From positions 3,072,001 through 3,136,000 of the forward strand of contig OY970194.1 of the NCBI GenBank assembly GCA_963708075.1: a stretch of 64,000 nucleotides of DNA. The letters are read 5' to 3'. A program made the position numbers and the translations under genes. The notes below the pieces were generated by a model. That model was not told the DNA's origin. It was given only the letters and a program-made list of their open reading frames with translations, and ran no database searches. Below are positions 1-64,000 of this stretch, in pieces (the stretch's first letter is position 1; each line of letters starts with the position of its first letter). Source of the DNA: Sedimentisphaerales bacterium. GTDB lineage: Bacteria > Planctomycetota > Phycisphaerae > Sedimentisphaerales > Anaerobacaceae.

Positions 1-138
1 GCCGCGGTCCGGGTGCGGCAATTTGGGCATAGAATCGCGGAACATTTTCTCGACGGGTGCGTTCCGTTCGGCTATATTCATGCGACAAGTAGTACATAGT
101 ACCCAGCACACTGACAACCGTACATGGAGAAGCAGAAG

Positions 139-904
139 ATGAATTATCGCAGAGTGATTCCCTGTCTGGATGTCAAACACGGCCGCCTGGTGAAGGGCGT
201 GAACTTCATCAACCTGGCGGATGTCGGCGACCCCGCCGAGACCGCTGCCGCGTACAGCCAGGCCGGCGCAGACGAACTGGTCTTTCTGGACATCACGGCG
301 ACAGTGGAGGGACGCAAGACGCTTCTGGACGCCGTCAAGCGGACGGTGGAGCGAACCTCCGTACCCCTGACCGTCGGCGGAGGTATCAATAGCTGCAAGG
401 CCATCGAGGAACTGCTGGGCCTCGGTGTGTCTAAGGTCTCAATAAATACGGCCGCCGTGCGCAGCCCAAGCCTGGTCAAGGAATCCGTCAAGACCTTCGG
501 AACGGACAAGATCACGATCGCCATCGATACGGCCAAGAACCCCGACCTGCCTTCGGGTTTTGAGGTAATGATCAAAGGCGGAACGGCCGGTACGGGCATC
601 GACGCCGTCGAGTGGGCCAAAAAGGTCGCGGGCCTTGGCGCCGGGGCCATCCTGCCCACAAGCATGGATACCGACGGCACCCAGGGCGGCTACGACATTC
701 CCATGACGCGGGCCATTGCGGACGCGGTTCTCCCTGCCGGTAATCGCCTCCGGCGGCGCGGGGACCCTGGATCATCTATATGAGGCCGTAGTCGATGGGC
801 ACGCCGACGCCGTCCTCGTGGCCTCTATCGCCCATTTCGGCAAATATAGCATCAAGGAGATGAAGCAATACCTTGCCGAGCGGGACATCCCCGTCAGACT
901 CTGA
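139..904 (+). CDS. hisF: Imidazole glycerol phosphate synthase cyclase subunit HisF (one apparent frameshift near 726-732)
   Basis: [36 protein letters not shown] and TSMD.DGT..GYD lie in ORF 124..783. The C-terminus PVIASGGAG...[13 protein letters not shown] continues in ORF 716..904. GGAG precedes ATG 139. Confidence 0.93.
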
Positions 905-984
905 GCCGATACGGCGTTATCGCCCCTTGCGAGTTTCGCCATCCCGGGCAACCCTTAAGTAACCTGCTCTTTGCCTCCCCGGCA

Positions 985-1011
985 AAAGTTGGACCCCGGA
1001 TTGGCCGATAG
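985..1011 (+). promoter_or_regulatory. Putative sigma28 (FliA/WhiG)-type promoter
   Basis: AAAG-N15-GCCGATAG versus the enteric consensus TAAA-N15-GCCGATAA. Confidence 0.4.
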
Positions 1012-1063
1012 GGAGGAGGGTGACAGTCCATGATTGTTTTGATGGCGGTATGTGCGTGAGCGT

Positions 1064-1225
1064 ATGTTCGGCTGGCTGACAAAAGACAAATTCCTCCTGA
1101 AGGCCAAACTCTTCACGATTCGCTGGTATCCCAGCAGCCGCAGTTGCCTCAAGCTCGCCGATAAGAAACGCCCCCCCCAGCAGATGCCGCCCCTCATGGT
1201 GCGCAAACCCGAGTGGCGCCGATAA
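1064..1225 (+). CDS. Small basic hypothetical protein (53 aa, MFGWLTKDKFLLKAKLFTIRWYP...PEWRR); below the ORF-track cutoff
   Basis: Translated by hand. Strongly GC3-biased codons; preceded by a sigma28-like promoter motif. The start could be 1052 (GTG), or 1030 if there is another indel. Confidence 0.4.
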   Translation: MFGWLTKDKFLLKAKLFTIRWYPSSRSCLKLADKKRPPQQMPPLMVRKPEWRR

Positions 1226-1300
1226 AGAACCAGGGCCTGCGTCAAGCGAAGCAGGCCCCAGTCACATGATCCATTTCCAGCGACATCCATCGACCGCCGA

Positions 1301-3169
1301 CTATTCCTTTGCCGGCGCCGATTTGGTCAGGTAAATGTCATCGAAGTAGAGCGGTCCTGTGCCACCTCGTACCGGCTTGACCCGGTCGCCGACACCTATG
1401 AACATCTTTCGTACGGCTGCAAGGTTCACGCCCGCGTTGGTGAAGTCGCTGAGCGGGACCTTCCACTCGACCCAGGTCTTGCCTGTCAGGACTTCCGGGT
1501 CGGGATGCGTGACGACACCCGTGTGGTTGGAGGCATCCCGCAGCGCGACGTACAGCCGGTCGGCCGCGTTCACTGTTGCTTCGTCGATTCGGGCCGTGCC
1601 CCACGAACTGGGAACGTGAGCGATCCCATGCCAGGCAACCTGTGAATCACGGTTTCCGCCGTCGTCATCGTCGTTGATCATCACGTCAATCCCGACCAAC
1701 TGGCCCTGGCGCGGCGACCCGCCGATTACCACGGACCACGGCAGTTGGATTTCATGGCGGTACCCGGAAGCGGTCGTGACCACCGCGTATTTTACGCCCA
1801 CCAGGCTATCCGGTGAACGATACCATTCGACAGGCGTCTCCACTACCGCGTGGTTCCAGCGGAAGCAGTACTGACAGTCCTTCGTGGTATCCTGAGCGGC
1901 GTCCTTGCTGTTGTCCCCATCGGTGAAGACCTCGATGCGATCGTCCAGCCATCCCTGGGCGGCATCCGAATCCTGCACCAAGGCCTCGTCGTTGACATCG
2001 ACCAGCAGGTAGAGATACGCGGAATCGTACATGGCTCGAAAACTGCCGGAGGAATCCTGCGGGCCACTGGCCTGACCGTCTACCAATGTGCTGATATACT
2101 GCACCGATGCCTTGGCCCAGGCTTCATCCATGTTGCCGTCGAGCACCGGCGGCGTCGCTGCCTGCGGGATGTCAAACTCCCGTGACTGACCGTGGACGTA
2201 GAGGGTCAATGTATCCAGGCCGTTGAGCATCCAATCCTGTGACGTCGTCCAGGTCCGCTCCGCCTCCGAGTAGAATGGCAAGTTAATGTTGTTGTAGTCC
2301 AGCGGCATCGATTGCATGCCGCCATGTACGGTTTTGGTTTCGGCAATGGTAGTATACGGGGAGCCTGCCGCCCAGATGTCGTGCCCGACAGAGGCGCCGG
2401 TGTCATTGCCCGGATCGCCCGGAGCGGGCTCCGTGTAGCCCCAGCCGTCGACCCAGGTCTGGAAGATGCGGCCTGTCACTTCATCCGTATAGCTCTCGAA
2501 GTCATCTACGAGCAACATCGTCGAGAAACTCCACACGAGGCCCGGCACCACGGTATCGTCATAGAGGATCCCGTCCACGCGCCAGAAGTACGTTGTGGCC
2601 GGCAGCAGCTCGGCGGGAGCATAGTTGGGGTCTGTCACAATCCCCTTGTCCGCCTCCGCGGTCCCATCGACAACTGCGGCTTTATTGTCACTCAAGTACA
2701 CATGGTGCTTGCCGGCGCCCTGGCCGGGAAGCCATTTCAGGTCCGGCGTAACGGAAACTGTGTTGCTCCCGTCCACAGGGTCAGGCAGGTACGCCGTCGT
2801 GGCCTGCACGGTAAAGACCCACACGTCGCCCTGGACCACCGTCACCAGATCATTCTCGATCTCATCGACTCGCCAGTAGTAGGTCATTCCAGGCACGAAA
2901 CCACCCATGTGAATATAGGCTGTCGGCAGCCTCGCCAGCTTGGCAGCGACGACGTCCGCCGGGCCAAGCTCCGGGCTCGTACCGAGATACACCCTATGGA
3001 AGACCGCTGTGCTGCCTGCCTGCCATTGCAGAACGCCAATCGGTCCAGACGGCGCGTCTACCCGCCCGTCCACCGGATCGGGAGTATGGGCCTTCTTCTG
3101 GCCCCACGAGACGCCACACGCACTCAGCAGTATGGCCGCGATAATCAGATACCCTGCTCGTCTACGCAT
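1301..3169 (-). CDS. Secreted modular protein: signal peptide, two YYWRVDE (FN3-like) modules, conserved C-terminal domain interrupted by a CBM9/DOMON-like sugar-binding module
   Basis: 622-aa ORF with RBS AAGGAGG. The segment PPVLDG.MDEAW...MYDSAYLYLLVDVND...D.IEVF.DGDN...GIDVMINDDDDG resembles CBM9_1. Confidence 0.8.
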   Translation of the reverse strand: MRRRAGYLIIAAILLSACGVSWGQKKAHTPDPVDGRVDAPSGPIGVLQWQAGSTAVFHRVYLGTSPELGPADVVAAKLARLPTAYIHMGGFVPGMTYYWRVDEIENDLVTVVQGDVWVFTVQATTAYLPDPVDGSNTVSVTPDLKWLPGQGAGKHHVYLSDNKAAVVDGTAEADKGIVTDPNYAPAELLPATTYFWRVDGILYDDTVVPGLVWSFSTMLLVDDFESYTDEVTGRIFQTWVDGWGYTEPAPGDPGNDTGASVGHDIWAAGSPYTTIAETKTVHGGMQSMPLDYNNINLPFYSEAERTWTTSQDWMLNGLDTLTLYVHGQSREFDIPQAATPPVLDGNMDEAWAKASVQYISTLVDGQASGPQDSSGSFRAMYDSAYLYLLVDVNDEALVQDSDAAQGWLDDRIEVFTDGDNSKDAAQDTTKDCQYCFRWNHAVVETPVEWYRSPDSLVGVKYAVVTTASGYRHEIQLPWSVVIGGSPRQGQLVGIDVMINDDDDGGNRDSQVAWHGIAHVPSSWGTARIDEATVNAADRLYVALRDASNHTGVVTHPDPEVLTGKTWVEWKVPLSDFTNAGVNLAAVRKMFIGVGDRVKPVRGGTGPLYFDDIYLTKSAPAKE

Positions 3170-3228
3170 GTCTTTCCTCCTTCAAAATAGAACTATACCC
3201 CGCGGACGCCGGAACATGAACAACGGGA

Positions 3229-3250
3229 GCCTGCACTATATGGTGCAGGC
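3229..3250 (-). terminator. Hairpin between the tandem paralogs (possible terminator or RNA-stability element)
   Basis: GCCTGCAC-tatatg-GTGCAGGC inverted repeat with only a weak U tract. Confidence 0.4.
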
Positions 3251-3314
3251 CCCCTGCCGCATAATCGCTGTCGTCCCTGTGACCGGTTCACTGCCACGCA
3301 TATCAGCTTCGTGA

Positions 3315-5177
3315 CTACTCCGTTGCCGGCGCCGGCCTGGTCAGGTAGATGTCATCGATGTAGAGCGAGCCGGCGGCGCCCTTTACCGGTTTGGCACGGT
3401 CGCCGACACCAATGAACATCTTCCGGATAGCCTGCAGGTTCACGCCGGCATCGGTGAAGTCCTTGAGCGGGATCTTCCACTCCACGAATTTCGTGGACGT
3501 CAGGATCCCCGCGTCAGGACTCGTGATCACGCCCGTATGGTTGGCGGCATCCCGCAGGGCAATATACAGCGCATCGGCTCCGCCCGTGACCTCCGGGACC
3601 GCGACCGCTGCCGTGCCCCAACTGGCGGCGATTTGCCAGTCGTCGCCCGACAGCGAGTGCCACGAAACCTGCGCCTCACGAGTGTCCCCGCCGTCGTCGT
3701 CGTCATTGTAGAAGCAGTCGATCCCAATGAGCTTGCCGGTCGGCACTGCCGAGCCGATCAGCGTCTGCCAGGGCAACTGGATCTCGATGCGCCATCCGGT
3801 GGCGGTGTTGACCTGGGCCATTACGACATTCGTGATATCCATATTCGTCCCCTGGATATCGGTGGCCGTCCACCCGAGGGTGTACTGGCGGTTGTGACCC
3901 GACAGCGGGGACGGACCCTTGGTGTTCTCTCCGTCGATGTAGAACTCGACGCTGTCATCCAGGTAGGCGGAGCTGGAGTCATTCCGGAGGTTCTCGTCGT
4001 TGATGTCGACCAGAGCATAAAGGTTTTGAGCATCATACAGCACGCGGAACTGGCCGGATGCATCAGCCGGGTTGTTCACTATGCCGACGATGGCGCGATT
4101 GACGGGCAGCACCACCGCCTGCGCCCAGGCTTCATCAGGCTGGCCGTCGATCACTGGTGGCGTCGCCACTTTCGCCATGTCGAAGTCCCTCGCCCGTCCC
4201 TGAACGTAGAGGGTCAGCGTGTCAAGGCCGTTGAGCGTCCAATCCTGCGACGTCGTCCAGGTCCTCTCCGCCTCTGAGTAGAACGGCAAGTTGATGTTGT
4301 TGTAGTCCAGCGGCATCGATTGCATGCCGCCATGCACGGCTTTGGTTTCGGCAATGGTAGTATACGGGGAGCCTGCCGCCCAGATGTCGTGCCCGACAGA
4401 GGCGCCGGTGTCATTGCCCGGATCGCCCGGAGCGGGCTCCGTGTAGCCCCAGCCGTCGACCCAGGTCTGGAAGAGGCGCTGGCCGACTTCGTTGCTGTAG
4501 CTCTCGAAGTCATCTATGGGCAGGATGGTGGTGAAACTCCACACGAGGCCGGGTGCCACGGTATCGTCAAAGAGGATCCCATCCACGCGCCAGAAGTACG
4601 TTGTGGCCGGCAGCAGCTCGGCGGGAGCGTAGTTGGGGTCTGTCACAATCCCCTTGTCCGCCTCCGCGGTCCCATCGACAACTGCGGCTTTATTGTCGCT
4701 CAAGTACACATGGTGCTTGCCCGCGCCCTGACCCGGCACCCACTTGAGGTCCGGCGTAACGGAGACTGTGTTGCTCCCGTCCACTGGATCAGGCAGGTAC
4801 GCCGTTGTGGCCTGCACGGTAAAGACCCACACGTCGCCCTGGACCACCGTCACCAGATCCTTCTCGATCTCATCGACTCGCCAGTAGTAGGTCATTCCAG
4901 GCACGAAACCACCCATGTGAATATAGGCCGTCGGCAGCTTCGCCAGCTTGGCGTTGACGACGTCCGCCGGGCCAAGCTCCGGGCTCGTACCGAGAGACAC
5001 CCTATGGAAGACCGCTGTGCTGCCTGCCTGCCATTGCAGAACGCCAATCGGTCCGGACGGCACGTCTACCCGCCCATCCACCGGATCGGGAGTATGGGCC
5101 TTCTTCTGGCCCCACGAGACGCCACACGCACTCAGCAGTATGGCCGCGATAATCAGATACCCTGCTCGTCTACGCAT
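3315..5177 (-). CDS. Secreted modular protein, paralog of 1301..3169, with a divergent CBM9/DOMON-like module
   Basis: 620-aa ORF. The first ~325 aa are nearly identical to the downstream paralog, and the RBS region is identical. Confidence 0.8.
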   Translation of the reverse strand: MRRRAGYLIIAAILLSACGVSWGQKKAHTPDPVDGRVDVPSGPIGVLQWQAGSTAVFHRVSLGTSPELGPADVVNAKLAKLPTAYIHMGGFVPGMTYYWRVDEIEKDLVTVVQGDVWVFTVQATTAYLPDPVDGSNTVSVTPDLKWVPGQGAGKHHVYLSDNKAAVVDGTAEADKGIVTDPNYAPAELLPATTYFWRVDGILFDDTVAPGLVWSFTTILPIDDFESYSNEVGQRLFQTWVDGWGYTEPAPGDPGNDTGASVGHDIWAAGSPYTTIAETKAVHGGMQSMPLDYNNINLPFYSEAERTWTTSQDWTLNGLDTLTLYVQGRARDFDMAKVATPPVIDGQPDEAWAQAVVLPVNRAIVGIVNNPADASGQFRVLYDAQNLYALVDINDENLRNDSSSAYLDDSVEFYIDGENTKGPSPLSGHNRQYTLGWTATDIQGTNMDITNVVMAQVNTATGWRIEIQLPWQTLIGSAVPTGKLIGIDCFYNDDDDGGDTREAQVSWHSLSGDDWQIAASWGTAAVAVPEVTGGADALYIALRDAANHTGVITSPDAGILTSTKFVEWKIPLKDFTDAGVNLQAIRKMFIGVGDRAKPVKGAAGSLYIDDIYLTRPAPATE

Positions 5178-5542
5178 GTCTTTCCTCCTTCAAAGCAAAC
5201 GCCCACAGTCTTGGCCTGGCCACACACCAGGCGTCGTTCGCACACACTCATGGCGCCGGGCACAGAGATATCACGTGGGTACATCGCGACAGGACCGGCG
5301 TCGTACACTCGCACAAGGCACAGTTCGTAGATTGGTCCCCCCTGCTGTGTTCTCTCACCTCCTTCTCAGACACGCTGCTGATGGTGCGATTCGTACAGAA
5401 AACGGGAAGTAATACAGCAGAGGTGCACAAACCGCTCCACAGATCTTGTGTGACAACGTCCACATAGACCCACACTCCACGAACGCGGGGAGCATGATCC
5501 ACAGGAGCCCGCACAGCAGATCCGCTGCTCCACATGGCGTCG

Positions 5543-5567
5543 GAAGAAGTGACACAGTCACTTCTTC
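5543..5567. promoter_or_regulatory. Perfect 11-3-11 inverted repeat (candidate operator or hairpin)
   Basis: GAAGAAGTGAC-ACA-GTCACTTCTTC in a 750-bp divergent intergenic region. Confidence 0.4.
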
Positions 5568-5926
5568 GGTCACTGTACCACGCATCAAGCCCCTGTGCAA
5601 GCGAAATCCCGTCTTTATGGGGCGATAGAGCCACGACCCGGCAGATCGACTGTCACCCCCTGTCTTTATAGGACTACTGCGTCGTGCTCCTGTCTCTCAA
5701 GAGAAAACCGCCCTTTCTCAGTCACCAGAGGCTAAATACCCAATCCCTAGTGAAAACAAGATTCCCACTCGCCCATAGTTATCCATTTTGCCTCAAGATT
5801 TCCCCGCAGGCCTTCCGATACTACCCTCATGCAAGTTTCCCAAATTGACATTTGGAGCCTGAAGGAATGCAAGGTTCGCAGGCAATCGCACGAAGCCATC
5901 AACTCTGGTCAGTGAAGGAGACATCT

Positions 5927-6655
5927 ATGGTCAAGGAACAAGCTATAGCCAAGTACCTGGAAGCCCTGTTGCGTGGAGACCGCAGGATGTGTCGCAGCGT
6001 CGTCGAGGAGACCCTCCAGAGCGGCATCCCCGCCAACTCGGTATACCTGCACCTGATCTGGCCGGTTATGGCAGAGATCGAGCGGCTGCTGCGAACGGAT
6101 AAGATCACGACGATCCAGGAGCACCTGGCGACCCGCATCAATCGGACACTCGTGGATCAGTTGCAGAATAAGCTGCCCCGCCGCCCTGCCAAGCACAAGA
6201 AGGCGGCCGTCTGCTGCGCCCGCGAGGAGTTGCAGGAACTGGGGGCACAGATGATCGCCGACCTGTTCGAGAGCGACGGCTGGGAGGTCCGATTCCTCGG
6301 CGGCGGCCTGAGCAATGACGATATCTTCGGATACATCAATGAATACGCCCCGGACGTGCTGCTAGTCTACGGGACAACGCCCAAGCAGGCCCCCGACGTA
6401 CGGCGGCTGATCGACCGAGTCCGCGGCGTCAATGCCTGGCCGGACATGCGCATCGTCGTCTCCGGCGGGCTCTTCAACCGGGCAGAGGGTCTCTGGGAAG
6501 AGATCGGCGCCGATGGGTTTGCCGCGACCGCCGCGGAGGTCCTGCAAGTGGCCGCCGATGATTCGCAGGTGGCCAACCCGGACCGCAGAACCGTGAACCG
6601 GCGCAAACGCAAGTATCAGGCCCTGCCGGTAGAAGAGGCCAGTGTAACGCTATAA
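5927..6655 (+). CDS. Cobalamin (B12)-binding-domain family protein (four-helix cap plus Rossmann-like domain, no DNA-binding domain)
   Basis: YLEALLRGD...P.M.EI...IT..QEHLAT cap, then E.QELGAQM.ADLF..DGWEV.FLG...VSGG...IGADGFA. RBS AAGGAG precedes ATG 5927. Confidence 0.8.
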   Translation: MVKEQAIAKYLEALLRGDRRMCRSVVEETLQSGIPANSVYLHLIWPVMAEIERLLRTDKITTIQEHLATRINRTLVDQLQNKLPRRPAKHKKAAVCCAREELQELGAQMIADLFESDGWEVRFLGGGLSNDDIFGYINEYAPDVLLVYGTTPKQAPDVRRLIDRVRGVNAWPDMRIVVSGGLFNRAEGLWEEIGADGFAATAAEVLQVAADDSQVANPDRRTVNRRKRKYQALPVEEASVTL

Positions 6656-6859
6656 CAAACGTCCGTCGGCGGGTTGCCGCTCACTGCGGTGACCCGCTAC
6701 GGCGGCTGGCACGCTATTCCTCCTGATCCTGTCCAAGCGTTGCCGATGGTCCGCTCCTCCCCAATCGCCGGGGCCCCCGGCCCGTGACGCTGCCACGCAT
6801 CCGTGTAGTCTCCGGCGACCTGATCTCAAGAACGCGGGATGTTCTCCGTCAGTGCGACA

Positions 6860-8422
6860 TCACTGTGAGTTCTTCTGGAGCTTGTATTCGACGCTATCCA
6901 CGAGGGCGAGCCAGCTTGCCTCGATGACGTTCTCCGAGACGCCCACCGTCCCCCAGACCGCCTGCTTGTCGCGCGACTCGATCACGACGCGGACGCGGGC
7001 CGCTGTACCGGCATGTGCATTGACCACGCGGACCTTGTAGTCGATCAGGTGCATGTCCTGAATATGCGGGTAGAACCGCTCCAGCGACCTGCGCAGCGCC
7101 GCGTCCAGCGCGTTCACGGGGCCGTCCCCCTCGCCGACAACGTGCTCGATCCCGTCGCCGACCTTGAGCTTGACCGTCGCTTCGGTGACAATCTCCCCGG
7201 TCCTGCGTTTTTCGACATCCACGTGATACTTGATCAACTCGAACGAAGGCTTGAAGGTTCCCAGGGTCTTCTTGATGAGCAGATCGAAGCTGGCGTTGGC
7301 CGCCTCGAATTGATAGCCCTCGTTCTCCAGCTCCTGCACCCGCTCCAGGATCTTCCTGGCCAGCTTCTTGTCCTGCGTGAGCTTGGCCTTCTCGAGCTCG
7401 GCGAGGATATTCGATTTGCCGCTGAGCTCCGAGATCAGGAACCGCCGCTCGTTGCCGACGAGTTCAGGCTCGACATGCTCGTAGGTCCGTTTGTTCTTGC
7501 GCAAGGCATCCACGTGCAGTCCCGCCTTGTGGGCAAACGCGCTCTCGCCCACGTAGGGCAGATTCATCACAGGCAGGATGTTCCCGATCTCAAAGATAAA
7601 TCGCGAGGTCTCGGTGAGCATCCGTATCTTCTCCGGCTTGAGGGTCTCCATGCCCATCTTGAAGGCGAGGCCCGGGATTACGGCACACAGATCGGCGTTG
7701 CCGCACCGCTCGCCCAGGCCGTTGATCGTGCCTTGCACGTGACGGACCCCGGCGCGCACCGCAGCCAGCGAGTTGGCGGTCGCACAATCCGCATCATTGT
7801 GGGTGTGAATCCCGATCGTGACGGAGCCGAAAGTCTCGCAGACGTTTCGAGTGATCTCATAGATTCGTTCGGGCAGCGAGCCGCCATTGGTGTCACAGAG
7901 GACCAGGGCATCCGCGCCGGCGTTCGCCGCGGCGGCGAGCACCTTCATGGCATACTCCGGGTTCTCCCGGTAACCGTCGAAGAAGTGCTCCGCGTCGAAG
8001 ATCGCCTCCAGGCCCTTGCTCTTGAGATACGCGATGGAGTCCGCGCAAATCGTCAGATTCTCATCCAGCGAGCAACCGAGCACCAGTTTGACGTGCAGAT
8101 CCCACGTCTTGCCCACAATCGTCGCCGCCGGCGTCTTGCAGGCGAGAATCGCATTGAGCGAGACATCGTCGGCAACGCAGCAATCGGCCCGCCGGGTGCT
8201 GCCAAACGCGGCGATTCTCGAGTTCGTCAGGCCCAGGCCGGCCACCTCCTTGAAGAATTGCATCTCCTTGGGGTTTGACGCCGCGTAGCCGCCTTCGATG
8301 TAATCCAAGCCCAGGCTGTCCAGCCACTGGGCAATGGCCAGCTTGTCCTTGAGAGAGAAGCTTACGCCTTCCGCCTGCATCCCATCGCGTAACGTCGTAT
8401 CGTACAGTGCTACTTTTGTCAT
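6860..8422 (-). CDS. cimA: Citramalate synthase (LeuA/DRE-TIM family)
   Basis: YDTTLRDGMQAEG, IVGKTWD.HV, FDAEHFFDG, HTHND, GTINGLGERCGNA, AFAHKAGLH and a C-terminal GDGPVNALD regulatory domain. Confidence 0.9.
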   Translation of the reverse strand: MTKVALYDTTLRDGMQAEGVSFSLKDKLAIAQWLDSLGLDYIEGGYAASNPKEMQFFKEVAGLGLTNSRIAAFGSTRRADCCVADDVSLNAILACKTPAATIVGKTWDLHVKLVLGCSLDENLTICADSIAYLKSKGLEAIFDAEHFFDGYRENPEYAMKVLAAAANAGADALVLCDTNGGSLPERIYEITRNVCETFGSVTIGIHTHNDADCATANSLAAVRAGVRHVQGTINGLGERCGNADLCAVIPGLAFKMGMETLKPEKIRMLTETSRFIFEIGNILPVMNLPYVGESAFAHKAGLHVDALRKNKRTYEHVEPELVGNERRFLISELSGKSNILAELEKAKLTQDKKLARKILERVQELENEGYQFEAANASFDLLIKKTLGTFKPSFELIKYHVDVEKRRTGEIVTEATVKLKVGDGIEHVVGEGDGPVNALDAALRRSLERFYPHIQDMHLIDYKVRVVNAHAGTAARVRVVIESRDKQAVWGTVGVSENVIEASWLALVDSVEYKLQKNSQ

Positions 8423-8601
8423 ATCACATCCTGGCTCTATCTGGGACCATCCGACACAGGGACCTGTGCCGGCAGGAGTCCTCACAATGAGAAACGTGCC
8501 TGATTCTACACACTCGGCACCTTCTGTAAAGACCCAAGTCCGTCAACCACAGCATCGGGCCCGTCCGGCAAAGAAATCGTGCCGGAGAAGCAATAAAGGT
8601 C

Positions 8602-8630
8602 TTGGCAATATGGCGATGCGCGGGTATACT
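8602..8630 (+). promoter_or_regulatory. Sigma70-like promoter for the PTS IIA gene
   Basis: TTGGCA-N17-TATACT about 55 bp upstream of the start. Confidence 0.5.
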
Positions 8631-8684
8631 CCCCCGTTTGTATTGAGGTGCTTGCGGTCTGATATCGTTTTGGTCTCTTGTACC

Positions 8685-9143
8685 ATGATGCTAACTCGTA
8701 TATTGCAGCCCACGTGCATTAAGGTCCCCTTGACCGGCACGGATAAAGACTCGGTGATCACGGAGTTGGTGGATATTCTCGCCGAAAACGGCTTGCTTGG
8801 GAACAAGCAAGCCGCCCTGGATGCGGTGTTTGCGCGGGAGCGAACCCGCAGCACGGGAATCGGTGCAGGCATCGCCATTCCGCACGGCAAAAGCAGCGCC
8901 GTCAAGGAACTCGTCATGGCGTTGGGAATTGCTCAACAACCGGTGGACTTCGAGAGTATTGACAGAAAGCCGGTGTTCATCGTGATTCTGCTCGTTTCGC
9001 CGCTTGACCAGACAGGCCCGCACATCCAGGCCTTGGCGCGCATCAGCCGACTCATGCTCGACAGTGAGTTCAAGAACGCGTTGGAGAAGGCTCCTTCGGC
9101 CCAGGCGGCTTATCAGCTCCTGAGCGACCGCGAGAACGAGTAA
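8685..9143 (+). CDS. PTS sugar transporter subunit IIA (Fru/Ntr type, stand-alone)
   Basis: RE...STGIG.GIAIPH phospho-His motif, VDFESID.KPV, HIQALARISR. Confidence 0.9.
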   Translation: MMLTRILQPTCIKVPLTGTDKDSVITELVDILAENGLLGNKQAALDAVFARERTRSTGIGAGIAIPHGKSSAVKELVMALGIAQQPVDFESIDRKPVFIVILLVSPLDQTGPHIQALARISRLMLDSEFKNALEKAPSAQAAYQLLSDRENE

Positions 9144-9174
9144 CGCCCTGATTCGGGCTTTGCCCGGCTATGCC

Positions 9175-11775
9175 TCAGCTTTTCTCCCAGAGCACCAGCC
9201 CGTGCTCGTAGGCGTTCACCTGGTCACGGTGGTTCGGCAGGACTCTCACGGCGACCCCGTGCTGGCCGGTCATCTGGCAGGCCATGCGACCGGAGAACCA
9301 GTGCCCGCCATCGTCCCCGGCCTTCTTCTCATGCACCATCCGAACGGTCGCACCGTCGTGGATATGCCCCCATGAGTCTGTGGGCCCGTGATACAGTTCC
9401 ACGCAGACATCCTGAGGCTGCATTCGCCCGATCTTGATGAGCGCCCGGATGGTCAGCTCGGAGCCGACCTTCAACTGCGGCTGGCGAGGATTGAGCGACT
9501 CGCCGTCTTCGCCATTGTGGGCACGCATCACGACTTCGCAGACAGCGAACTCCGACCAGGCCTGCCGGATCTCCGACTTCCAGCGAGCCAGGGCTTTCAC
9601 CCGGCTCATCGCATCGTCGGTCAGGTATCGGTACCGGGTCGCCGAAGGATTGTAGAACCGGCGGGTGTATTCGCCGAGCATCCGCTGCGTGTTGAATCGC
9701 GGCGCCACGGATTTGATCGAGGCGCGCATTTTCTGAATCCATGCGCGAGGCAGATTGCCCACGGACCGCGAGAAGAACATGGGCACAACCTCATTCTCCA
9801 GGACGCTGTACAGAGCCTGGGACTCGACCGCATCCTGATACGCGGGGTCATCGTAACATTCCCCGCCGCCGATGATCCAGCCGTTCTCCGGGGTGTAGCC
9901 CTCGCACCACCAGCCGTCGAGCGTGCTCAAGTTGATGACGCCGTTGGCCCCCGCCTTCATCCCGCTGGTTCCGCTGGCTTCCATGGGTCGCCGCGGGTTG
10001 TTCAGCCAGACATCGACGCCGCGCACGAGGACGCGGGCCACATCGATGTCGTAGTCTTCGAGGAAGATGATCCGCCGCCGCACGGCCTCCTGGGAAGCGA
10101 AATGGCTGATGTGACGGATGATCTCCTTGCCGCCGTCGTCCTTCGGGTGCGCCTTGCCGGCGAAGATGATCTGGACCGGGCATTCCGGGTTGTTGACCAG
10201 CGCGGCCAGACGCTCGGCCTCTCGCAGGAGCAGGTCGCCTCTCTTGTAGGCGACGAACCGCCGTGCAAAGCCGATCGTCAATGCCTCGGGGTCCAAGACC
10301 TCCTCGGCCTGTTTCAACTCCGTCAGGCACGTGCCGCGACGCTGCATCTGCGTCACCAGCCGCTTTCGGGCAAAGACAACCAACTGTTCCTTGCACCGCT
10401 GATGGGCGCTCCACAGCTCCTCATCGGGAATCTGCTCCACCTGCTCCCACACGGATTTGTCGAACGTCGTCTGGTTCCAGGCGGGTCCGAGGTATCGCTC
10501 ATACAGAGAGGCCATCTCATCCGCCAGCCAAGTTCTGAGGTGAATCCCATTCGTGATGGAGGTGATTGGCACTTCCCGGGTGGGCAGGCCGGGCCAGAGC
10601 GAGCCCCACACCTCGCGCGACGTCTGCCCATGCAGCTTGCTGACGCCATTGATATAGCTGCTGAGCTTGATGGCCAGGACAGGCATCTTGAACGGTTCAT
10701 TCTCGTCGTCCGGCAGAATCCTGCCCAGCGATAAGAACTGACGCCGGTTGATGCCCAGGTGCGGGAAGTAGCCGCCGAAGTACTTATCCATGAGCTCGAC
10801 GCTGAACTCATCGAGGCCGGCCTTGACGAGTGTATGCGTCGTGAATACATTGCCGGCCCTGGTGGCCTCGACGGCCTCCTCGAAACTCATGTTCGTGGTG
10901 GCCCGCAACTGCCGGACGCGCTCCAGAGCCATGAAAGCCGCATGTCCCTCATTCATGTGGCAGACAGTCGGTGTGATGCCCATCGCCGCCAGGGCCTTCA
11001 AGCCCCCGATGCCCAGCAGAATCTCCTGGCGGATGCGCAGCTCGCGGTCGCCGCCGTACAGGCTGCTGGTCGTCATACGGTCGGCCGGCGAGTTGGCTTC
11101 GATATTCGTGTCGAGCAGGTACAGCTTCACCCTGCCCACGGAAACGCACCAGATCTGGGCCTGCACGCAGCGGCCCGGATACTCCACGCTGATGATCAAA
11201 GGTCGGCCGCTGCTCTTGCACACCAGATCGACGGGCATGTTGTGCGGGTCGTTGTCCGCGTAGGCCTCCTGCTGCCAGCCATCGACGTTGAGGTATTGGC
11301 GAAAGTAACCTTTCTGGTACATCAGGCCGATGCCGACGATGGGGATGCCGAGGTCCGATGCGCTCTTGAGATGATCGCCCGCGAGAATTCCCAGTCCGCC
11401 TGCATAGATCGGCAGGCTCTCGTGGAGCCCGAATTCCGCACTGAAATAGGCGATAACTGCCTCGCGATTATCGCTGCAAACCTTCTCGAACCAGGAGGGC
11501 GCCTCGATATATTCCTGCAGGGTGGCCGATGCCCGCTTCAACTCGTTCAGGAAGCTCTCGTTGGTCGAAAGCGCCTCCAGCCGCTCCTGCGGGACACTGC
11601 CCAGCAGCTTGACCGGGTTGTGTCCGCTTGCGACCCATAAACCCGGATCGATCCGCCGGAACAGCTCGGAAATCTGAGGATTCCAGGACCAAAGCAGATT
11701 ATTGGCAAGGACATCCAGTTCCCTCAATGACTCGGGCAGCGCTGGCAACACGGTGAAGCTACGCACACTCGGCAT
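9175..11775 (-). CDS. glgP: Alpha-glucan (glycogen/maltodextrin) phosphorylase
   Basis: 866 aa; AYFSAEFG, YAGGLGILAGDHLKSASD, HMNEGH, GFARRF..YKR and the PLP-lysine motif EASGTSGMK. Confidence 0.95.
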   Translation of the reverse strand: MPSVRSFTVLPALPESLRELDVLANNLLWSWNPQISELFRRIDPGLWVASGHNPVKLLGSVPQERLEALSTNESFLNELKRASATLQEYIEAPSWFEKVCSDNREAVIAYFSAEFGLHESLPIYAGGLGILAGDHLKSASDLGIPIVGIGLMYQKGYFRQYLNVDGWQQEAYADNDPHNMPVDLVCKSSGRPLIISVEYPGRCVQAQIWCVSVGRVKLYLLDTNIEANSPADRMTTSSLYGGDRELRIRQEILLGIGGLKALAAMGITPTVCHMNEGHAAFMALERVRQLRATTNMSFEEAVEATRAGNVFTTHTLVKAGLDEFSVELMDKYFGGYFPHLGINRRQFLSLGRILPDDENEPFKMPVLAIKLSSYINGVSKLHGQTSREVWGSLWPGLPTREVPITSITNGIHLRTWLADEMASLYERYLGPAWNQTTFDKSVWEQVEQIPDEELWSAHQRCKEQLVVFARKRLVTQMQRRGTCLTELKQAEEVLDPEALTIGFARRFVAYKRGDLLLREAERLAALVNNPECPVQIIFAGKAHPKDDGGKEIIRHISHFASQEAVRRRIIFLEDYDIDVARVLVRGVDVWLNNPRRPMEASGTSGMKAGANGVINLSTLDGWWCEGYTPENGWIIGGGECYDDPAYQDAVESQALYSVLENEVVPMFFSRSVGNLPRAWIQKMRASIKSVAPRFNTQRMLGEYTRRFYNPSATRYRYLTDDAMSRVKALARWKSEIRQAWSEFAVCEVVMRAHNGEDGESLNPRQPQLKVGSELTIRALIKIGRMQPQDVCVELYHGPTDSWGHIHDGATVRMVHEKKAGDDGGHWFSGRMACQMTGQHGVAVRVLPNHRDQVNAYEHGLVLWEKS

Positions 11776-11934
11776 GTATACTCCTTACAACGTAAAATCT
11801 CTGTGCGGCGACGCCTACTCCGGCGCGGCGAACCGCTGACAAGCCGCATAGAGCCAAACCAGGTCCTTGACCCTGTATCGGCAGTTCCTTCCACCTGCTT
11901 AAGCTCGAAAGGCATAGGCGCAGACCCGAGCCCC

Positions 11935-12026
11935 GGAAGTGAGGAAGGCGGGGAGGTAAGAGGATAAGAGGGGAGGAACTCGTATCCTGCCTTCTTGTGC
12001 TCTTCCCTTCTTGCCTTCTTGTCTCC
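11935..12026. repeat. Purine-rich/pyrimidine-rich short-period imperfect hairpin
   Basis: ggaagtgaggaaggcggggaggtaagaggataagag ... ccttcttgtgctcttcccttcttgccttcttgtctcc. Confidence 0.5.
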
Positions 12027-12092
12027 GCACCGTGCCTCTTGATGGGCAGACAATGGGCCGTTTAACCGACTACAGATGAAGATCAGCCACCC

Positions 12093-12190
12093 CAACTGAC
12101 AACTTGACCACCAACTACCGGTTATCAGTTGTCAGTTCCCGGTTCACAGTTGTTGAGAACCGAGAACTGCCAACTGTCAACTGACAACTA
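12093..12190. repeat. Heptamer tandem repeats (AACTGAC/GTCAGTT) in inverted arrangement
   Basis: caactgacaact...cagttgtcagtt...gaactgccaactgtcaactgacaact directly after the redoxin stop codon. Confidence 0.7.
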
Positions 12191-13315
12191 TTTGTACACC
12201 CGGCCCAGGCATTCGACGACAGCCTTTTTCACAGCCAGGGGTTCAATCGTCCCCAGATGGCGGTAAGCGACCTCGCCACCGGGCTTGATCAACAATGTAT
12301 AGGGGATCGCGCCGGGCCACTTCGGGTCCACGGCGTCGATGAGGGCATAGACATCGCCGTCATAGACGTGGTTCGTGAAAGACGCCTGGTTCTTCTTGAG
12401 GAACGAGAGCGCCCTGTCCTTCGCTTCGCTCCCTTCGACGTTGATGCTCACCATCTTGAACTCACGCCCGCGATACATGCGATTGATCTCGATGAACTCA
12501 GGAAACTCGGCGACGCAGGGTCCACAACGGGTAGACCAGATATTGACCAGGCACACGTCGTTTGAGTCGTTCTTGAGTATCTTCTTAACCCCTGCCAAAT
12601 CTATCGTCTGGAGATTGACCGGCTCTTGAGCCCATTTTTCAAAAGACTGCTTCGCAGAGGCACGTTTATCTGACCATTTGATGGAGCAGCCGAAAGTCTT
12701 GGTTTTTTCCAGCGGCACAGGCCGCCCGGCCAGCAGGGCTTCGATGGCGTTACGGGCATCGGGCGAGGTGACCTTGTCCGGCTGCTTCTCATTGTTGTCC
12801 ACTCTGCCGACGTAGCGCAGCTTTCGCTCGCTGTCGAAGATGAACACGTGGGGTGTGGTCATCGGGCCGTAGGCTTTCGCGGCCTCCTGCTTGTCGCCGT
12901 CATAGAGATACGGGAAGTTGAAGTCCTTGTCCTTGGCACGGATCTTCATATCGGCCAGCGAGTCGCCCAGGTCGGTATAGCCCAGCTCATCCAGCCGGAC
13001 CGCCTGTGAATCGTTCGGCGAGATCGCCACAAGCGAGACTCCCTTATCCTTATAGTCCGCCGCCAAAGCCTTGATCCGCTCCTCATACGCCTGCGCGGTT
13101 GGGCAGTGATTGCACGTGAACACGATGGCAAGCACCTTCGCCTTTTTGTAGTCCGACAGCTTGTGCTTCTTCCCATCCACCCCGGGCAGCACAAAATCCG
13201 GCGCCGTCGCCCCAATCTCCAGCGTCTTGATCTCCTCCGCCGCGGCTGAAATCCCAGCGACAATCAGGCCAATAACGAGGGCAGAAACGATTGCTTTGCA
13301 GGTTAGTCCGTTCAT
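12188..13315 (-). CDS. Secreted double-redoxin protein (AhpC/TSA-like domain plus TlpA-like domain)
   Basis: Signal peptide; APDF.LPGVDGK, CNHCP, TPHVFIFD...Y.GR.D and GCSIKW; second domain VNIWSTRCGPCVAEFP...IPYT. Confidence 0.85.
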   Translation of the reverse strand: MNGLTCKAIVSALVIGLIVAGISAAAEEIKTLEIGATAPDFVLPGVDGKKHKLSDYKKAKVLAIVFTCNHCPTAQAYEERIKALAADYKDKGVSLVAISPNDSQAVRLDELGYTDLGDSLADMKIRAKDKDFNFPYLYDGDKQEAAKAYGPMTTPHVFIFDSERKLRYVGRVDNNEKQPDKVTSPDARNAIEALLAGRPVPLEKTKTFGCSIKWSDKRASAKQSFEKWAQEPVNLQTIDLAGVKKILKNDSNDVCLVNIWSTRCGPCVAEFPEFIEINRMYRGREFKMVSINVEGSEAKDRALSFLKKNQASFTNHVYDGDVYALIDAVDPKWPGAIPYTLLIKPGGEVAYRHLGTIEPLAVKKAVVECLGRVYK

Positions 13316-13334
13316 CAGTTCTCTCCTATCAATC

Positions 13335-13355
13335 GTGGGGTGGGTTCAACCCACC
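13335..13355 (+). repeat. REP-like palindrome (GTAG-family variant)
   Basis: gtggggtgggttcaacccacc, related to the pair at 14844-14916. Confidence 0.6.
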
Positions 13356-13379
13356 ATTCCCCCGTAGTCTACCCGATCC

Positions 13380-14816
13380 TCAGTCTTGATGCCAGCCAAG
13401 GGCCTCGATTCGTGCGAATTCCGTCTGGATGTCGTCGCCCTCGTAAAAGGAGAGCCAGCCGTGCAGGCGGCGCGTCTGCCCCGGCTCCAGGTCGGGAAAC
13501 TTCGGGTCGGAGTGGAAACACGGGCACTGCTCGTTGCCCCAGGGCCGATTGCAACTCTCCCAGGCCGTGATGATCCAGCGTTTGCCGTCCTCGGACCGGC
13601 AGGCAACATAGGGATTCGTAAAGACCTTGTTCTCATTCGTCTGCGAGGCAAACCCCACCGCCATCTTCGTCATCACGCAAATCTGCACCCGCAGGTCCGT
13701 CAGTTTTTGATCGGTCCCATTCCTCAGCCACATCTCCATCCGCACTGCCTCTTTCGTCGGCACCGCTTTCACACCGAACGCGATCCCATTCGGCAGAACC
13801 CGCTCGATATCCAGGCTGCCATCAGCCCGCCGGTTCCATTCCAGTTTTGGCAGCTCAATCCCCTGCTTCGTCCAGATCGTGTCGATGTGCTTGTGCGCCA
13901 GGTACGTCAGCCCCAGGTTCGACCAGATCGCCTCCGGCACATCCACCACAACATAGCTGTTCGGGTCCCACGGCGTGAACACGCTGAACTTCGTCTCCCG
14001 TTGCGGGTCGATGGCCCCCTCCAGAAACCCAATCCGAGGATGCCTTCCCCCTGGATACGGCAGGATGAGCAGCGGCGCATCTTTTTCCCTTCGGGGCCGA
14101 TTGGGCAGATAGATTTCGTTCGTCTTCTGGGCCGCATAGATCGCCTCGGGCTTGAGTCCCGTCGCCGCCTGCACGTCGCGGGTCCCGAACCGATGATACC
14201 AGATCATGTTCTGAAGCCAGTACTTCACATTATCCGGCGTTATCGGGCGGCGGGTGTTAGCCGGCATCAAATCCGCTATCCCCTCGTCGGCCTTACCTTC
14301 CCATCTCAGGCGAGGGATCTCCTCTGTCTTGATCGACCTGACGCTTCCATCCACGAACAGCACGTTGCAGCGCTGGTCCTGATGGTGCTTTGTCGTCAGA
14401 AGCTCCGCCCCGCCGGCCAGATTCCATCCGCCGGTACTCTCAAAGAGCAGAACAACATCCGGTGCACTCTGCGCGTCGGCACGCGGATTCATGGCATAAT
14501 CGCATCGCCCCTTCCCTCCCGTCGGGCATTTGAAGGCCCTCTCTGAAGCATTTGGACTGACGAGCCCAACGAGCACATCACACCACTTGTCCGCAGCCGG
14601 ATATGCTCCACCATGCTCCTCCGCATAGAGGCTCAACCCCACGCCCAGCGTCCTCAGATTCGCCAGACAGACGACACGACGAGCTCTGGTTCGCGGAGGC
14701 CTTGTGAGAGAAATGAGGTAAGCCAGAATCAAGATGCCGATAAGGACTCCCAAGACAATTCGCAGCGGCAAGAAGGTATGACCACGATCAGGTTTTTTGT
14801 TTGCCGGCTCGCTCAT
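13380..14816 (-). CDS. Membrane-anchored protein: pilin-like/H-X9-DG-type N-terminal half fused to a ~280-aa domain of unknown function
   Basis: TM helix, C.ANLR.LG.GL..YA..H.G.YP, FKCP, YAMN and H....CNVLFVDGSV; the reading frame continues past this motif. Confidence 0.7.
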   Translation of the reverse strand: MSEPANKKPDRGHTFLPLRIVLGVLIGILILAYLISLTRPPRTRARRVVCLANLRTLGVGLSLYAEEHGGAYPAADKWCDVLVGLVSPNASERAFKCPTGGKGRCDYAMNPRADAQSAPDVVLLFESTGGWNLAGGAELLTTKHHQDQRCNVLFVDGSVRSIKTEEIPRLRWEGKADEGIADLMPANTRRPITPDNVKYWLQNMIWYHRFGTRDVQAATGLKPEAIYAAQKTNEIYLPNRPRREKDAPLLILPYPGGRHPRIGFLEGAIDPQRETKFSVFTPWDPNSYVVVDVPEAIWSNLGLTYLAHKHIDTIWTKQGIELPKLEWNRRADGSLDIERVLPNGIAFGVKAVPTKEAVRMEMWLRNGTDQKLTDLRVQICVMTKMAVGFASQTNENKVFTNPYVACRSEDGKRWIITAWESCNRPWGNEQCPCFHSDPKFPDLEPGQTRRLHGWLSFYEGDDIQTEFARIEALGWHQD

Positions 14817-14843
14817 TCTGTCGTCCTCGCACGCATCGCTTAT

Positions 14844-14916
14844 GTAGGGTGGGTTCTCAACCCACGCGTCAATACATGTATGCCAGCCAACCGCGTGGGT
14901 CAAGGACCCACCCTAC
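14844..14916. repeat. Inverted REP doublet (REPIN-like)
   Basis: GTAGGGTGGGttctcaACCCACGCG ...23 bp... CGCGTGGGTcaaggaCCCACCCTAC. Confidence 0.8.
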
Positions 14917-14932
14917 GAATTCGGCAGATGGA

Positions 14933-17900
14933 TCACTTATTCGCGGTCGCGAACGTCTTCTTCATGAAGCGAAGGAGGGTTTGGGGCTCGAAGTAGGGTT
15001 CGGGGAGGCGCAGGTGGATGGTCTTGGGATCGGGGATTCGGACGGAGCCCTTGGTGTTGGCGAAGAGGCGGTTGACGTTCTTGCCGGGGTCGTTTCTGAA
15101 GGAGAAGATGAGGTCGCCCGTGGGTCGGCCGCCCTCGTAGGGGATGTCGTTCGAGGACATCTGGACGATGATGCTGCGGATGCCCCATTTGGCGGCGGCG
15201 ATGCGCAGCTCGGCGATCTCGATCAGGACTTTGACCTCGTCCGGGACCGGGCCGTAGACGTCGGCCAGGCCGGCCTGTATCTGCTCCAGGTCCGCCGGCG
15301 TCCGCGCCACGGCGATCTTGCGGTAGGCGTCCATGCGGTGACGCTCGAGGGGAATGTAGTTCTTCGGGATGAAGGCGGGAAAGCCGAGGTCGATCGTGGT
15401 CGTCGGCAGGGGCTCGACCTTCTCATTCTTCATCTCTCGCACGGCATCGGCCAGCATCTCGCAGTACATCTGGTAGCCGACCATCTGGATGTGGCCGGAC
15501 TGCTCGGCGCCGAGGATGTTGCCCGCCCCGCGGATTTCCAGGTCGCGCAGCGCGATGCGAAAGCCCGCGCCGAGGTGCGAGTATTCCTCGATGGCTTTGA
15601 GCCGCTTGGCGGCGATGGGCGAGACCGGCCGGGTATTGGGCAGGAGCATGTAGGCGTACGCCCGGTGCTTGTACCGCCCCACTCTGCCGCGAAGCTGGTG
15701 CATCTCTGCCAGGCCGAAACGGTCGGCGTCGTTGATCAGGATCGTGTTGGCGTTCGGGATGTCCAGGCCCGACTCGATGATCGTCGTGCACACCAGCACG
15801 TCCGTGTGGCCGAGCACGAAGTTGATCATGGCGTCCTCGAGCTCGCGCTTGCTCATCTGGCCATGCGCGATATCGACTCTGGCATCGGGCGCGAGATTGC
15901 GAATCTCCAAAGCCTTTCTGTCGATGGACTGAACGCGGTTGTGCAGAAAGAAGACCTGGCCCTGGCGATTGAGCTCGCGATAGATGGCCTTGCGGATCAA
16001 CTCGGGATTGTAAGCGGTGACGCTGGTGACAATACTGCGGCGGTCCAGCGGCGCGGTGGTCAGCGAGCTGATGTCACGCAATCCGAGCAATGCCATGTGC
16101 AGCGTGCGCGGGATGGGCGTGGCGGTCATCGTCAGGATGTCCACGTTCACCCGCATTCGCTTGAGGCGTTCCTTGTGCTCAACGCCGAATCGCTGCTCCT
16201 CGTCGATGATGAGCAGGCCCAGGTCCTTGAAGGCGACGTCGCCGCTGAGCAAGCGGTGCGTGCCGATGAGAATATCCACGTTGCCCTCGCGTGTGCGGGC
16301 GAGGATTTCCTTGGCCTGTCTGCCGGTCTTGAAGCGGTTGAGGACCTCGATGGTGATGGGGAAGTCGGCGAACCGCTCGGTGAAGGTGCGGCCGTGCTGA
16401 ACGGACAGGACCGTCGTCGGGACGAGCACGGCAACCTGCTTGCCGCTCTCGACGGCCTTGAACGCCGCTCGCATCGCCAGCTCGGTCTTGCCATAGCCGA
16501 CGTCGCCGCACAGGAGGCGGTCCATGGCGGTAGGTTCCCGCATGTCGGCCTTGATCTCACCGACCGCCGTGATCTGGTCCGGCGTCTCCTGGTACGGGAA
16601 CGACTCCTCGAACTCCATCTGCCAGCTCGAGTCCTCGCCGTATGCGATGCCGCCGATCGCCTGGCGCTTCGCCTGAACCTCCAGCATCTCCGCCGCCAGG
16701 TCGCGGACGGACTCGGCGACTTTCTCCTTCTGCTTCTGCCATCGTTTCGAGCCGATTTTGCTGAGTGTCGGCCGCTTTGGGCTCGTGCCGATGTACTTCT
16801 GGATCAGCGCGATGTTCTGGACGGCTACGTGGATCTTGACACCATCGGCGTACTCGATGGTCAGGTATTCCACCTTGGCGCCCTTCTCCTCGATGGTCTC
16901 TGTGCCCTGGAATTTGCCGACGCCGTAGGAGGCGTGGACCACGTAATCGCCCGACTGCAGGTCGGCCAGCGTATCCACCGGGGCCGTCGTGTGCGTCGCC
17001 CGCTCACGGCGGCGAAGGGCATATTGCCCGAATAGTTCATGATGGCTGACGACGATCGCGTTGAGCGGCTCGACAAAGAAGCCCTGGTGCACGTAGCCGA
17101 GCGGCAGGTGAAAGTTGCGCGGCACCTCGCGGTCGATTTCCTTGATGATCTCGGTGACCCGCTGGACCTCGGCGGGGCTCTCGCAGTACAGGGAGACGCT
17201 GTTGCCTTCTTTCGCCCGCTGGATCAACTCTTCAAGGGCGGCCTTGTGTCCGGCCCAGAGGGAGGTGGCCTTGCGCTCGAACTGCTGAACGCTCTTGACG
17301 GCTAGCCGCAGGAATTCTTCCGGCTCGCCTGTGGCGAATCGGCAGACGTGCAACTGCGTGAACCGGGCCATGGAGTTGTAGATATCCGCCCACGGATAGA
17401 GCCGGCCGGCCTTTTCCACGCGGGCCAGGAACACGCTGGCGACCTCCTGGACCTCGTTCGGCTCCTCCAGGATGACGATGGTCTCCTGCGGCAGGATGTT
17501 CGTGAACAGCTCCCGCTGCTCCACGACCACCTGCGACGCGGCGGCCACGATGTTGATGCTCCGAATCTCGTGCGTGGAGCGCTGGGTATCGAGGTTGATC
17601 CGGCGGATGCTCTCGATGGTATCGCCGAAGAACTCGATCCGGATAGGCTGTGCCTCCTGCTCCGGCTGCTCCGCGTCGCGGGGGTTCAGCAGGACCTCGC
17701 CGCTGGTCAGAGGGGCATAGATATCGATAATCCCGCCCCGGCGGGCGAACTGGCCGGGCAGGTCCACCGCATCGACCCGCTCGAAGTTGTTTCCTACCAG
17801 CCACTCGACAACCGCATCGGGGTCGATGGTTGCGTTGTGCTTGAGACGCAGGGAGCTTTCCTCCAGCGCCGTCGGCTTGGGAATTGGCTGGCAGATCGCC

Positions 17901-18258
17901 TGAATGGGGGCCGCGATGACAAGGTCGCGGTGTCGCGAAGAGTCGGCCAGCCGCGACACGACCCGCAGCCTTTCCGCCCGAGTCTCGTCCGTCGCATCGG
18001 CCAGATCCTCCTCGCCCTCCCACGCGGGCAGAAGCTCGACGTGAGTAGCCCCGAACGTCTTGAGGTCATCGAACGCCCGGTCGGCGTCATCGATGTGTGC
18101 ACAGAGGTACAAGACAGGCCTGTGAAGGGTCTTCGAGGCTTGAGCGGCCAGCAGGCGCGAAAAGATCCCCACGTCCCCTCGACTTTCACCGGCCCCTGCG
18201 GGGAGCGGCTCAGTCGGGAGAGCACCTGAGAAACCACCATGTCTCCTGCCAGATCCAT
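14933..18258 (-). CDS. mfd: Transcription-repair coupling factor Mfd (apparent frameshift near 18160)
   Basis: GQFARRGGIIDIY, GDYVVH..YGVGKF, DRLLCGDVGYGKTE, DEEQRFG, TATPIPRTL, QLRGRVGR and a TRCF C-terminus. The true N-terminus MDLAGD...VEGTWGSF lies in a different frame (ORF 17794..18348). Confidence 0.95.
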
Positions 18259-18562
18259 AGTACGGTTCTGCCACGGGCAGTATAACAGACGGGGATACCG
18301 AGGGCGAGCAAGATCCCTCCGAGCGCCCACGGACCGTATCGCCTCCACGCCGGACCCGGTTCATTCACACCGGGCCGGGCATCCCTATTACTATCCGTTG
18401 GCAACAGGAATTGTTCGCTGCGGCGGAGCCGGCTCCGGCGAGGGGGTCAAAACTGGGCTGGGGCTTGCAGCGACAGGCCCCAGCCCAGAACATGAACGCC
18501 AGGCTGCTTCTCTATAATGCTCCGCCCACCATAAACGGCGATTAGAGAGCATCGGCTATGAT

Positions 18563-18656
18563 GGGTGGCAGCGACAAGCGCCAGCTTGCCGATGGCTCGC
18601 GTCTATGGCTGTACGCCATCGGCAAGCTCCGAAGACTCCGCATGCCGCTGCCACCC
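18563..18656. repeat. 94-bp palindromic element, copy 1 (MITE/REPIN-like)
   Basis: GGGTGGCAGCG...CGCTGCCACCC termini with inner TTGCCGATGGC/GCCATCGGCAA arms; an inverted copy lies at 38373-38466. Confidence 0.8.
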
Positions 18657-18686
18657 GGTATCCACCAGACTAGCGTAGTCGGAGTA

Positions 18687-19361
18687 TTAGAGTACTCGGC
18701 GTCGTCGCAGCAAGCCAATCAGTCCGACGCCCAGGGAGCCAAGTGCGATAGCGGCAGGCGCCGGGATGGGAGTAGCCAGGTTGACAAACGACGCGGGGCC
18801 GCCGGTGGCGAATGCCTCCGTCTGGAGACCGATGCGAAATTGCCCTGCCTGGATCTGCTGCAGGAGCTGCGCCGTGGTTGTGTCCGGGCTCAGATTCGCC
18901 CTCAACTGCAGCGCCTCGCCCGGATTGATGCCTTGGGCGGCCGATTCTGTGATCAACGAGAAATCGGACGACGTCACGAAGGCCGGCGTCAGGGATGTCC
19001 CGCCGGGAAACTCGACCGCCGTTGTAGGCCGGTCAAAGTCGACACCCGTGCTGGTGAACGTGGTGTCGTCCAGGCCTGCAAGCATGGGAGTGGTCAGGTC
19101 ATCAAGGAAGACGCCCGTGACGGAGGAGGGGAGGGTTCCGGCGTTCTCGACAGTGAACAAGACCTGATCTGCCGGAAGCTCCGCGACATTCATGACAAGT
19201 TGATCCCGGCCGATCACCGCGTTCCCGATATCGCTGCCCGGGACATCGCTGAAAAGAAACGTCGTGCCGCTCGTGAATTCGGCATACGCCGCACCTCCGT
19301 ACATGCCGAAAGCAAATACGGTAACCAGTGATACGCGCATAACCACGTCATGTAACCTCAT
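18687..19361 (-). CDS. PEP-CTERM-like (PAP variant) exosortase-target secreted protein
   Basis: GGAGG RBS and signal peptide ending AYA; C-terminus IPAPAAIALGSLGVGLIGLLRRRRVL. Confidence 0.8.
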   Translation of the reverse strand: MRLHDVVMRVSLVTVFAFGMYGGAAYAEFTSGTTFLFSDVPGSDIGNAVIGRDQLVMNVAELPADQVLFTVENAGTLPSSVTGVFLDDLTTPMLAGLDDTTFTSTGVDFDRPTTAVEFPGGTSLTPAFVTSSDFSLITESAAQGINPGEALQLRANLSPDTTTAQLLQQIQAGQFRIGLQTEAFATGGPASFVNLATPIPAPAAIALGSLGVGLIGLLRRRRVL

Positions 19362-19436
19362 TGCTGCACCTCCATGATTTGTGCTGTCGTTCCGACCAGC
19401 AAGTTCACGATCCATCACGAATCCCTGCACAAGTAC

Positions 19437-19491
19437 ATGAAAGACCTCGCACCGGCGTCGGGCAAAACGCCCGTGTCGGAACCGCGAAGTC
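19437..19491 (-). terminator. Long hairpin followed by UUU in the leader of the PEP-CTERM-like gene
   Basis: Minus strand reads GACTTCGC..CCGACACGGGC-gtttt-GCCCGACGCCGG..GCGAGGTC-TTTCAT. Confidence 0.4.
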
Positions 19492-19756
19492 CTGCTCTCC
19501 CCTGGTGAGGCCCGCCGCTCTCCCCTGCGGGAAGGCGAGGCCATGTGGCGGTTTGTTCTCCGGTCCATCCCTCCTTTCTTGTTGACTTGTACTCTGATAG
19601 CGGCGCCGGTTGACAGCCAACCCGACGGTCCGGTTATCCTGCAGACTCCCTGAGGTTTGCAGAGGATGATTGGAGGCAGGGCGCCGCGCGCGTTGTTCAT
19701 CTGGATGCGCATCCCCGCCGTACTATCCCCCATGCAACTCGTGCTTAAGCTCAATC

Positions 19757-19783
19757 CTATCGGCGCAGCGCCACCGCCATTAG
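19757..19783 (-). promoter_or_regulatory. Putative sigma28-type promoter upstream of the PEP-CTERM-like gene
   Basis: Minus strand CTAA-N15-GCCGATAG. Confidence 0.4.
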
Positions 19784-19992
19784 GTGTGGTCCCTGATTTG
19801 TTCAAGCAGGTTACGCAAATACGGTACATCCCGCCGTCAAGGCGCATCTGCCGCCCTACGCCTCGTTAGGTGATGCGCCCACGTGTATGCGAGCGAAGCA
19901 GAACGCTGAACCGGACGATAGACATTCCCCGGGGGCGGAAGGGCCCGGCCCGTATGTCTTCAGTAGATGGTGGAGATCGATGCCGCAGGCGG

Positions 19993-22020
19993 CTATTCCT
20001 GCTCCTTCAGCTTCTGCAGGCTGGCTTTGGCCGCCTTCACGACGTTGTCTGTCGTGATTCCGAATCCCTCGTAGCAGGTCTTCCAGGGGGCGGAGGCGCC
20101 GAAGCCGCAGAGGCCGACGAACTCGCCGTACTCGCCGAGCCATTTATGCCAGCCGAAATCGGTGGCCGCCTCGATGCCCACGCGAGCCTTGACCGTCGGC
20201 GGGATCACGGAACTGCGGTATTTTTCATCCTGTTTCTCGAACAGCGTCCAGCAGGGCATGCTGACCACCTGCGACGGAATTCCCGCGGCGTCAAGCTTGT
20301 TGGCCGCTTCCATGGCGATCGCAACCTCCGAGCCGCTGGCCAGCAGGATAACCTCGGGCTTGCCCCGGCTGGTGATGACATACGCACCCCGGCTGAGGTT
20401 GACGGCCGAGGCGTATTTGTGCTGATCGAGCACGGGAATGTTCTGGCGGCTCAACAGCAGCGCCACGGGCTGGTCGCGGTTCTCCAGGATGTACTTCCAC
20501 GCCTGCGCCGTCTCGTTGGCGTCGGCCGGCCGGATCACGAGCAGGTGGGGAATCGACCGCAGTGCGGCGAAATGCTCTACCGGCTGATGGGTCGGGCCAT
20601 CTTCGCCCAGCCCGATGCTGTCGTGAGTGAAGATGAAAATTGTCGGGTATTTCGAGAGCGATGCAACGCGAATCGCGCCGCGCATGTAGTCGGAGAAGAC
20701 CAGGAACGTCCCGCCGTAAGCCCGCAGCAGGCGGGACACGGAGATGCCGTTCATGATCGCGCCCATGGCGTGCTCGCGGACGCCATAACGGATGTATCGG
20801 CCCTGCAGCGCGTTCTTCTGGAAATCGGCCGCGCCGGCAAAGCGGGTATTGTTGGATGGCGTCAGGTCGGCCGAGCCACCCAGAATCAGCGGCAGCTTGG
20901 GCATGAGAGCATCGAGCACCTTGCCGGAAGCCACGCGAGTGGCGACGGCCTGCCCCGCCTCGAACTTGGGAAGGACTTCGTCGAGGTCAATCGGCAGATT
21001 CTCCTCGGCGGCCGCCTTGAACTGCTTCGCCAGATCCGGGTGCTTCTTCGCGTACTTGGCGAAGAGCTTGTCCCACTCCTTCTCCGCCTCCTTGCCCCGC
21101 TCGACGGCCTCGCGCATGTGGGCGAGGACCTCCTCGGGGACATGGAAGTGCTTCTCGGGGTCCCAGCCAAACCGTTTCTTCATTTCCCGGATTTCCGGCT
21201 CGCCGAGCGGTGCTCCGTGAGCCTTGGCGGTGTCCTGCATGGTCGGCGCGCCGTAGGCGATGTGCGTGCGGAGTTGGATGATGGAGGGCCGGCCGATCTC
21301 GCTCTTGGCGTTGATCAGGGCCCGCTCGAACGTCTGCATATCGTTGCCGTCGCCTTCAACCTTCTGGACGTACCAGCCGTAGGCCTCGAAGCGTTTGGCC
21401 CGGTCCTCCGTGAAGGACAGTTCCGTCGGGCCGTCGATGCTGATGTGGTTGTCGTCGTAGATGACGACGAGGTTGTCCAGGCCCAGATGTCCGGCGAGCG
21501 AGCATGCCTCGGAGGACACGCCCTCTTGGAGGTCACCATCGCCGACAGTGACGTAGATCTTGTAGTCGAGGATGGGGAAGCCCTCGCGGTTGAAGTAGTT
21601 GGCGAGGTACTTCTGGGCGATGGCCATACCCACGCCGTTGGAGACGCCCTGGCCGAGCGGCCCGGTCGTGGCCTCGATGCCGAGATCAGGATGGTACTCG
21701 GGATGTCCCGGCGTCTTGCTCTGCCACTGCCGGAATTGCATGAGGTCTTCCAGCGTGAGGTTGTAGCCGGTCAGGTAGAGCAGCGAGTAGAGCAGCATGC
21801 TGCCGTGCCCGCCCGACAGGACAAAGCGGTCGCGATTGTGCCACTGAGGATTGGCCGGGCTGTATCGCAGATGTCGCGTCCAGAGGACATAGGCGGCCGG
21901 GGCCATCCCTATCGGCATGCCCGGATGCCCGGACTGCGCCTTCTCCACCGCGTCCACCGCGAGAAATCGAATCGTATTTACGCACAATTCATCAAGTTCC
22001 GACAACCCCGGATGACTCAT
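19993..22020 (-). CDS. tkt: Transketolase
   Basis: SGHPGMP.G, NRDRFVLS.GHGSMLLY, TTGPLGQG, TPP motif GDGDLQEG, YGVREHAM, THDSIGLGEDGPTHQP. Confidence 0.97.
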   Translation of the reverse strand: MSHPGLSELDELCVNTIRFLAVDAVEKAQSGHPGMPIGMAPAAYVLWTRHLRYSPANPQWHNRDRFVLSGGHGSMLLYSLLYLTGYNLTLEDLMQFRQWQSKTPGHPEYHPDLGIEATTGPLGQGVSNGVGMAIAQKYLANYFNREGFPILDYKIYVTVGDGDLQEGVSSEACSLAGHLGLDNLVVIYDDNHISIDGPTELSFTEDRAKRFEAYGWYVQKVEGDGNDMQTFERALINAKSEIGRPSIIQLRTHIAYGAPTMQDTAKAHGAPLGEPEIREMKKRFGWDPEKHFHVPEEVLAHMREAVERGKEAEKEWDKLFAKYAKKHPDLAKQFKAAAEENLPIDLDEVLPKFEAGQAVATRVASGKVLDALMPKLPLILGGSADLTPSNNTRFAGAADFQKNALQGRYIRYGVREHAMGAIMNGISVSRLLRAYGGTFLVFSDYMRGAIRVASLSKYPTIFIFTHDSIGLGEDGPTHQPVEHFAALRSIPHLLVIRPADANETAQAWKYILENRDQPVALLLSRQNIPVLDQHKYASAVNLSRGAYVITSRGKPEVILLASGSEVAIAMEAANKLDAAGIPSQVVSMPCWTLFEKQDEKYRSSVIPPTVKARVGIEAATDFGWHKWLGEYGEFVGLCGFGASAPWKTCYEGFGITTDNVVKAAKASLQKLKEQE

Positions 22021-22138
22021 CGGTCTTTCCTATTCACAGCCGTTATCATTCACCTGTCCGTCACGAAAACAAGTGTCACAGCATACCAGCCCCGCCCCCC
22101 GTTGGCAACCCCCCTTTGCCGGAGCGGCAAATCCTTGT

Positions 22139-22165
22139 GAACTTCTTGCGTTCGGGCGCATCTGT
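22139..22165 (+). promoter_or_regulatory. ECF (sigmaE-like) promoter, probably autoregulatory
   Basis: GAACTT-N16-TCTGT, 20 bp upstream of an ECF sigma gene. Confidence 0.55.
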
Positions 22166-22185
22166 CTGTACGACAGGACGAAGAT

Positions 22186-22725
22186 ATGATGAAACCGGAT
22201 GCGAAACTCGCCGAACACGTGCTCATCACCCGCTGCCAGCTTCGCGACAGGCAGGCCCTGGCGGAGCTGATCGAGCGGTATGAGCGGCCGGTCCGCTACT
22301 TCATACGCCGGCTGGTGGACAATGCGGACCTGGCGGATGAGTTGTTTCAGGACACATGGTTGACGGTCATTGCCAAGATCCACACGCTGGGCAATCCCGA
22401 GCGATTCACCGTGTGGCTCTATCGAATCGCCCGAAACCGGGTGTATCAGGAGTTTCGGCGAAGGAAGCAAGTTGTGGAGCTCGACGACTCGATGGAGGCC
22501 CCGGACAATCCCGAAGAGGAGATTCTGTCCTTCGAGGATGTCGCCAGGCTCCATCAGTGTCTGGGCGAGCTCAAGCCGTTCCAAAAGGAAGTCCTGGTGC
22601 TTCGATTCATCGAATCGATGTCCTACGAAGAAATTGCCGAAGTCCTGGACTGCAATGTCGGGACCGTTCGGTCTCGAATTCACCACGCAAAACAAGCCAT
22701 CAGAGAGAAACTGGAGAAACCATGA
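22186..22725 (+). CDS. ECF-type RNA polymerase sigma-70 factor
   Basis: Region 2 (ADELFQDTWL..I...F..WLYRIARN) and region 4 (VLVLRF...MSYEEIAEVL....GTVRSRIH.A). Confidence 0.92.
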   Translation: MMKPDAKLAEHVLITRCQLRDRQALAELIERYERPVRYFIRRLVDNADLADELFQDTWLTVIAKIHTLGNPERFTVWLYRIARNRVYQEFRRRKQVVELDDSMEAPDNPEEEILSFEDVARLHQCLGELKPFQKEVLVLRFIESMSYEEIAEVLDCNVGTVRSRIHHAKQAIREKLEKP

Positions 22726-23132
22726 TGACCGCTGAAACGAATATCAGAGATGAACTGCTCAAGCAGAACGGCGAGGGTGCGCAGAAGATGCAGGAACTTC
22801 GGGACAAGATCCTGGCCCGAGACGAGGCGAGGGTCCTAAGGTTGAAGAAGCTGACAATTTTCACCTGGGCGCTGGTTGTCGCGGGTCTGGTGGGAGCTCT
22901 TGTCATCCGGCCCATGTTGCCAAATGGCGGACACCCTGACTCCCAAGCGGCGTCGTACATGTATCAATATTTCTCAGGGATCTTCATCGGGGTCATGTGG
23001 GGTCTGACCACGATCGCGGCGTTCTTCACGATCTCGCTCTACATCCGGTCGAGGTCTCTGACCATGCGTCAGATTCAAGCCCGGCTGACCGGGATTGAGG
23101 AGCAACTCAGGAGATTGTCGGAAAAGGAGTGA
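22722..23132 (+). CDS. Two-TM membrane protein, putative anti-sigma factor
   Basis: ATGA overlap with the sigma stop codon; two hydrophobic helices flanked by coiled-coil-like segments. Confidence 0.7.
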   Translation: MMTAETNIRDELLKQNGEGAQKMQELRDKILARDEARVLRLKKLTIFTWALVVAGLVGALVIRPMLPNGGHPDSQAASYMYQYFSGIFIGVMWGLTTIAAFFTISLYIRSRSLTMRQIQARLTGIEEQLRRLSEKE

Positions 23133-23538
23133 ATCAACGAACCTGATGAAAACGTCGGCCGGTCCAGGTCATCCCTCGGCGAAGCATCCGTGCACTGCGT
23201 GCGATGACCTGGAACCTGCCGATCTTATCGCTTCTCCCGCTCCAGTGCCGAACACCCATCCACGGGCCCCCAACCACTGGCTCCCATCTTCATGCCTGTA
23301 CGATAGACTGGACCGGGCCGGGGTACGTTCACCCAGAAACGAGAGACCTGCGAGTGAGAGTAAGGAGAGATATGATGCTGGGTTTGTCGAACGAAGTCCC
23401 CGGCGTACGGCCCAATCGTTTGTCAAAGAAATCCGGCAGTCTTACAAACCACCGGCAATCGTACTCACAAGCACGTAGTAATTACTCTTAGTGCCAAAGG
23501 CGTGTTCTGAGAATTCTGTGGTGAAATACGGAAATTGA

Positions 23539-24447
23539 TTATGTGGACTCGATGATGTCCGGTCCGAGCGGGTGATGGGGTGGCTTGGTTTCGGGGCTCT
23601 GTGTGCCATCAGGCTCGGCGGCAAGCCCCGGCGACGCCTCTGCTTGCGGGCTCGCGTTCACGGCAGGAGGCTCATCCCGCAGACGCAGTTCTTCCAGGAT
23701 TTCGCTTGCCAGAGCCCTGTAGTCGGCGGTCCCGCGGCTGCGAGGTGCATAGGTCAGGACCGGCTTCCCAGCCCCGGGAGCCTCGGCCACGCTGGTATTC
23801 CTGTGAATCACCGTGTTCAAAACAAGTTGGCCGAACGCTTCCCGCACCTGCTCCTGCACCCGCTGACCGAAGGCGCCTCGATCATCCACGAACGTGAACA
23901 GCAGGTGAATATGCTCCGCGGCATGTGATTGCAGACGCTCCCGGATGATCCGTATGCTCTCCAGCACCCGCTTGAGCCCTTCTACGTTGCAGGAGTGCAC
24001 CTGGACCGGAATGATGATATCCATGCTGGCCATCAAGGCATTCAGCGTCAGCACGCCCAGCGACGGCGGGCAATCGATCACGCACAGGTCATACACGTCG
24101 CGAACACTGCGAAGGCATCGAGTGAGCAGCAGTTCCTTGCCGGGCGCATCCGCCAGTTGCACTTCGACATTGCCCAGCAGCATGTTGCACGGGGCCAGAT
24201 CCAAGCGGGCTATCCCGGTCTGCACAATCGCATCACGCACAAAGCCATCGGGCTGTATGAGAACGTCGTAGATGGTCCTATCGAGGGAATCCGGATCATA
24301 GCCCAATCCAAGGGCCACATGGGCTTGCGGATCGAGGTCGATCAGAAGGACCCTTTTGCCCAGCTCCGCAAACGCGGCCGCGGTATTGACGGCCGTCGTG
24401 GTCTTGCCGCATCCGCCCTTCTGATTGATGATCGAAATCGTTCTCAT
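23539..24447 (-). CDS. ParA/Soj family ATPase (orphan)
   Basis: NQKGGCGKTT deviant Walker A, LLIDLDPQ, IDCPPSLG.LT.NAL, AEAP..GKP; no adjacent parB. Confidence 0.9.
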   Translation of the reverse strand: MRTISIINQKGGCGKTTTAVNTAAAFAELGKRVLLIDLDPQAHVALGLGYDPDSLDRTIYDVLIQPDGFVRDAIVQTGIARLDLAPCNMLLGNVEVQLADAPGKELLLTRCLRSVRDVYDLCVIDCPPSLGVLTLNALMASMDIIIPVQVHSCNVEGLKRVLESIRIIRERLQSHAAEHIHLLFTFVDDRGAFGQRVQEQVREAFGQLVLNTVIHRNTSVAEAPGAGKPVLTYAPRSRGTADYRALASEILEELRLRDEPPAVNASPQAEASPGLAAEPDGTQSPETKPPHHPLGPDIIEST

Positions 24448-24581
24448 GATATAATCCATTCCCCACAGCACAGACTGCATCCACGTGACCGTCTGCGCTG
24501 TGATCGGCATACTCTCTATTTCGACTCACCGAGAGAGTCAATTTACGTCAATGAGTGGAGTCCTGCAAAACTCCACAAATA

Positions 24582-24609
24582 GAAAGACCGGCCACTTGTG
24601 GGCCGGTCT
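24582..24609 (-). terminator. Rho-independent terminator of the sigma/anti-sigma/PDZ operon
   Basis: Minus strand AGACCGGCC-7 nt-GGCCGGTCT-TTC. Confidence 0.65.
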
Positions 24610-24648
24610 CGGAAGTGAACACGTAAAATGCCGTGGGTGACAGCGATT

Positions 24649-25647
24649 TTACACGGAGGGTTTCTCTTTTTGACTGGGAGACGACACGGACGGCGAGGTC
24701 TTATCGGACTTCGGCTCCGCATCGCCTTTTCGGTTCAGAAGCTTCTCTTCAAGCAGCCTCATGCGTTGCTGGAGCTGCTCCATCTCCTCCCGCAGTCTCT
24801 CAATGGTGCGATCTTTCTCTTCGGACAGGCGTTGCACGTCGATCTGAGGCAGCTTGCGGATGAGGTCGTTGTACACCTGTGGCTGGGGCATCTCGGGCAG
24901 TTGGAACCTGCGGGTGAAGCGGAAATCCGTCTTCGCACTCTCCACAGCCTGCTTGGCCGGCCCTTGATACTCCTCGGGCAGCTTGTCCATCTGGCCCACT
25001 GTGGCGCTATGTTCCACGCCCCCAGCCTGCACTGTTACCTTCGTATCTTCCTCGCTCGGACTGCCCTCGATCGTGACCGTGCAGTCCTCGCCATCCACCG
25101 TAAACTTATAGGTGTATTTCGTCGTGAAGTACTGCCGTATGTCAAAATTGCCAAAGTCAGGGAGCTGGTCCAGGGAAATCTGGAATTGCTTGCCGTCCGG
25201 CCCGATCTTGAAGATTCTGCCCGGCCGGCTGACAAACCCAACCTCCGGCTCCTGCGGATATTTCCATTCCATCTTGCCCAGGGGCTCCAGTTGGAATTCC
25301 ACGGTCTTTCGCTGACCCAGATGAATCAGTTCGAGCGACACCTTTGCCCCCACGCCCGCCTTCTGCATGGCCGCGATGAACTCGTTCGGGTCGGTCACCT
25401 TCTTGCCTTGAAATGCGACGAGAATATCATCGCGATCCAGCCCGATTCTCTCGGCCGTAGAGCCGGCACTGATGTTGACGACCCGCAATCCCTCCCCGGG
25501 CTCCAGTCTCAGGTGCTTCGTCAGCAGCTCCGGCAGAGGCGATTCGTCCAGAAGGACGCCGAGGAAGGGCTGCTTGTCCTGGGCATAAGATCCCGACGCC
25601 AGGATCAACGCAGCCGCACAACCCAGTAGAATCATCTGCTTACGCAT
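24649..25647 (-). CDS. Secreted PDZ-domain protein without a protease domain, with a C-terminal coiled coil
   Basis: Signal peptide; PFLGV.L...GLRV.NI..GSTAERIGL..DDILVAFQG; C-terminal LREEMEQLQQRMRLLEEKL. Confidence 0.8.
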   Translation of the reverse strand: MRKQMILLGCAAALILASGSYAQDKQPFLGVLLDESPLPELLTKHLRLEPGEGLRVVNISAGSTAERIGLDRDDILVAFQGKKVTDPNEFIAAMQKAGVGAKVSLELIHLGQRKTVEFQLEPLGKMEWKYPQEPEVGFVSRPGRIFKIGPDGKQFQISLDQLPDFGNFDIRQYFTTKYTYKFTVDGEDCTVTIEGSPSEEDTKVTVQAGGVEHSATVGQMDKLPEEYQGPAKQAVESAKTDFRFTRRFQLPEMPQPQVYNDLIRKLPQIDVQRLSEEKDRTIERLREEMEQLQQRMRLLEEKLLNRKGDAEPKSDKTSPSVSSPSQKEKPSV

Positions 25648-25671
25648 TACCTGTCTCCATTTCACGGATTC

Positions 25672-26254
25672 CTACATTGGACGCGGTCTGCCGCGATAAT
25701 CGGCGGTCTTCACCAGTCCCTCGCGGACCCCCTCAACCAGCCATTGCTCACCGCTGGGACTGGTGAAAACATACCAATCCACTTCCCCCGAGAACCGAAC
25801 GCAGCCCCCCCTGCTTCACCGGCACGACGGCCGGCGCAGTTGCCACGCCCGCAAGATCCTTGGCGACCACGGCGGTCTCAGGTCCCTGCATCGGGGCTTT
25901 GGAATCCCCCCAGACAGCCACAAAATGAAGGGCCAGACCAAGAATCAATCCGGCGGCCAGACCAACCGCAAATCGCATGCGGCCGTCGATCCGGAGAATC
26001 CGCCGGTAAGTGGACCTTGTATGCTGCTGCCAGGCCCGCTCGAAAATCTGGTCTGCAGAGGCCCCCCCAGAAACCTCTGCAGCCACTGCCTGATAGCTCT
26101 GTTGACGAAGACTGCGCAACTGCTCCAGCAACTCCCTTGCCTGGCTGTTGGCATCGAGTTCTCGTTCCAGGATCTTCCGCTCGGCCGGCGAGATCTCGCC
26201 ATCGACGAGCTTGCCGATCAGTATTTCCAGCCAATCATTGGTCTCATTCATCAT
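25672..26254 (-). CDS. Putative single-TM anti-sigma factor (apparent frameshift near 25785-25796)
   Basis: N-terminal LI.KLVDGEISPAER..LE..L anti-sigma-like helix bundle and one TM helix. The C-terminus EVDWYVFTSPSGEQWLVEGVRE...PM* is in a shifted frame. Overlaps the sigma gene stop. Confidence 0.7.
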
Positions 26255-26828
26255 TCAAGCACCTGCTATCGGTCTTGCCTATCACCTGATTCTGCACCAT
26301 TCGTCTGGCCCGCACGAGGCGGATCTGCATGGTCGTCATCGGCACCTCCAGCACCTCGGCCATCTCGGCGTAGGTCAGCTCGCCCGTGTGCGCCAGCACG
26401 AATACTTCGCGATACTTCTCGGGCAAGGTCCTGACCGCATCGAGAATCCGGCCGCATAACTCGCTCTTCTCGACCTCGTCCAGAGGGTCCCGAACATATC
26501 CATCCAGCTTGAGCGAAATCATGCTTTGATCCACCTGCATATTCCTGGGCGTCCGTCGCCGGTAGTGCTTCAGGACCTCCCGGCGGGCCACCGCAGCCAG
26601 CCAGGCCCGAAACCGCTCCGGCTCACGCAGCGTGTGAATCCGCGTAATCACGCGAAGGCACACCTCCTGAAGCACGTCATCGAGGTCCTGTGCATCGGCC
26701 AGCACGCTGTATACCAGGCCCTTGAGCCAGCCCCAGTTGCGCTTCAGGAGCAACTGCAGGGCTTCTTTGTCGCCCCTTTGGGCCGCACAGGCCAGTGCCG
26801 ATTCGTTTTGAGCCGTTACTTCCATCAA
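26244..26828 (-). CDS. ECF-type RNA polymerase sigma-70 factor
   Basis: AQRGD..AL..L, DDVLQEV.LR, FRAWL..VAR, LPEKYREVFVL....LTYAEMAEVL..P..T...RL.RAR. Confidence 0.92.
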   Translation of the reverse strand: MMEVTAQNESALACAAQRGDKEALQLLLKRNWGWLKGLVYSVLADAQDLDDVLQEVCLRVITRIHTLREPERFRAWLAAVARREVLKHYRRRTPRNMQVDQSMISLKLDGYVRDPLDEVEKSELCGRILDAVRTLPEKYREVFVLAHTGELTYAEMAEVLEVPMTTMQIRLVRARRMVQNQVIGKTDSRCLNDE

Positions 26829-27033
26829 TGGCCTCTTTACAGATATAGATGCCGGGGAGAAACCCTCTCATACATCTTTCCCGACATTTTTTTAACGGGG
26901 GACCATGACTGGTCGCACAATTGCATTATCGGCCGAAGAGCCCGGCCCGATTACCCGTGAATTGACGCCAGACCCGTAAACAGGGCCATGTCCCCGCTCG
27001 CGCAGGCACGCCTTAGCCGGGTGCCCGCCCAAA

Positions 27034-27514
27034 TTGGCTTTGTTTCGCACGCCGGGTCGGCTACCATGTAGCCCAGCCGCCCTCGGCTGGGATCACCCCC
27101 GGGGGCGGGGGTGCTACTTGCCACTTCACACTTCAGACTTGAAAACCTCCTCCTCCAAATTGGCTTTGTTTCGCATCATCGCACAATCAACCACAACCCC
27201 TTTTCTGCAAATGACTTAGCATTAAGGCATCCGGTCAACATTGGCTTTGTTTCGCAAAGTCATCCACGCGATCTCCTCCGGCCTACGGCCTTCTCCCAGC
27301 AGATTGGCTTTGTTTCGCACACCCGCACTTGCCACCGAAGGTGTGTCGCAGCGCTCTTCTGCTCTTCACTCCGCACTCCGCAATCCCCAATCCGCAATCG
27401 CCGCCCACGGGCCCCGGAATTGGCTTTGTTTCGCACACCCGGACCTTCCACGCAGCCTGTCGTATTCGCCTTCCCCAAATGCCCCATCGCTCCCAAGTTT
27501 GGCTTTGTTTCGCA
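27034..27514 (+). repeat. Array of six exact 16-bp direct repeats TTGGCTTTGTTTCGCA with unique variable-length spacers
   Basis: Copies start at 27034, 27160, 27241, 27304, 27420 and 27499; spacers are 110, 65, 47, 100 and 63 bp. Confidence 0.92.
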
Positions 27515-27851
27515 CAAAACATCGTGGCGAGGCCACAGGGCCGAGCGACGAGGGAACACCTCCCCGGCCCCACCCTCCGTGGAGAACCTACGTCATCGCG
27601 GGCAAAAAGGTGAGATTTCCTTCCCTCCTCTTGTACGAGCATCTACCTTCAGTCACGAAACTCGCCTACTGGAAACGGCAATAGCTGGCCTGCACCTGAT
27701 CGCATAAGTCTTTATTTGTCAACTATTAACCCTTGTGGCGCAAGGACTTACGAGCACCCTGTTTGGACCAAAAATCCGTGTGTCGCTGGTTCAGGTCCAC
27801 GTGTATCGCTGATGCGCCCGCAAGAAAACTCGGCCAGATTGGTTTTTATTG

Positions 27852-27897
27852 TTGACTCCTACGACAACATGTCGTATATCAACGACAAGCTATCGTA
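27852..27897 (+). promoter_or_regulatory. Sigma70 promoter overlapped by tandem BlaI-type operators
   Basis: TTGACT-N17-TATATC; perfect palindrome TACGACA-ACA-TGTCGTA (27860-27876) and imperfect copy AACGACA-AGC-TATCGTA (27881-27897). Confidence 0.8.
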
Positions 27898-27926
27898 GGT
27901 CAACGTGAATACTGAGGACCAGGCAA

Positions 27927-28316
27927 GTGAAATCACAACCACTGGCTAATGCGGAACTGGCTGTCATGGAGTTGCTGTGGCAGAACGATCACCTGACGGC
28001 CCGCGACATACGCGAGCGACTCTACCATGATGCGACCAAGGCCCAGCATGGAACCGTTCAGAGACTGCTGCAGCGTCTGGAAGACAAAGGCTATGTCAGG
28101 CGCGACCGCAGCCTGTTCGTCCATCTGTTCTCGGCTGCGGTCTCCCGCCAAGCCTATGCGGGACAACAACTGGAGTCCCTCGCAGACAAGCTCACCGCGG
28201 GATCCTTCGCACCGCTGATCACGCATCTTATCGAGCACAAGAAGATCTCCTGGCGCGAGATCGACAAGATCAAGGCCCTCCTGGATGGGAAGGAAGTCGA
28301 GGCGGACCCAAAATGA
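27927..28316 (+). CDS. BlaI/MecI/CopY family transcriptional repressor
   Basis: L..AELAVMELLW....TARDIRE...TVQ.LL.RLEDKGYV.R; overlaps the downstream M56 gene. Confidence 0.92.
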   Translation: MKSQPLANAELAVMELLWQNDHLTARDIRERLYHDATKAQHGTVQRLLQRLEDKGYVRRDRSLFVHLFSAAVSRQAYAGQQLESLADKLTAGSFAPLITHLIEHKKISWREIDKIKALLDGKEVEADPK

Positions 28317-30112
28317 TAGACCTCCTTCTCCAGATGGGCTTGAGCAATGCCTGTTTCGCGTTGGCCTTGGCGGTCGTGGCTGTGGTGGCAGGGAGAAGGG
28401 CCACGCGCCCGCATTTGGCTCACCTGCTCTGGTTGCTGGTCTTCGTCAAACTGGTGACGCCGCCGCTGGTGACGATTCCCGTGGGTCTATTCCCACAGCA
28501 GCCGGACCATGCAGCCGCGAATGCGGGTGCGTTCCGTCCCAACCAGCTGTCTGCGGTGGCGGAAACGGCTCTGGAGTCCGCCCTGCTGTCCAGCATCGCA
28601 CCCATGTGGAATCGGGCCAAGTCATGCATAGCTACCCTCTGGTTGCTGGGGAGCGTGGTTGTGTTTGTCTGGTCGATGGCCAGAGTATGGCGCTTCGGGC
28701 GCCTGTTGGCCGCAGAATCTGACGTCGCGTCACAGGAATTGCAGGAGAAGGCAGACAGGATGGCCCGGCAGCTCGGGCTGGCCACCGCCCCGACGATCCG
28801 GACGACCGCGGCGTGTCTGTCACCCCTGGTCTGGTGGACGGGGGGACAGGTACGGATTGTCATTCCCAGGGCGTTGCTCGACGAAAGGAGAGTTCAGGAC
28901 TGGCAGTGGATTGTGGCCCACGAGCTGGCGCATGTCCGGCGGCGCGACTATCTCGTCCGCTGGGTCGAGTGGCTGGCGTGCGTCTGTTTCTGGTGGAACC
29001 CCGTGGTGTGGTGGGCCCAGCGTAATCTGCGGGCCCTGGAGGAGATCTGTTGTGACGACCTGGTGCTCTCCACCTTGCACCCGAAACCGAAGTCCTATGC
29101 GGACTCCCTGTTAGCTGCCGTGGAGTTTCTTGCCCGACCGGCTGTGCGTGCCCCGGCGATGGCAAGTGAGATCAACAGCGGTGGAAGCCTTGAAAGAAGA
29201 TTCAGAATGATCGTATCCGGCAAGTCCAGCCAAGCGAGCTCTCGTTGGTTGCGGATGTGTGTGCTGGCGTGCGCCGTGGCCGTGCTGCCCCTGGGCCTGG
29301 CCTCGGCGCAGAACTATGAGTCCGTCGGCAAGCGGCTCCAGAGATCCGTAAAGAGAGGCGAGATCACGCAACAGCAGGCTGACGCGATGATGGGCGTCCT
29401 AAAGAAGGAGACCGACAGGAAGGACCAGGACACGGACAAGGCGACGGCCCATCTGATGAAGCTGAAGAAGGATCTCGGTGCCGCGGTCGAGGCCGGCAAG
29501 ATCAGTAAGGAAGACGCCGCCAAGAAGTACGAGGTCGCCGCGAAGGGCCTGAAGGAGAAGCCGGCTGCCCAGAGGGAGGACAGTACCGACCTGCAGGCCG
29601 CCTGGAAGAAGCTGCAGGACAAGGTTAAGGCGGGCGAGCTGACCAAAGAACAGGCCCTCGCCAAGATGTCGTCGCTCAAAGAGGCGGCGGCCAAGAAAGA
29701 CCTCCAGAAGAAGCCGGCCGCCAAGGGGCAGGGCTATATTGACCTGGACGCCGCCTGGAAGAAGCTGCAGGCCAAGGTTCAGGCGGGCGAGTTGACTCAG
29801 GAGCAGGCCCAAGCTCAAATGGCCGCCCTCAAGAAGGAGAATGCCCGGAAGGACCAGGATGCGGACAAAACGATGACCGCTCCGATGAAGATGAAGAAGG
29901 ACCTGGGCTCAGCAGTCGAGGCCGGCAAGATGGGCAGGGAAAACGCCCCCAAGAAGGACATCAAGAAGAAGCCGGCGACCCAGCCTGATTACGACGCCAT
30001 CGGCAGAGATCTCAAGGCGGCCGTGCAGGCAGGCAAGCTGACGAAGGAGGAAGCCAAGGCGAAGTGGGAGGCGCTTAAGAAAGAGGCCGCCCCAGACAAA
30101 GGTGAGAATTAG
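28313..30112 (+). CDS. BlaR1/MecR1-like M56 metallopeptidase with a lysine-rich helical-repeat extracytoplasmic region
   Basis: LWLLVFVKLVTPP, HELAH zinc motif, WWNPVVW, EICCD..V, LERRF.MI; six G(E/K)(I/L)(T/S).E.A repeats after the last TM helix. Confidence 0.88.
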   Translation: MIDLLLQMGLSNACFALALAVVAVVAGRRATRPHLAHLLWLLVFVKLVTPPLVTIPVGLFPQQPDHAAANAGAFRPNQLSAVAETALESALLSSIAPMWNRAKSCIATLWLLGSVVVFVWSMARVWRFGRLLAAESDVASQELQEKADRMARQLGLATAPTIRTTAACLSPLVWWTGGQVRIVIPRALLDERRVQDWQWIVAHELAHVRRRDYLVRWVEWLACVCFWWNPVVWWAQRNLRALEEICCDDLVLSTLHPKPKSYADSLLAAVEFLARPAVRAPAMASEINSGGSLERRFRMIVSGKSSQASSRWLRMCVLACAVAVLPLGLASAQNYESVGKRLQRSVKRGEITQQQADAMMGVLKKETDRKDQDTDKATAHLMKLKKDLGAAVEAGKISKEDAAKKYEVAAKGLKEKPAAQREDSTDLQAAWKKLQDKVKAGELTKEQALAKMSSLKEAAAKKDLQKKPAAKGQGYIDLDAAWKKLQAKVQAGELTQEQAQAQMAALKKENARKDQDADKTMTAPMKMKKDLGSAVEAGKMGRENAPKKDIKKKPATQPDYDAIGRDLKAAVQAGKLTKEEAKAKWEALKKEAAPDKGEN

Positions 30113-30170
30113 GGCGGGGAAATGTCGGACGAGATGAGTTGTGGCAATCAGAAACGGAAAGGAGCAAAAG

Positions 30171-30984
30171 ATGAAAATGGGAAAGACATCATTGATGGTC
30201 GTCGGCGTGGTTCTCCTGGTTCTGGGCAGCCTGGCGACGGCTGACGAGGGAAAGAGTGCCCCGGACAAGAGCGCCGGCTCTGACAAGACCGTAGTGAAGC
30301 CAGAGTCGAAGGAGTCGGGCGAGCCCGGCGGGTGGCTCCTGTCGCTGGCCTGGTGGCTGGATCTCACCAAGGAGCAAGTGGCGCTGATCCGGGCGATTGT
30401 GGAGGAGGCGCAACCGCAAGCCAAAGAAGCGGCCGCGGTGGTGGATGCGGCGCAGGCTGCCTTGCACGAGGCGGTCATGAACGGCGCCAGTGAGGAGGAC
30501 ATTCGCGTGGCCGCCGAGGCGCTGGGTCTTTTGATCGGCGACCAAGCGGTCCTCCGCGCAGACGCTGGCGGCGATCAAAGCAGTGCTGACGGAGGAGCAA
30601 CTCGAGCGTTTCGATCAGATCAAGGCGAAGCTGCCGCAACTGGTGCAACAGATGCACAATGCGAAATCCCGCGACGCGGACGTGAAGTCTTCCAAGTCGT
30701 CGGACAAGACGGCCAAGGGGGACACCGGGGACAAAACTGCCACGGGTGAGAAGTCTTCCACCGGTAGCAAGACCGGTGCGGGTGATAAGACTGCAACTGG
30801 TGGCAAGACGTCCACGGGCGACAAGACTGCCGCTGGTGGCAAGACTTCCGCGGAGGATACGGCCCTAGTGCTGGTGACGATCTTCAAAGCCGCCGACACG
30901 AATAAAGACGGCGCGCTGACCATGGATGAACTGAATGCCTATCTGAAAAGCACGGAAGGCGATCAGTCGGCTCCGAAGAAATGA
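30171..30984 (+). CDS. Secreted Spy/CpxP-like (LTxxQ) protein with a low-complexity linker and C-terminal EF-hand (apparent frameshift near 30555-30562)
   Basis: RBS AAGGAG and signal peptide; LDLTKEQ and VLTEEQ motifs split over two frames; GDKTATG repeats; DTNKDGALTMDE. Confidence 0.7.
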
Positions 30985-31116
30985 AGGGGGCAGAGGAGCG
31001 AACCATTTGGGAGAGTTGCCGCCTCCGAAAGGGGAATCCCACGCCGCCTGCAACGGAGAGTCAACACTTGACACAGGACAGGTGCGTCCTGATTCGTAGG
31101 GGAACAAGGTGACGAG

Positions 31117-33801
31117 ATGAAAACGACGCTGGTAACGATGTTAAACCTGTCTCTCCTGGCTCTCATTGCTTCCGGTGGCTCGGTGGTGCGAGCGCAGGCG
31201 ATGGCTTCTCCCGGCTGGGTTATGGCCGGGGCCAATCCGCAGCGGACCTCGTGGGTGCCTGACGCTGCCCCGGGGCTGCTGAAGCCGATCTGGGTCAAAC
31301 CCGTTGAGCCGTATATCTCACAGAAGGTGCAGATCATCACGGCGTCGGGAAAACTGTTCCTTTCGACCGCGCGGGGACTGTACGCCTTCGATGCGGATAC
31401 GGGCGCGGATCTGTGGGTGTATCCCACCGAACTCCCTCTGGGTCACTCCCCGACCTACGCCGACGGCCGGGTCTACGTGGCCGGACTGGATCGCAAGATC
31501 CATGCCATCGACGCCGACACCGGCCAGGGGCTGTGGACGTTTAATGCCGCGGGAGGATTCCACACGAGTCCGCTCGTGGTCGGGGGGCTCGTCTATGCCG
31601 GCAGCCGCGACGGGTGCATGTACGCCGTGGATGCGGGCACCGGAGAGCTTGTGTGGAAGCATCGAACCGAGGGACAAATCCTGCAGTCTGCCGCTTACCA
31701 GGACGGCGTCATCTTCTTCGGTTCTCAAGATGCGCGAGCCTATGCCCTGGATGCCCGGACGGGAACGCAGGTTTGGCGATCGGACAAGCTGCCCGGCATG
31801 GGCTGGCACTCCTGGTGGCCGGTGATCTACAAAGACGTCGTCCTGTTCACCCGGACCGAGGTCGAGAAAGGCCTGGTGGGATTCCAGAACGAATGGGTCT
31901 TCTCGAAGAACAAGACTGCGAAGAACCTGCCGGGAGTCCGGGGAACCGAGCCGGGCGACTGGACGGCCGGCGAGCCTACCGTCGATATTCGCACCAACGC
32001 CAACGGCGGCACAATCCCCGACTGGTTCGAACAGTATCCCTGGCGCCGGAGCCTGATCGTTCTGGATCGCAGGACCGGCGTGGAAGTGGCCTTCGATCTG
32101 GACAATGACGGGCTTACGGATGCGGCGCCGATGCTGTGGGGCTGGACGCATGGCGGGACGTGCTATCCCCCGCTGGTGAGCGGCCACGACGGCGTGATCT
32201 ACTTTCGCAGTATGAGTCACGCCACGGGCGGCGGGATCCCGGGCGCGGTGATGGTCGGCTGGAAATACGGCACGCCGTTCCTGAGCCTGCCGGTTTCGAA
32301 CATGTCGGGACAGAGCGGCTTCTGGCCCGGCGATGAGCCCGTGGGGATCTCCGCCGGCGGAAGCTATGTCTATTGGAACCTGTGCAACGACCGGTTTTTG
32401 GGCAGCGCGGATTTGTCGATCGCAAACACAGCGTTTCCGGAAACCGACGGCAGGCGGCAGTGGCGGCACATGAGCGGCGATGGGCTCAAGTCCACCACCC
32501 TGCCCGCCGGCTACAACAGCCAGGTCTCCCAGTATCTTTGGAGCGTGGGTCCCGCGACCATCAAGCCCATGTATTGGGCTCACGGCGATAACGTCGGACC
32601 TACAATCTACAATGGCAAAATGTACGTGCACCGCGGCAATGCGATCGTCGCTTTCGGTCCCAACGGGCTGGGCGGCGGCGCCCCGGTGTTACCGGTGGCG
32701 CGCATCCGTCCCGGAGGGATAGCGCCCGAACCCCTGTCCGAAACGGTCCTTCGAGAGCGGCTGGCGGCGGAGGTCAGGAAGATTCTGGACCAGGGACATT
32801 TGATGGCGGGCTTTGCCAAGATCGGGCTCATCGATTTTATGGCGGTGAACCGGTTGGGCGATTACCTGCTCCATTACTGGCACAATCCGGCGGATATGCT
32901 TCTCACGTTGTCACGGGCCTTGCCTTATCTGCCGCCGGAGATGCAGGACCCGGTGCGTCAGTATCTTCGGGATGAATACGCCGCCTTTGCTCCTTACAAG
33001 TACACGCACATCGGGTTCACCGAGGGAGCGCCGCGAGAGCCTTTCAATTATCCGCCCTCCACGCCGAGGATCTTCGAGCACGATTCCGGGCCTCTCACAG
33101 GCAGTTCTTTTCCCGGCTGGGGCAAACCGCCTCACAGTGTTTATGCGATGTGGAAATACGCACAGGCGGGTCTGGCCGAGCCCGCCACGGTCTTCGAGCA
33201 AGCCTCGGGCCTGATCGGTTCCACGCCATCCGATAGCTATCTCCAGGCGTTTCCGCACGTCCACAACGCCTACATTGCAGGCTACGTCGGCTACGTGGAA
33301 CTGGCCAGGATGGCCGGCCGGCCCTATGCCACCCAACAGCAGGAGTTGGATCGGCTGCTCCAACTGCGAGTCCAGACGTTCCGATGGGATGTGCAGGCGA
33401 ACACCGGCACTGCGCAGAGCGATCAATATTTCTATACCCTCATTACGGCCTGGAATTTCATGTATCTGGTCCCGGAATTGGCGGATTACCTGCGTCAGAA
33501 CGCCCTTGTGAAGGTCCAGGACGCTATCGATCGCTACACTCACATGGCGCCCTATTGGATGGTCGGACATAACGAAGAAGTGCAGCACGAGAATGGCATC
33601 ACCCCGCTCCACCAGACCCACGCACTGTTTCAGGCCAAGGCCCAGATTCTTCAAGCGTCCCGCGACGAATTAGCCAAGGTCCTGGACACGCCCGTGGTCC
33701 CCGCAGGTGATCTGTTTCATCTCCAGAATCTCATTGCCACTCTCGAAGCCTCGCCGGCGAGTTCAGACGGCGAGGAGGGTCTGCAGGCCAAAATAAAGTA
33801 A
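31117..33801 (+). CDS. Secreted PQQ-like (BamB-type) beta-propeller protein with a large uncharacterised C-terminal region
   Basis: 894 aa; W.M.GAN.QRT; four LYA.DA.TG..LW repeats. Confidence 0.8.
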   Translation: MKTTLVTMLNLSLLALIASGGSVVRAQAMASPGWVMAGANPQRTSWVPDAAPGLLKPIWVKPVEPYISQKVQIITASGKLFLSTARGLYAFDADTGADLWVYPTELPLGHSPTYADGRVYVAGLDRKIHAIDADTGQGLWTFNAAGGFHTSPLVVGGLVYAGSRDGCMYAVDAGTGELVWKHRTEGQILQSAAYQDGVIFFGSQDARAYALDARTGTQVWRSDKLPGMGWHSWWPVIYKDVVLFTRTEVEKGLVGFQNEWVFSKNKTAKNLPGVRGTEPGDWTAGEPTVDIRTNANGGTIPDWFEQYPWRRSLIVLDRRTGVEVAFDLDNDGLTDAAPMLWGWTHGGTCYPPLVSGHDGVIYFRSMSHATGGGIPGAVMVGWKYGTPFLSLPVSNMSGQSGFWPGDEPVGISAGGSYVYWNLCNDRFLGSADLSIANTAFPETDGRRQWRHMSGDGLKSTTLPAGYNSQVSQYLWSVGPATIKPMYWAHGDNVGPTIYNGKMYVHRGNAIVAFGPNGLGGGAPVLPVARIRPGGIAPEPLSETVLRERLAAEVRKILDQGHLMAGFAKIGLIDFMAVNRLGDYLLHYWHNPADMLLTLSRALPYLPPEMQDPVRQYLRDEYAAFAPYKYTHIGFTEGAPREPFNYPPSTPRIFEHDSGPLTGSSFPGWGKPPHSVYAMWKYAQAGLAEPATVFEQASGLIGSTPSDSYLQAFPHVHNAYIAGYVGYVELARMAGRPYATQQQELDRLLQLRVQTFRWDVQANTGTAQSDQYFYTLITAWNFMYLVPELADYLRQNALVKVQDAIDRYTHMAPYWMVGHNEEVQHENGITPLHQTHALFQAKAQILQASRDELAKVLDTPVVPAGDLFHLQNLIATLEASPASSDGEEGLQAKIK

Positions 33802-34011
33802 TTCCTGTTGCTGCATGTGGGCGCGTAGGTGTCTTGACGATTCAACTCGCATGGGAATTCCGGCGATGCTTTACTTGTTTCGTCGGCGTCGTCCCGTTCT
33901 GCTATCGGCCGCATGGGCTGAAGTCCATCCTACGCGTCTGCGTTTGCGCCATTTGGACTTCGGTCGTTAGGGCTTGTTTCGGATTTCGAGTTTCGTGCTT
34001 CTGCGGCGTTG

Positions 34012-34114
34012 GGGGTCAGCCCTTAGGTTAGAGTTTAGCGGGGATTTGTGAAAGAAGGCGTCAATCCACAAATCTCTGTGTTCATCGGTTTACTTATTTC
34101 CGAGGACTGACCCC
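34012..34114. repeat. ~100-bp imperfect palindrome; its left arm is repeated at 34731-34783
   Basis: GGGGTCAGCCCTT...GAGGACTGACCCC termini and inner GATTTGTG/CACAAATC; tcagcccttaggttaga..tagcggggatttg occurs twice. Confidence 0.65.
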
Positions 34115-34213
34115 TTGATTCCCCCCTGCCTTGGGCCGCATGGGCTGAAGCCCATCCTACGCACTCACCTCTCTGGGTCGAGATGTGCCATGGGATCGGC
34201 TTGGCTGTTTGCC

Positions 34214-34585
34214 TTATTTGGGGCGTTTGAGCCAGTACGCGTAGTGATACGATCCTGAAAATCCCGGCGCATCGTCGTGGTGCACGACTTGGATGAGTTC
34301 CCAACTCTGGTGGCCAAGGTGATCGAGGAACGCTATTTGGAGGAAGTTCTTGCCAGTATCCGCTGGAAAGTCTCTCGGCAAACCCATTTGCTGGATGAAT
34401 GCCGGTGCCGTGTCGCCCCACACGAGTTGCCCCTCGTGGTTCCACCGAAAGCCGTCAGAGCCGGTAGAAAAGACTCCATACTGCCATTGGGTAGCCGGAC
34501 GGGGACTGGGATTCGCTCCGATCAAGAGTCCGAGCGAGAGCAGCATTCCGACGGTGCATGCGCCGATGAGCACTTTGCCTTTCAT
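34214..34585 (-). CDS. Small secreted or membrane-anchored hypothetical protein
   Basis: 123 aa; hydrophobic N-terminus, WQYG and C-terminal LD.LG.Q.WELIQV...YWLKRPK (DUF4177-like pattern). Confidence 0.65.
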   Translation of the reverse strand: MKGKVLIGACTVGMLLSLGLLIGANPSPRPATQWQYGVFSTGSDGFRWNHEGQLVWGDTAPAFIQQMGLPRDFPADTGKNFLQIAFLDHLGHQSWELIQVVHHDDAPGFSGSYHYAYWLKRPK

Positions 34586-35008
34586 TGTTGACCCCTTCAC
34601 AGGCTGTTCCTCATGTCTTTGGCTCCAACCTTCAATTGTATCTCCGATCCATCTATTATATATAAGGCGCAAAACGGCCGGTGGGCAACAGATTTGCCCT
34701 TGCATTTCATGAGGCGAAGGAGTCGGTGGCGGGGATCAGCCCTTAGGTTAGAATCTAGCGGGGATTTGCGGAGGAAGGGGCGTTTGGGGCCTGGCCGTGA
34801 GAACGCCTGACGGCGTCACTACGAACATCGCAAACCGGCGGCCTCGTTCATTGTTGCAGACACCGTCGCCCCCTGCCTTGGACCACATGGGCTGAAGCCC
34901 ATCCTACGCGCTCTTATCCTTGGCGGTCTTGGCGTCTTTGCGCGAGACATAAGGGGTCAACAGGCCGTGGTTGCGGCTTCTTTCATTGGGGCTTCGGGTT
35001 TCCCGGGG

Positions 35009-35686
35009 TTAGTCGGCCGGGAGGAGGTAGATGTTGCGGAACTCGATGAGGCCGCCTTCGCTCTGTAGGCCGATCCAGCCGCTACTCGGCTTGGCTTTCG
35101 TGCCCTCGTTCTGCAGGATGCCGTTGACGAAGCAGCGAATCTTGCCTTTCTTGCAGTGAATCTCATAGACGTTCCACTGTCCGGCGGGTTTCTCGCCGAT
35201 CGGCGATTTCTTCTCGATGGCGACAAACTGCTTACTGGGGTCCTGCCGGTCGATCCCGTTGACGGTCAGGCCCGCGCCGTTCATGAGGACGAAATCCCCG
35301 GCGTTGCCGGCTTTCAACTGGCACTCGATGCAGGTGGGCCAGAGCTGATCCGGCCCGCTCATATGCAGCAGCACGCCGCTATTGGCGGTCTGCTCGGGCC
35401 ACCGCCACTCGACGTGCAGGCGGTAGTTCTTGTACCGGTTCTCGGTGCGCATGTAGCCATCGGGTTTTCCCGAGCAGCGAATGACATGATTCCGGATGCG
35501 CCATACGTCGTTGACGTCCACTGTCGGATCGGCAACGTAGCGATACCAGCCCGTGAAATCCGTGCCATTCCAGAGCATCACCTTTTCGTCAGGTGACGTG
35601 GTCCCAGTCGTGCTGCGACAGCCCGCCAGAGCCAATAAAGATGTGATCGCAACCAGCCACCCGATCCTGCTCACCGCTCGCACCAT
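35009..35686 (-). CDS. DUF1080 (3-keto-disaccharide hydrolase family) lipoprotein
   Basis: RBS AAGGAGG and lipobox LAGC; LWNG.DFTGW, Y.NY.LHVEWRW, NSGVL, GQWN.YEI, GWIGLQSEG..IEFRNI. Confidence 0.88.
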   Translation of the reverse strand: MVRAVSRIGWLVAITSLLALAGCRSTTGTTSPDEKVMLWNGTDFTGWYRYVADPTVDVNDVWRIRNHVIRCSGKPDGYMRTENRYKNYRLHVEWRWPEQTANSGVLLHMSGPDQLWPTCIECQLKAGNAGDFVLMNGAGLTVNGIDRQDPSKQFVAIEKKSPIGEKPAGQWNVYEIHCKKGKIRCFVNGILQNEGTKAKPSSGWIGLQSEGGLIEFRNIYLLPAD

Positions 35687-35702
35687 GATTCCAGCCTCCT
35701 TT

Positions 35703-35796
35703 AAGATCAAAGATCAAAATGCAAAGGTCAAAATTGCGGAGTCGCCTTCGGCGATGCTCTTTCATGTTTGATTCTTGACTTTTGGTTCTTGATCTT
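35703..35796. repeat. Heptamer-repeat hairpin (GATCAAA / TTTTGAT) with a TCGCCTTCGGC centre
   Basis: aagatcaaagatcaaaatgcaaaggtcaaaa...tttgattcttgacttttggttcttgatctt. Confidence 0.7.
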
Positions 35797-35835
35797 CTTA
35801 CCGCATCGGCGGGGCCTGAGTCAACTTGAAAAACG

Positions 35836-36212
35836 CTACGGACATCGCTTGCATGCCTCCTGCCATTTCTTCTCCGCGTCGGGATCTCGTTTTCGGGCAG
35901 GGATGACCCGGCGGATGACCTTGGCCCATCTGCTGTTGGGCCGGGCCTGCGCCACGCCAGGAGCCTGTCTCGCAGGGGAGTTCTCTTTCGGACGCGCATG
36001 ACCCGGCAGATCACCCTGGCCCCCCTGCTGTTGGGCCGAGCCTGGGCCCACGCCAAGAGCTTGTCCCGCAGCAGGATACGCAGGCCGAGCAGCTCCAGGC
36101 CAACCAGGGCCAGCCATGACCCGGGTGTCAACGGCGTCAGGAGCGCAAGAAGGCCCATGAGGATCAGGATGACCCCAACGGTGTACCTCAGAATCTTCTT
36201 TATCGAGATCAT
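35836..36212 (-). CDS. Small membrane protein (PGPGW-like hairpin) with an internal 32-aa tandem duplication (apparent frameshift near 35952)
   Basis: GVILILMGLLALLTPLTPGSWLALVGLELL, then LRD(K/R)LLAWAQARPNSR.A.VI.RV..RKR twice. Confidence 0.65.
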
Positions 36213-36218
36213 TTCATC

Positions 36219-36290
36219 GATCAAAGATCAAGACTGTGGAATCGCCTTCGGCTTTCATTTTTGACTTTTGATTTTTGATTCTTGATTTTC
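36219..36290. repeat. Second heptamer-repeat hairpin of the same family; contains the pepF stop codon
   Basis: gatcaaagatcaaga...tcgccttcggc...ttttgacttttgatttttgattcttgatttt. Confidence 0.7.
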
Positions 36291-38165
36291 CTTGAGGATT
36301 GATTCGATTTCATCCATGGTGCGATTCATCGCGGCCATGGTCTTGCGGAACGGCTCCGGTGTCGTCATGTCCACTCCAGCCTTCTTCAGGATCTCGATCG
36401 GGTAGTCCGACCCGCCGGCAGAGACGAAATCGAGATACCGTTGAGCAGCGTCCGGCTTGCCGCTGAGGACCTCCTCCGCAAGAGCCGTTGCCGCGGTGAA
36501 GGACGTGGAGTACTGGTACACGTAGAAATTGTAATAGAAGTGCGGGATGTAGGCCCATTCGACGGCGTACAGGTCATCGATCCGGCAGATGCCCTTATCG
36601 TGCCCGTAGTACTGCCTGAGAATCCCGCCGTAGAGCTTCGGTGAACGTGTCGCCCGTCAGCGGCTCGCCCCGCTCGGCCTTCTCGTGGATTCGCAGCTCG
36701 AACTCGGCAAACTGCGTCTGCCGGAACACCGTGCCCCGGATTCCGTCGAGGTAGTTCATCAGCAGCGACAATCTCACGTCGTCGTCCTTGATCTCGTTGA
36801 GCATCTTGTGGATGAGGAGCGCCTCGTTGAAGGTCGAGGCAACCTCAGCCACGAACGTCGGATAGTCCGCCAGCGGGTACGGCTGGCGCCTTGTTCGCGT
36901 AGTAGCTGTGCAGCGCGTGACCCATCTCATGGGCCAGCGTGCTGACGTCGTCGTACTGGCCGTTGTAGTTCAGCAGAACGTACGGATGCACGTCGTACGC
37001 GCTGCCGTTGGAGTAGGCGCCGGAGCGCTTGCCCGGCGTCGGATACACGTCGATCCATCGCTGCTCGAAGGCCTTCTCCGCCGCCGAACGGTACTCGGGA
37101 CCGAGCGGCTGGAGCGCGTCCAGATACAGCTTTTTGGCCTCCTCGAACGTGTACTTGAGGTCCAAACCCTTCACGACAGGGGCATAAATGTCCGAGTACT
37201 TCAGCGTGTCCACACCCAACATGCGCTTCCGGAGTTGGAGATAGCGATGGAACGTGTCCATATTGTCATGCACGTTCGAAATGAGCTTGTGATAGACCTC
37301 TGTTGGGATGTTGTTCCTGTCCAGGGCCCGGTGCAGACAGGACTCGTAGTTCTTCGTTCTGGCGTAGAAAACGTGCGTCTGCAGGTGGGAATAGAGTTGT
37401 ACGCCGAAGGTCTGCCTGAACTTATTGATCGCGGACCAGAACGCCTGAAAGACGGCCTCACGATCCGCCCGGTTCGGCGAGGCGCGGTGCAGTGCGTACC
37501 CGGCTTTGTTGAGGACAGCCTTGGCGCCGTCGCTCAGAGTGATCTCGGGGTACGGCATCTCCGCGTTGCTGAAGACCGTGTAGACGGAGCCGGGGCCGTC
37601 CGCCATCTGCCCGGTCCGGGCGACGATCTTCTCCTCCTCCTGCGAGAGGGTATGAGCTTTGCTGCGGAGGATGTCGAACAGGTACAGACGATAAACCTGC
37701 AGGTCCGGCTCGGCGGCAAGGAACGCCTCCATCTTCGTCTTATCGAGCGTGACGAGCTCCGGCTCGATGAATGACGCCCGCGTGCTGTACTCCGTAACGA
37801 GCAGCTCGATCTCCTGCTTCATCGCCAGGTACGTCGCGTTGCGGGTATCCTCGTCGGATTTCATCGACGCATAGCTGTGCAGCCGGCCAATCTCCTTGGA
37901 GATATCGCTGTTAAGCCTCAGACAGCCGAGCAATTGCGCAGACCGACTGTGTCAGCGTTCCCCTGTACTGCAGGATCTGATCGAGCCGGCCCGCGAGATC
38001 GCTCTTGGCCTGTTTCCACGCCTGATCGGAGGCATATAAGTCCTCCAGACGCCACAGCTCATCGGCCGGAACTTCGGCGCGCTGACGCATCTGACCTTTA
38101 CCATCCGTTGCGAACAAAGAGATTCCCATCACCATTGAAGCACCCAGCACCCATAATCGCGTCAT
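36255..38165 (-). CDS. pepF: Oligoendopeptidase F (M3B) with a signal peptide; three apparent frameshifts (~37940, ~36890, ~36637)
   Basis: R.EVP....W.LEDLY; RWIDVYP..GKRSGAYS; TLAHEMGHALHS; FVAEVASTFNE; FRQTQFAEFE; IPHFYYNFYVYQY; GGSDYP...LKKAGVDM, spread over four consecutive ORF pieces. Confidence 0.9.
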
Positions 38166-38372
38166 TCCGTTTCCTCATCTGCCATTCGATACATCCATCG
38201 CAGTCGCCCCAACCCTACTACTATAGACATCCGGCCATCGTAAGGTTCGGCCGTTCACGGCGTCAAGGCATATGCCGGCCAATCTGTCATCGTGTGTGAA
38301 CTGCTTTCGCGGCATGATCGCCCCACGACTCCAGCCACATAAGACGGCGCCGACAATATCGCTGCTTGTGAT

Positions 38373-38466
38373 GGGTGGCAGCGACAAGCGGAGTCTTCGG
38401 AGCTTGCCGATGGCGTGCAGATGCAGACGCGAGCCATCGGCAAACCGGCGCTTGCCGCTGCCACCC
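38373..38466. repeat. 94-bp palindromic element, copy 2 (inverted relative to 18563-18656)
   Basis: Same termini, length and GGAGTCTTCGGAG side loop; the differences lie mostly in the central loop. Confidence 0.8.
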
Positions 38467-38520
38467 ATATCTACATGATCAGGGTAACCGGAGCACCAGG
38501 GTGTGTGTTCAGCCCATGGT

Positions 38521-39063
38521 TCACTGTCTGCCTCGCGGTTTGGCCGCGGCTTTCGTCCGCCAGTAACGCTTTCCCTGGAGGAAGGCGGCGGTGCCGTGGC
38601 GTTTGATCTTATTCAGGTTGCGGATGTTGGCGTCGCCGTGACCGGGCCTGAGGAAGGCGAGCTTCGTGCAGGTCTTGAACGTGTCGCACTGCCAGCAGCC
38701 GTCGAATCCCTTGTCCTGATTGCACATGCGGATCTCGCAAAGCGGCGGCCCGCCGTTGCCCCGACAGGCCTTCTTGCAGCGCATCTTCGGCAACGTCTCC
38801 AGCACGGCACAGCATTGCGGGAAACCTTTGAAGGCCTTGAAGAACGGGATCTTTGAAAGGGCCTTCGCCAGGTCCGCAAACCGTTCACGCTCGAGTTCCT
38901 TGCGCAAGTCCCGGGCCAGATTGGCGATCGTTCCCTTGTAGCCGGAGCAATCGCCGCAATACAGGCCGCAGTACGAAATCAGTTTCTCCCCATCGCTCAT
39001 AACGCCCCTATCCTCGGCCGAATTCCCGCGCGCCGATTTCCGTTTCTTCGTTTTCACCGCCAT
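38521..39063 (-). CDS. DUF3795-like cysteine-rich metal-binding protein
   Basis: YCGLYCGDC...C..CR....CEIR.C...KG..GCWQC..F..C; the start may be 39000. Confidence 0.8.
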   Translation of the reverse strand: MAVKTKKRKSARGNSAEDRGVMSDGEKLISYCGLYCGDCSGYKGTIANLARDLRKELERERFADLAKALSKIPFFKAFKGFPQCCAVLETLPKMRCKKACRGNGGPPLCEIRMCNQDKGFDGCWQCDTFKTCTKLAFLRPGHGDANIRNLNKIKRHGTAAFLQGKRYWRTKAAAKPRGRQ

Positions 39064-39257
39064 CTCTCGACCTCCATGTACAGGTAGAGCACACGCAAAT
39101 TGAATCCAGGAGCCACGATGATGCGTCCCGAACATACGTACATCATGGTAAACGCGTCGGGGATTGATTGCAAGCCCGCGAGTGCTGCTGTGGGGAACAT
39201 CTCCCTTTGTCACGCTGAACGCATGCAAGATGATGCATACGCGGGCGCCACGCTCAC

Positions 39258-40236
39258 CTATACCTTCGCTCCGGCGAACTGCCTGGTGTACGCGGCGTTC
39301 TCGGCAATCTGATCCTGATAGCGCGGATACATGCCGACGATCACACCGTCGGTGGACTTGAGATGTTCGAACGCGAACTTGAATGCCTCCTGCACCGACT
39401 GCTTGTCACTGCACCTGCGACCGGCGGCAAGGATCTTGTACCCCAGGCAGGGCTGGCTGATCTGCCGGGCTACCGCGGTCATCGTCGCCGGATCGGAGGC
39501 GAAGAACGAGTAACCGATCTGGAGCGTGGCGACGGGCGGCATCTTCGCCATCTCCTCCTCTGATCTCGTAAGGTGGTAGAAGCAGGTCATGAAGAAATCG
39601 ACCTCCCAGCCCTCATCGGCGATCCGCTTGACGCAGTCCGGATTATGGGCCGAGAACCCCGGCCAGCACGCCCGCATCGTGCACACGCTTCACGAAGTCC
39701 TGGACTTGCCGGCTTTTGCCTTGCCCAAACAGCCGGTCGGTGACCCCGCCATGATGGACGATGGCGATGGGCTGAGTATCCCGGATCACCTGCTCAATCG
39801 CACCGCTCGGCGCCTCGCTGGAATGGAGGCAGATGAACTTCATCTTCGATCCCCGCTCTCGCAGGGTTCGAGTGACGCCGGTCATCAGCTCCGGATTGCT
39901 GAACTGGTGGGTATTGATGCCCGCGCGCTCGCAGTTCCCAAGGAGTTCGACGACCCGCTCGGGAGTGAAGTACTCCCGCATCTGCCGGTCCATGATGGGA
40001 CCCAGGTAGGAATATCCGCTGATGGGATTTGAGCCCACGATCAGCCGGCTGACCTGATGCTCGCCTAATCGAATCATCGGCAGCGGCACCTCGGGGGAAT
40101 CAGGGGCTGTCGGCGGAGTCTCCCGTGCCCGCGATATCCCGCCGCCGGCCAGGGCCGATCCGGCTACACCCAGCGAAAACTGTGAGAGGAACTCCCTGCG
40201 AGAGGTCGCTCTTGCGTCGTGCTCATCCGAGTGCAT
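39258..40236 (-). CDS. Tat-exported aldo/keto-reductase-fold protein (apparent frameshift near 39652-39658)
   Basis: SRREFL twin-arginine signal; LP.IRLG...VSRLIVG.NP; GVSAHNP across the shift; YKILAAGR. Confidence 0.75.
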
Positions 40237-40320
40237 ATCAGACTCCTCAGCCAGTCCCGGGACACCGTTTTCTCAAAGCACCCCGTGTCATTGTAGGCCC
40301 AGACTGGCCGGAGTCCAGAG

Positions 40321-40361
40321 AAAATGCCGAGGCCCACGCCTTGCACAGGCATGGGCCTCGG
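40321..40361 (-). terminator. Rho-independent terminator downstream of the five-gene LamG array
   Basis: Minus strand CCGAGGCCCATGCCT-gtgca-AGGCGTGGGCCTCGG-CATTTT. Confidence 0.65.
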
Positions 40362-40469
40362 TTCTGAATATGCTTGCCGGTGGAGGTGCACCGTTTCGCA
40401 CCTCCCCAGTCCCGGACACCGCCTCATCACGATAAAACAGCAATCAGGCGATCGCCCGGCATCGTTGAC

Positions 40470-43400
40470 TTACGGCTTGACCACGCGGACGCTGTCAATG
40501 AGGACCATGCCCGCGCCATCCGCCTGCGGATTGTTCCGGTCGCCGACGCCGATGAACATCTTCGTGACGGCCGACACATCCACACCCTTGAACTCACTGA
40601 GCGGAATGACCCACTTCGTCCAATCGCCCTGGACTGCACCGTTCGGGTAGGTGGCGACCGCCACTTTGCCCGACTTGTCCTGGAGGGCCACGTAGAGGTC
40701 ACCCGCGTCGTTGGCCGGGTTGGGCTGGACCGCGGTGCCCATGTCGAAAACAGTCCAGTCCCCTGTGACAGTCCCGGTGGTCGTCACATCGGAAATCTGG
40801 ACGGTGGTGGTGAGGCCACCCCAGCCGGCAATGCCGGCGGCAGCGCTAGCGGCGTAGCCTGCGTTATTGCTGGTGATCGCCAAGCCGATGTAGACGCTGC
40901 TGCCCATGGCGATCGTCTGCGGGTTCGGCGAGGCCGTGGCGGCCTGCTTCGGCACCAGAGTCCAAGTCGTGCCGTCCGTGGAGTATGAACCGGTGAAGTC
41001 GTTGCCCTTGCGCTCCAGTTTGAGCCAGACGGGCAGCGGAACCGCGCCGATCGGGGTGTAGCCCGACACCGCGGCGACATTTGTGCCAGGTCGGTTCTCG
41101 AACGCGATGCGCCCATTGCCCAGAGTGATCGTGTGAGCGCGGGCGGATGTCGCATCCAGGGACTCGCGGATCTGGATACCGCACTTCGTCCAGTTCGCGG
41201 TGAATGTCAGGCTGTTGACCTTGAAGATCATGGAGCCATCGCCGTCCAGCTTCTTGTAGACATAGCGGAAGTAGTCGTTGTTGGTGCCGGAGATGTCTCC
41301 GCTGCAGGCGCTCGCGGTCAGGCTGCCGTCCGCGTTCTGCACGAACTTCTGCGGTCTGCCTCTGAACCACAGGCTCAGGTCCGTCATGCCGCCCGTCGTC
41401 AGGTCCTGGGGATCTGTCCAGGTCCGCACAGCCTCGGAGTAGTACTTCTTGTCGGCACTGGCGTTGTCGTAGTAGAGCGGCATCGACTGGAAGTTGCCAT
41501 TGTCGAACACCATCGACTCGAGGTTGTCGTAGGTGAAGACGGTCTCCATGATCGCCTTCCCGTAGAACGGGTTGTTGTCCTTCGTCCAGACGTCATGGCC
41601 GACGCCGGCGCCCGTTCCGTTGCCCGGATTACCCTGCGGGAAGAAGTCATCCGCCGAGTATCCGTACCCGTCGATCCAGGACTGGAAGGCGCGGGTCGGT
41701 GAGTCATTCGTGTAACTCTCGAAGTTGTCGACGATGAGGTAATTCGGGACTGTGAACTGCCACACGTTGCCCTTGTGGATGGTTGTCCCGTCGGCCTCAA
41801 CCTCATCGACGCGCCAGAAGTAGGAGCCGCCGCCGAACTCGACCAGGCCGGCCGTGGAGAAGGTTGTCCCGGCCTGCTGGCCCTTGTACTCAGGTGAGCT
41901 GACATCGGCGGCTTTCACAGCCGCTTTGTCCTTGCCGAAGTACACATTGTGCTTGGCTGCGGTCGTTCCGGGCGCCCAGCTCAGCTCCGCAGCGTCGAGG
42001 ACATCTGCCATGGCGGCGCGTGCCGGCGCCGGATTGGAGGCGACCAGCGGATCGCCCTGCATGACCTGTGCGATCTCTTCGTCGGTGAGAGCCTTGTTGT
42101 AGACCCGCACATCGTCCATCCACCCAAGGAAGTGATACGAGGCGGCGTACGACTCCCGGCCGATCCTGAAGTTCCCGTTGGAAGCGCCGAGCACCTCGGC
42201 CGTCAACAGCTCCCTATCCAACTTACCGTTGACATACGTTCGGATGAACTGGCCCTTGCTGTAGACACCGACCACGTGGTACCAGACGCCCGGAGTGAGA
42301 ACCGTCCCACCCGCCACGCTTCGGTTGAGGAACGACGCGTTGGCGGCGTTCTTGATCTCGAGTTCCGCCTTGTTGACGTTGATGCCGAACTTGAAGCCGC
42401 CGGTGGAGTTGTTCTGGTTGCTGGCGATCTTGGCATCGGCCGTGTAAATGCCGGTCCTGACCCAGGCGGCAATCGTGACGGAGCCGGAGTAATTGAACGT
42501 TGCATCCGTGCCGCAATCCACATGGTCATCGATGCCATCGAAGCGCAGCGCGTCGCCGGCAAGCCCCTCGTCCCACTGCACGCCGTTCATGAGCGTGCCG
42601 TGATGGCCAAAGCCGGAGGAGTCGATAGCCACGCCGGCGTGCTCATCGTCCAGCTTCCACCAGCCAATCATGTTGGGGTCTGCCTTCGCCATCTCCGGAC
42701 GCACGGTGAAGCTCCAGACCTCGCCGGCCGTTGTCGCAACGCCGATCTCATCCACGCGCCAATAATAGGTCGTGCCGGCCTGCAGCCCGGTGGGCGTGTA
42801 GGTCGCCTCTGCCTGTGCGGCAGATTTCTTTGTCTCGGCCGCACCGGCAGCAACGGCGGCGCGGTCAGTCCCGAAGTACACATCGCGACTCAGTGCGGTC
42901 ATCCCCGGCGTCCATTCCAGTACCACGTCAGGAGCGACATATCCAGCCCCATTGGCGGGCTTCGGCGACGATGACGCCTCCGATGCCGCGGTGAAACTCC
43001 ACACGTTGCCGGTGCCGACCGTAGCGTCGGCGGACACTTCGTCGATTCGCCAGTAGTAGGTCGTGCCCGGTACGATCGCGCAGATGTATGCATTCTGTGC
43101 CAGCGGCTGCTGACCCTTATACTCAGGCGAGCTGGTCGTGGCGGCGCTGACGGCGGCTGCATCGGTTCCAAAGTACACCTGATGTGCCGCGGCAACACCA
43201 GGGGCGTCCCACTTCACTATCGGCATGGTCACCCCTGCGGCGCCATTCGCCGGGTTGGGATTGGTGGCTTTCGGACCCCCACCCACGTACTCCGCCACGG
43301 CGATGATCTCTGCCATGGGCGGAAGAACGGTCCCCGTCACGTCCATGTCCCAAATGCGCACAAATCCGCGGAACGTATCGCCGGCGACATAGTGCTTCAC

Positions 43401-44006
43401 CCAAGCGGCGGCGGCGCCCACTTCATCCGTCGCCAGAATCTCCAGATCCGCAGCCGCGTCGGGCTTCGCCGGACGCGCCGACGCCCACACTGTCGTCAGA
43501 CCCCACGCGGAGCCGGCAGCGGTGAACTTGACGTTCTTCTTGGCGTCGCGTTTTCCACCGGCCGTGTCCAATCCAATGACGGCGGGCCCACCGGCATCGG
43601 CCCACTGTCCGGCCGAGTAGTTCCCGAAGGAGACGTTATAGAACGGAATATCGCCATAGTGCACGATCTTCCCGCCCGCATCGAGATATCGTCGAAGCGT
43701 ACAGTTGGCATCCCGCGTCTCCACCACGTTATCCGGGGCGCGATCCTTGCAGAGCACGACCACACTGTACTTCTTGTCGGCGATCCGGGCATCCATCCAC
43801 GCCTTGAGCTGATCGGCGTTGAGGATCTGGTAACCCGCCTTCTCCAAGCCGTCTCGAATGACCACCGAGACGACCTCGTCGGCCCAGCCCGTCGTATAGC
43901 GTGCATCCCAGTAGGCGGCGCGGATCCACTCGACCTGCGCGGCCTGAGCTGCGACCGGGCTTAACACCCATGCCAGTAGAACCATACATAACAGTTTCTT
44001 ACCCAT
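40470..44006 (-). CDS. Large secreted modular protein: unknown N-terminal alpha/beta domain, FN3-like YYWRVDE modules, one LamG domain, conserved C-terminal domain with a ConA-like insert
   Basis: 1178-aa ORF with signal peptide; GWWKLDD...ALRFDG.DD...WYHVVGVY...G.MDDVRVYNKALT. Confidence 0.85.
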   Translation of the reverse strand: MGKKLLCMVLLAWVLSPVAAQAAQVEWIRAAYWDARYTTGWADEVVSVVIRDGLEKAGYQILNADQLKAWMDARIADKKYSVVVLCKDRAPDNVVETRDANCTLRRYLDAGGKIVHYGDIPFYNVSFGNYSAGQWADAGGPAVIGLDTAGGKRDAKKNVKFTAAGSAWGLTTVWASARPAKPDAAADLEILATDEVGAAAAWVKHYVAGDTFRGFVRIWDMDVTGTVLPPMAEIIAVAEYVGGGPKATNPNPANGAAGVTMPIVKWDAPGVAAAHQVYFGTDAAAVSAATTSSPEYKGQQPLAQNAYICAIVPGTTYYWRIDEVSADATVGTGNVWSFTAASEASSSPKPANGAGYVAPDVVLEWTPGMTALSRDVYFGTDRAAVAAGAAETKKSAAQAEATYTPTGLQAGTTYYWRVDEIGVATTAGEVWSFTVRPEMAKADPNMIGWWKLDDEHAGVAIDSSGFGHHGTLMNGVQWDEGLAGDALRFDGIDDHVDCGTDATFNYSGSVTIAAWVRTGIYTADAKIASNQNNSTGGFKFGINVNKAELEIKNAANASFLNRSVAGGTVLTPGVWYHVVGVYSKGQFIRTYVNGKLDRELLTAEVLGASNGNFRIGRESYAASYHFLGWMDDVRVYNKALTDEEIAQVMQGDPLVASNPAPARAAMADVLDAAELSWAPGTTAAKHNVYFGKDKAAVKAADVSSPEYKGQQAGTTFSTAGLVEFGGGSYFWRVDEVEADGTTIHKGNVWQFTVPNYLIVDNFESYTNDSPTRAFQSWIDGYGYSADDFFPQGNPGNGTGAGVGHDVWTKDNNPFYGKAIMETVFTYDNLESMVFDNGNFQSMPLYYDNASADKKYYSEAVRTWTDPQDLTTGGMTDLSLWFRGRPQKFVQNADGSLTASACSGDISGTNNDYFRYVYKKLDGDGSMIFKVNSLTFTANWTKCGIQIRESLDATSARAHTITLGNGRIAFENRPGTNVAAVSGYTPIGAVPLPVWLKLERKGNDFTGSYSTDGTTWTLVPKQAATASPNPQTIAMGSSVYIGLAITSNNAGYAASAAAGIAGWGGLTTTVQISDVTTTGTVTGDWTVFDMGTAVQPNPANDAGDLYVALQDKSGKVAVATYPNGAVQGDWTKWVIPLSEFKGVDVSAVTKMFIGVGDRNNPQADGAGMVLIDSVRVVKP

Positions 44007-44056
44007 AACAGAGCCCCTTTCAAAGAAATTGATGTTTCTAATACGTCACAATCTTG

Positions 44057-47000
44057 TCACGGCTTAATCACATGAATGTCATCGATGTAGACCAACCCGG
44101 TACCATCCGGCTGTGGAGTGCTCCGGCTGCCCACGCCGATATACATCTTCGCAACAGCCGACACATCCACTCCCGTGAACTGGCTCAGCGGGATCTTCCA
44201 CTGTGTCCAGTCGATCACAGCGGTGCCGTCCGGCCAGGTCACCACGCCCACTTTACCGGACTTGTCCTGGATAGCCACATACAGGTCATCCGCATCGTTA
44301 GCGGGGTTGATCTGGGCAGCGGTGCCGACATCCGCGACCGTCCAGTCGCCTGTGACGGCCCCGGTGGTCGTGACGTTGGACATATTGGCGATGGCGGTCG
44401 AGACCGTGTTGTTGCTCGCCACGCACAGGCCGATGTACACGGTGCCGGTCATGGTGATCGTCTGCGGGTTCGGCCCCGTCCCGCCGCCGCCATTGGCGTT
44501 CGAAACCTGGGTCCAGTTGGTGCCATCCTTGGAGTAGAAGCCGGTGAACTGGTTGCCTTTACGCTCCACCTTGAGCCAGACGGGCAGCGGGACTGCGCCG
44601 ACAGCGGTGTACACGGATACGGAGGCCGCGCCGGTCGTCGGACGATTCTCGAATGCCACGCGGCCGATCGGCGTCGTGATCATGTGGGCGCGGGTGGACG
44701 TCACGTCCAGCGTCTCACGAATCATGACGCCGGCCTTCGCCCACTGGTGCGTGGCGGTCAGATCACTGACCTTGACAATCATCGAGCCGTCACCGTCCAG
44801 CCGCTTGTAGACGAAGCGGAAGAAGTCGTTGCTGGTGCTGGAGATGTCTCCGCTTGTGGAGGTCACGACGTAGCTGCCGTCCGGTTTCTGCAGGAATTTC
44901 ACCGGCCTGCCTTTGAACCACAGGCTCAGATCCGTAGCGCCGCCCGCCGTCAGGTCCTGCGGCGTGGTCCAGCTCCGCTCGGTCTCAGAATAATACTTCG
45001 TATCGGCACTATCGTTATAGTAGTACAGAGGCATGGACTGAGCGCCACCGTGGACGAAGTTCTTCTCCGCGATGGAGGTGAACGTCGTACCGTCCGCCCA
45101 GATGTCATGTCCGACGCCGGAGCCTGTGCCGTTGCCGGCGTAGCCCTTGGGGAAGAACTCATCGACCGAATAGCCGTAGCCGTCGAGCCACGTCTGGAAC
45201 ATGCGGTTCGGGGAATCATTCGCATAACTCTCGAACTCGTCCACGATAAGATACTCAGGCACGACGAACTTCCAGATATTGCCCTTGTGGATGGTCGCTC
45301 CGTCGGCCTCGACCTCATCGATGCGCCAGAAGTAGGAGCCGCCGCCCATCGCGACCAGTCCGGCGAGGGAATAGCTGGTTGCAGACTGCCGGCCCTTGTA
45401 TTCGGGGGCGCTGGAATCAGCGGTTTTCACAGCCTCCCCGTCCGTGCCGAAGTACACGTCGTGCCTGGCCGCCCCTGTACCGGCAGACCAGCTCAGCTCG
45501 GCCGCATCGCGGATATCCACCGTGCTGCTGGTGACCGGTTGCGGATCGCGGGCCTGCAGCGGGTCACCCTGCATGACCTCTGCGATCTCCGTTTCGCTCA
45601 GCGCCCGGTTATAAATCCGCACATCGTCGATTAACCCAAGCCAGAAGTATGAATTGGCGTAAGACTCGCGGCCGATCATGAAGGCTCCATTGGAAACACC
45701 CACGACATCGGTTGTCGGGAGCTCCCGGTCCAGCGTGCCGTTGATGTACGTCCGGATGTGCTGACCCATGCTGTAGACACCGGCAACATGGTACCAAATC
45801 CCCTGCTGGATCGTCGTTCCGCCCGCGACGCTGCGGTTCAGGATCGCTGGTGTGTTAGCGGCTGGCCGGATCTCGAACTCCGCCTTGTTTTGATAGACAC
45901 CCAGCTTGTAGCCGCCGGTGGAATTGTTCTGGTTGCTGGCAATCTTTCCGTCATTGCCGGTTGCCCCTGATTTGACCCACGCGGTAATCGTTACCGAGCC
46001 GGAGAAAGCGAAGGCCGCATCCTGGCCGCAATTCAAATAGTCATCGAAGCCATCGAAGCGAAGCGCGTCACCGGCATACCCCTCAACCCATTGCGGACCA
46101 CCCACGAGCGTGCCATGGTGATCCCAGCCCGAGAAATCCACGGCCACACCGGCGTTCTCGTCCTCCATCTTCCACCAGCCAATCAGGCTGGGATCCGCCT
46201 TCGCAATCACCGGGCACACCGTAAAGCTCCAGATCTGGCCCGGCACTGTGACAGCGGCCACCTCGTCCACGCGCCAGTAATAGGTCACACCCTGCTGCAA
46301 TCCGGCAGGCGTGTAGGACATCCCCGGTTGCGCGCTGGCTTTCCTGGTCTCCGCCGCCCCGGCCTCGACGGCGGCACGATCCGTCCCGAAGTACACATCG
46401 TGGCCCATCATTGCGGACGCTCCCGGCATCCACTCAAGCGTGGCGTCGGGCGAAACATAGCTGGCCCCGTCCGCGGGCTTCGGCGCCCACGCGGCCTGCG
46501 ACGCCGACGTGAAGCTCCACACGCTGCCGGTGAGCACGGTGCCGTCGGCAAGCATTTCGTCGATTCGCCAGTAGTAGGTTGTTCCGGGCACGAGCGCAAA
46601 GACGTACGCATTCTGTACGATCGACTGCTGGCCCTTGAATTCAGGGGAGCTGCGGTTGGCGGCATTGACGGCGGCCTGGTCTGTTCCGAAGTACACGTGA
46701 TGGGCTGTCGCATTCTTGACTGCATCCCACTGCACCGCCGGCATGCCCACGCCTGTGGCGCCGTTCGCCGGGCGAGGGTTAAATGCCTTGGGGCCCGAGT
46801 ACTCCGCCACGCGTATGATCTCTTCCACCGTGGGCCGCACGGTCGTCGTCACGTTGAAGTCCCAAATCCGCACGAATCCGCGGAATGTGTCACCGGCCAC
46901 GTAGTGCTTTACCCATGCCGCAGCGTTGCCCGCGTTGTCCGTCGCCAGAATCGTCCAATTGGTGGTCACCGTCGGAAGCGCCGGACGCACCGATTGCCAC

Positions 47001-47518
47001 GTCTGAGTCAAACCCCATTCCGTTCCGGAGGCTGTCAGCTTGACCACCTGGTTGGTGTCCCGTGGGGCGCTCGCCGTGTTGAACCCCAGTATGTTCGGTG
47101 CTCCATAGTCGCCCCATGAGGTGTTCGTGCCATTCACGTGTCCCTGGTTGTAGAGCGGAATATCGGCATAGTACACGACTTTCCCACCCGCATCCAGGTA
47201 CCGTCGAAGCGTACAACTGGCGCTCAACGTCTCGGTCACGGTATCGGGAATGACATCCCGGCAAAGGACGACCACACTGTACTTCCCGTCGGCAATCCGG
47301 GCGTCCATCCACGCCTTGAGCTGACCGGCGTCGAGGACCTCATAGCCGGCCGCCTGCAAACCATCCCGAATCGACGCCGTGATAATCTCATCCGCCCAGT
47401 TCGTCAAAACGCGCGCATCCCAGTAGGCTGCGCGGACCCACTCGACCTGCGCCGCCTCGGCCGTGACGGGGCTGAACACCCATGCAAAGAGAATCAGACA
47501 CACCAGCTTCCTACACAT
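44057..47518 (-). CDS. Large secreted modular LamG protein, close paralog of 40470..44006
   Basis: Same architecture and the same AQVEW.RAAYWDAR N-terminal domain; start 47518 or 47524. Confidence 0.85.
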   Translation of the reverse strand: MCRKLVCLILFAWVFSPVTAEAAQVEWVRAAYWDARVLTNWADEIITASIRDGLQAAGYEVLDAGQLKAWMDARIADGKYSVVVLCRDVIPDTVTETLSASCTLRRYLDAGGKVVYYADIPLYNQGHVNGTNTSWGDYGAPNILGFNTASAPRDTNQVVKLTASGTEWGLTQTWQSVRPALPTVTTNWTILATDNAGNAAAWVKHYVAGDTFRGFVRIWDFNVTTTVRPTVEEIIRVAEYSGPKAFNPRPANGATGVGMPAVQWDAVKNATAHHVYFGTDQAAVNAANRSSPEFKGQQSIVQNAYVFALVPGTTYYWRIDEMLADGTVLTGSVWSFTSASQAAWAPKPADGASYVSPDATLEWMPGASAMMGHDVYFGTDRAAVEAGAAETRKASAQPGMSYTPAGLQQGVTYYWRVDEVAAVTVPGQIWSFTVCPVIAKADPSLIGWWKMEDENAGVAVDFSGWDHHGTLVGGPQWVEGYAGDALRFDGFDDYLNCGQDAAFAFSGSVTITAWVKSGATGNDGKIASNQNNSTGGYKLGVYQNKAEFEIRPAANTPAILNRSVAGGTTIQQGIWYHVAGVYSMGQHIRTYINGTLDRELPTTDVVGVSNGAFMIGRESYANSYFWLGLIDDVRIYNRALSETEIAEVMQGDPLQARDPQPVTSSTVDIRDAAELSWSAGTGAARHDVYFGTDGEAVKTADSSAPEYKGRQSATSYSLAGLVAMGGGSYFWRIDEVEADGATIHKGNIWKFVVPEYLIVDEFESYANDSPNRMFQTWLDGYGYSVDEFFPKGYAGNGTGSGVGHDIWADGTTFTSIAEKNFVHGGAQSMPLYYYNDSADTKYYSETERSWTTPQDLTAGGATDLSLWFKGRPVKFLQKPDGSYVVTSTSGDISSTSNDFFRFVYKRLDGDGSMIVKVSDLTATHQWAKAGVMIRETLDVTSTRAHMITTPIGRVAFENRPTTGAASVSVYTAVGAVPLPVWLKVERKGNQFTGFYSKDGTNWTQVSNANGGGGTGPNPQTITMTGTVYIGLCVASNNTVSTAIANMSNVTTTGAVTGDWTVADVGTAAQINPANDADDLYVAIQDKSGKVGVVTWPDGTAVIDWTQWKIPLSQFTGVDVSAVAKMYIGVGSRSTPQPDGTGLVYIDDIHVIKP

Positions 47519-47572
47519 GACCATGCCCTTTCAAGACAGGTGGCTCCTGTTTCTGCAATCCCGCGACTCGTG

Positions 47573-50500
47573 TCACGGCTTGATCACACAAATGTCATCG
47601 ATGTACAACCGGCCGGCGCCGTCCGCTTGCGGGTTGTTGCGGTCGCCCACTCCGATGTACATCTTCTTCACGGCCTTCGTGTTCACGCCGGCAAACTGAG
47701 TGAGCGGAATCTGCCAGTCGATCCAGGTGGTCGTCAGCACCGCATTGAGGTCCGGATGACTCACGACAGCAGACTTGTTCGCGCTATCCTGGATGACCAC
47801 ATACAACGGAGACGGATCGTTGCCGGGAATAGCCCCGCCGATATCCGCCACCTGCCAGTCGCCCGCGACCGACCCTGTCGTGGCCACGTCGGAGAACTGG
47901 ACGACACAGGATTGGCTCACGTTGTTGCTGGTGACGGCCAGCCCGATGTAGACATCGCCCATCATATTGACTGTTTGCGGGTTGGGCGATTCGCCGCCGC
48001 CGTTGTTGGTCTGTGCGATCCAGGTCTTGCCGTCATTCGAGTGATAACCGGTGATGGCGCCGCCTTTACGCTCCAGCTTCACCCACTGCGGAAATGCAAG
48101 CTCACATACGTTGCCGTGGGCGGAGAACGAGGTCCCACCGGCGGTGGGCCGGTTCTGGAAGGCAGGCCGGCCGTCCGGGGCCATCATCATCAGAGCGTGC
48201 GCCGCGTCCTGATTCAGGCTCTCGCGGATCATCACGCCTGCTTTGCCCCACAGCGCCGTGACGGTCATGCTGTTGACTTTCGCGACGATCGTGCCGTCGC
48301 CCGACAGCCGCTTGTAGACCAGCCGAAAGTTGTCTGCGGTGCCCCACACGTCGCCGCTGGCGGAGCTCATCGTATACTGCCCCAGTGCGGTTTCAACGAA
48401 CCGGACCGCGTTGCCCCGCAATGACAGTTGGAGCGTGCCGGCGCCTCCGGCTGTCCAGTCCTGAGGCGTGGACCACGTTCGCACGGCCTCACCATAGTGC
48501 GGAACGTTGGCGTTGTTGTAGTCCATCGACACGGCCTGGCCGCTCTTGGCGATCACGGTCTCCATGACGCGCCTCACCATGGGATCGTAGCCGATCATGG
48601 CCGTCGTGCCGTTGCCCGGATCCCCGCCCGGGAAGTAATCGTCCGGCGAGAAGCCGAGCCCGTCGATCCATGTCTGGAATACCCGATGGGGTGAGGCGTT
48701 CGTGTAACTCTCGAAGTTGTCGATGATCAGGTAAGGCAACGCCGTGAACTTCCAAAGCTGCCCGGCGTGCACGGTTCCGTCGGCATCGATCTCATCAATC
48801 CGCCAGTAGTAATCGGCGCCGCTGAGATCGACAAGATCGGCCGAGGAGAAACTGGTCCCCGTCTGATTGCCCCTGAACGCGGCCGAGGCTCTATCGCCCG
48901 CGGCAACCGCGTCTCTGTCGGCGCCGAAGTACACATCATGCGAGACGGCCGAAGCACCCGCCACCCATTGGAGCGACGACACATCACGAATATCCACAAT
49001 CGCGTCGGGTGACGGAGCGGGATTCGACGCCTGCAGCGGGTCCCCCTGCATGAGCGTCTGGATCTCCTGTTCCGTCAGCGTCTTGTTGTAGATGCGAACT
49101 TCGTCGATCGCGCCGCGATAGTACGAGGTGCCGTTCCAGGCCATGGCGCCCAGCGAGATGATCCTGGTCGTTGCATAGAGGTCTTTATTCGCATTGTTGT
49201 CGGCGTTCACCAGGTCCCCATCCAGGTAGACCTTGTGCCCGACGCCGGCCTCTTTTGTCGCGACCACCATGTGCCAGCTGTCGGACAGCCAGTCACTCTG
49301 TTTCGTTCCAACGGCGGAGAACTTCTTGGCGCTGTCGTAGTAATGCAGGGAAAGCTCACCCTCGGCGCCGACGGAATCCTGGATCCCGAAGATAAGGTCG
49401 CTGCGCGAGCCCATGCACAGCAGGTACTGGGACCCGCTGACGCCATGGATGGTGCGGGCGACCCTGAACCAGGCGCAATACGAATAATTGTCAGGGAGAT
49501 ACAGGGCTGCGGGCGTGCGGAAGTTGACATAGTCGTCGAGACCATCGAACCAGAGCGCCGCGCCGTCATAGCCGTCGATCCACTGCGCCCGAACGATGGC
49601 GCCGTGATTGCCATGGCCGGACCAATCCACAACTTTGCCGCCGGCAGCCTCGTCGAGCGTCCACAAGGCCAGGAGATTGGGATCGACTATAGGAATCTCG
49701 TGCAGCACGGTGAAGCTCCAGACATCCCCCTTGATCTGTCCGGTCACGGTAGACTCATCGACTCGCCAGTAGTACGTCGTGCCCGGTTTCATGGGGCCGG
49801 GATCGAATGTGGCATCGGGTGCCGTCAATCCGCCGGCCGTGGCGGCGCTGACCTCCTCCAGGCTCTCACCGAAGTACACCGTGTGGAGCAGGGCCTGCAT
49901 GCCCTTCTGCCAGCTCAAGTCATCATCGGGGCCGATATACACGGCCTGATCCGCGGGCGCGGGACCCCAGGCCGAGGCCGGCCGCACCTGGAGACTCCAG
50001 ACCGGGCCCTTCCACGGGCTCTCGGGGTTGGCGGTATTGATCTCGTCCACACGCCAGTAGTAAGTCTTGCCCGGAGTCAGGCCCTTGGGATACGGATTTC
50101 CGGGATACCCGACGATGAAATTCTTGCCGGGCGTGGAGCCCAGGAAGACGCTCGTGTCCGCGGGCGTGCCATTCGCCACGGCATCCTTATCCTCCCCGAA
50201 ATACACGTTGTGTGAGACGGCCAGATCGCCGGCGCGCCACTCCAGGATAACCTGTGGGGCGTCTGCCATCGAGCCATCCTTCGGCTTGGGGCCGGCGGCA
50301 TAGGGATACGCCACGTTCTCCATCGCCGCTTTGATCTCGGACTCGGTCAGGATGTGGTTGTACACCCGCACGTCGTCAATCCGACCGACGAAGAACTCGC
50401 TGGCGCCGCCCTGCCAGGTGCCAATCCGAAACGGCCCTGTCCCGGCGTTGAGCACGGAGCTGGTCATTCGGGTGATCTCATTTCCGTTGTAATAGAAGAC

Positions 50501-50971
50501 CGCCCCTCCGCCCTGACTGGGTTGGAACGTGACGGCCACGTGCTGCCACGCTCCGGTCATCAGCGTCACCCCCGTCGACATATGATCGCGAACCGTCGGC
50601 GTCGTGAAACGCAGGTTGGTTGTATAGGTCTTGAACGCGTATGATCCGTCGCGGCAGACCATATCGTGACTGCCGCTGAGGGACTCCGGGCTGATCCAGC
50701 AGGCGATCGTGATCCCCTCGCCGAACTTCAGCGCGGCAGGATCGCCAAAAGACAGCCAGTCATCGCCGTCGAAGCGCAGGGAACTGCCGAACTTCCCGGG
50801 CAGCCATTCAGGGTCTCCCTCGAACGCCCCGGCGTTGCCCTTGCCGCTGGAATCACGGGCAACCGTGCCCGACCCCTCGTCGAAGGTCCACCAGCCAACG
50901 AGGTCCGCACGAGCCACAGAGGACAACGCCACTATACATGCCAATACAACAGCCAGTTTCCCATGCATCAT
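47573..50971 (-). CDS. Large secreted modular protein with two different LamG domains
   Basis: LVGWWTFDEGSG...IDDVRVYN; second LamG LLALWTLDE...IDEVRIYN; three YYWR.DE modules; shared C-terminal domain. Confidence 0.85.
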   Translation of the reverse strand: MMHGKLAVVLACIVALSSVARADLVGWWTFDEGSGTVARDSSGKGNAGAFEGDPEWLPGKFGSSLRFDGDDWLSFGDPAALKFGEGITIACWISPESLSGSHDMVCRDGSYAFKTYTTNLRFTTPTVRDHMSTGVTLMTGAWQHVAVTFQPSQGGGAVFYYNGNEITRMTSSVLNAGTGPFRIGTWQGGASEFFVGRIDDVRVYNHILTESEIKAAMENVAYPYAAGPKPKDGSMADAPQVILEWRAGDLAVSHNVYFGEDKDAVANGTPADTSVFLGSTPGKNFIVGYPGNPYPKGLTPGKTYYWRVDEINTANPESPWKGPVWSLQVRPASAWGPAPADQAVYIGPDDDLSWQKGMQALLHTVYFGESLEEVSAATAGGLTAPDATFDPGPMKPGTTYYWRVDESTVTGQIKGDVWSFTVLHEIPIVDPNLLALWTLDEAAGGKVVDWSGHGNHGAIVRAQWIDGYDGAALWFDGLDDYVNFRTPAALYLPDNYSYCAWFRVARTIHGVSGSQYLLCMGSRSDLIFGIQDSVGAEGELSLHYYDSAKKFSAVGTKQSDWLSDSWHMVVATKEAGVGHKVYLDGDLVNADNNANKDLYATTRIISLGAMAWNGTSYYRGAIDEVRIYNKTLTEQEIQTLMQGDPLQASNPAPSPDAIVDIRDVSSLQWVAGASAVSHDVYFGADRDAVAAGDRASAAFRGNQTGTSFSSADLVDLSGADYYWRIDEIDADGTVHAGQLWKFTALPYLIIDNFESYTNASPHRVFQTWIDGLGFSPDDYFPGGDPGNGTTAMIGYDPMVRRVMETVIAKSGQAVSMDYNNANVPHYGEAVRTWSTPQDWTAGGAGTLQLSLRGNAVRFVETALGQYTMSSASGDVWGTADNFRLVYKRLSGDGTIVAKVNSMTVTALWGKAGVMIRESLNQDAAHALMMMAPDGRPAFQNRPTAGGTSFSAHGNVCELAFPQWVKLERKGGAITGYHSNDGKTWIAQTNNGGGESPNPQTVNMMGDVYIGLAVTSNNVSQSCVVQFSDVATTGSVAGDWQVADIGGAIPGNDPSPLYVVIQDSANKSAVVSHPDLNAVLTTTWIDWQIPLTQFAGVNTKAVKKMYIGVGDRNNPQADGAGRLYIDDICVIKP

Positions 50972-51051
50972 CGTTCCCTTTCTCACGACTACGCTGGTTC
51001 TCAAACAGGGGCAGGCTGTAAACCCGCCCCTGGGATCATTGCCGATCAGGG

Positions 51052-54000
51052 CTAAGTGCCCGGCTTAAGCACGCGGATATCATCGATGAACAGCATTCCG
51101 GTGCCGCCCGGCGTGGCAGCGTTACGATCGCCCACCCCGATGGACATCTTCTTGATCGCTCCGAGGTTTATGCCCTTGAACTCGGTCAGCGGGATCTTCC
51201 ACTGGGTCCACTGGGTGCTCAGGACGAGGTTCGTGTCGGGACTGGACACGACGGCGGTCTTCCCGGCGGCATCCTGCAGCGCGATGTGCATCGTTGCGGG
51301 GTCGTTGCCCGGATGGTCATAGCCGATCTCAGCGACCTGCCAGCCGCCGGTGGCTCCGGTGACCTGGACGTTGGAGAAGACGGCTGTCGTGACGGCGTTG
51401 CGATTGGTAGCCGTCACGGCCAGACCGATGTAGATGTCGCCCAGCATCGGAACGTCCTTCACCGAGGTCGTTCCATCCGCGGTCGTGATCTTGGTCCAGG
51501 TGACTCCATCGGCCGAATACTCCCCGGTGAAGGTATTGCCCTTGCGGGTCAGACGGATCCAGTACGGCAGAGGTGTGGAGCCCGCAGCGGTCGCGAATTG
51601 CGTAGTGTTCAGGCCGGCATCTGTGCGATACATGAACTCGACGAGGTTCGCCGGCGTGGCAATCATGTGCACCTGCGGGGCAGCCGGCGTCAGACCCGAC
51701 CGGATGATCACGCCGGCCTTGGCCCACGCGGCGGTGTTCACGAGGCTCTCGACCCGAACCGTGAGCGAGCCGTCGCCGCTGAGACGCTTATACGCATAGC
51801 GGAACTCGTCCGTGACGTTGACGATATCCGCGCCACTGGCGCTCATGGTGATGTTGCCCGGCGAGGTCTCCATGAAGCTGACGGGGTAACCGCGCACCTG
51901 CAAGCTCAGATCGGTCACGTCGTTGACCTTCCAGTTCTGAGTCGAAATCCAGGTCCGGTCGGTTCTCGGAGCGGTACGGCTGGTGAATGTTGTTGTAATC
52001 GAATGGCATCGACTGCAGGCTGCCGCCTGGATTGACGATCGTGGTTTCCATGATCGTCGTGTACAGCGTGCCGGTAGCCCAGATGTCATGTCCGATCGTT
52101 GAGCCGGTCTGGTTGCCCGGGTTGTCGGTGGTGAAGAAGTCATCCGCCGAGAAGCCCCAGCCATCGATCCAGGTCTGGAACACGCGGTTCGGTGAGTCGT
52201 TGGTGTAGCTTTCGAAGTTATCGACGACGAGGAAGTTGGCGGTCGTGAAGCTCCAGACGGAGCCCTTCCACGGGCTGTCCGCCTCGGCGGGATTGATCTC
52301 ATCCACACGCCAGTAGTAAGTCGTGTTCCATGCCAGCGCGCCGGGCGAGAACGTAGTTACGTCCTTTGCCTGGTTGCCCTGATAGATGGCGGCATCCGCC
52401 GGTGTAGCTGCCGCAACGGCCACTGCATCGGTGCCCAGGTACACATCATGCGAGGCCGCCTTCTCGCCGGCCGACCACGTCAGGGTTATGTCCTGAGGGA
52501 CATTGACGTCCTTGCTCCTGGGGTAAATCGCTCTGGCCCGGACCGGCGGCTGCAGTGCTCCTGTCGGGATGATCTGGCGGGCCAAACTCGGCGTCTGCCA
52601 GGACAACTGAGCCACCGCGCCGCCTGTATACTCATAGTACTCCATCGACAACGGATAGATGCCCGGCTCGAGTTGTTGCGGCTTGCTGGCATGGTCCGTC
52701 GTACCCTGATCGATCCAGCTATCGACGATCAGGTCGTCGCCAATCCAGAGGCGTGCGCCGTCGTCGCTGGTGGTGATGAACGTGTACGCATCGGCCACCG
52801 CGATCTCCAAATCGGCCGTCCAGCGGACGGAGAAGTGGTCGATCCCGATAGCCGCATCCGGGGCAGCCTCGCCCCAGGTGAAGTCGATCGACGGATCCGT
52901 CCGCGTCAGGGCCACTACTCCGACGACATTCCTGCTGGTGTTGGCGAAGTACTCGCCCTTCGCCCCGCCGGCCCCTCCGGCGGTCGTAAAGCTCCAGACC
53001 TCGCCCGGAAATGTGTCCGTGCTGTATTCATCCACGGCCCAGTAGTAGGTGGTCTGCGGCGCCAGTGTGCCGAGCTCGAATCGCGTTTCGTACAGTATAC
53101 CCTTCGAGACGCCGCCATCCCGTGCAGCCACCAGTGCCTTATCCGTGCCGAAGTACAACGTACGCTGGCTCGCGTTCATGCCCGGCTGCCAACTCAGATC
53201 GGCGTTCGGATCGATCCACTTGTCGCCGTTGCGAGGGCTGGGGGCAAAGGCCGCCAGGGGCGCCATCGTGAACGTCCACAGGTCACCCGCACGCACGGTG
53301 CCATTGGCCTCGACTTCATCCACACGCCAGTAATACGTCGTGCCTGCCAGCAGAGAGCCGAACGGAGGCATATAGAACGGCATCGCCGCGGACGCAGGCA
53401 CAGTCGCGGCCTTCGGCGGATTCGGATCGGTCCCCAAATACACGTTATGCCTGGCGACAGAGGTGCCGGCCTGCCACGTCACCATGGGCAGCGTGACACC
53501 GGTGGCGCCGTCCGGCGGATCCGGGGCGTATGCCTTCGCCCGAAACGCCAATTGCTTGATCTCCGCGGCCGTGAGGATGCTGTTGTAGACGCGGACCTCG
53601 TCGATCAGACCGATGTGCGTCTCGCCGGCCCACTGGTTGGCGCCGATCAGGAACGGTCCCGTGGGGGCATTCATGGCAGAGCTGGTCAGCCGTTCGCTCT
53701 CAACCCCGTTGATGTAGAAGATCAGCCCGTTCGACGTGCCTGGCTTGAACGTGACGGCCACATGCTGCCACGTCCCGATCTTCAGCGGCGATTTGGTGCC
53801 GGTGTGATCGAGAATGCCCGGCGTCGTGAACCGCAGGTTCGTGTCGAGGGTCTTGAGCGAATACCCCCCACTGCAGCCAACAAGGCCCCGGTTGCCGCTG
53901 AGAACCGCTCGGATTGATCCAACAGGCGATGGTGATCGGGCCGTTGATCAACAGCTTGGAGGGACTGCCACAGTCCACCCAGTCGCTGCCGCCCAGTTGA

Positions 54001-54194
54001 AGCGCTCCGCCGATCATGCCCGCCGCCCACTGCGGACTGCCCTGAAAAGTTCCATCGAGGGCATTTCCACTGGAGTCGTGAGCGACAGTCCCCGCCCCTT
54101 CATCGAACGCCCACCAGCCGATCAACTCGGCGGAGGCGACGGGGACAAACCCCAATGAGCAGGTGATAACGAGAGCAATCAGTCTTCTGTCCAT
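51052..54194 (-). CDS. Large secreted modular protein with LamG and PA14 domains (two apparent frameshifts, near 53900 and 51961)
   Basis: Joined from ORFs 53700..54212, 51788..53761 and 51052..52308. PA14 signature G.KGEYF.N...TR.D..IDF.WG...FSVRWT...YTF.T.SDDGARLWI. Confidence 0.82.
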
Positions 54195-54373
54195 AGCCGT
54201 TCCCCTTCTCATAAAACAGACCCGACCTATTGAAGCTGCTTGCGTGAAAACGTCGCGGCGAGTGGCTCCGGTCCGGCTTGGACCAGAGCCACCTGCCGCT
54301 TGCCACCGTGGCGTACAAGACGCTCTCGCGCCCGTACAGCCACCTCATTCCAAAGACTTCGCCGCACTACCGG

Positions 54374-57300
54374 TTAAGGTTGCGCCGCCGGCTTGATCAC
54401 CCGGATGTCATCGATGTACAGCTTGCCGGTGCCGCCGGGCGCAGTAGCCTTGCGGTCGCCCACGCCGATGATCACCTTCTTCACCGTCCTGGGGTTCGCG
54501 CCGGTAAACTGACTGAGCGGGATCTGCCACTCGGTCCACGTGGTCGTCAGGACCGCATTGGGGTCCGGATGATTCACGATAACGACCTTGTTTGCGCTAT
54601 CCTGGATCGCCACGTACAGATTGGCGGCGGCGTTGGTCAGGTCCGGATCATCGCCGATCCACACCTGTTGCCACTCGCCGGTGACACCGCTCGTGGTGGC
54701 CGTATCGGAGAATTCCGCTGTCGTGGTTGCCGCCGCGTTGTGGCTGGTGACGCACAACCCAATGTAGACGTTGGACGCCATCGCAATAGTCTGGTCGGTG
54801 CCTGAGGCGGTCCAGGTCTTGCCGTCCGGAGAGGTCTCGGCCTTGAACGTATTGCCGGTGCGGGTCAGCCGGAGCCAGTACGGGGCTTTGGTTGTCCCGC
54901 CGGTCCAGGCTGCGCCCGAGGCCGCCTCACCGTCGGCCGCCGGACGGTACTCAAACGTGGTGCCATTGGCCGGGCTCACAGCCACGATAACGTACGTCGA
55001 GCCTGCATCCAGAGTCGCCCGGATCATAACGCCGGCCTTTGCATACCCATCGCTGTTCCCGATGCTCTCGACCTTGGCCGTGATCGAGCCATTGCCGCTG
55101 AGCCGCTTGTAGACGAAGCGGAAATCATCGGCGGTGCCATAGATATCGCCGCCGGAGGCGCTGACCGTGAAGGCGCTGTCGCCCTTATCGACGAACTTGA
55201 CGGGTTGGCCGCGGAACCACAAGCTCAGCGTATCCACGCCATTGAGTGTCAGGTCCTGGCCAACCGTCCACGTCCGGTCGGTTTCAGAGTAGTACGGCGT
55301 GTCGATGTTATTGTACTCGAAGGGCATGGACTGTCTGCCGCCGTGGACAATCGTACGCTCGGCAAACGGCGCATCGGTGTATCCGACCGTCGAACCGGTG
55401 TTATTGCCTTTGCCGCCCGGCTCGGGTGTGGTGTAGCCCCAGCCGTCGATCCAGGTCTGGAAGATGGCCTGGAGCTCGGTATTGTTGTCGGTGTAGCTCT
55501 CGAAGTCATCCATAATGAGATAGTCGGCGACAGTAAACGCCCAGACACGACCCTTGTGAATGGCCGTTGCGCTAACCCCGACCTCGTCGATGCGCCAGAA
55601 GTACGTGCCTCCACCGAACACGACAAGTCCGTCTAGCGAGTAGCTCGCATCCGCCTGTCGGCCCTTGTACTCGGGGGAGCTTGTGTCGGCGTCAGTGACA
55701 ACGCCGGCATCCCTCCCGAAGTAGACATCGTGCTGATCCGCCGCGTTGCCCGGCTGCCAGGCCAGAGCTACGGCTGCACGGACATCCACCGTGGAGCCGT
55801 CCGATGGCTGCGCACCCCACGCGAGTAACGGATCGCCACGCATCGCCTCCTTGATCTGTTCCTGCGTCAAGGCGGTGTTGTAGAGTCGCACGTCGTCAAT
55901 CATGCCGAGGAAGAAGTTGGCCTCGTCGGTCTTGCCGATCGTCAAAGGAGCGGTGCCGCCGGTCGGAACCGTGGCGCCCTGGCCCCCTTCGCCGGCCGGC
56001 TCGCCGTTGATATAGAAGATATCCTTGCCATCGACGACGACAGCGACATGGGCCCACTCATTCAGAGGCACCTGGCCGGTGCTGACCGGACCGATGTACG
56101 CGCCGGCGGGTCCTGAACTGAAGTGCAAGACTCCGCTGGCCTCGGTGAACAGGTTGTACAGACGGGGAGCCCCTCCTTTGGCGAAAACGCCCTGCCACTG
56201 ACTGCCGCCGGGACCGGTGTGCCTTTCGGCATTGATCCAGATCGACACGGTGGCTTTTCCCGAGGTCGGAATCAGGGTGTCGCTGTGGGGGACCTCCACG
56301 TAATCGCTGCTTCCGTTGAATTTCAGGGCGCCGCCATCATATCCGGTGACTCGCTGCGGGCCGCCCCGCAATGCCCCGTGGTTATTGTGGCCTGACCAAT
56401 CCACAACCGCCGGCCCGGACACCTCGTCCAGCTTCCACCAGCCGACAAGGTTCGGATCGGCGACGGGGATCAGAGGCAGCGTCCTGAAGCTCCAAACGTA
56501 ACCTGTCTCCCTGACGCCTGCGACGTCAATCCCATCGACCCGCCAGTAGTACGCAGTGTCGTTCGCGAGAGGACCGGGATCAAAGGTCAGCTCGTATAGC
56601 TCGCCTTTGGAGACGCCGGGAGCGCCGGCGGCAACGTCGTCGCGGCTCGTGCCGAAAAAGAGCTCATGGGAACTGGCCGTACTGCCGGGCGACCATGCGA
56701 GCTTGCTGTCAGGCATTATGAACCTGGCGCCATCCGCCGGACTCGGAGCGTATGACTTGACCGGAGCCGCTGTGAAGCTCCAGAGATCACCCTTGTATAC
56801 GTTCTGAGCAACATCGATCCCGTCGACCCGCCAGTAATACTTTTGTCCCGAGAGCAGGCCCGCTTGATGGACATAGAATCTCATTGAGGCAGGCTGACGC
56901 GAGGCAACGAGGTCGGCGTCGGTCAAGTCCGGGGTCGTCCCAAAATAGACGTTCTCAAACACAGCGGCGTCCCCCGGCGTCCACGTCAGAAATGCGAGAA
57001 TCACCCCGGTGGCGTCACTGACGGGACTGGGATTCTCCGCCTTGCCGAACACCGGAAGGGTTCCGCCCATGACACCCTTGATCTGGTCGGCCGTCAACGC
57101 ACGATCATACAGTAGCACGTCGTCGATCATGCCGGAGAAGAAGTCCGATCCGCCGGTCTGGCCAATGGTCAATGCAGCACTCCCGGTGGCCGGAACCGTG
57201 GCTCCCTGGCCTGCCTCACCCGCCGGCTCTCCATTGATGTAGTAGATGTGCCTGCCATCGACGGCCACGGCGACATGGACCCACTCGTTCAGAGGCACCT

Positions 57301-57751
57301 TGCCGGTGCTGAGCGATCCAATCGTGGCGGTCCCGGGGCCTGTACTGAAGTGCAACACCTGGCTGGCCTCGGTATACAGGTTGAACAGGCGAGGATCCCA
57401 GCTTCCTTTGGCAAAGATGCCTTGCCACTGGCTGCCGCCGGGACCGGTGTGCCTCCGGGCGTTGATCCAGAGGGACACAGTCGCCTTGCCCTTGGTCGGA
57501 ATCAGGCTGGCGCTGTGGGGAACCTCCACATAGTCATCGACGCCGTCAAAATCCAGGGCCTTTCCCAGCTTGCCGGTCACCCACGTGGGGGCGCCCACGA
57601 ATCTTCCGTTGTTATTCTTGCCTGAACTGTCCTTGACCGTGGTCCCCGAGCCCTCGTCGAGTTTCCAGTGCCCGATGAGCCCCGCCCAGGCACTGCTGGC
57701 CAGGCACAGCACGAGTACAACGCTGATTGGAAGTGTGAGCCTTCTCCACAT
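54374..57751 (-). CDS. Large secreted modular protein with two closely related LamG domains
   Basis: RBS AAGGAG and signal peptide; YVEVPHS..LIPT.GKATVS.WINA.RHTGPGGSQWQG.FAKG occurs twice; shared C-terminal domain. Confidence 0.85.
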   Translation of the reverse strand: MWRRLTLPISVVLVLCLASSAWAGLIGHWKLDEGSGTTVKDSSGKNNNGRFVGAPTWVTGKLGKALDFDGVDDYVEVPHSASLIPTKGKATVSLWINARRHTGPGGSQWQGIFAKGSWDPRLFNLYTEASQVLHFSTGPGTATIGSLSTGKVPLNEWVHVAVAVDGRHIYYINGEPAGEAGQGATVPATGSAALTIGQTGGSDFFSGMIDDVLLYDRALTADQIKGVMGGTLPVFGKAENPSPVSDATGVILAFLTWTPGDAAVFENVYFGTTPDLTDADLVASRQPASMRFYVHQAGLLSGQKYYWRVDGIDVAQNVYKGDLWSFTAAPVKSYAPSPADGARFIMPDSKLAWSPGSTASSHELFFGTSRDDVAAGAPGVSKGELYELTFDPGPLANDTAYYWRVDGIDVAGVRETGYVWSFRTLPLIPVADPNLVGWWKLDEVSGPAVVDWSGHNNHGALRGGPQRVTGYDGGALKFNGSSDYVEVPHSDTLIPTSGKATVSIWINAERHTGPGGSQWQGVFAKGGAPRLYNLFTEASGVLHFSSGPAGAYIGPVSTGQVPLNEWAHVAVVVDGKDIFYINGEPAGEGGQGATVPTGGTAPLTIGKTDEANFFLGMIDDVRLYNTALTQEQIKEAMRGDPLLAWGAQPSDGSTVDVRAAVALAWQPGNAADQHDVYFGRDAGVVTDADTSSPEYKGRQADASYSLDGLVVFGGGTYFWRIDEVGVSATAIHKGRVWAFTVADYLIMDDFESYTDNNTELQAIFQTWIDGWGYTTPEPGGKGNNTGSTVGYTDAPFAERTIVHGGRQSMPFEYNNIDTPYYSETDRTWTVGQDLTLNGVDTLSLWFRGQPVKFVDKGDSAFTVSASGGDIYGTADDFRFVYKRLSGNGSITAKVESIGNSDGYAKAGVMIRATLDAGSTYVIVAVSPANGTTFEYRPAADGEAASGAAWTGGTTKAPYWLRLTRTGNTFKAETSPDGKTWTASGTDQTIAMASNVYIGLCVTSHNAAATTTAEFSDTATTSGVTGEWQQVWIGDDPDLTNAAANLYVAIQDSANKVVIVNHPDPNAVLTTTWTEWQIPLSQFTGANPRTVKKVIIGVGDRKATAPGGTGKLYIDDIRVIKPAAQP

Positions 57752-58489
57752 ACCACGGTCTCCTTGGAACAAATTGTCCTGAGTCACCACGCACCAGCTA
57801 CATGGCTCGCGCGTCTCCGTCACGGATCACTCCCCGTGATGAGTTGACGGCCTCCCTGCTGCTCAGCCACCACCTTTCTCCCCGAATCCGGGGCAGAACC
57901 AGACTACACCCACGGAAACAATCCCCTGCCGATCGCTTGTGCCCACGGACCGATAGCGGTCCTCCCGGGGTGTGAAGTTATGAAATGAAACGGTGACACT
58001 TGACCGCACGCGAACACACCTCCTGCTCGCAGCAGGGATCATGCATTCGAGAGTACTGTGTGCCTCACGTTGTCCGGCGGGACTCAACAGCAAGCCACGA
58101 AGAGCCACCTGACCGTCGTCCACCGGCGGCGTTCCAAGCCTTATCGGCTTCTTCTACCCTTGCATTCAATCCACGGCTCCCGCGCAGAACCTCACCGGGG
58201 GCATCCACGCTCACGAGTGATCGACCCACTCCATATCCTGCACTCCGGGCGCCAGAAAACACAGGTGCCTGCGAACCGATGGGGAAACACCCACAGGTCC
58301 CATAAGGACCGATCCTATCACCCCTGGCGGGCGAGGTCAAGCAGATTCTGCTCTTTTTAGAGCCGTCTGCGGGGTGACATGCAATCCTGCAGTTGCATAA
58401 GACCACGAGGCAGGCTATTTTCTCATGGTGTGACAAACGCGACAGGTTTTCGCGCTGTGCGGCAATGTTGCGAATCCAGGAGAAATGCA

Positions 58490-60172
58490 ATGCTTGTACG
58501 TAATTGGCCAATGATCCTCATGCTCACGTTATCCGCAGCCCCGCATGCAGGAGCCAGACTTGTGCACGTGACCCAAAAGCCGCTCGCCGGCATACCCTCC
58601 GACAGCCAGGTGGGGACAATCGGCGAGGCCGTCGCGCAACTCCAGCCCGGCGACACCGTGTTGATCCACAGCGGCATCTATCGCGAGAGAGTCACCATCG
58701 ACAAGAGTGGCGACCCGAATAAGCCCATCGCCATCCGGGCCGCCGAGGGGGAACATATCATCCTCACCGGCGCTGACCGCATCACGGACTGGTCCCCCGT
58801 GCAAGGCGACGACCGAGTGTACACGACGCCCTGGCCGCACAAGTTCGTCGCGTGGAATAAGAGCCAGGCCCATCCCGACGACGACTACCACCGGCTTATC
58901 GGACGCTGCGAGCAGGTCTTCATCGACGGCTACCCGCTCCACCAGGTCCTCGACCGAGACAAGCTCAGTCGCGGCACGTTCTTCGCTGACACGGATGCCC
59001 GGCTTCTCTATGTCCAGCCCACTGGCAACCAGGACATCACCGGCGACAAGGCCTTGGTGGAGGCCTCCACTCGCGAGTGGATCCTTACCGTCAAAGGCAG
59101 CTACGTCACCATCAAGGGCATCCGTTTTCGCTATGCCGCCAACCATGCTCAACAAGGCGCCGTCGAGTTCTCCGGCAGTCACGTCATCGTGGAGGACTGC
59201 ATCTTCGAATACACCAACGCCAGCGGGGCCGAGTTCACGGGCCCGGACATCACAATCCGCAATTGCACCTTTCAGCACAACGGCCAACTAGGTTTCGGGG
59301 CCAACCACGCCCACCGGCTGCGGATGACAGGTTGCACCATTCGGGGCAACAGCACCAAGGGCTTCGATCGCGGCTGGGAGGCCGGCGGCAATAAGATCTG
59401 TATGACGCGCGGTGCCGTCCTGGAAGACAGCACCTTCATCGAGAACCGCGGCAACGGCATCTGGTTCGACATCGGCAACGAGGATTGCGAAGTCCGCAAC
59501 TGCCTGATCGCCCACAATGAGAACGCCGGCATTTTCTATGAGATTTCCTATGGCCTGCACGCTCACGACAACGTCATCATCGGCAACGGATTCGCCTTCA
59601 CTCCCGGGGCCTGGGGCGCCGCTGCCGGGATCAGCATCTCCAGCTCGCCCTTCTGCACCATCGAGCGAAACCTGATCCTCGGCAACAAGGAGGGCTTCAA
59701 CTTCCGCGAACAGGCGCGCACCACCCCGCGCATCGACGGCAAATCCGAGCCCGTCTGGAACCATGATGGGATCGTTCGCAGTAATGTCCTCGCCTGGAAC
59801 CGCGATGCCCAGGTCTGGGGCTGGTTCGACGTCCCCGACGAACGCCACTGGCCCAAGTCGATGCAGTCAGCTCCGCCGGCGGGCCTGTCACTCGAAGACC
59901 TGAAGCTGACGTTCAAGGGAAATCTGTACTGCCCCGGTCCCGGGCAGGACCTGTTCAACTGGGGCGTCACATGGAAGAAGAACAAGAGATACGAGGGTCT
60001 CGACGCCGTACAGCAAGAGTTATCCTTGGACGGGGGCAGCAAGGTCGCAGAATTACACTTGGAGGATTACTCCGCACTCGATCTGCGAGTCCCACCCGAC
60101 AGCACAGCGGTCATCATGGGCTGCTACCCGCAGGGGACTGTGCCGGGCGTGCGACTCGGAATCCTTCCGTGA
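58490..60172 (+). CDS. Secreted right-handed parallel beta-helix (pectin-lyase fold) protein
   Basis: TI.EAV..LQPGDTVLIHSG.YRE; NRGNGIWFD..N; AGIFYEIS; Asn-ladder repeats; RBS AGGAG. Confidence 0.85.
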   Translation: MLVRNWPMILMLTLSAAPHAGARLVHVTQKPLAGIPSDSQVGTIGEAVAQLQPGDTVLIHSGIYRERVTIDKSGDPNKPIAIRAAEGEHIILTGADRITDWSPVQGDDRVYTTPWPHKFVAWNKSQAHPDDDYHRLIGRCEQVFIDGYPLHQVLDRDKLSRGTFFADTDARLLYVQPTGNQDITGDKALVEASTREWILTVKGSYVTIKGIRFRYAANHAQQGAVEFSGSHVIVEDCIFEYTNASGAEFTGPDITIRNCTFQHNGQLGFGANHAHRLRMTGCTIRGNSTKGFDRGWEAGGNKICMTRGAVLEDSTFIENRGNGIWFDIGNEDCEVRNCLIAHNENAGIFYEISYGLHAHDNVIIGNGFAFTPGAWGAAAGISISSSPFCTIERNLILGNKEGFNFREQARTTPRIDGKSEPVWNHDGIVRSNVLAWNRDAQVWGWFDVPDERHWPKSMQSAPPAGLSLEDLKLTFKGNLYCPGPGQDLFNWGVTWKKNKRYEGLDAVQQELSLDGGSKVAELHLEDYSALDLRVPPDSTAVIMGCYPQGTVPGVRLGILP

Positions 60173-60177
60173 CAGAA

Positions 60178-60198
60178 GGTGTGCATAGCACACCCTAC
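60178..60198 (-). repeat. GTAG-family REP-like palindrome between convergent genes
   Basis: Minus strand GTAGGGTGTGCTATGCACACC. Confidence 0.6.
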
Positions 60199-60254
60199 CG
60201 CTAACGCCCGGAATGGTGAGCCATCGCAAGGCCTGCACAGTTCCGGCAGATAGG

Positions 60255-61615
60255 TCAATCGTGTCGCAGGGCGACGACGGGGTCGACTCGGGCGGCGCGG
60301 CGGGTGGGCAGGATGCCGGCGGCGAGGCTGACGAGGATGGAGAATGCGATGGCGCCAAGGCAGAGCCACCAGGGGAAGCTGAAGTACTCCATGTGTGGAG
60401 CGCCTGCCGGGACATTATCACGTTGACGATCGTGTTGATCACCACGCTGACGGCCCAGCCGAGGGTTAGGCCAAGCAGGCCGCCCAGCAGGCCAATCACG
60501 CCGGACTCGAACAAGAAGATCCGCTGCACGTCGCCGTCCGTGGCCCCTACTGCTTTCATGATGCCGATCTCGCGGTAACGCTCCAGGATGGACATGACCA
60601 TCGTGTTGACGATGCCGAGCGAGGCGACCGTGACACCGATCATGCCGACAGCGATCAAGAACATGTCCATGATCAGAAAGCCGATCCGCATCTGGTCCAA
60701 CTGGTCCATCAGGGCCCATGTCCTGAAGCCTCGGGACTCCAGTTCCTTCTTGACAAAGGCAACATCCTTCAGGGATTTGACCTTGACGGTGACCGAGGGG
60801 TAGTTCGCCACATCACCCGCGGGCCGGAAGAAATCCCAGATGCTTGTCAGGGACAGTTTTCGCATTCCGCCGGCCGCCTCGGGGGCAATATATACATCGC
60901 TCATGCCGCCGAAGGGCATCCGCTCGGCCACGCCCGCAATGGTGAAGCGGTAGCTCTCGCGAGCGATGGGCAGGGCTTGTCCGCCCGGCGAGAGGACCAT
61001 CCGCAGCAGGTTGCTAAGGCTGAGATCCAGCGACAATGTGGCAATCTCAATTTGCCGGCCAATGACCTTTGGCAGATCGCTGACATTCAACCGCTGCAGT
61101 AACGCGTCGCTGATGATTAATCCGTTGGGCTCATTCGTGTCGTAGCATCGCCCCGCACGCAGCGACATCGGTCCCGAGCGGCAAATGTCCGCCGACAAGA
61201 CCTGGACCAGCGTCAATTGTTCCTTGTCCCCCAGGCGAATCTGGGCCGGAAAACGCAACTCCGGAAACACAGTCTCCACCCCATCGATCTTCTCCACCTC
61301 CTCCAGGAATTCGCTGTCCAGGCGTGGCGCATTCGCGTCGGCAACTCCACCTTCTTCCGCCCGCCATCCCTCGTCGTCGGGATCCTGATGATGGCGCGGT
61401 TGACGAAGACCGCCGCGAGCGTACACGTTGATGTAGTTGAACAAGTCCAGCTTGTTGAACTGCTCGGTGACGTTCCTCTGGATGCCCTGGCCGAACGCGA
61501 ACATGGAGACCAGCGCCCCGATCCCGATCACGACGCCGGACGTCGTAAGGAACGTGCGCAGCTTCTTCTTTCGCAGATTGCCGCACGCCTGCTCGATGTA
61601 ATCCGCGACCCTCAT
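60255..61615 (-). CDS. ABC transporter permease, MacB/FtsX family (apparent frameshift near 60403)
   Basis: NL...KLRTFLT..GVVIGI; GIVNTMVMSILER.REIGIMKAVGA; the end AGILPTRRAARVDPVVALRHD is in a shifted frame. Confidence 0.9.
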
Positions 61616-62319
61616 GGTTTCGGCCTCAGCGTCTCTCGGTCGATCACAGCCCCGTCCTGCAGGCGAATCATCTCGTGGGCGAACTGGCGCAGCAAATCCT
61701 GCTCATGGGAGATCATCACGATGGTCAAGCCTCGGCTCCTGTTCAGATCGGCCAACGTCTCGACAATCTGGCGGGCCGTCCTGCTGTCGAGGTTGCCCGT
61801 GGGCTCATCCGCCAGAAGAATCTGCGGCTGGTTGACCAGGGCCCTGGCAATCGCCACCCGCTGCTGCTCCCCGCCCGATAGCTCCGTCGGCCGGTGGTCC
61901 CTGCGGGCTTCCAGGCCCACTGTATCCAGCAGTCCTGCGGCACGATGCAGCCGCTCCTTTTTGGCCACACCTGCAAACAGCAGCGGCAGGGCTACGTTCT
62001 CGATGGCGGTGTAGGCGTTCACCAGGTTGAACGACTGAAAGATCATGCCGACCGTGTTGCGGCGATATAGAGCGAGCTCCTTCTTGCTCAAGTCCGAGAT
62101 CAGCCTGCTGGCGACGCAAATGCTCCCCGAGGACGGGGTGTCCAGGCCGCCCAGCAGGTTCATCAAGGTGGATTTGCCCGAGCCGGAGGCGCCGGCAATG
62201 CCGACGAGCTGCCCGCGAGCGATTGACAGAGTCACGCCGCGCAGGGCCGCCACTTCGACGGCCCCGGTGGTGTACGCCTTCGTCAAGTCCTTCGTCTCGA
62301 TGAAACCGTCAGCGTCCAT
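61612..62319 (-). CDS. ABC transporter ATP-binding protein, MacB/LolD family
   Basis: GASGSGKST, FQSFNL, LSGGEQQRVAIARAL, LLADEPTGNLD. Confidence 0.95.
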   Translation of the reverse strand: MDADGFIETKDLTKAYTTGAVEVAALRGVTLSIARGQLVGIAGASGSGKSTLMNLLGGLDTPSSGSICVASRLISDLSKKELALYRRNTVGMIFQSFNLVNAYTAIENVALPLLFAGVAKKERLHRAAGLLDTVGLEARRDHRPTELSGGEQQRVAIARALVNQPQILLADEPTGNLDSRTARQIVETLADLNRSRGLTIVMISHEQDLLRQFAHEMIRLQDGAVIDRETLRPKP

Positions 62320-63121
62320 GCTGGAGAAGAAACTCCTGTAATCCCTTCAAGTCATCGGAATTGAGCAGATCGACGCTCGCTGAGAGCAACTCCCGCCACA
62401 CCGCCTCCCTGCCGGCCGACTGCACGTCCGGCGTCGCCCAGAATCGAACGAGCCTGCCCTTGGCGTGAGCCCTCTGGACGATATCGCTCAGCTTCTGTCG
62501 CTCCTGTGGAGGCATCGGGCCATCCCCCCGCCATGTGAAATGCCTGCTCCATTGGTCGCTGATCAGGGGGATGAGATCGGCCGGAGCATCGGAATCCAGG
62601 TCGGTCAGACGGCCATCATAGCCTGCGTACCGAACGGGCTGCGACCGCATCAACTCCAGCGGCCGGTTCCCCGACACAACCACCAGGACCGCTCCATCCT
62701 TTCGTCCCTGCGAGCCAAAGATGGTCAGTATGCCCCGGTACTCCGCGAGGGTCTCGTGCAGCTTCTGATAGGTCGGCTCGGCGGCGGACTTGATATCAAC
62801 GAACAAGAGAAACCGCGAACCGCCGCGATACACACGGCCCTCATTGGCCTTGACGCGCTGCCGCAGGGGGTCCAGATAGAGCGATTGCAGTGTCCGCTCG
62901 GGCTTGATCTTATCGGCATCGTGGGCCACGCAGAGCTTGTCGCCAACGAGAAACACGTCCGCTTCCACGCTGGTGAAGCCGTGCTCCAGAGCTGTGAGCA
63001 ACGGCGGATCATGAAGATAGTCATTATGGGCATGGGCATGAAGCAGCGGGACGATGCCATCCTGCGGCGGACCGGACTGCATGAAGAGGAGCAACCCGGC
63101 AATATAGATTATCCTGACCAT
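62309..63121 (-). CDS. PI-PLC/glycerophosphodiester phosphodiesterase-fold secreted protein
   Basis: AHAHNDY, AL..GFTSVEADV, L.VAHD, L.VDIK, VRFWATPD; overlaps the ABC ATPase start. Confidence 0.8.
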   Translation of the reverse strand: MVRIIYIAGLLLFMQSGPPQDGIVPLLHAHAHNDYLHDPPLLTALEHGFTSVEADVFLVGDKLCVAHDADKIKPERTLQSLYLDPLRQRVKANEGRVYRGGSRFLLFVDIKSAAEPTYQKLHETLAEYRGILTIFGSQGRKDGAVLVVVSGNRPLELMRSQPVRYAGYDGRLTDLDSDAPADLIPLISDQWSRHFTWRGDGPMPPQERQKLSDIVQRAHAKGRLVRFWATPDVQSAGREAVWRELLSASVDLLNSDDLKGLQEFLLQHGR

Positions 63122-63321
63122 GCACGTACTCCCATCACCATGTTGCCGACAGGCCCGCCACTCTGGCGCCTCCGGCAACACGATACCCGCCCCGCTTCCC
63201 GGCGACAAGAGGCAATTCCGTGACAAAGCGCCGGCGAACTTCCGGCCCAAAAAGGATTTCTTGTGCAATATGCCGACATGGGTTGCACGTCTGTACCTGG
63301 GTCTATAGAATGGGCCGCAAG

Positions 63322-63380
63322 TTTCAAGTGCGACGTTGCTGCTTGAGACCTGAGACTCTGCACTTGGGACTCCAGACTCA
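63322..63380. repeat. Degenerate heptamer repeat tract
   Basis: tttcaagt...cttgagacctgagactctgcacttgggactccagact. Confidence 0.45.
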
Positions 63381-63393
63381 TTGGAGGTCTTCG

Positions 63394-64000
63394 ATGAATC
63401 GGTTAACGCCCCTGCGTATCATCGTCATTGCGATCCTCACTTCCGCCGCGATCTCTCCGCTGTGCCACGCCGACCTCAGAGAGACGGTGATGGTCCCCAT
63501 GCGGGACGGCATCAAGCTGGCGACGGACGTGTACGTCCCGGCAGGCGACGGCCCGTGGCCGGCCATCCTCGTCATGACGCCCTACAGCAGGAAGTCTGTC
63601 GCGTCGTTCGCCCCCGATGTCAACAAGCGGGGCTATGCGCTGGTTTCGCAGGATTTCCGGGGTCGGTTCGACTCCGAGGGCGTCGATTACCCGGTCTTCT
63701 CGCATAACGGCTGGGGCGAGCATCAGGATGGGTACGATACGGTCGAATGGATTGCCGGGCAGAAATGGTCCAATGGCAAAATTGGCGGGTTTGGCATCAG
63801 CGCCCCGGCCTGCGCCCTGAATATGACCGCGCCGAGCCGCCCACCTCACCTGACCTGCTCTTACGTTTCCGTCGCATTCTCCAGCATGTACGCGCAGAGC
63901 GCCTATCCGGGAGGGGCGTTCCTCAAGAGCCTGATCGAAGGCTGGCTCCGGGAGACCAGGCTCAATCCAAAGAATCTCGAATTGATCCGGGCCCACCCGA
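63394..64000 (+). CDS. CocE/NonD family (peptidase S15) hydrolase, truncated by the window end
   Basis: Translated by hand: signal peptide, VMVPMRDGIKLATDVY.P, P.ILVMTPY, QDFRGRFDSEG, DGYDTVEWIA.Q.WSNGKIG.FGIS; RBS GGAGG. Confidence 0.9.
   Translation, partial: MNRLTPLRIIVIAILTSAAISPLCHADLRETVMVPMRDGIKLATDVYVPAGDGPWPAILVMTPYSRKSVASFAPDVNKRGYALVSQDFRGRFDSEGVDYPVFSHNGWGEHQDGYDTVEWIAGQKWSNGKIGGFGISAPACALNMTAPSRPPHLTCSYVSVAFSSMYAQSAYPGGAFLKSLIEGWLRETRLNPKNLELIRAHP

Follow-up and report, generated by a model that had tools for sequence, protein, structure and literature searches.

A six-repeat array between divergent regulators

The window analyzed here is a 64,000-nucleotide stretch of the genome of a Sedimentisphaerales bacterium, referred to below as the host genome. 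Between two divergent regulators, an ECF sigma gene (26244 to 26828, minus strand) and a BlaI/BlaR1-type pair (from 27927, plus strand), lies an array of six direct repeats. The 16-mer that defines it occurs without mismatch at 27034, 27160, 27241, 27304, 27420, and 27499, always on the plus strand, as the original prediction had it; in shuffled sequence it finds a mean of 0.46 matches even at three mismatches, and six were reached in 0 of 100 shuffles. Direct reading also bears out the A that precedes five of the six repeats and the C that follows four. The divergent regulators were likewise correctly predicted, but the array does not fill the 1.1-kb gap between them, taking up 481 bp of it. 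Spacers 1 to 5 measure 110, 65, 47, 100, and 63 bp and are mutually unrelated, with pair scores of 10 to 18 against a shuffled maximum of 25. The four ORFs crossing the array have no Pfam match. The features of the locus are as follows.

27034 to 27514, minus strand: gene-less array of six repeats (the minus sense of the motif is the coding strand in gene-bearing copies)
27034 to 27049: repeat 1, the 16-bp core, at which the element's protein may bind
27050 to 27159: spacer 1, with a REP-like GTAG hairpin doublet (27068 to 27117) and a heptamer run (27122 to 27145)
27160 to 27256: core unit of repeat 2, palindrome, and repeat 3, period 81 bp
27193 to 27219: imperfect palindrome of the TAA-N19-TTA type whose halves are IHF-like, separated from repeats 2 and 3 by 17 and 21 nt, respectively
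27257 to 27303: spacer 3, a module common to other arrays, no match outside arrays
27304 to 27319: repeat 4, exact 16-mer
27320 to 27419: spacer 4, with a heptamer run (27367 to 27400), the commonest spacer class
27420 to 27435: repeat 5, exact 16-mer
27436 to 27498: spacer 5, a module common to other arrays, no match outside arrays
27499 to 27514: repeat 6, exact 16-mer
27704 to 27751: two adjacent palindromes of the core-palindrome family, ~190 to 210 bp away on the element's 5' side

The palindromes at 27704 to 27751 may be the left end of the element, though the module that holds them also occurs array-free elsewhere: these 110 bp (27684 to 27794) are found again, with no array, at C1:4138639-4138750 of the host genome and in several congeners. 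Upstream of blaI, an inverted-repeat pair at 27859 to 27900 is a likely operator of a BlaI-type repressor. Nine matches to the ECF gene in relatives, in neighborhoods that differ from that of the window, have no upstream array (more than 1.3 kb of upstream DNA in seven, 524 nt in one, and 39 nt in one).

A dispersed family of arrays built from shared modules

Counting the 16-mer across the 7.5-Mb host genome, a check suggested with the original prediction, returned 126 exact copies, a number that rises to 285 when two mismatches are allowed, and the window array is one of 42. The set analyzed comprises 42 arrays with 294 repeats and 252 spacers. All 41 of the 41 multi-copy clusters are single-stranded, the arrays have up to 13 repeats, the sequence logo gives a repeat core of 16 to 19 bp, and spacer length ranges from 16 to 359 nt.

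Whereas the spacers of the window had been described as unique, 145 of the 252 spacers match one in another array, and all five window spacers are among these (best scores 139, 41, 47, 78, and 41 for spacers 1 to 5). Spacer 1 has end-to-end relatives in other arrays, and its hairpin part matches many sites in congeners as well. Spacer order is not kept, as 20 neighbor pairs are shared against 21.7 after shuffling (p=0.6). The spacer cores consist of REP-like hairpins and runs of heptamers, both of which are also met elsewhere: 108 of 234 spacers have matches outside arrays, and for two such motifs 25 of 30 and 179 of 219 copies lie outside. Because these outside matches rarely span a whole spacer (most of its length in only 4 of 234), the units appear to travel as repeat-plus-spacer modules. 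The proposal that such arrays accumulate unique foreign DNA is thus not sustained, the spacers being reused modules; blastn of the window-array spacers also gave no match among 50,697 phage and 72,556 plasmid records. Four DNA contig sets contain joints at repeats with sides of 20 to 45 nt, which may derive from other arrays or organisms.

We also note IS-like insertions in or beside several elements (host arrays near 862912 and 3805438; 4778929-4780453; 3464847). Two arrays are flanked by an identical 1.5-kb sequence, and one element is split.

A core unit with fixed geometry

The palindrome between repeats 2 and 3 belongs to a TAA-N19-TTA type with 197 sites in the host genome, compared to 28 for a reversed control. 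Its arms pair no better than base frequencies predict, and because they lack excess complementarity, the palindrome is better read as a protein site than as a hairpin. At 95 of the 197 sites the halves resemble the IHF consensus as given in the excerpted text of PMC5224486, a loose likeness scored with no control. Three HU/IHF-family genes are found in the host genome.

Within the host arrays, the palindrome lies in 19 units of 18 arrays, all gene-less, and 18 of these 19 share one geometry, with 21 to 23 nt to one repeat and 17 or 25 to 26 nt to the other. The palindrome matrix was seeded partly on array sites, which affects scores, not distances. Exactly one core is present in 17 of 25 long gene-less arrays, a more even allotment than random assortment gives (p=0.0012). 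None of the host's 10 gene-bearing arrays has a core unit (0/10), while many homologs elsewhere have the core at the gene tail.

The same arrangement recurs in other genomes. Among 110 loci, the palindrome is found in 47 of 86 repeat pairs, compared to 6 of 415 shuffled spacers. In these 47 units, the palindrome is 21 to 23 nt from one repeat in 44 and 24 to 26 nt from the other in 43; the exceptions, at 35 nt (three) and 15 nt (one), are steps of ±10. Gene-less arrays of relatives agree, with 11 of 13 units fitting, some with inverted repeats (12 regions from four relatives, chosen for clustered matches), and the motif is found in both orientations in relatives. Core geometry is therefore kept while flanking sequence diverges, as would be predicted for a bent nucleoprotein loop, in which distances stay fixed or shift by one helical turn. 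Helical phasing over all unit lengths is weak (R ~0.15, gene-less arrays) and is clear in the core unit only. These results support the earlier claim that conservation is at the nucleic acid level.

Far from arrays there are 146 further palindrome sites, mostly intergenic, 7 of them within 300 bp of tRNAs where 0.66 would be expected. These are candidates for a symmetric IHF/HU-type site of this lineage.

The arrays are linked to a multicopy gene family

The suggestion to look for a gene family co-occurring with such arrays proved productive. In ten arrays, the other strand is the 3' part of a nine-copy gene family, one copy being split and its array interrupted, and repeats follow the gene in 9 of 9 host copies. 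Profiles of the gene's leader recognize 23 genomic places. All but one of these immediately precede an array on its 5' side (22 of 23), and 13 of the arrays concerned are gene-less, so that 13 of the 32 gene-less arrays retain a leader. To judge from sequence, the leader-bearing gene-less arrays are internal-deletion derivatives of the gene-bearing element. The window array carries neither recognized leader, and for this reason its place in the family rests on its repeats, its spacers, and its core unit. That the region might encode a conserved protein had been named as grounds for rejecting a DNA-level array; this is half the case, as the array is translated as a protein tail in gene-bearing copies, while the window copy is gene-less.

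Five gene copies with 90 to 94% identity lie in unrelated contexts with sharp shared ends, at which no terminal inverted repeat or target-site duplication was seen by eye; the element's left end is at a palindrome. A quick tree sorts eight gene copies into two genome-specific groups, where shuffling would give 7.7, indicating genome-specific expansion. With dN/dS of 0.18 to 0.57 over 85 codons in 28 pairs of gene copies, the family gene is under purifying selection. In 7 of 8 intact copies the reading frame continues without a stop as far as a conserved C-terminal peptide, which is also present in 19 of 257 homologs, and only 4 of 81 frames in long gene-less arrays are open.

Linkage of gene and motif extends beyond the host. 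The translated motif, in several frames, is found in the tails of 101 of the 150 best homologs, with a mean of 2 for shuffled tails, and the DNA motif is present at 55 of 59 metagenomic homolog loci as opposed to 1 of 27 far flanks. The 59 are those of 79 loci with enough tail for scoring; far flanks served as control since the reversed motif scored at 20 of 59 loci through overlap with tandem half-repeats. Of 18 congeners, 17 have the family gene and all 18 the DNA motif (7 to 726 copies); among 12 genomes of other families of the order, the gene occurs in 3, and the motif has 10 copies in one and 0 to 1 in eleven. Across the phylum, the multicopy gene has a patchy distribution, with 9 of 121 genomes carrying it. 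With two mismatches allowed and no control, the motif was further found next to homologs at 3 of 4 distinct loci of an acidobacterial genome and on two plasmids, one from Planctomyces and one from Marivivens; scored likewise, it immediately precedes the start codon at 4 of 5 scored viral loci of the YqaJ-ERF group. Related genomes and loci are not independent, and these counts of breadth describe patterns rather than tests.

Several subfamilies merit mention. A Terriglobia subfamily (L008-L019, L210-L221) has a divergent N terminus, no DNA motif, another 3' repeat, and up to 17 matches per genome, and offers a natural test of protein-site covariation. In family f36 (L155-L160) the homolog is single copy (6/6), has neither the N-terminal motif nor the DNA motif at its tail, and is apparently domesticated; a dehydratase-like gene, the same one in each case, is nearby at 5 of 6 loci. 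The YqaJ-ERF elements (L062, L063, L066-L068, L070, L179-L182, L184) combine the family gene with YqaJ and ERF, mostly also with TerL, DUF5681, and a ParB-methylase, and have the repeat motif at the family gene's start or inverted after its stop. A literature search by family names found no paper that brings together even three of these five protein families. Four low-GC simple-repeat loci from a viral pattern scan were dropped, the family gene being absent in the three inspected.

The protein is helical with a conserved N-terminal motif

The family protein, of ~175 residues, was modeled (pLDDT 89.5) as all-helical, with two short N-terminal helices, a linker, a long antiparallel hairpin, and a variable tail; the N-terminal part modeled alone has a pTM of 0.34. 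Matches to the protein core number at least 24,999 representatives at E<=0.001, and 8,208 clusters (50% identity) at E<=1e-10. The core has no match in Pfam, NCBIfam, or PHROGs, transposase families included. PDB sequence searches returned no significant match, and named homologs are all "hypothetical," the best named relative (L007) having 51% identity. A protein atlas gave only hypothetical clusters for the protein and nothing named for residues 1 to 50. Fold searches found only generic coiled coils (best Z 8.1) and no TerS, with residues 1 to 62 barely covered. An HGGxSTG domain was rejected as its identity, as there was no NCBIfam match and no paper on it was found.

The N-terminal motif has 11 invariant positions in 46 sequences from several lineages. 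Residues 1 to 45 match residues 101 to 145 of a viral small terminase of PF05119 (L069), encoded upstream of TerL and portal, with 97.8% identity. This is the one TerS with the shared motif, and a TerS PHROG match was obtained for 1 of the 46 N termini, a weak one (E 0.046). No catalytic signature is visible in the protein. In six host copies the Tyr of its YERRIE motif is replaced by His or Phe; this residue is thus not conserved, and the protein itself is not the nucleophile.

A probable gene-less derivative of a one-gene element

Family membership, gene linkage, and fixed geometry are observed directly, and we consider it very probable that the window array is derived from an undescribed one-gene element and lacks its gene. 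As predicted, the system appears to be new: a literature search found no description of the element, though the supplements of PMC10910872, which lay outside the search, could list the family. Of the functions that had been offered for the array, an iterated protein-binding platform fits best. Probably, judging from the sequence features above, the array is a DNA platform for the element's protein on the repeats and an IHF-type bender on the palindrome. The explanation as a whole, in which a one-gene element is dispersed in the genome and the window array, a non-autonomous copy of its cis-acting site, works as a platform at the DNA level, is the one we favor by a little over even chances.

Under this explanation, the N-terminal motif of the protein would bind the 16-bp repeats, and a host IHF/HU-type protein would bind the palindrome and bend the DNA, so that the two repeats come face to face. 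Recombination at repeats may add units and swap them between arrays, with REP-like and heptamer repeats inserted into the spacers. As no catalytic site is visible, the protein must recruit an enzyme. The likeliest candidate is a large terminase, in which case the protein would act as a stand-alone small terminase with the core unit as a cosB- or pac-like signal, and gene-less arrays would use protein supplied in trans.

By analogy, then, the recruited enzyme might be a large terminase and the route of spread a hijacking of packaging, a tentative proposal with the odds against it. In lambda cosB (R3-I1-R2-R1), an IHF site lies between two TerS-bound repeats (excerpts of PMC4856287). TerS proteins (15 to 21 kDa) join an N-terminal DNA-binding part to a helical hairpin and a flexible tail, and in P22 the pac site lies inside the TerS gene (excerpts of PMC9611059). 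The helical layout of the modeled family protein is compatible with this. The fuller version is doubtful: a terminase-hijacking replicator with a small-terminase-like gene, its own cosB-like site in or behind the 3' end, and dozens of gene-less sites seeded. Equally doubtful is its corollary, that these sites would be packaging or cutting starts for a helper phage terminase or an orphan TerL and would make much of the chromosome transducible, with the gene-motif pair present in thousands of clusters of several phyla. Of 16 viral loci, 10 have a TerL close to the family gene, a count that includes four self-hits and two loci of the same element from a collection that favors TerL, and in TerL-bearing YqaJ-ERF elements DUF5681 has the usual TerS position. 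No TerL was found near the gene at 131 cellular loci (0 of 79 metagenomic, 0 of 30 from relatives, and 0 of 22 acidobacterial), and neither capsid nor portal was found in the host genome. Packaging alone, moreover, does not account for duplication within a genome.

The host genome does contain an orphan TerL-like gene (C1:6070072-6071658; L171:12073-13659, minus strand) among housekeeping-looking genes, and a TerS-like ORF 18 kb from it (C1:6089383-6089808). The TerL-like gene is single copy in the host and is present in 30 of 31 genomes of the order with 52 to 79% identity, element-free ones included. It is possibly a domesticated terminase and possibly a partner of the element, its conservation being no evidence of partnership.

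Alternative explanations

In a first alternative, the core unit would form the same DNA loop but be a recombination site, such as an att site or transposon end; the recruited enzyme would then be a tyrosine recombinase of the host or a RAYT/HUH transposase, by which the element is moved and its units are shuffled like cassettes. The near-identical copies with sharp ends in unrelated contexts, the scrambled unit order, the palindrome at the left end, and the enrichment of off-array palindromes near tRNAs are all consistent with this, and the host genome has 4 tyrosine recombinase and 13 Y1_Tnp matches. Against it stand the ends, at which neither terminal inverted repeat nor target-site duplication was seen, the replacement of the candidate Tyr in six host copies, and unannotated clustering of 109 loci, which gave no recurrent recombinase neighbor; we regard it as unlikely, at roughly one chance in five. 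A more specific version, the palindrome as a lambda-Int core or dif site, was set aside because the arm spacing is unlike that of those sites, and is retained as a rival only. Domesticated chromosome-organizing sites, parS- or centromere-like, where repeats on either side of an IHF bend would be bridged by the protein to the host's benefit, would explain one core per array and the long coiled coil, and have a model in P1 parS, whose arms lie around an IHF site with helical phasing (excerpts of PMC2241845). Such sites would hardly be spaced at random (CV 1.04) with no replichore bias (17/42), vary from 7 to 726 motif copies among congeners, or go with a gene as multicopy and patchy as this one, which makes a role of this kind improbable.

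That the arrays might be a functionless BIME-like mosaic of REP and heptamer repeats, spread passively, has a basis in the abundance of spacer cores outside arrays and in the reiteration of REP clusters with flanking DNA reported in the excerpted part of PMC3733652. Yet the repeat is nonpalindromic and, in different phyla, linked to a single gene family, and the core geometry survives under diverging flanks, so that we give this mosaic very little credence. The least probable of the alternatives, by a narrow reckoning, is a transcribed and processed guide-like RNA array with spacers that address other repeat families. This processed-RNA option of the original prediction draws on the single-strandedness of the host clusters and on a promoter-like leader that points into many gene-less arrays, but it has fared poorly: the window has no Rfam match and no structure beyond shuffles (folding z-score 0.71), its gap has no sigma-70 promoter match, spacer lengths are far from uniform, repeats are inverted in relatives, and the ±10-bp steps of the core point to DNA.

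Under the favored explanation, a very large protein family (8,208 clusters) with no Pfam, NCBIfam, or PHROGs entry can now be assigned a candidate target on DNA, with its geometry defined, and a class of non-autonomous derivatives. If the terminase reading is true, it would give the smallest of selfish elements a new way of moving and be a source of gene transfer on a large scale among uncultured bacteria; if false, there is still a selected multicopy element with no recognizable transposase. The arrays also warn that CRISPR-like arrays can be DNA platforms.

Comparison with known systems

By the features that define those classes, the array is not a CRISPR, an insertion sequence, a REP element, or a noncoding RNA. 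CRISPR repeats are ~23 to 50 bp, with spacers of near-constant length. The array shares direct repeats and differing spacers with CRISPR and with the hypervariable-spacer arrays in the excerpted text of PMC10910872, and type I-E CRISPR uses an IHF site near its repeats (excerpts of PMC5224486). The prediction that it is no CRISPR is nonetheless upheld by its short core repeat, variable spacer length, and spacer reuse, and cas1 (PF01867) was not found in the host genome, which is 92.8% complete. The systems of PMC10910872, as far as its excerpts describe them, are linked to other genes (AddB-like, GGDEF/MFS).

With REP, REPIN, BIME, and MITE-type sequences, the arrays share spacers with GTAG hairpins and doublets, as well as gene-less copies derived by internal deletion from a gene-bearing element. 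Unlike REP and BIME, the unit-defining repeat is not a GTAG- or CGTC-tagged palindrome and is tied to a non-transposase gene. Unlike insertion sequences and MITEs, the element has an all-helical protein model matching no transposase family (DDE, HUH, Tyr, or Ser) and no terminal inverted repeat or target-site duplication that could be seen.

P1 parS-IHF-ParB likewise has protein boxes on either side of an IHF bend, helically phased (PMC2241845, in part), whereas the element shows no ParA/ParB linkage and is chromosomal and multicopy. The P27-family TerS (PF05119, L069) has the 45-residue N-terminal motif in common with the element's protein, which in contrast lacks the PF05119 domain and is not encoded upstream of a TerL. 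Closest in layout is lambda cosB with gpNu1 and IHF, where short repeats surround an IHF-type site at constrained spacing and are served by a cognate small helical-hairpin protein (excerpts of PMC4856287 and PMC9611059). The element's protein differs from gpNu1 in having no sequence or fold match to it, and the element differs from cosB in having no cosN, TerL, portal, or capsid and in its ~40 chromosomal copies, most of them gene-less, with up to 13 repeats and swapped spacers.
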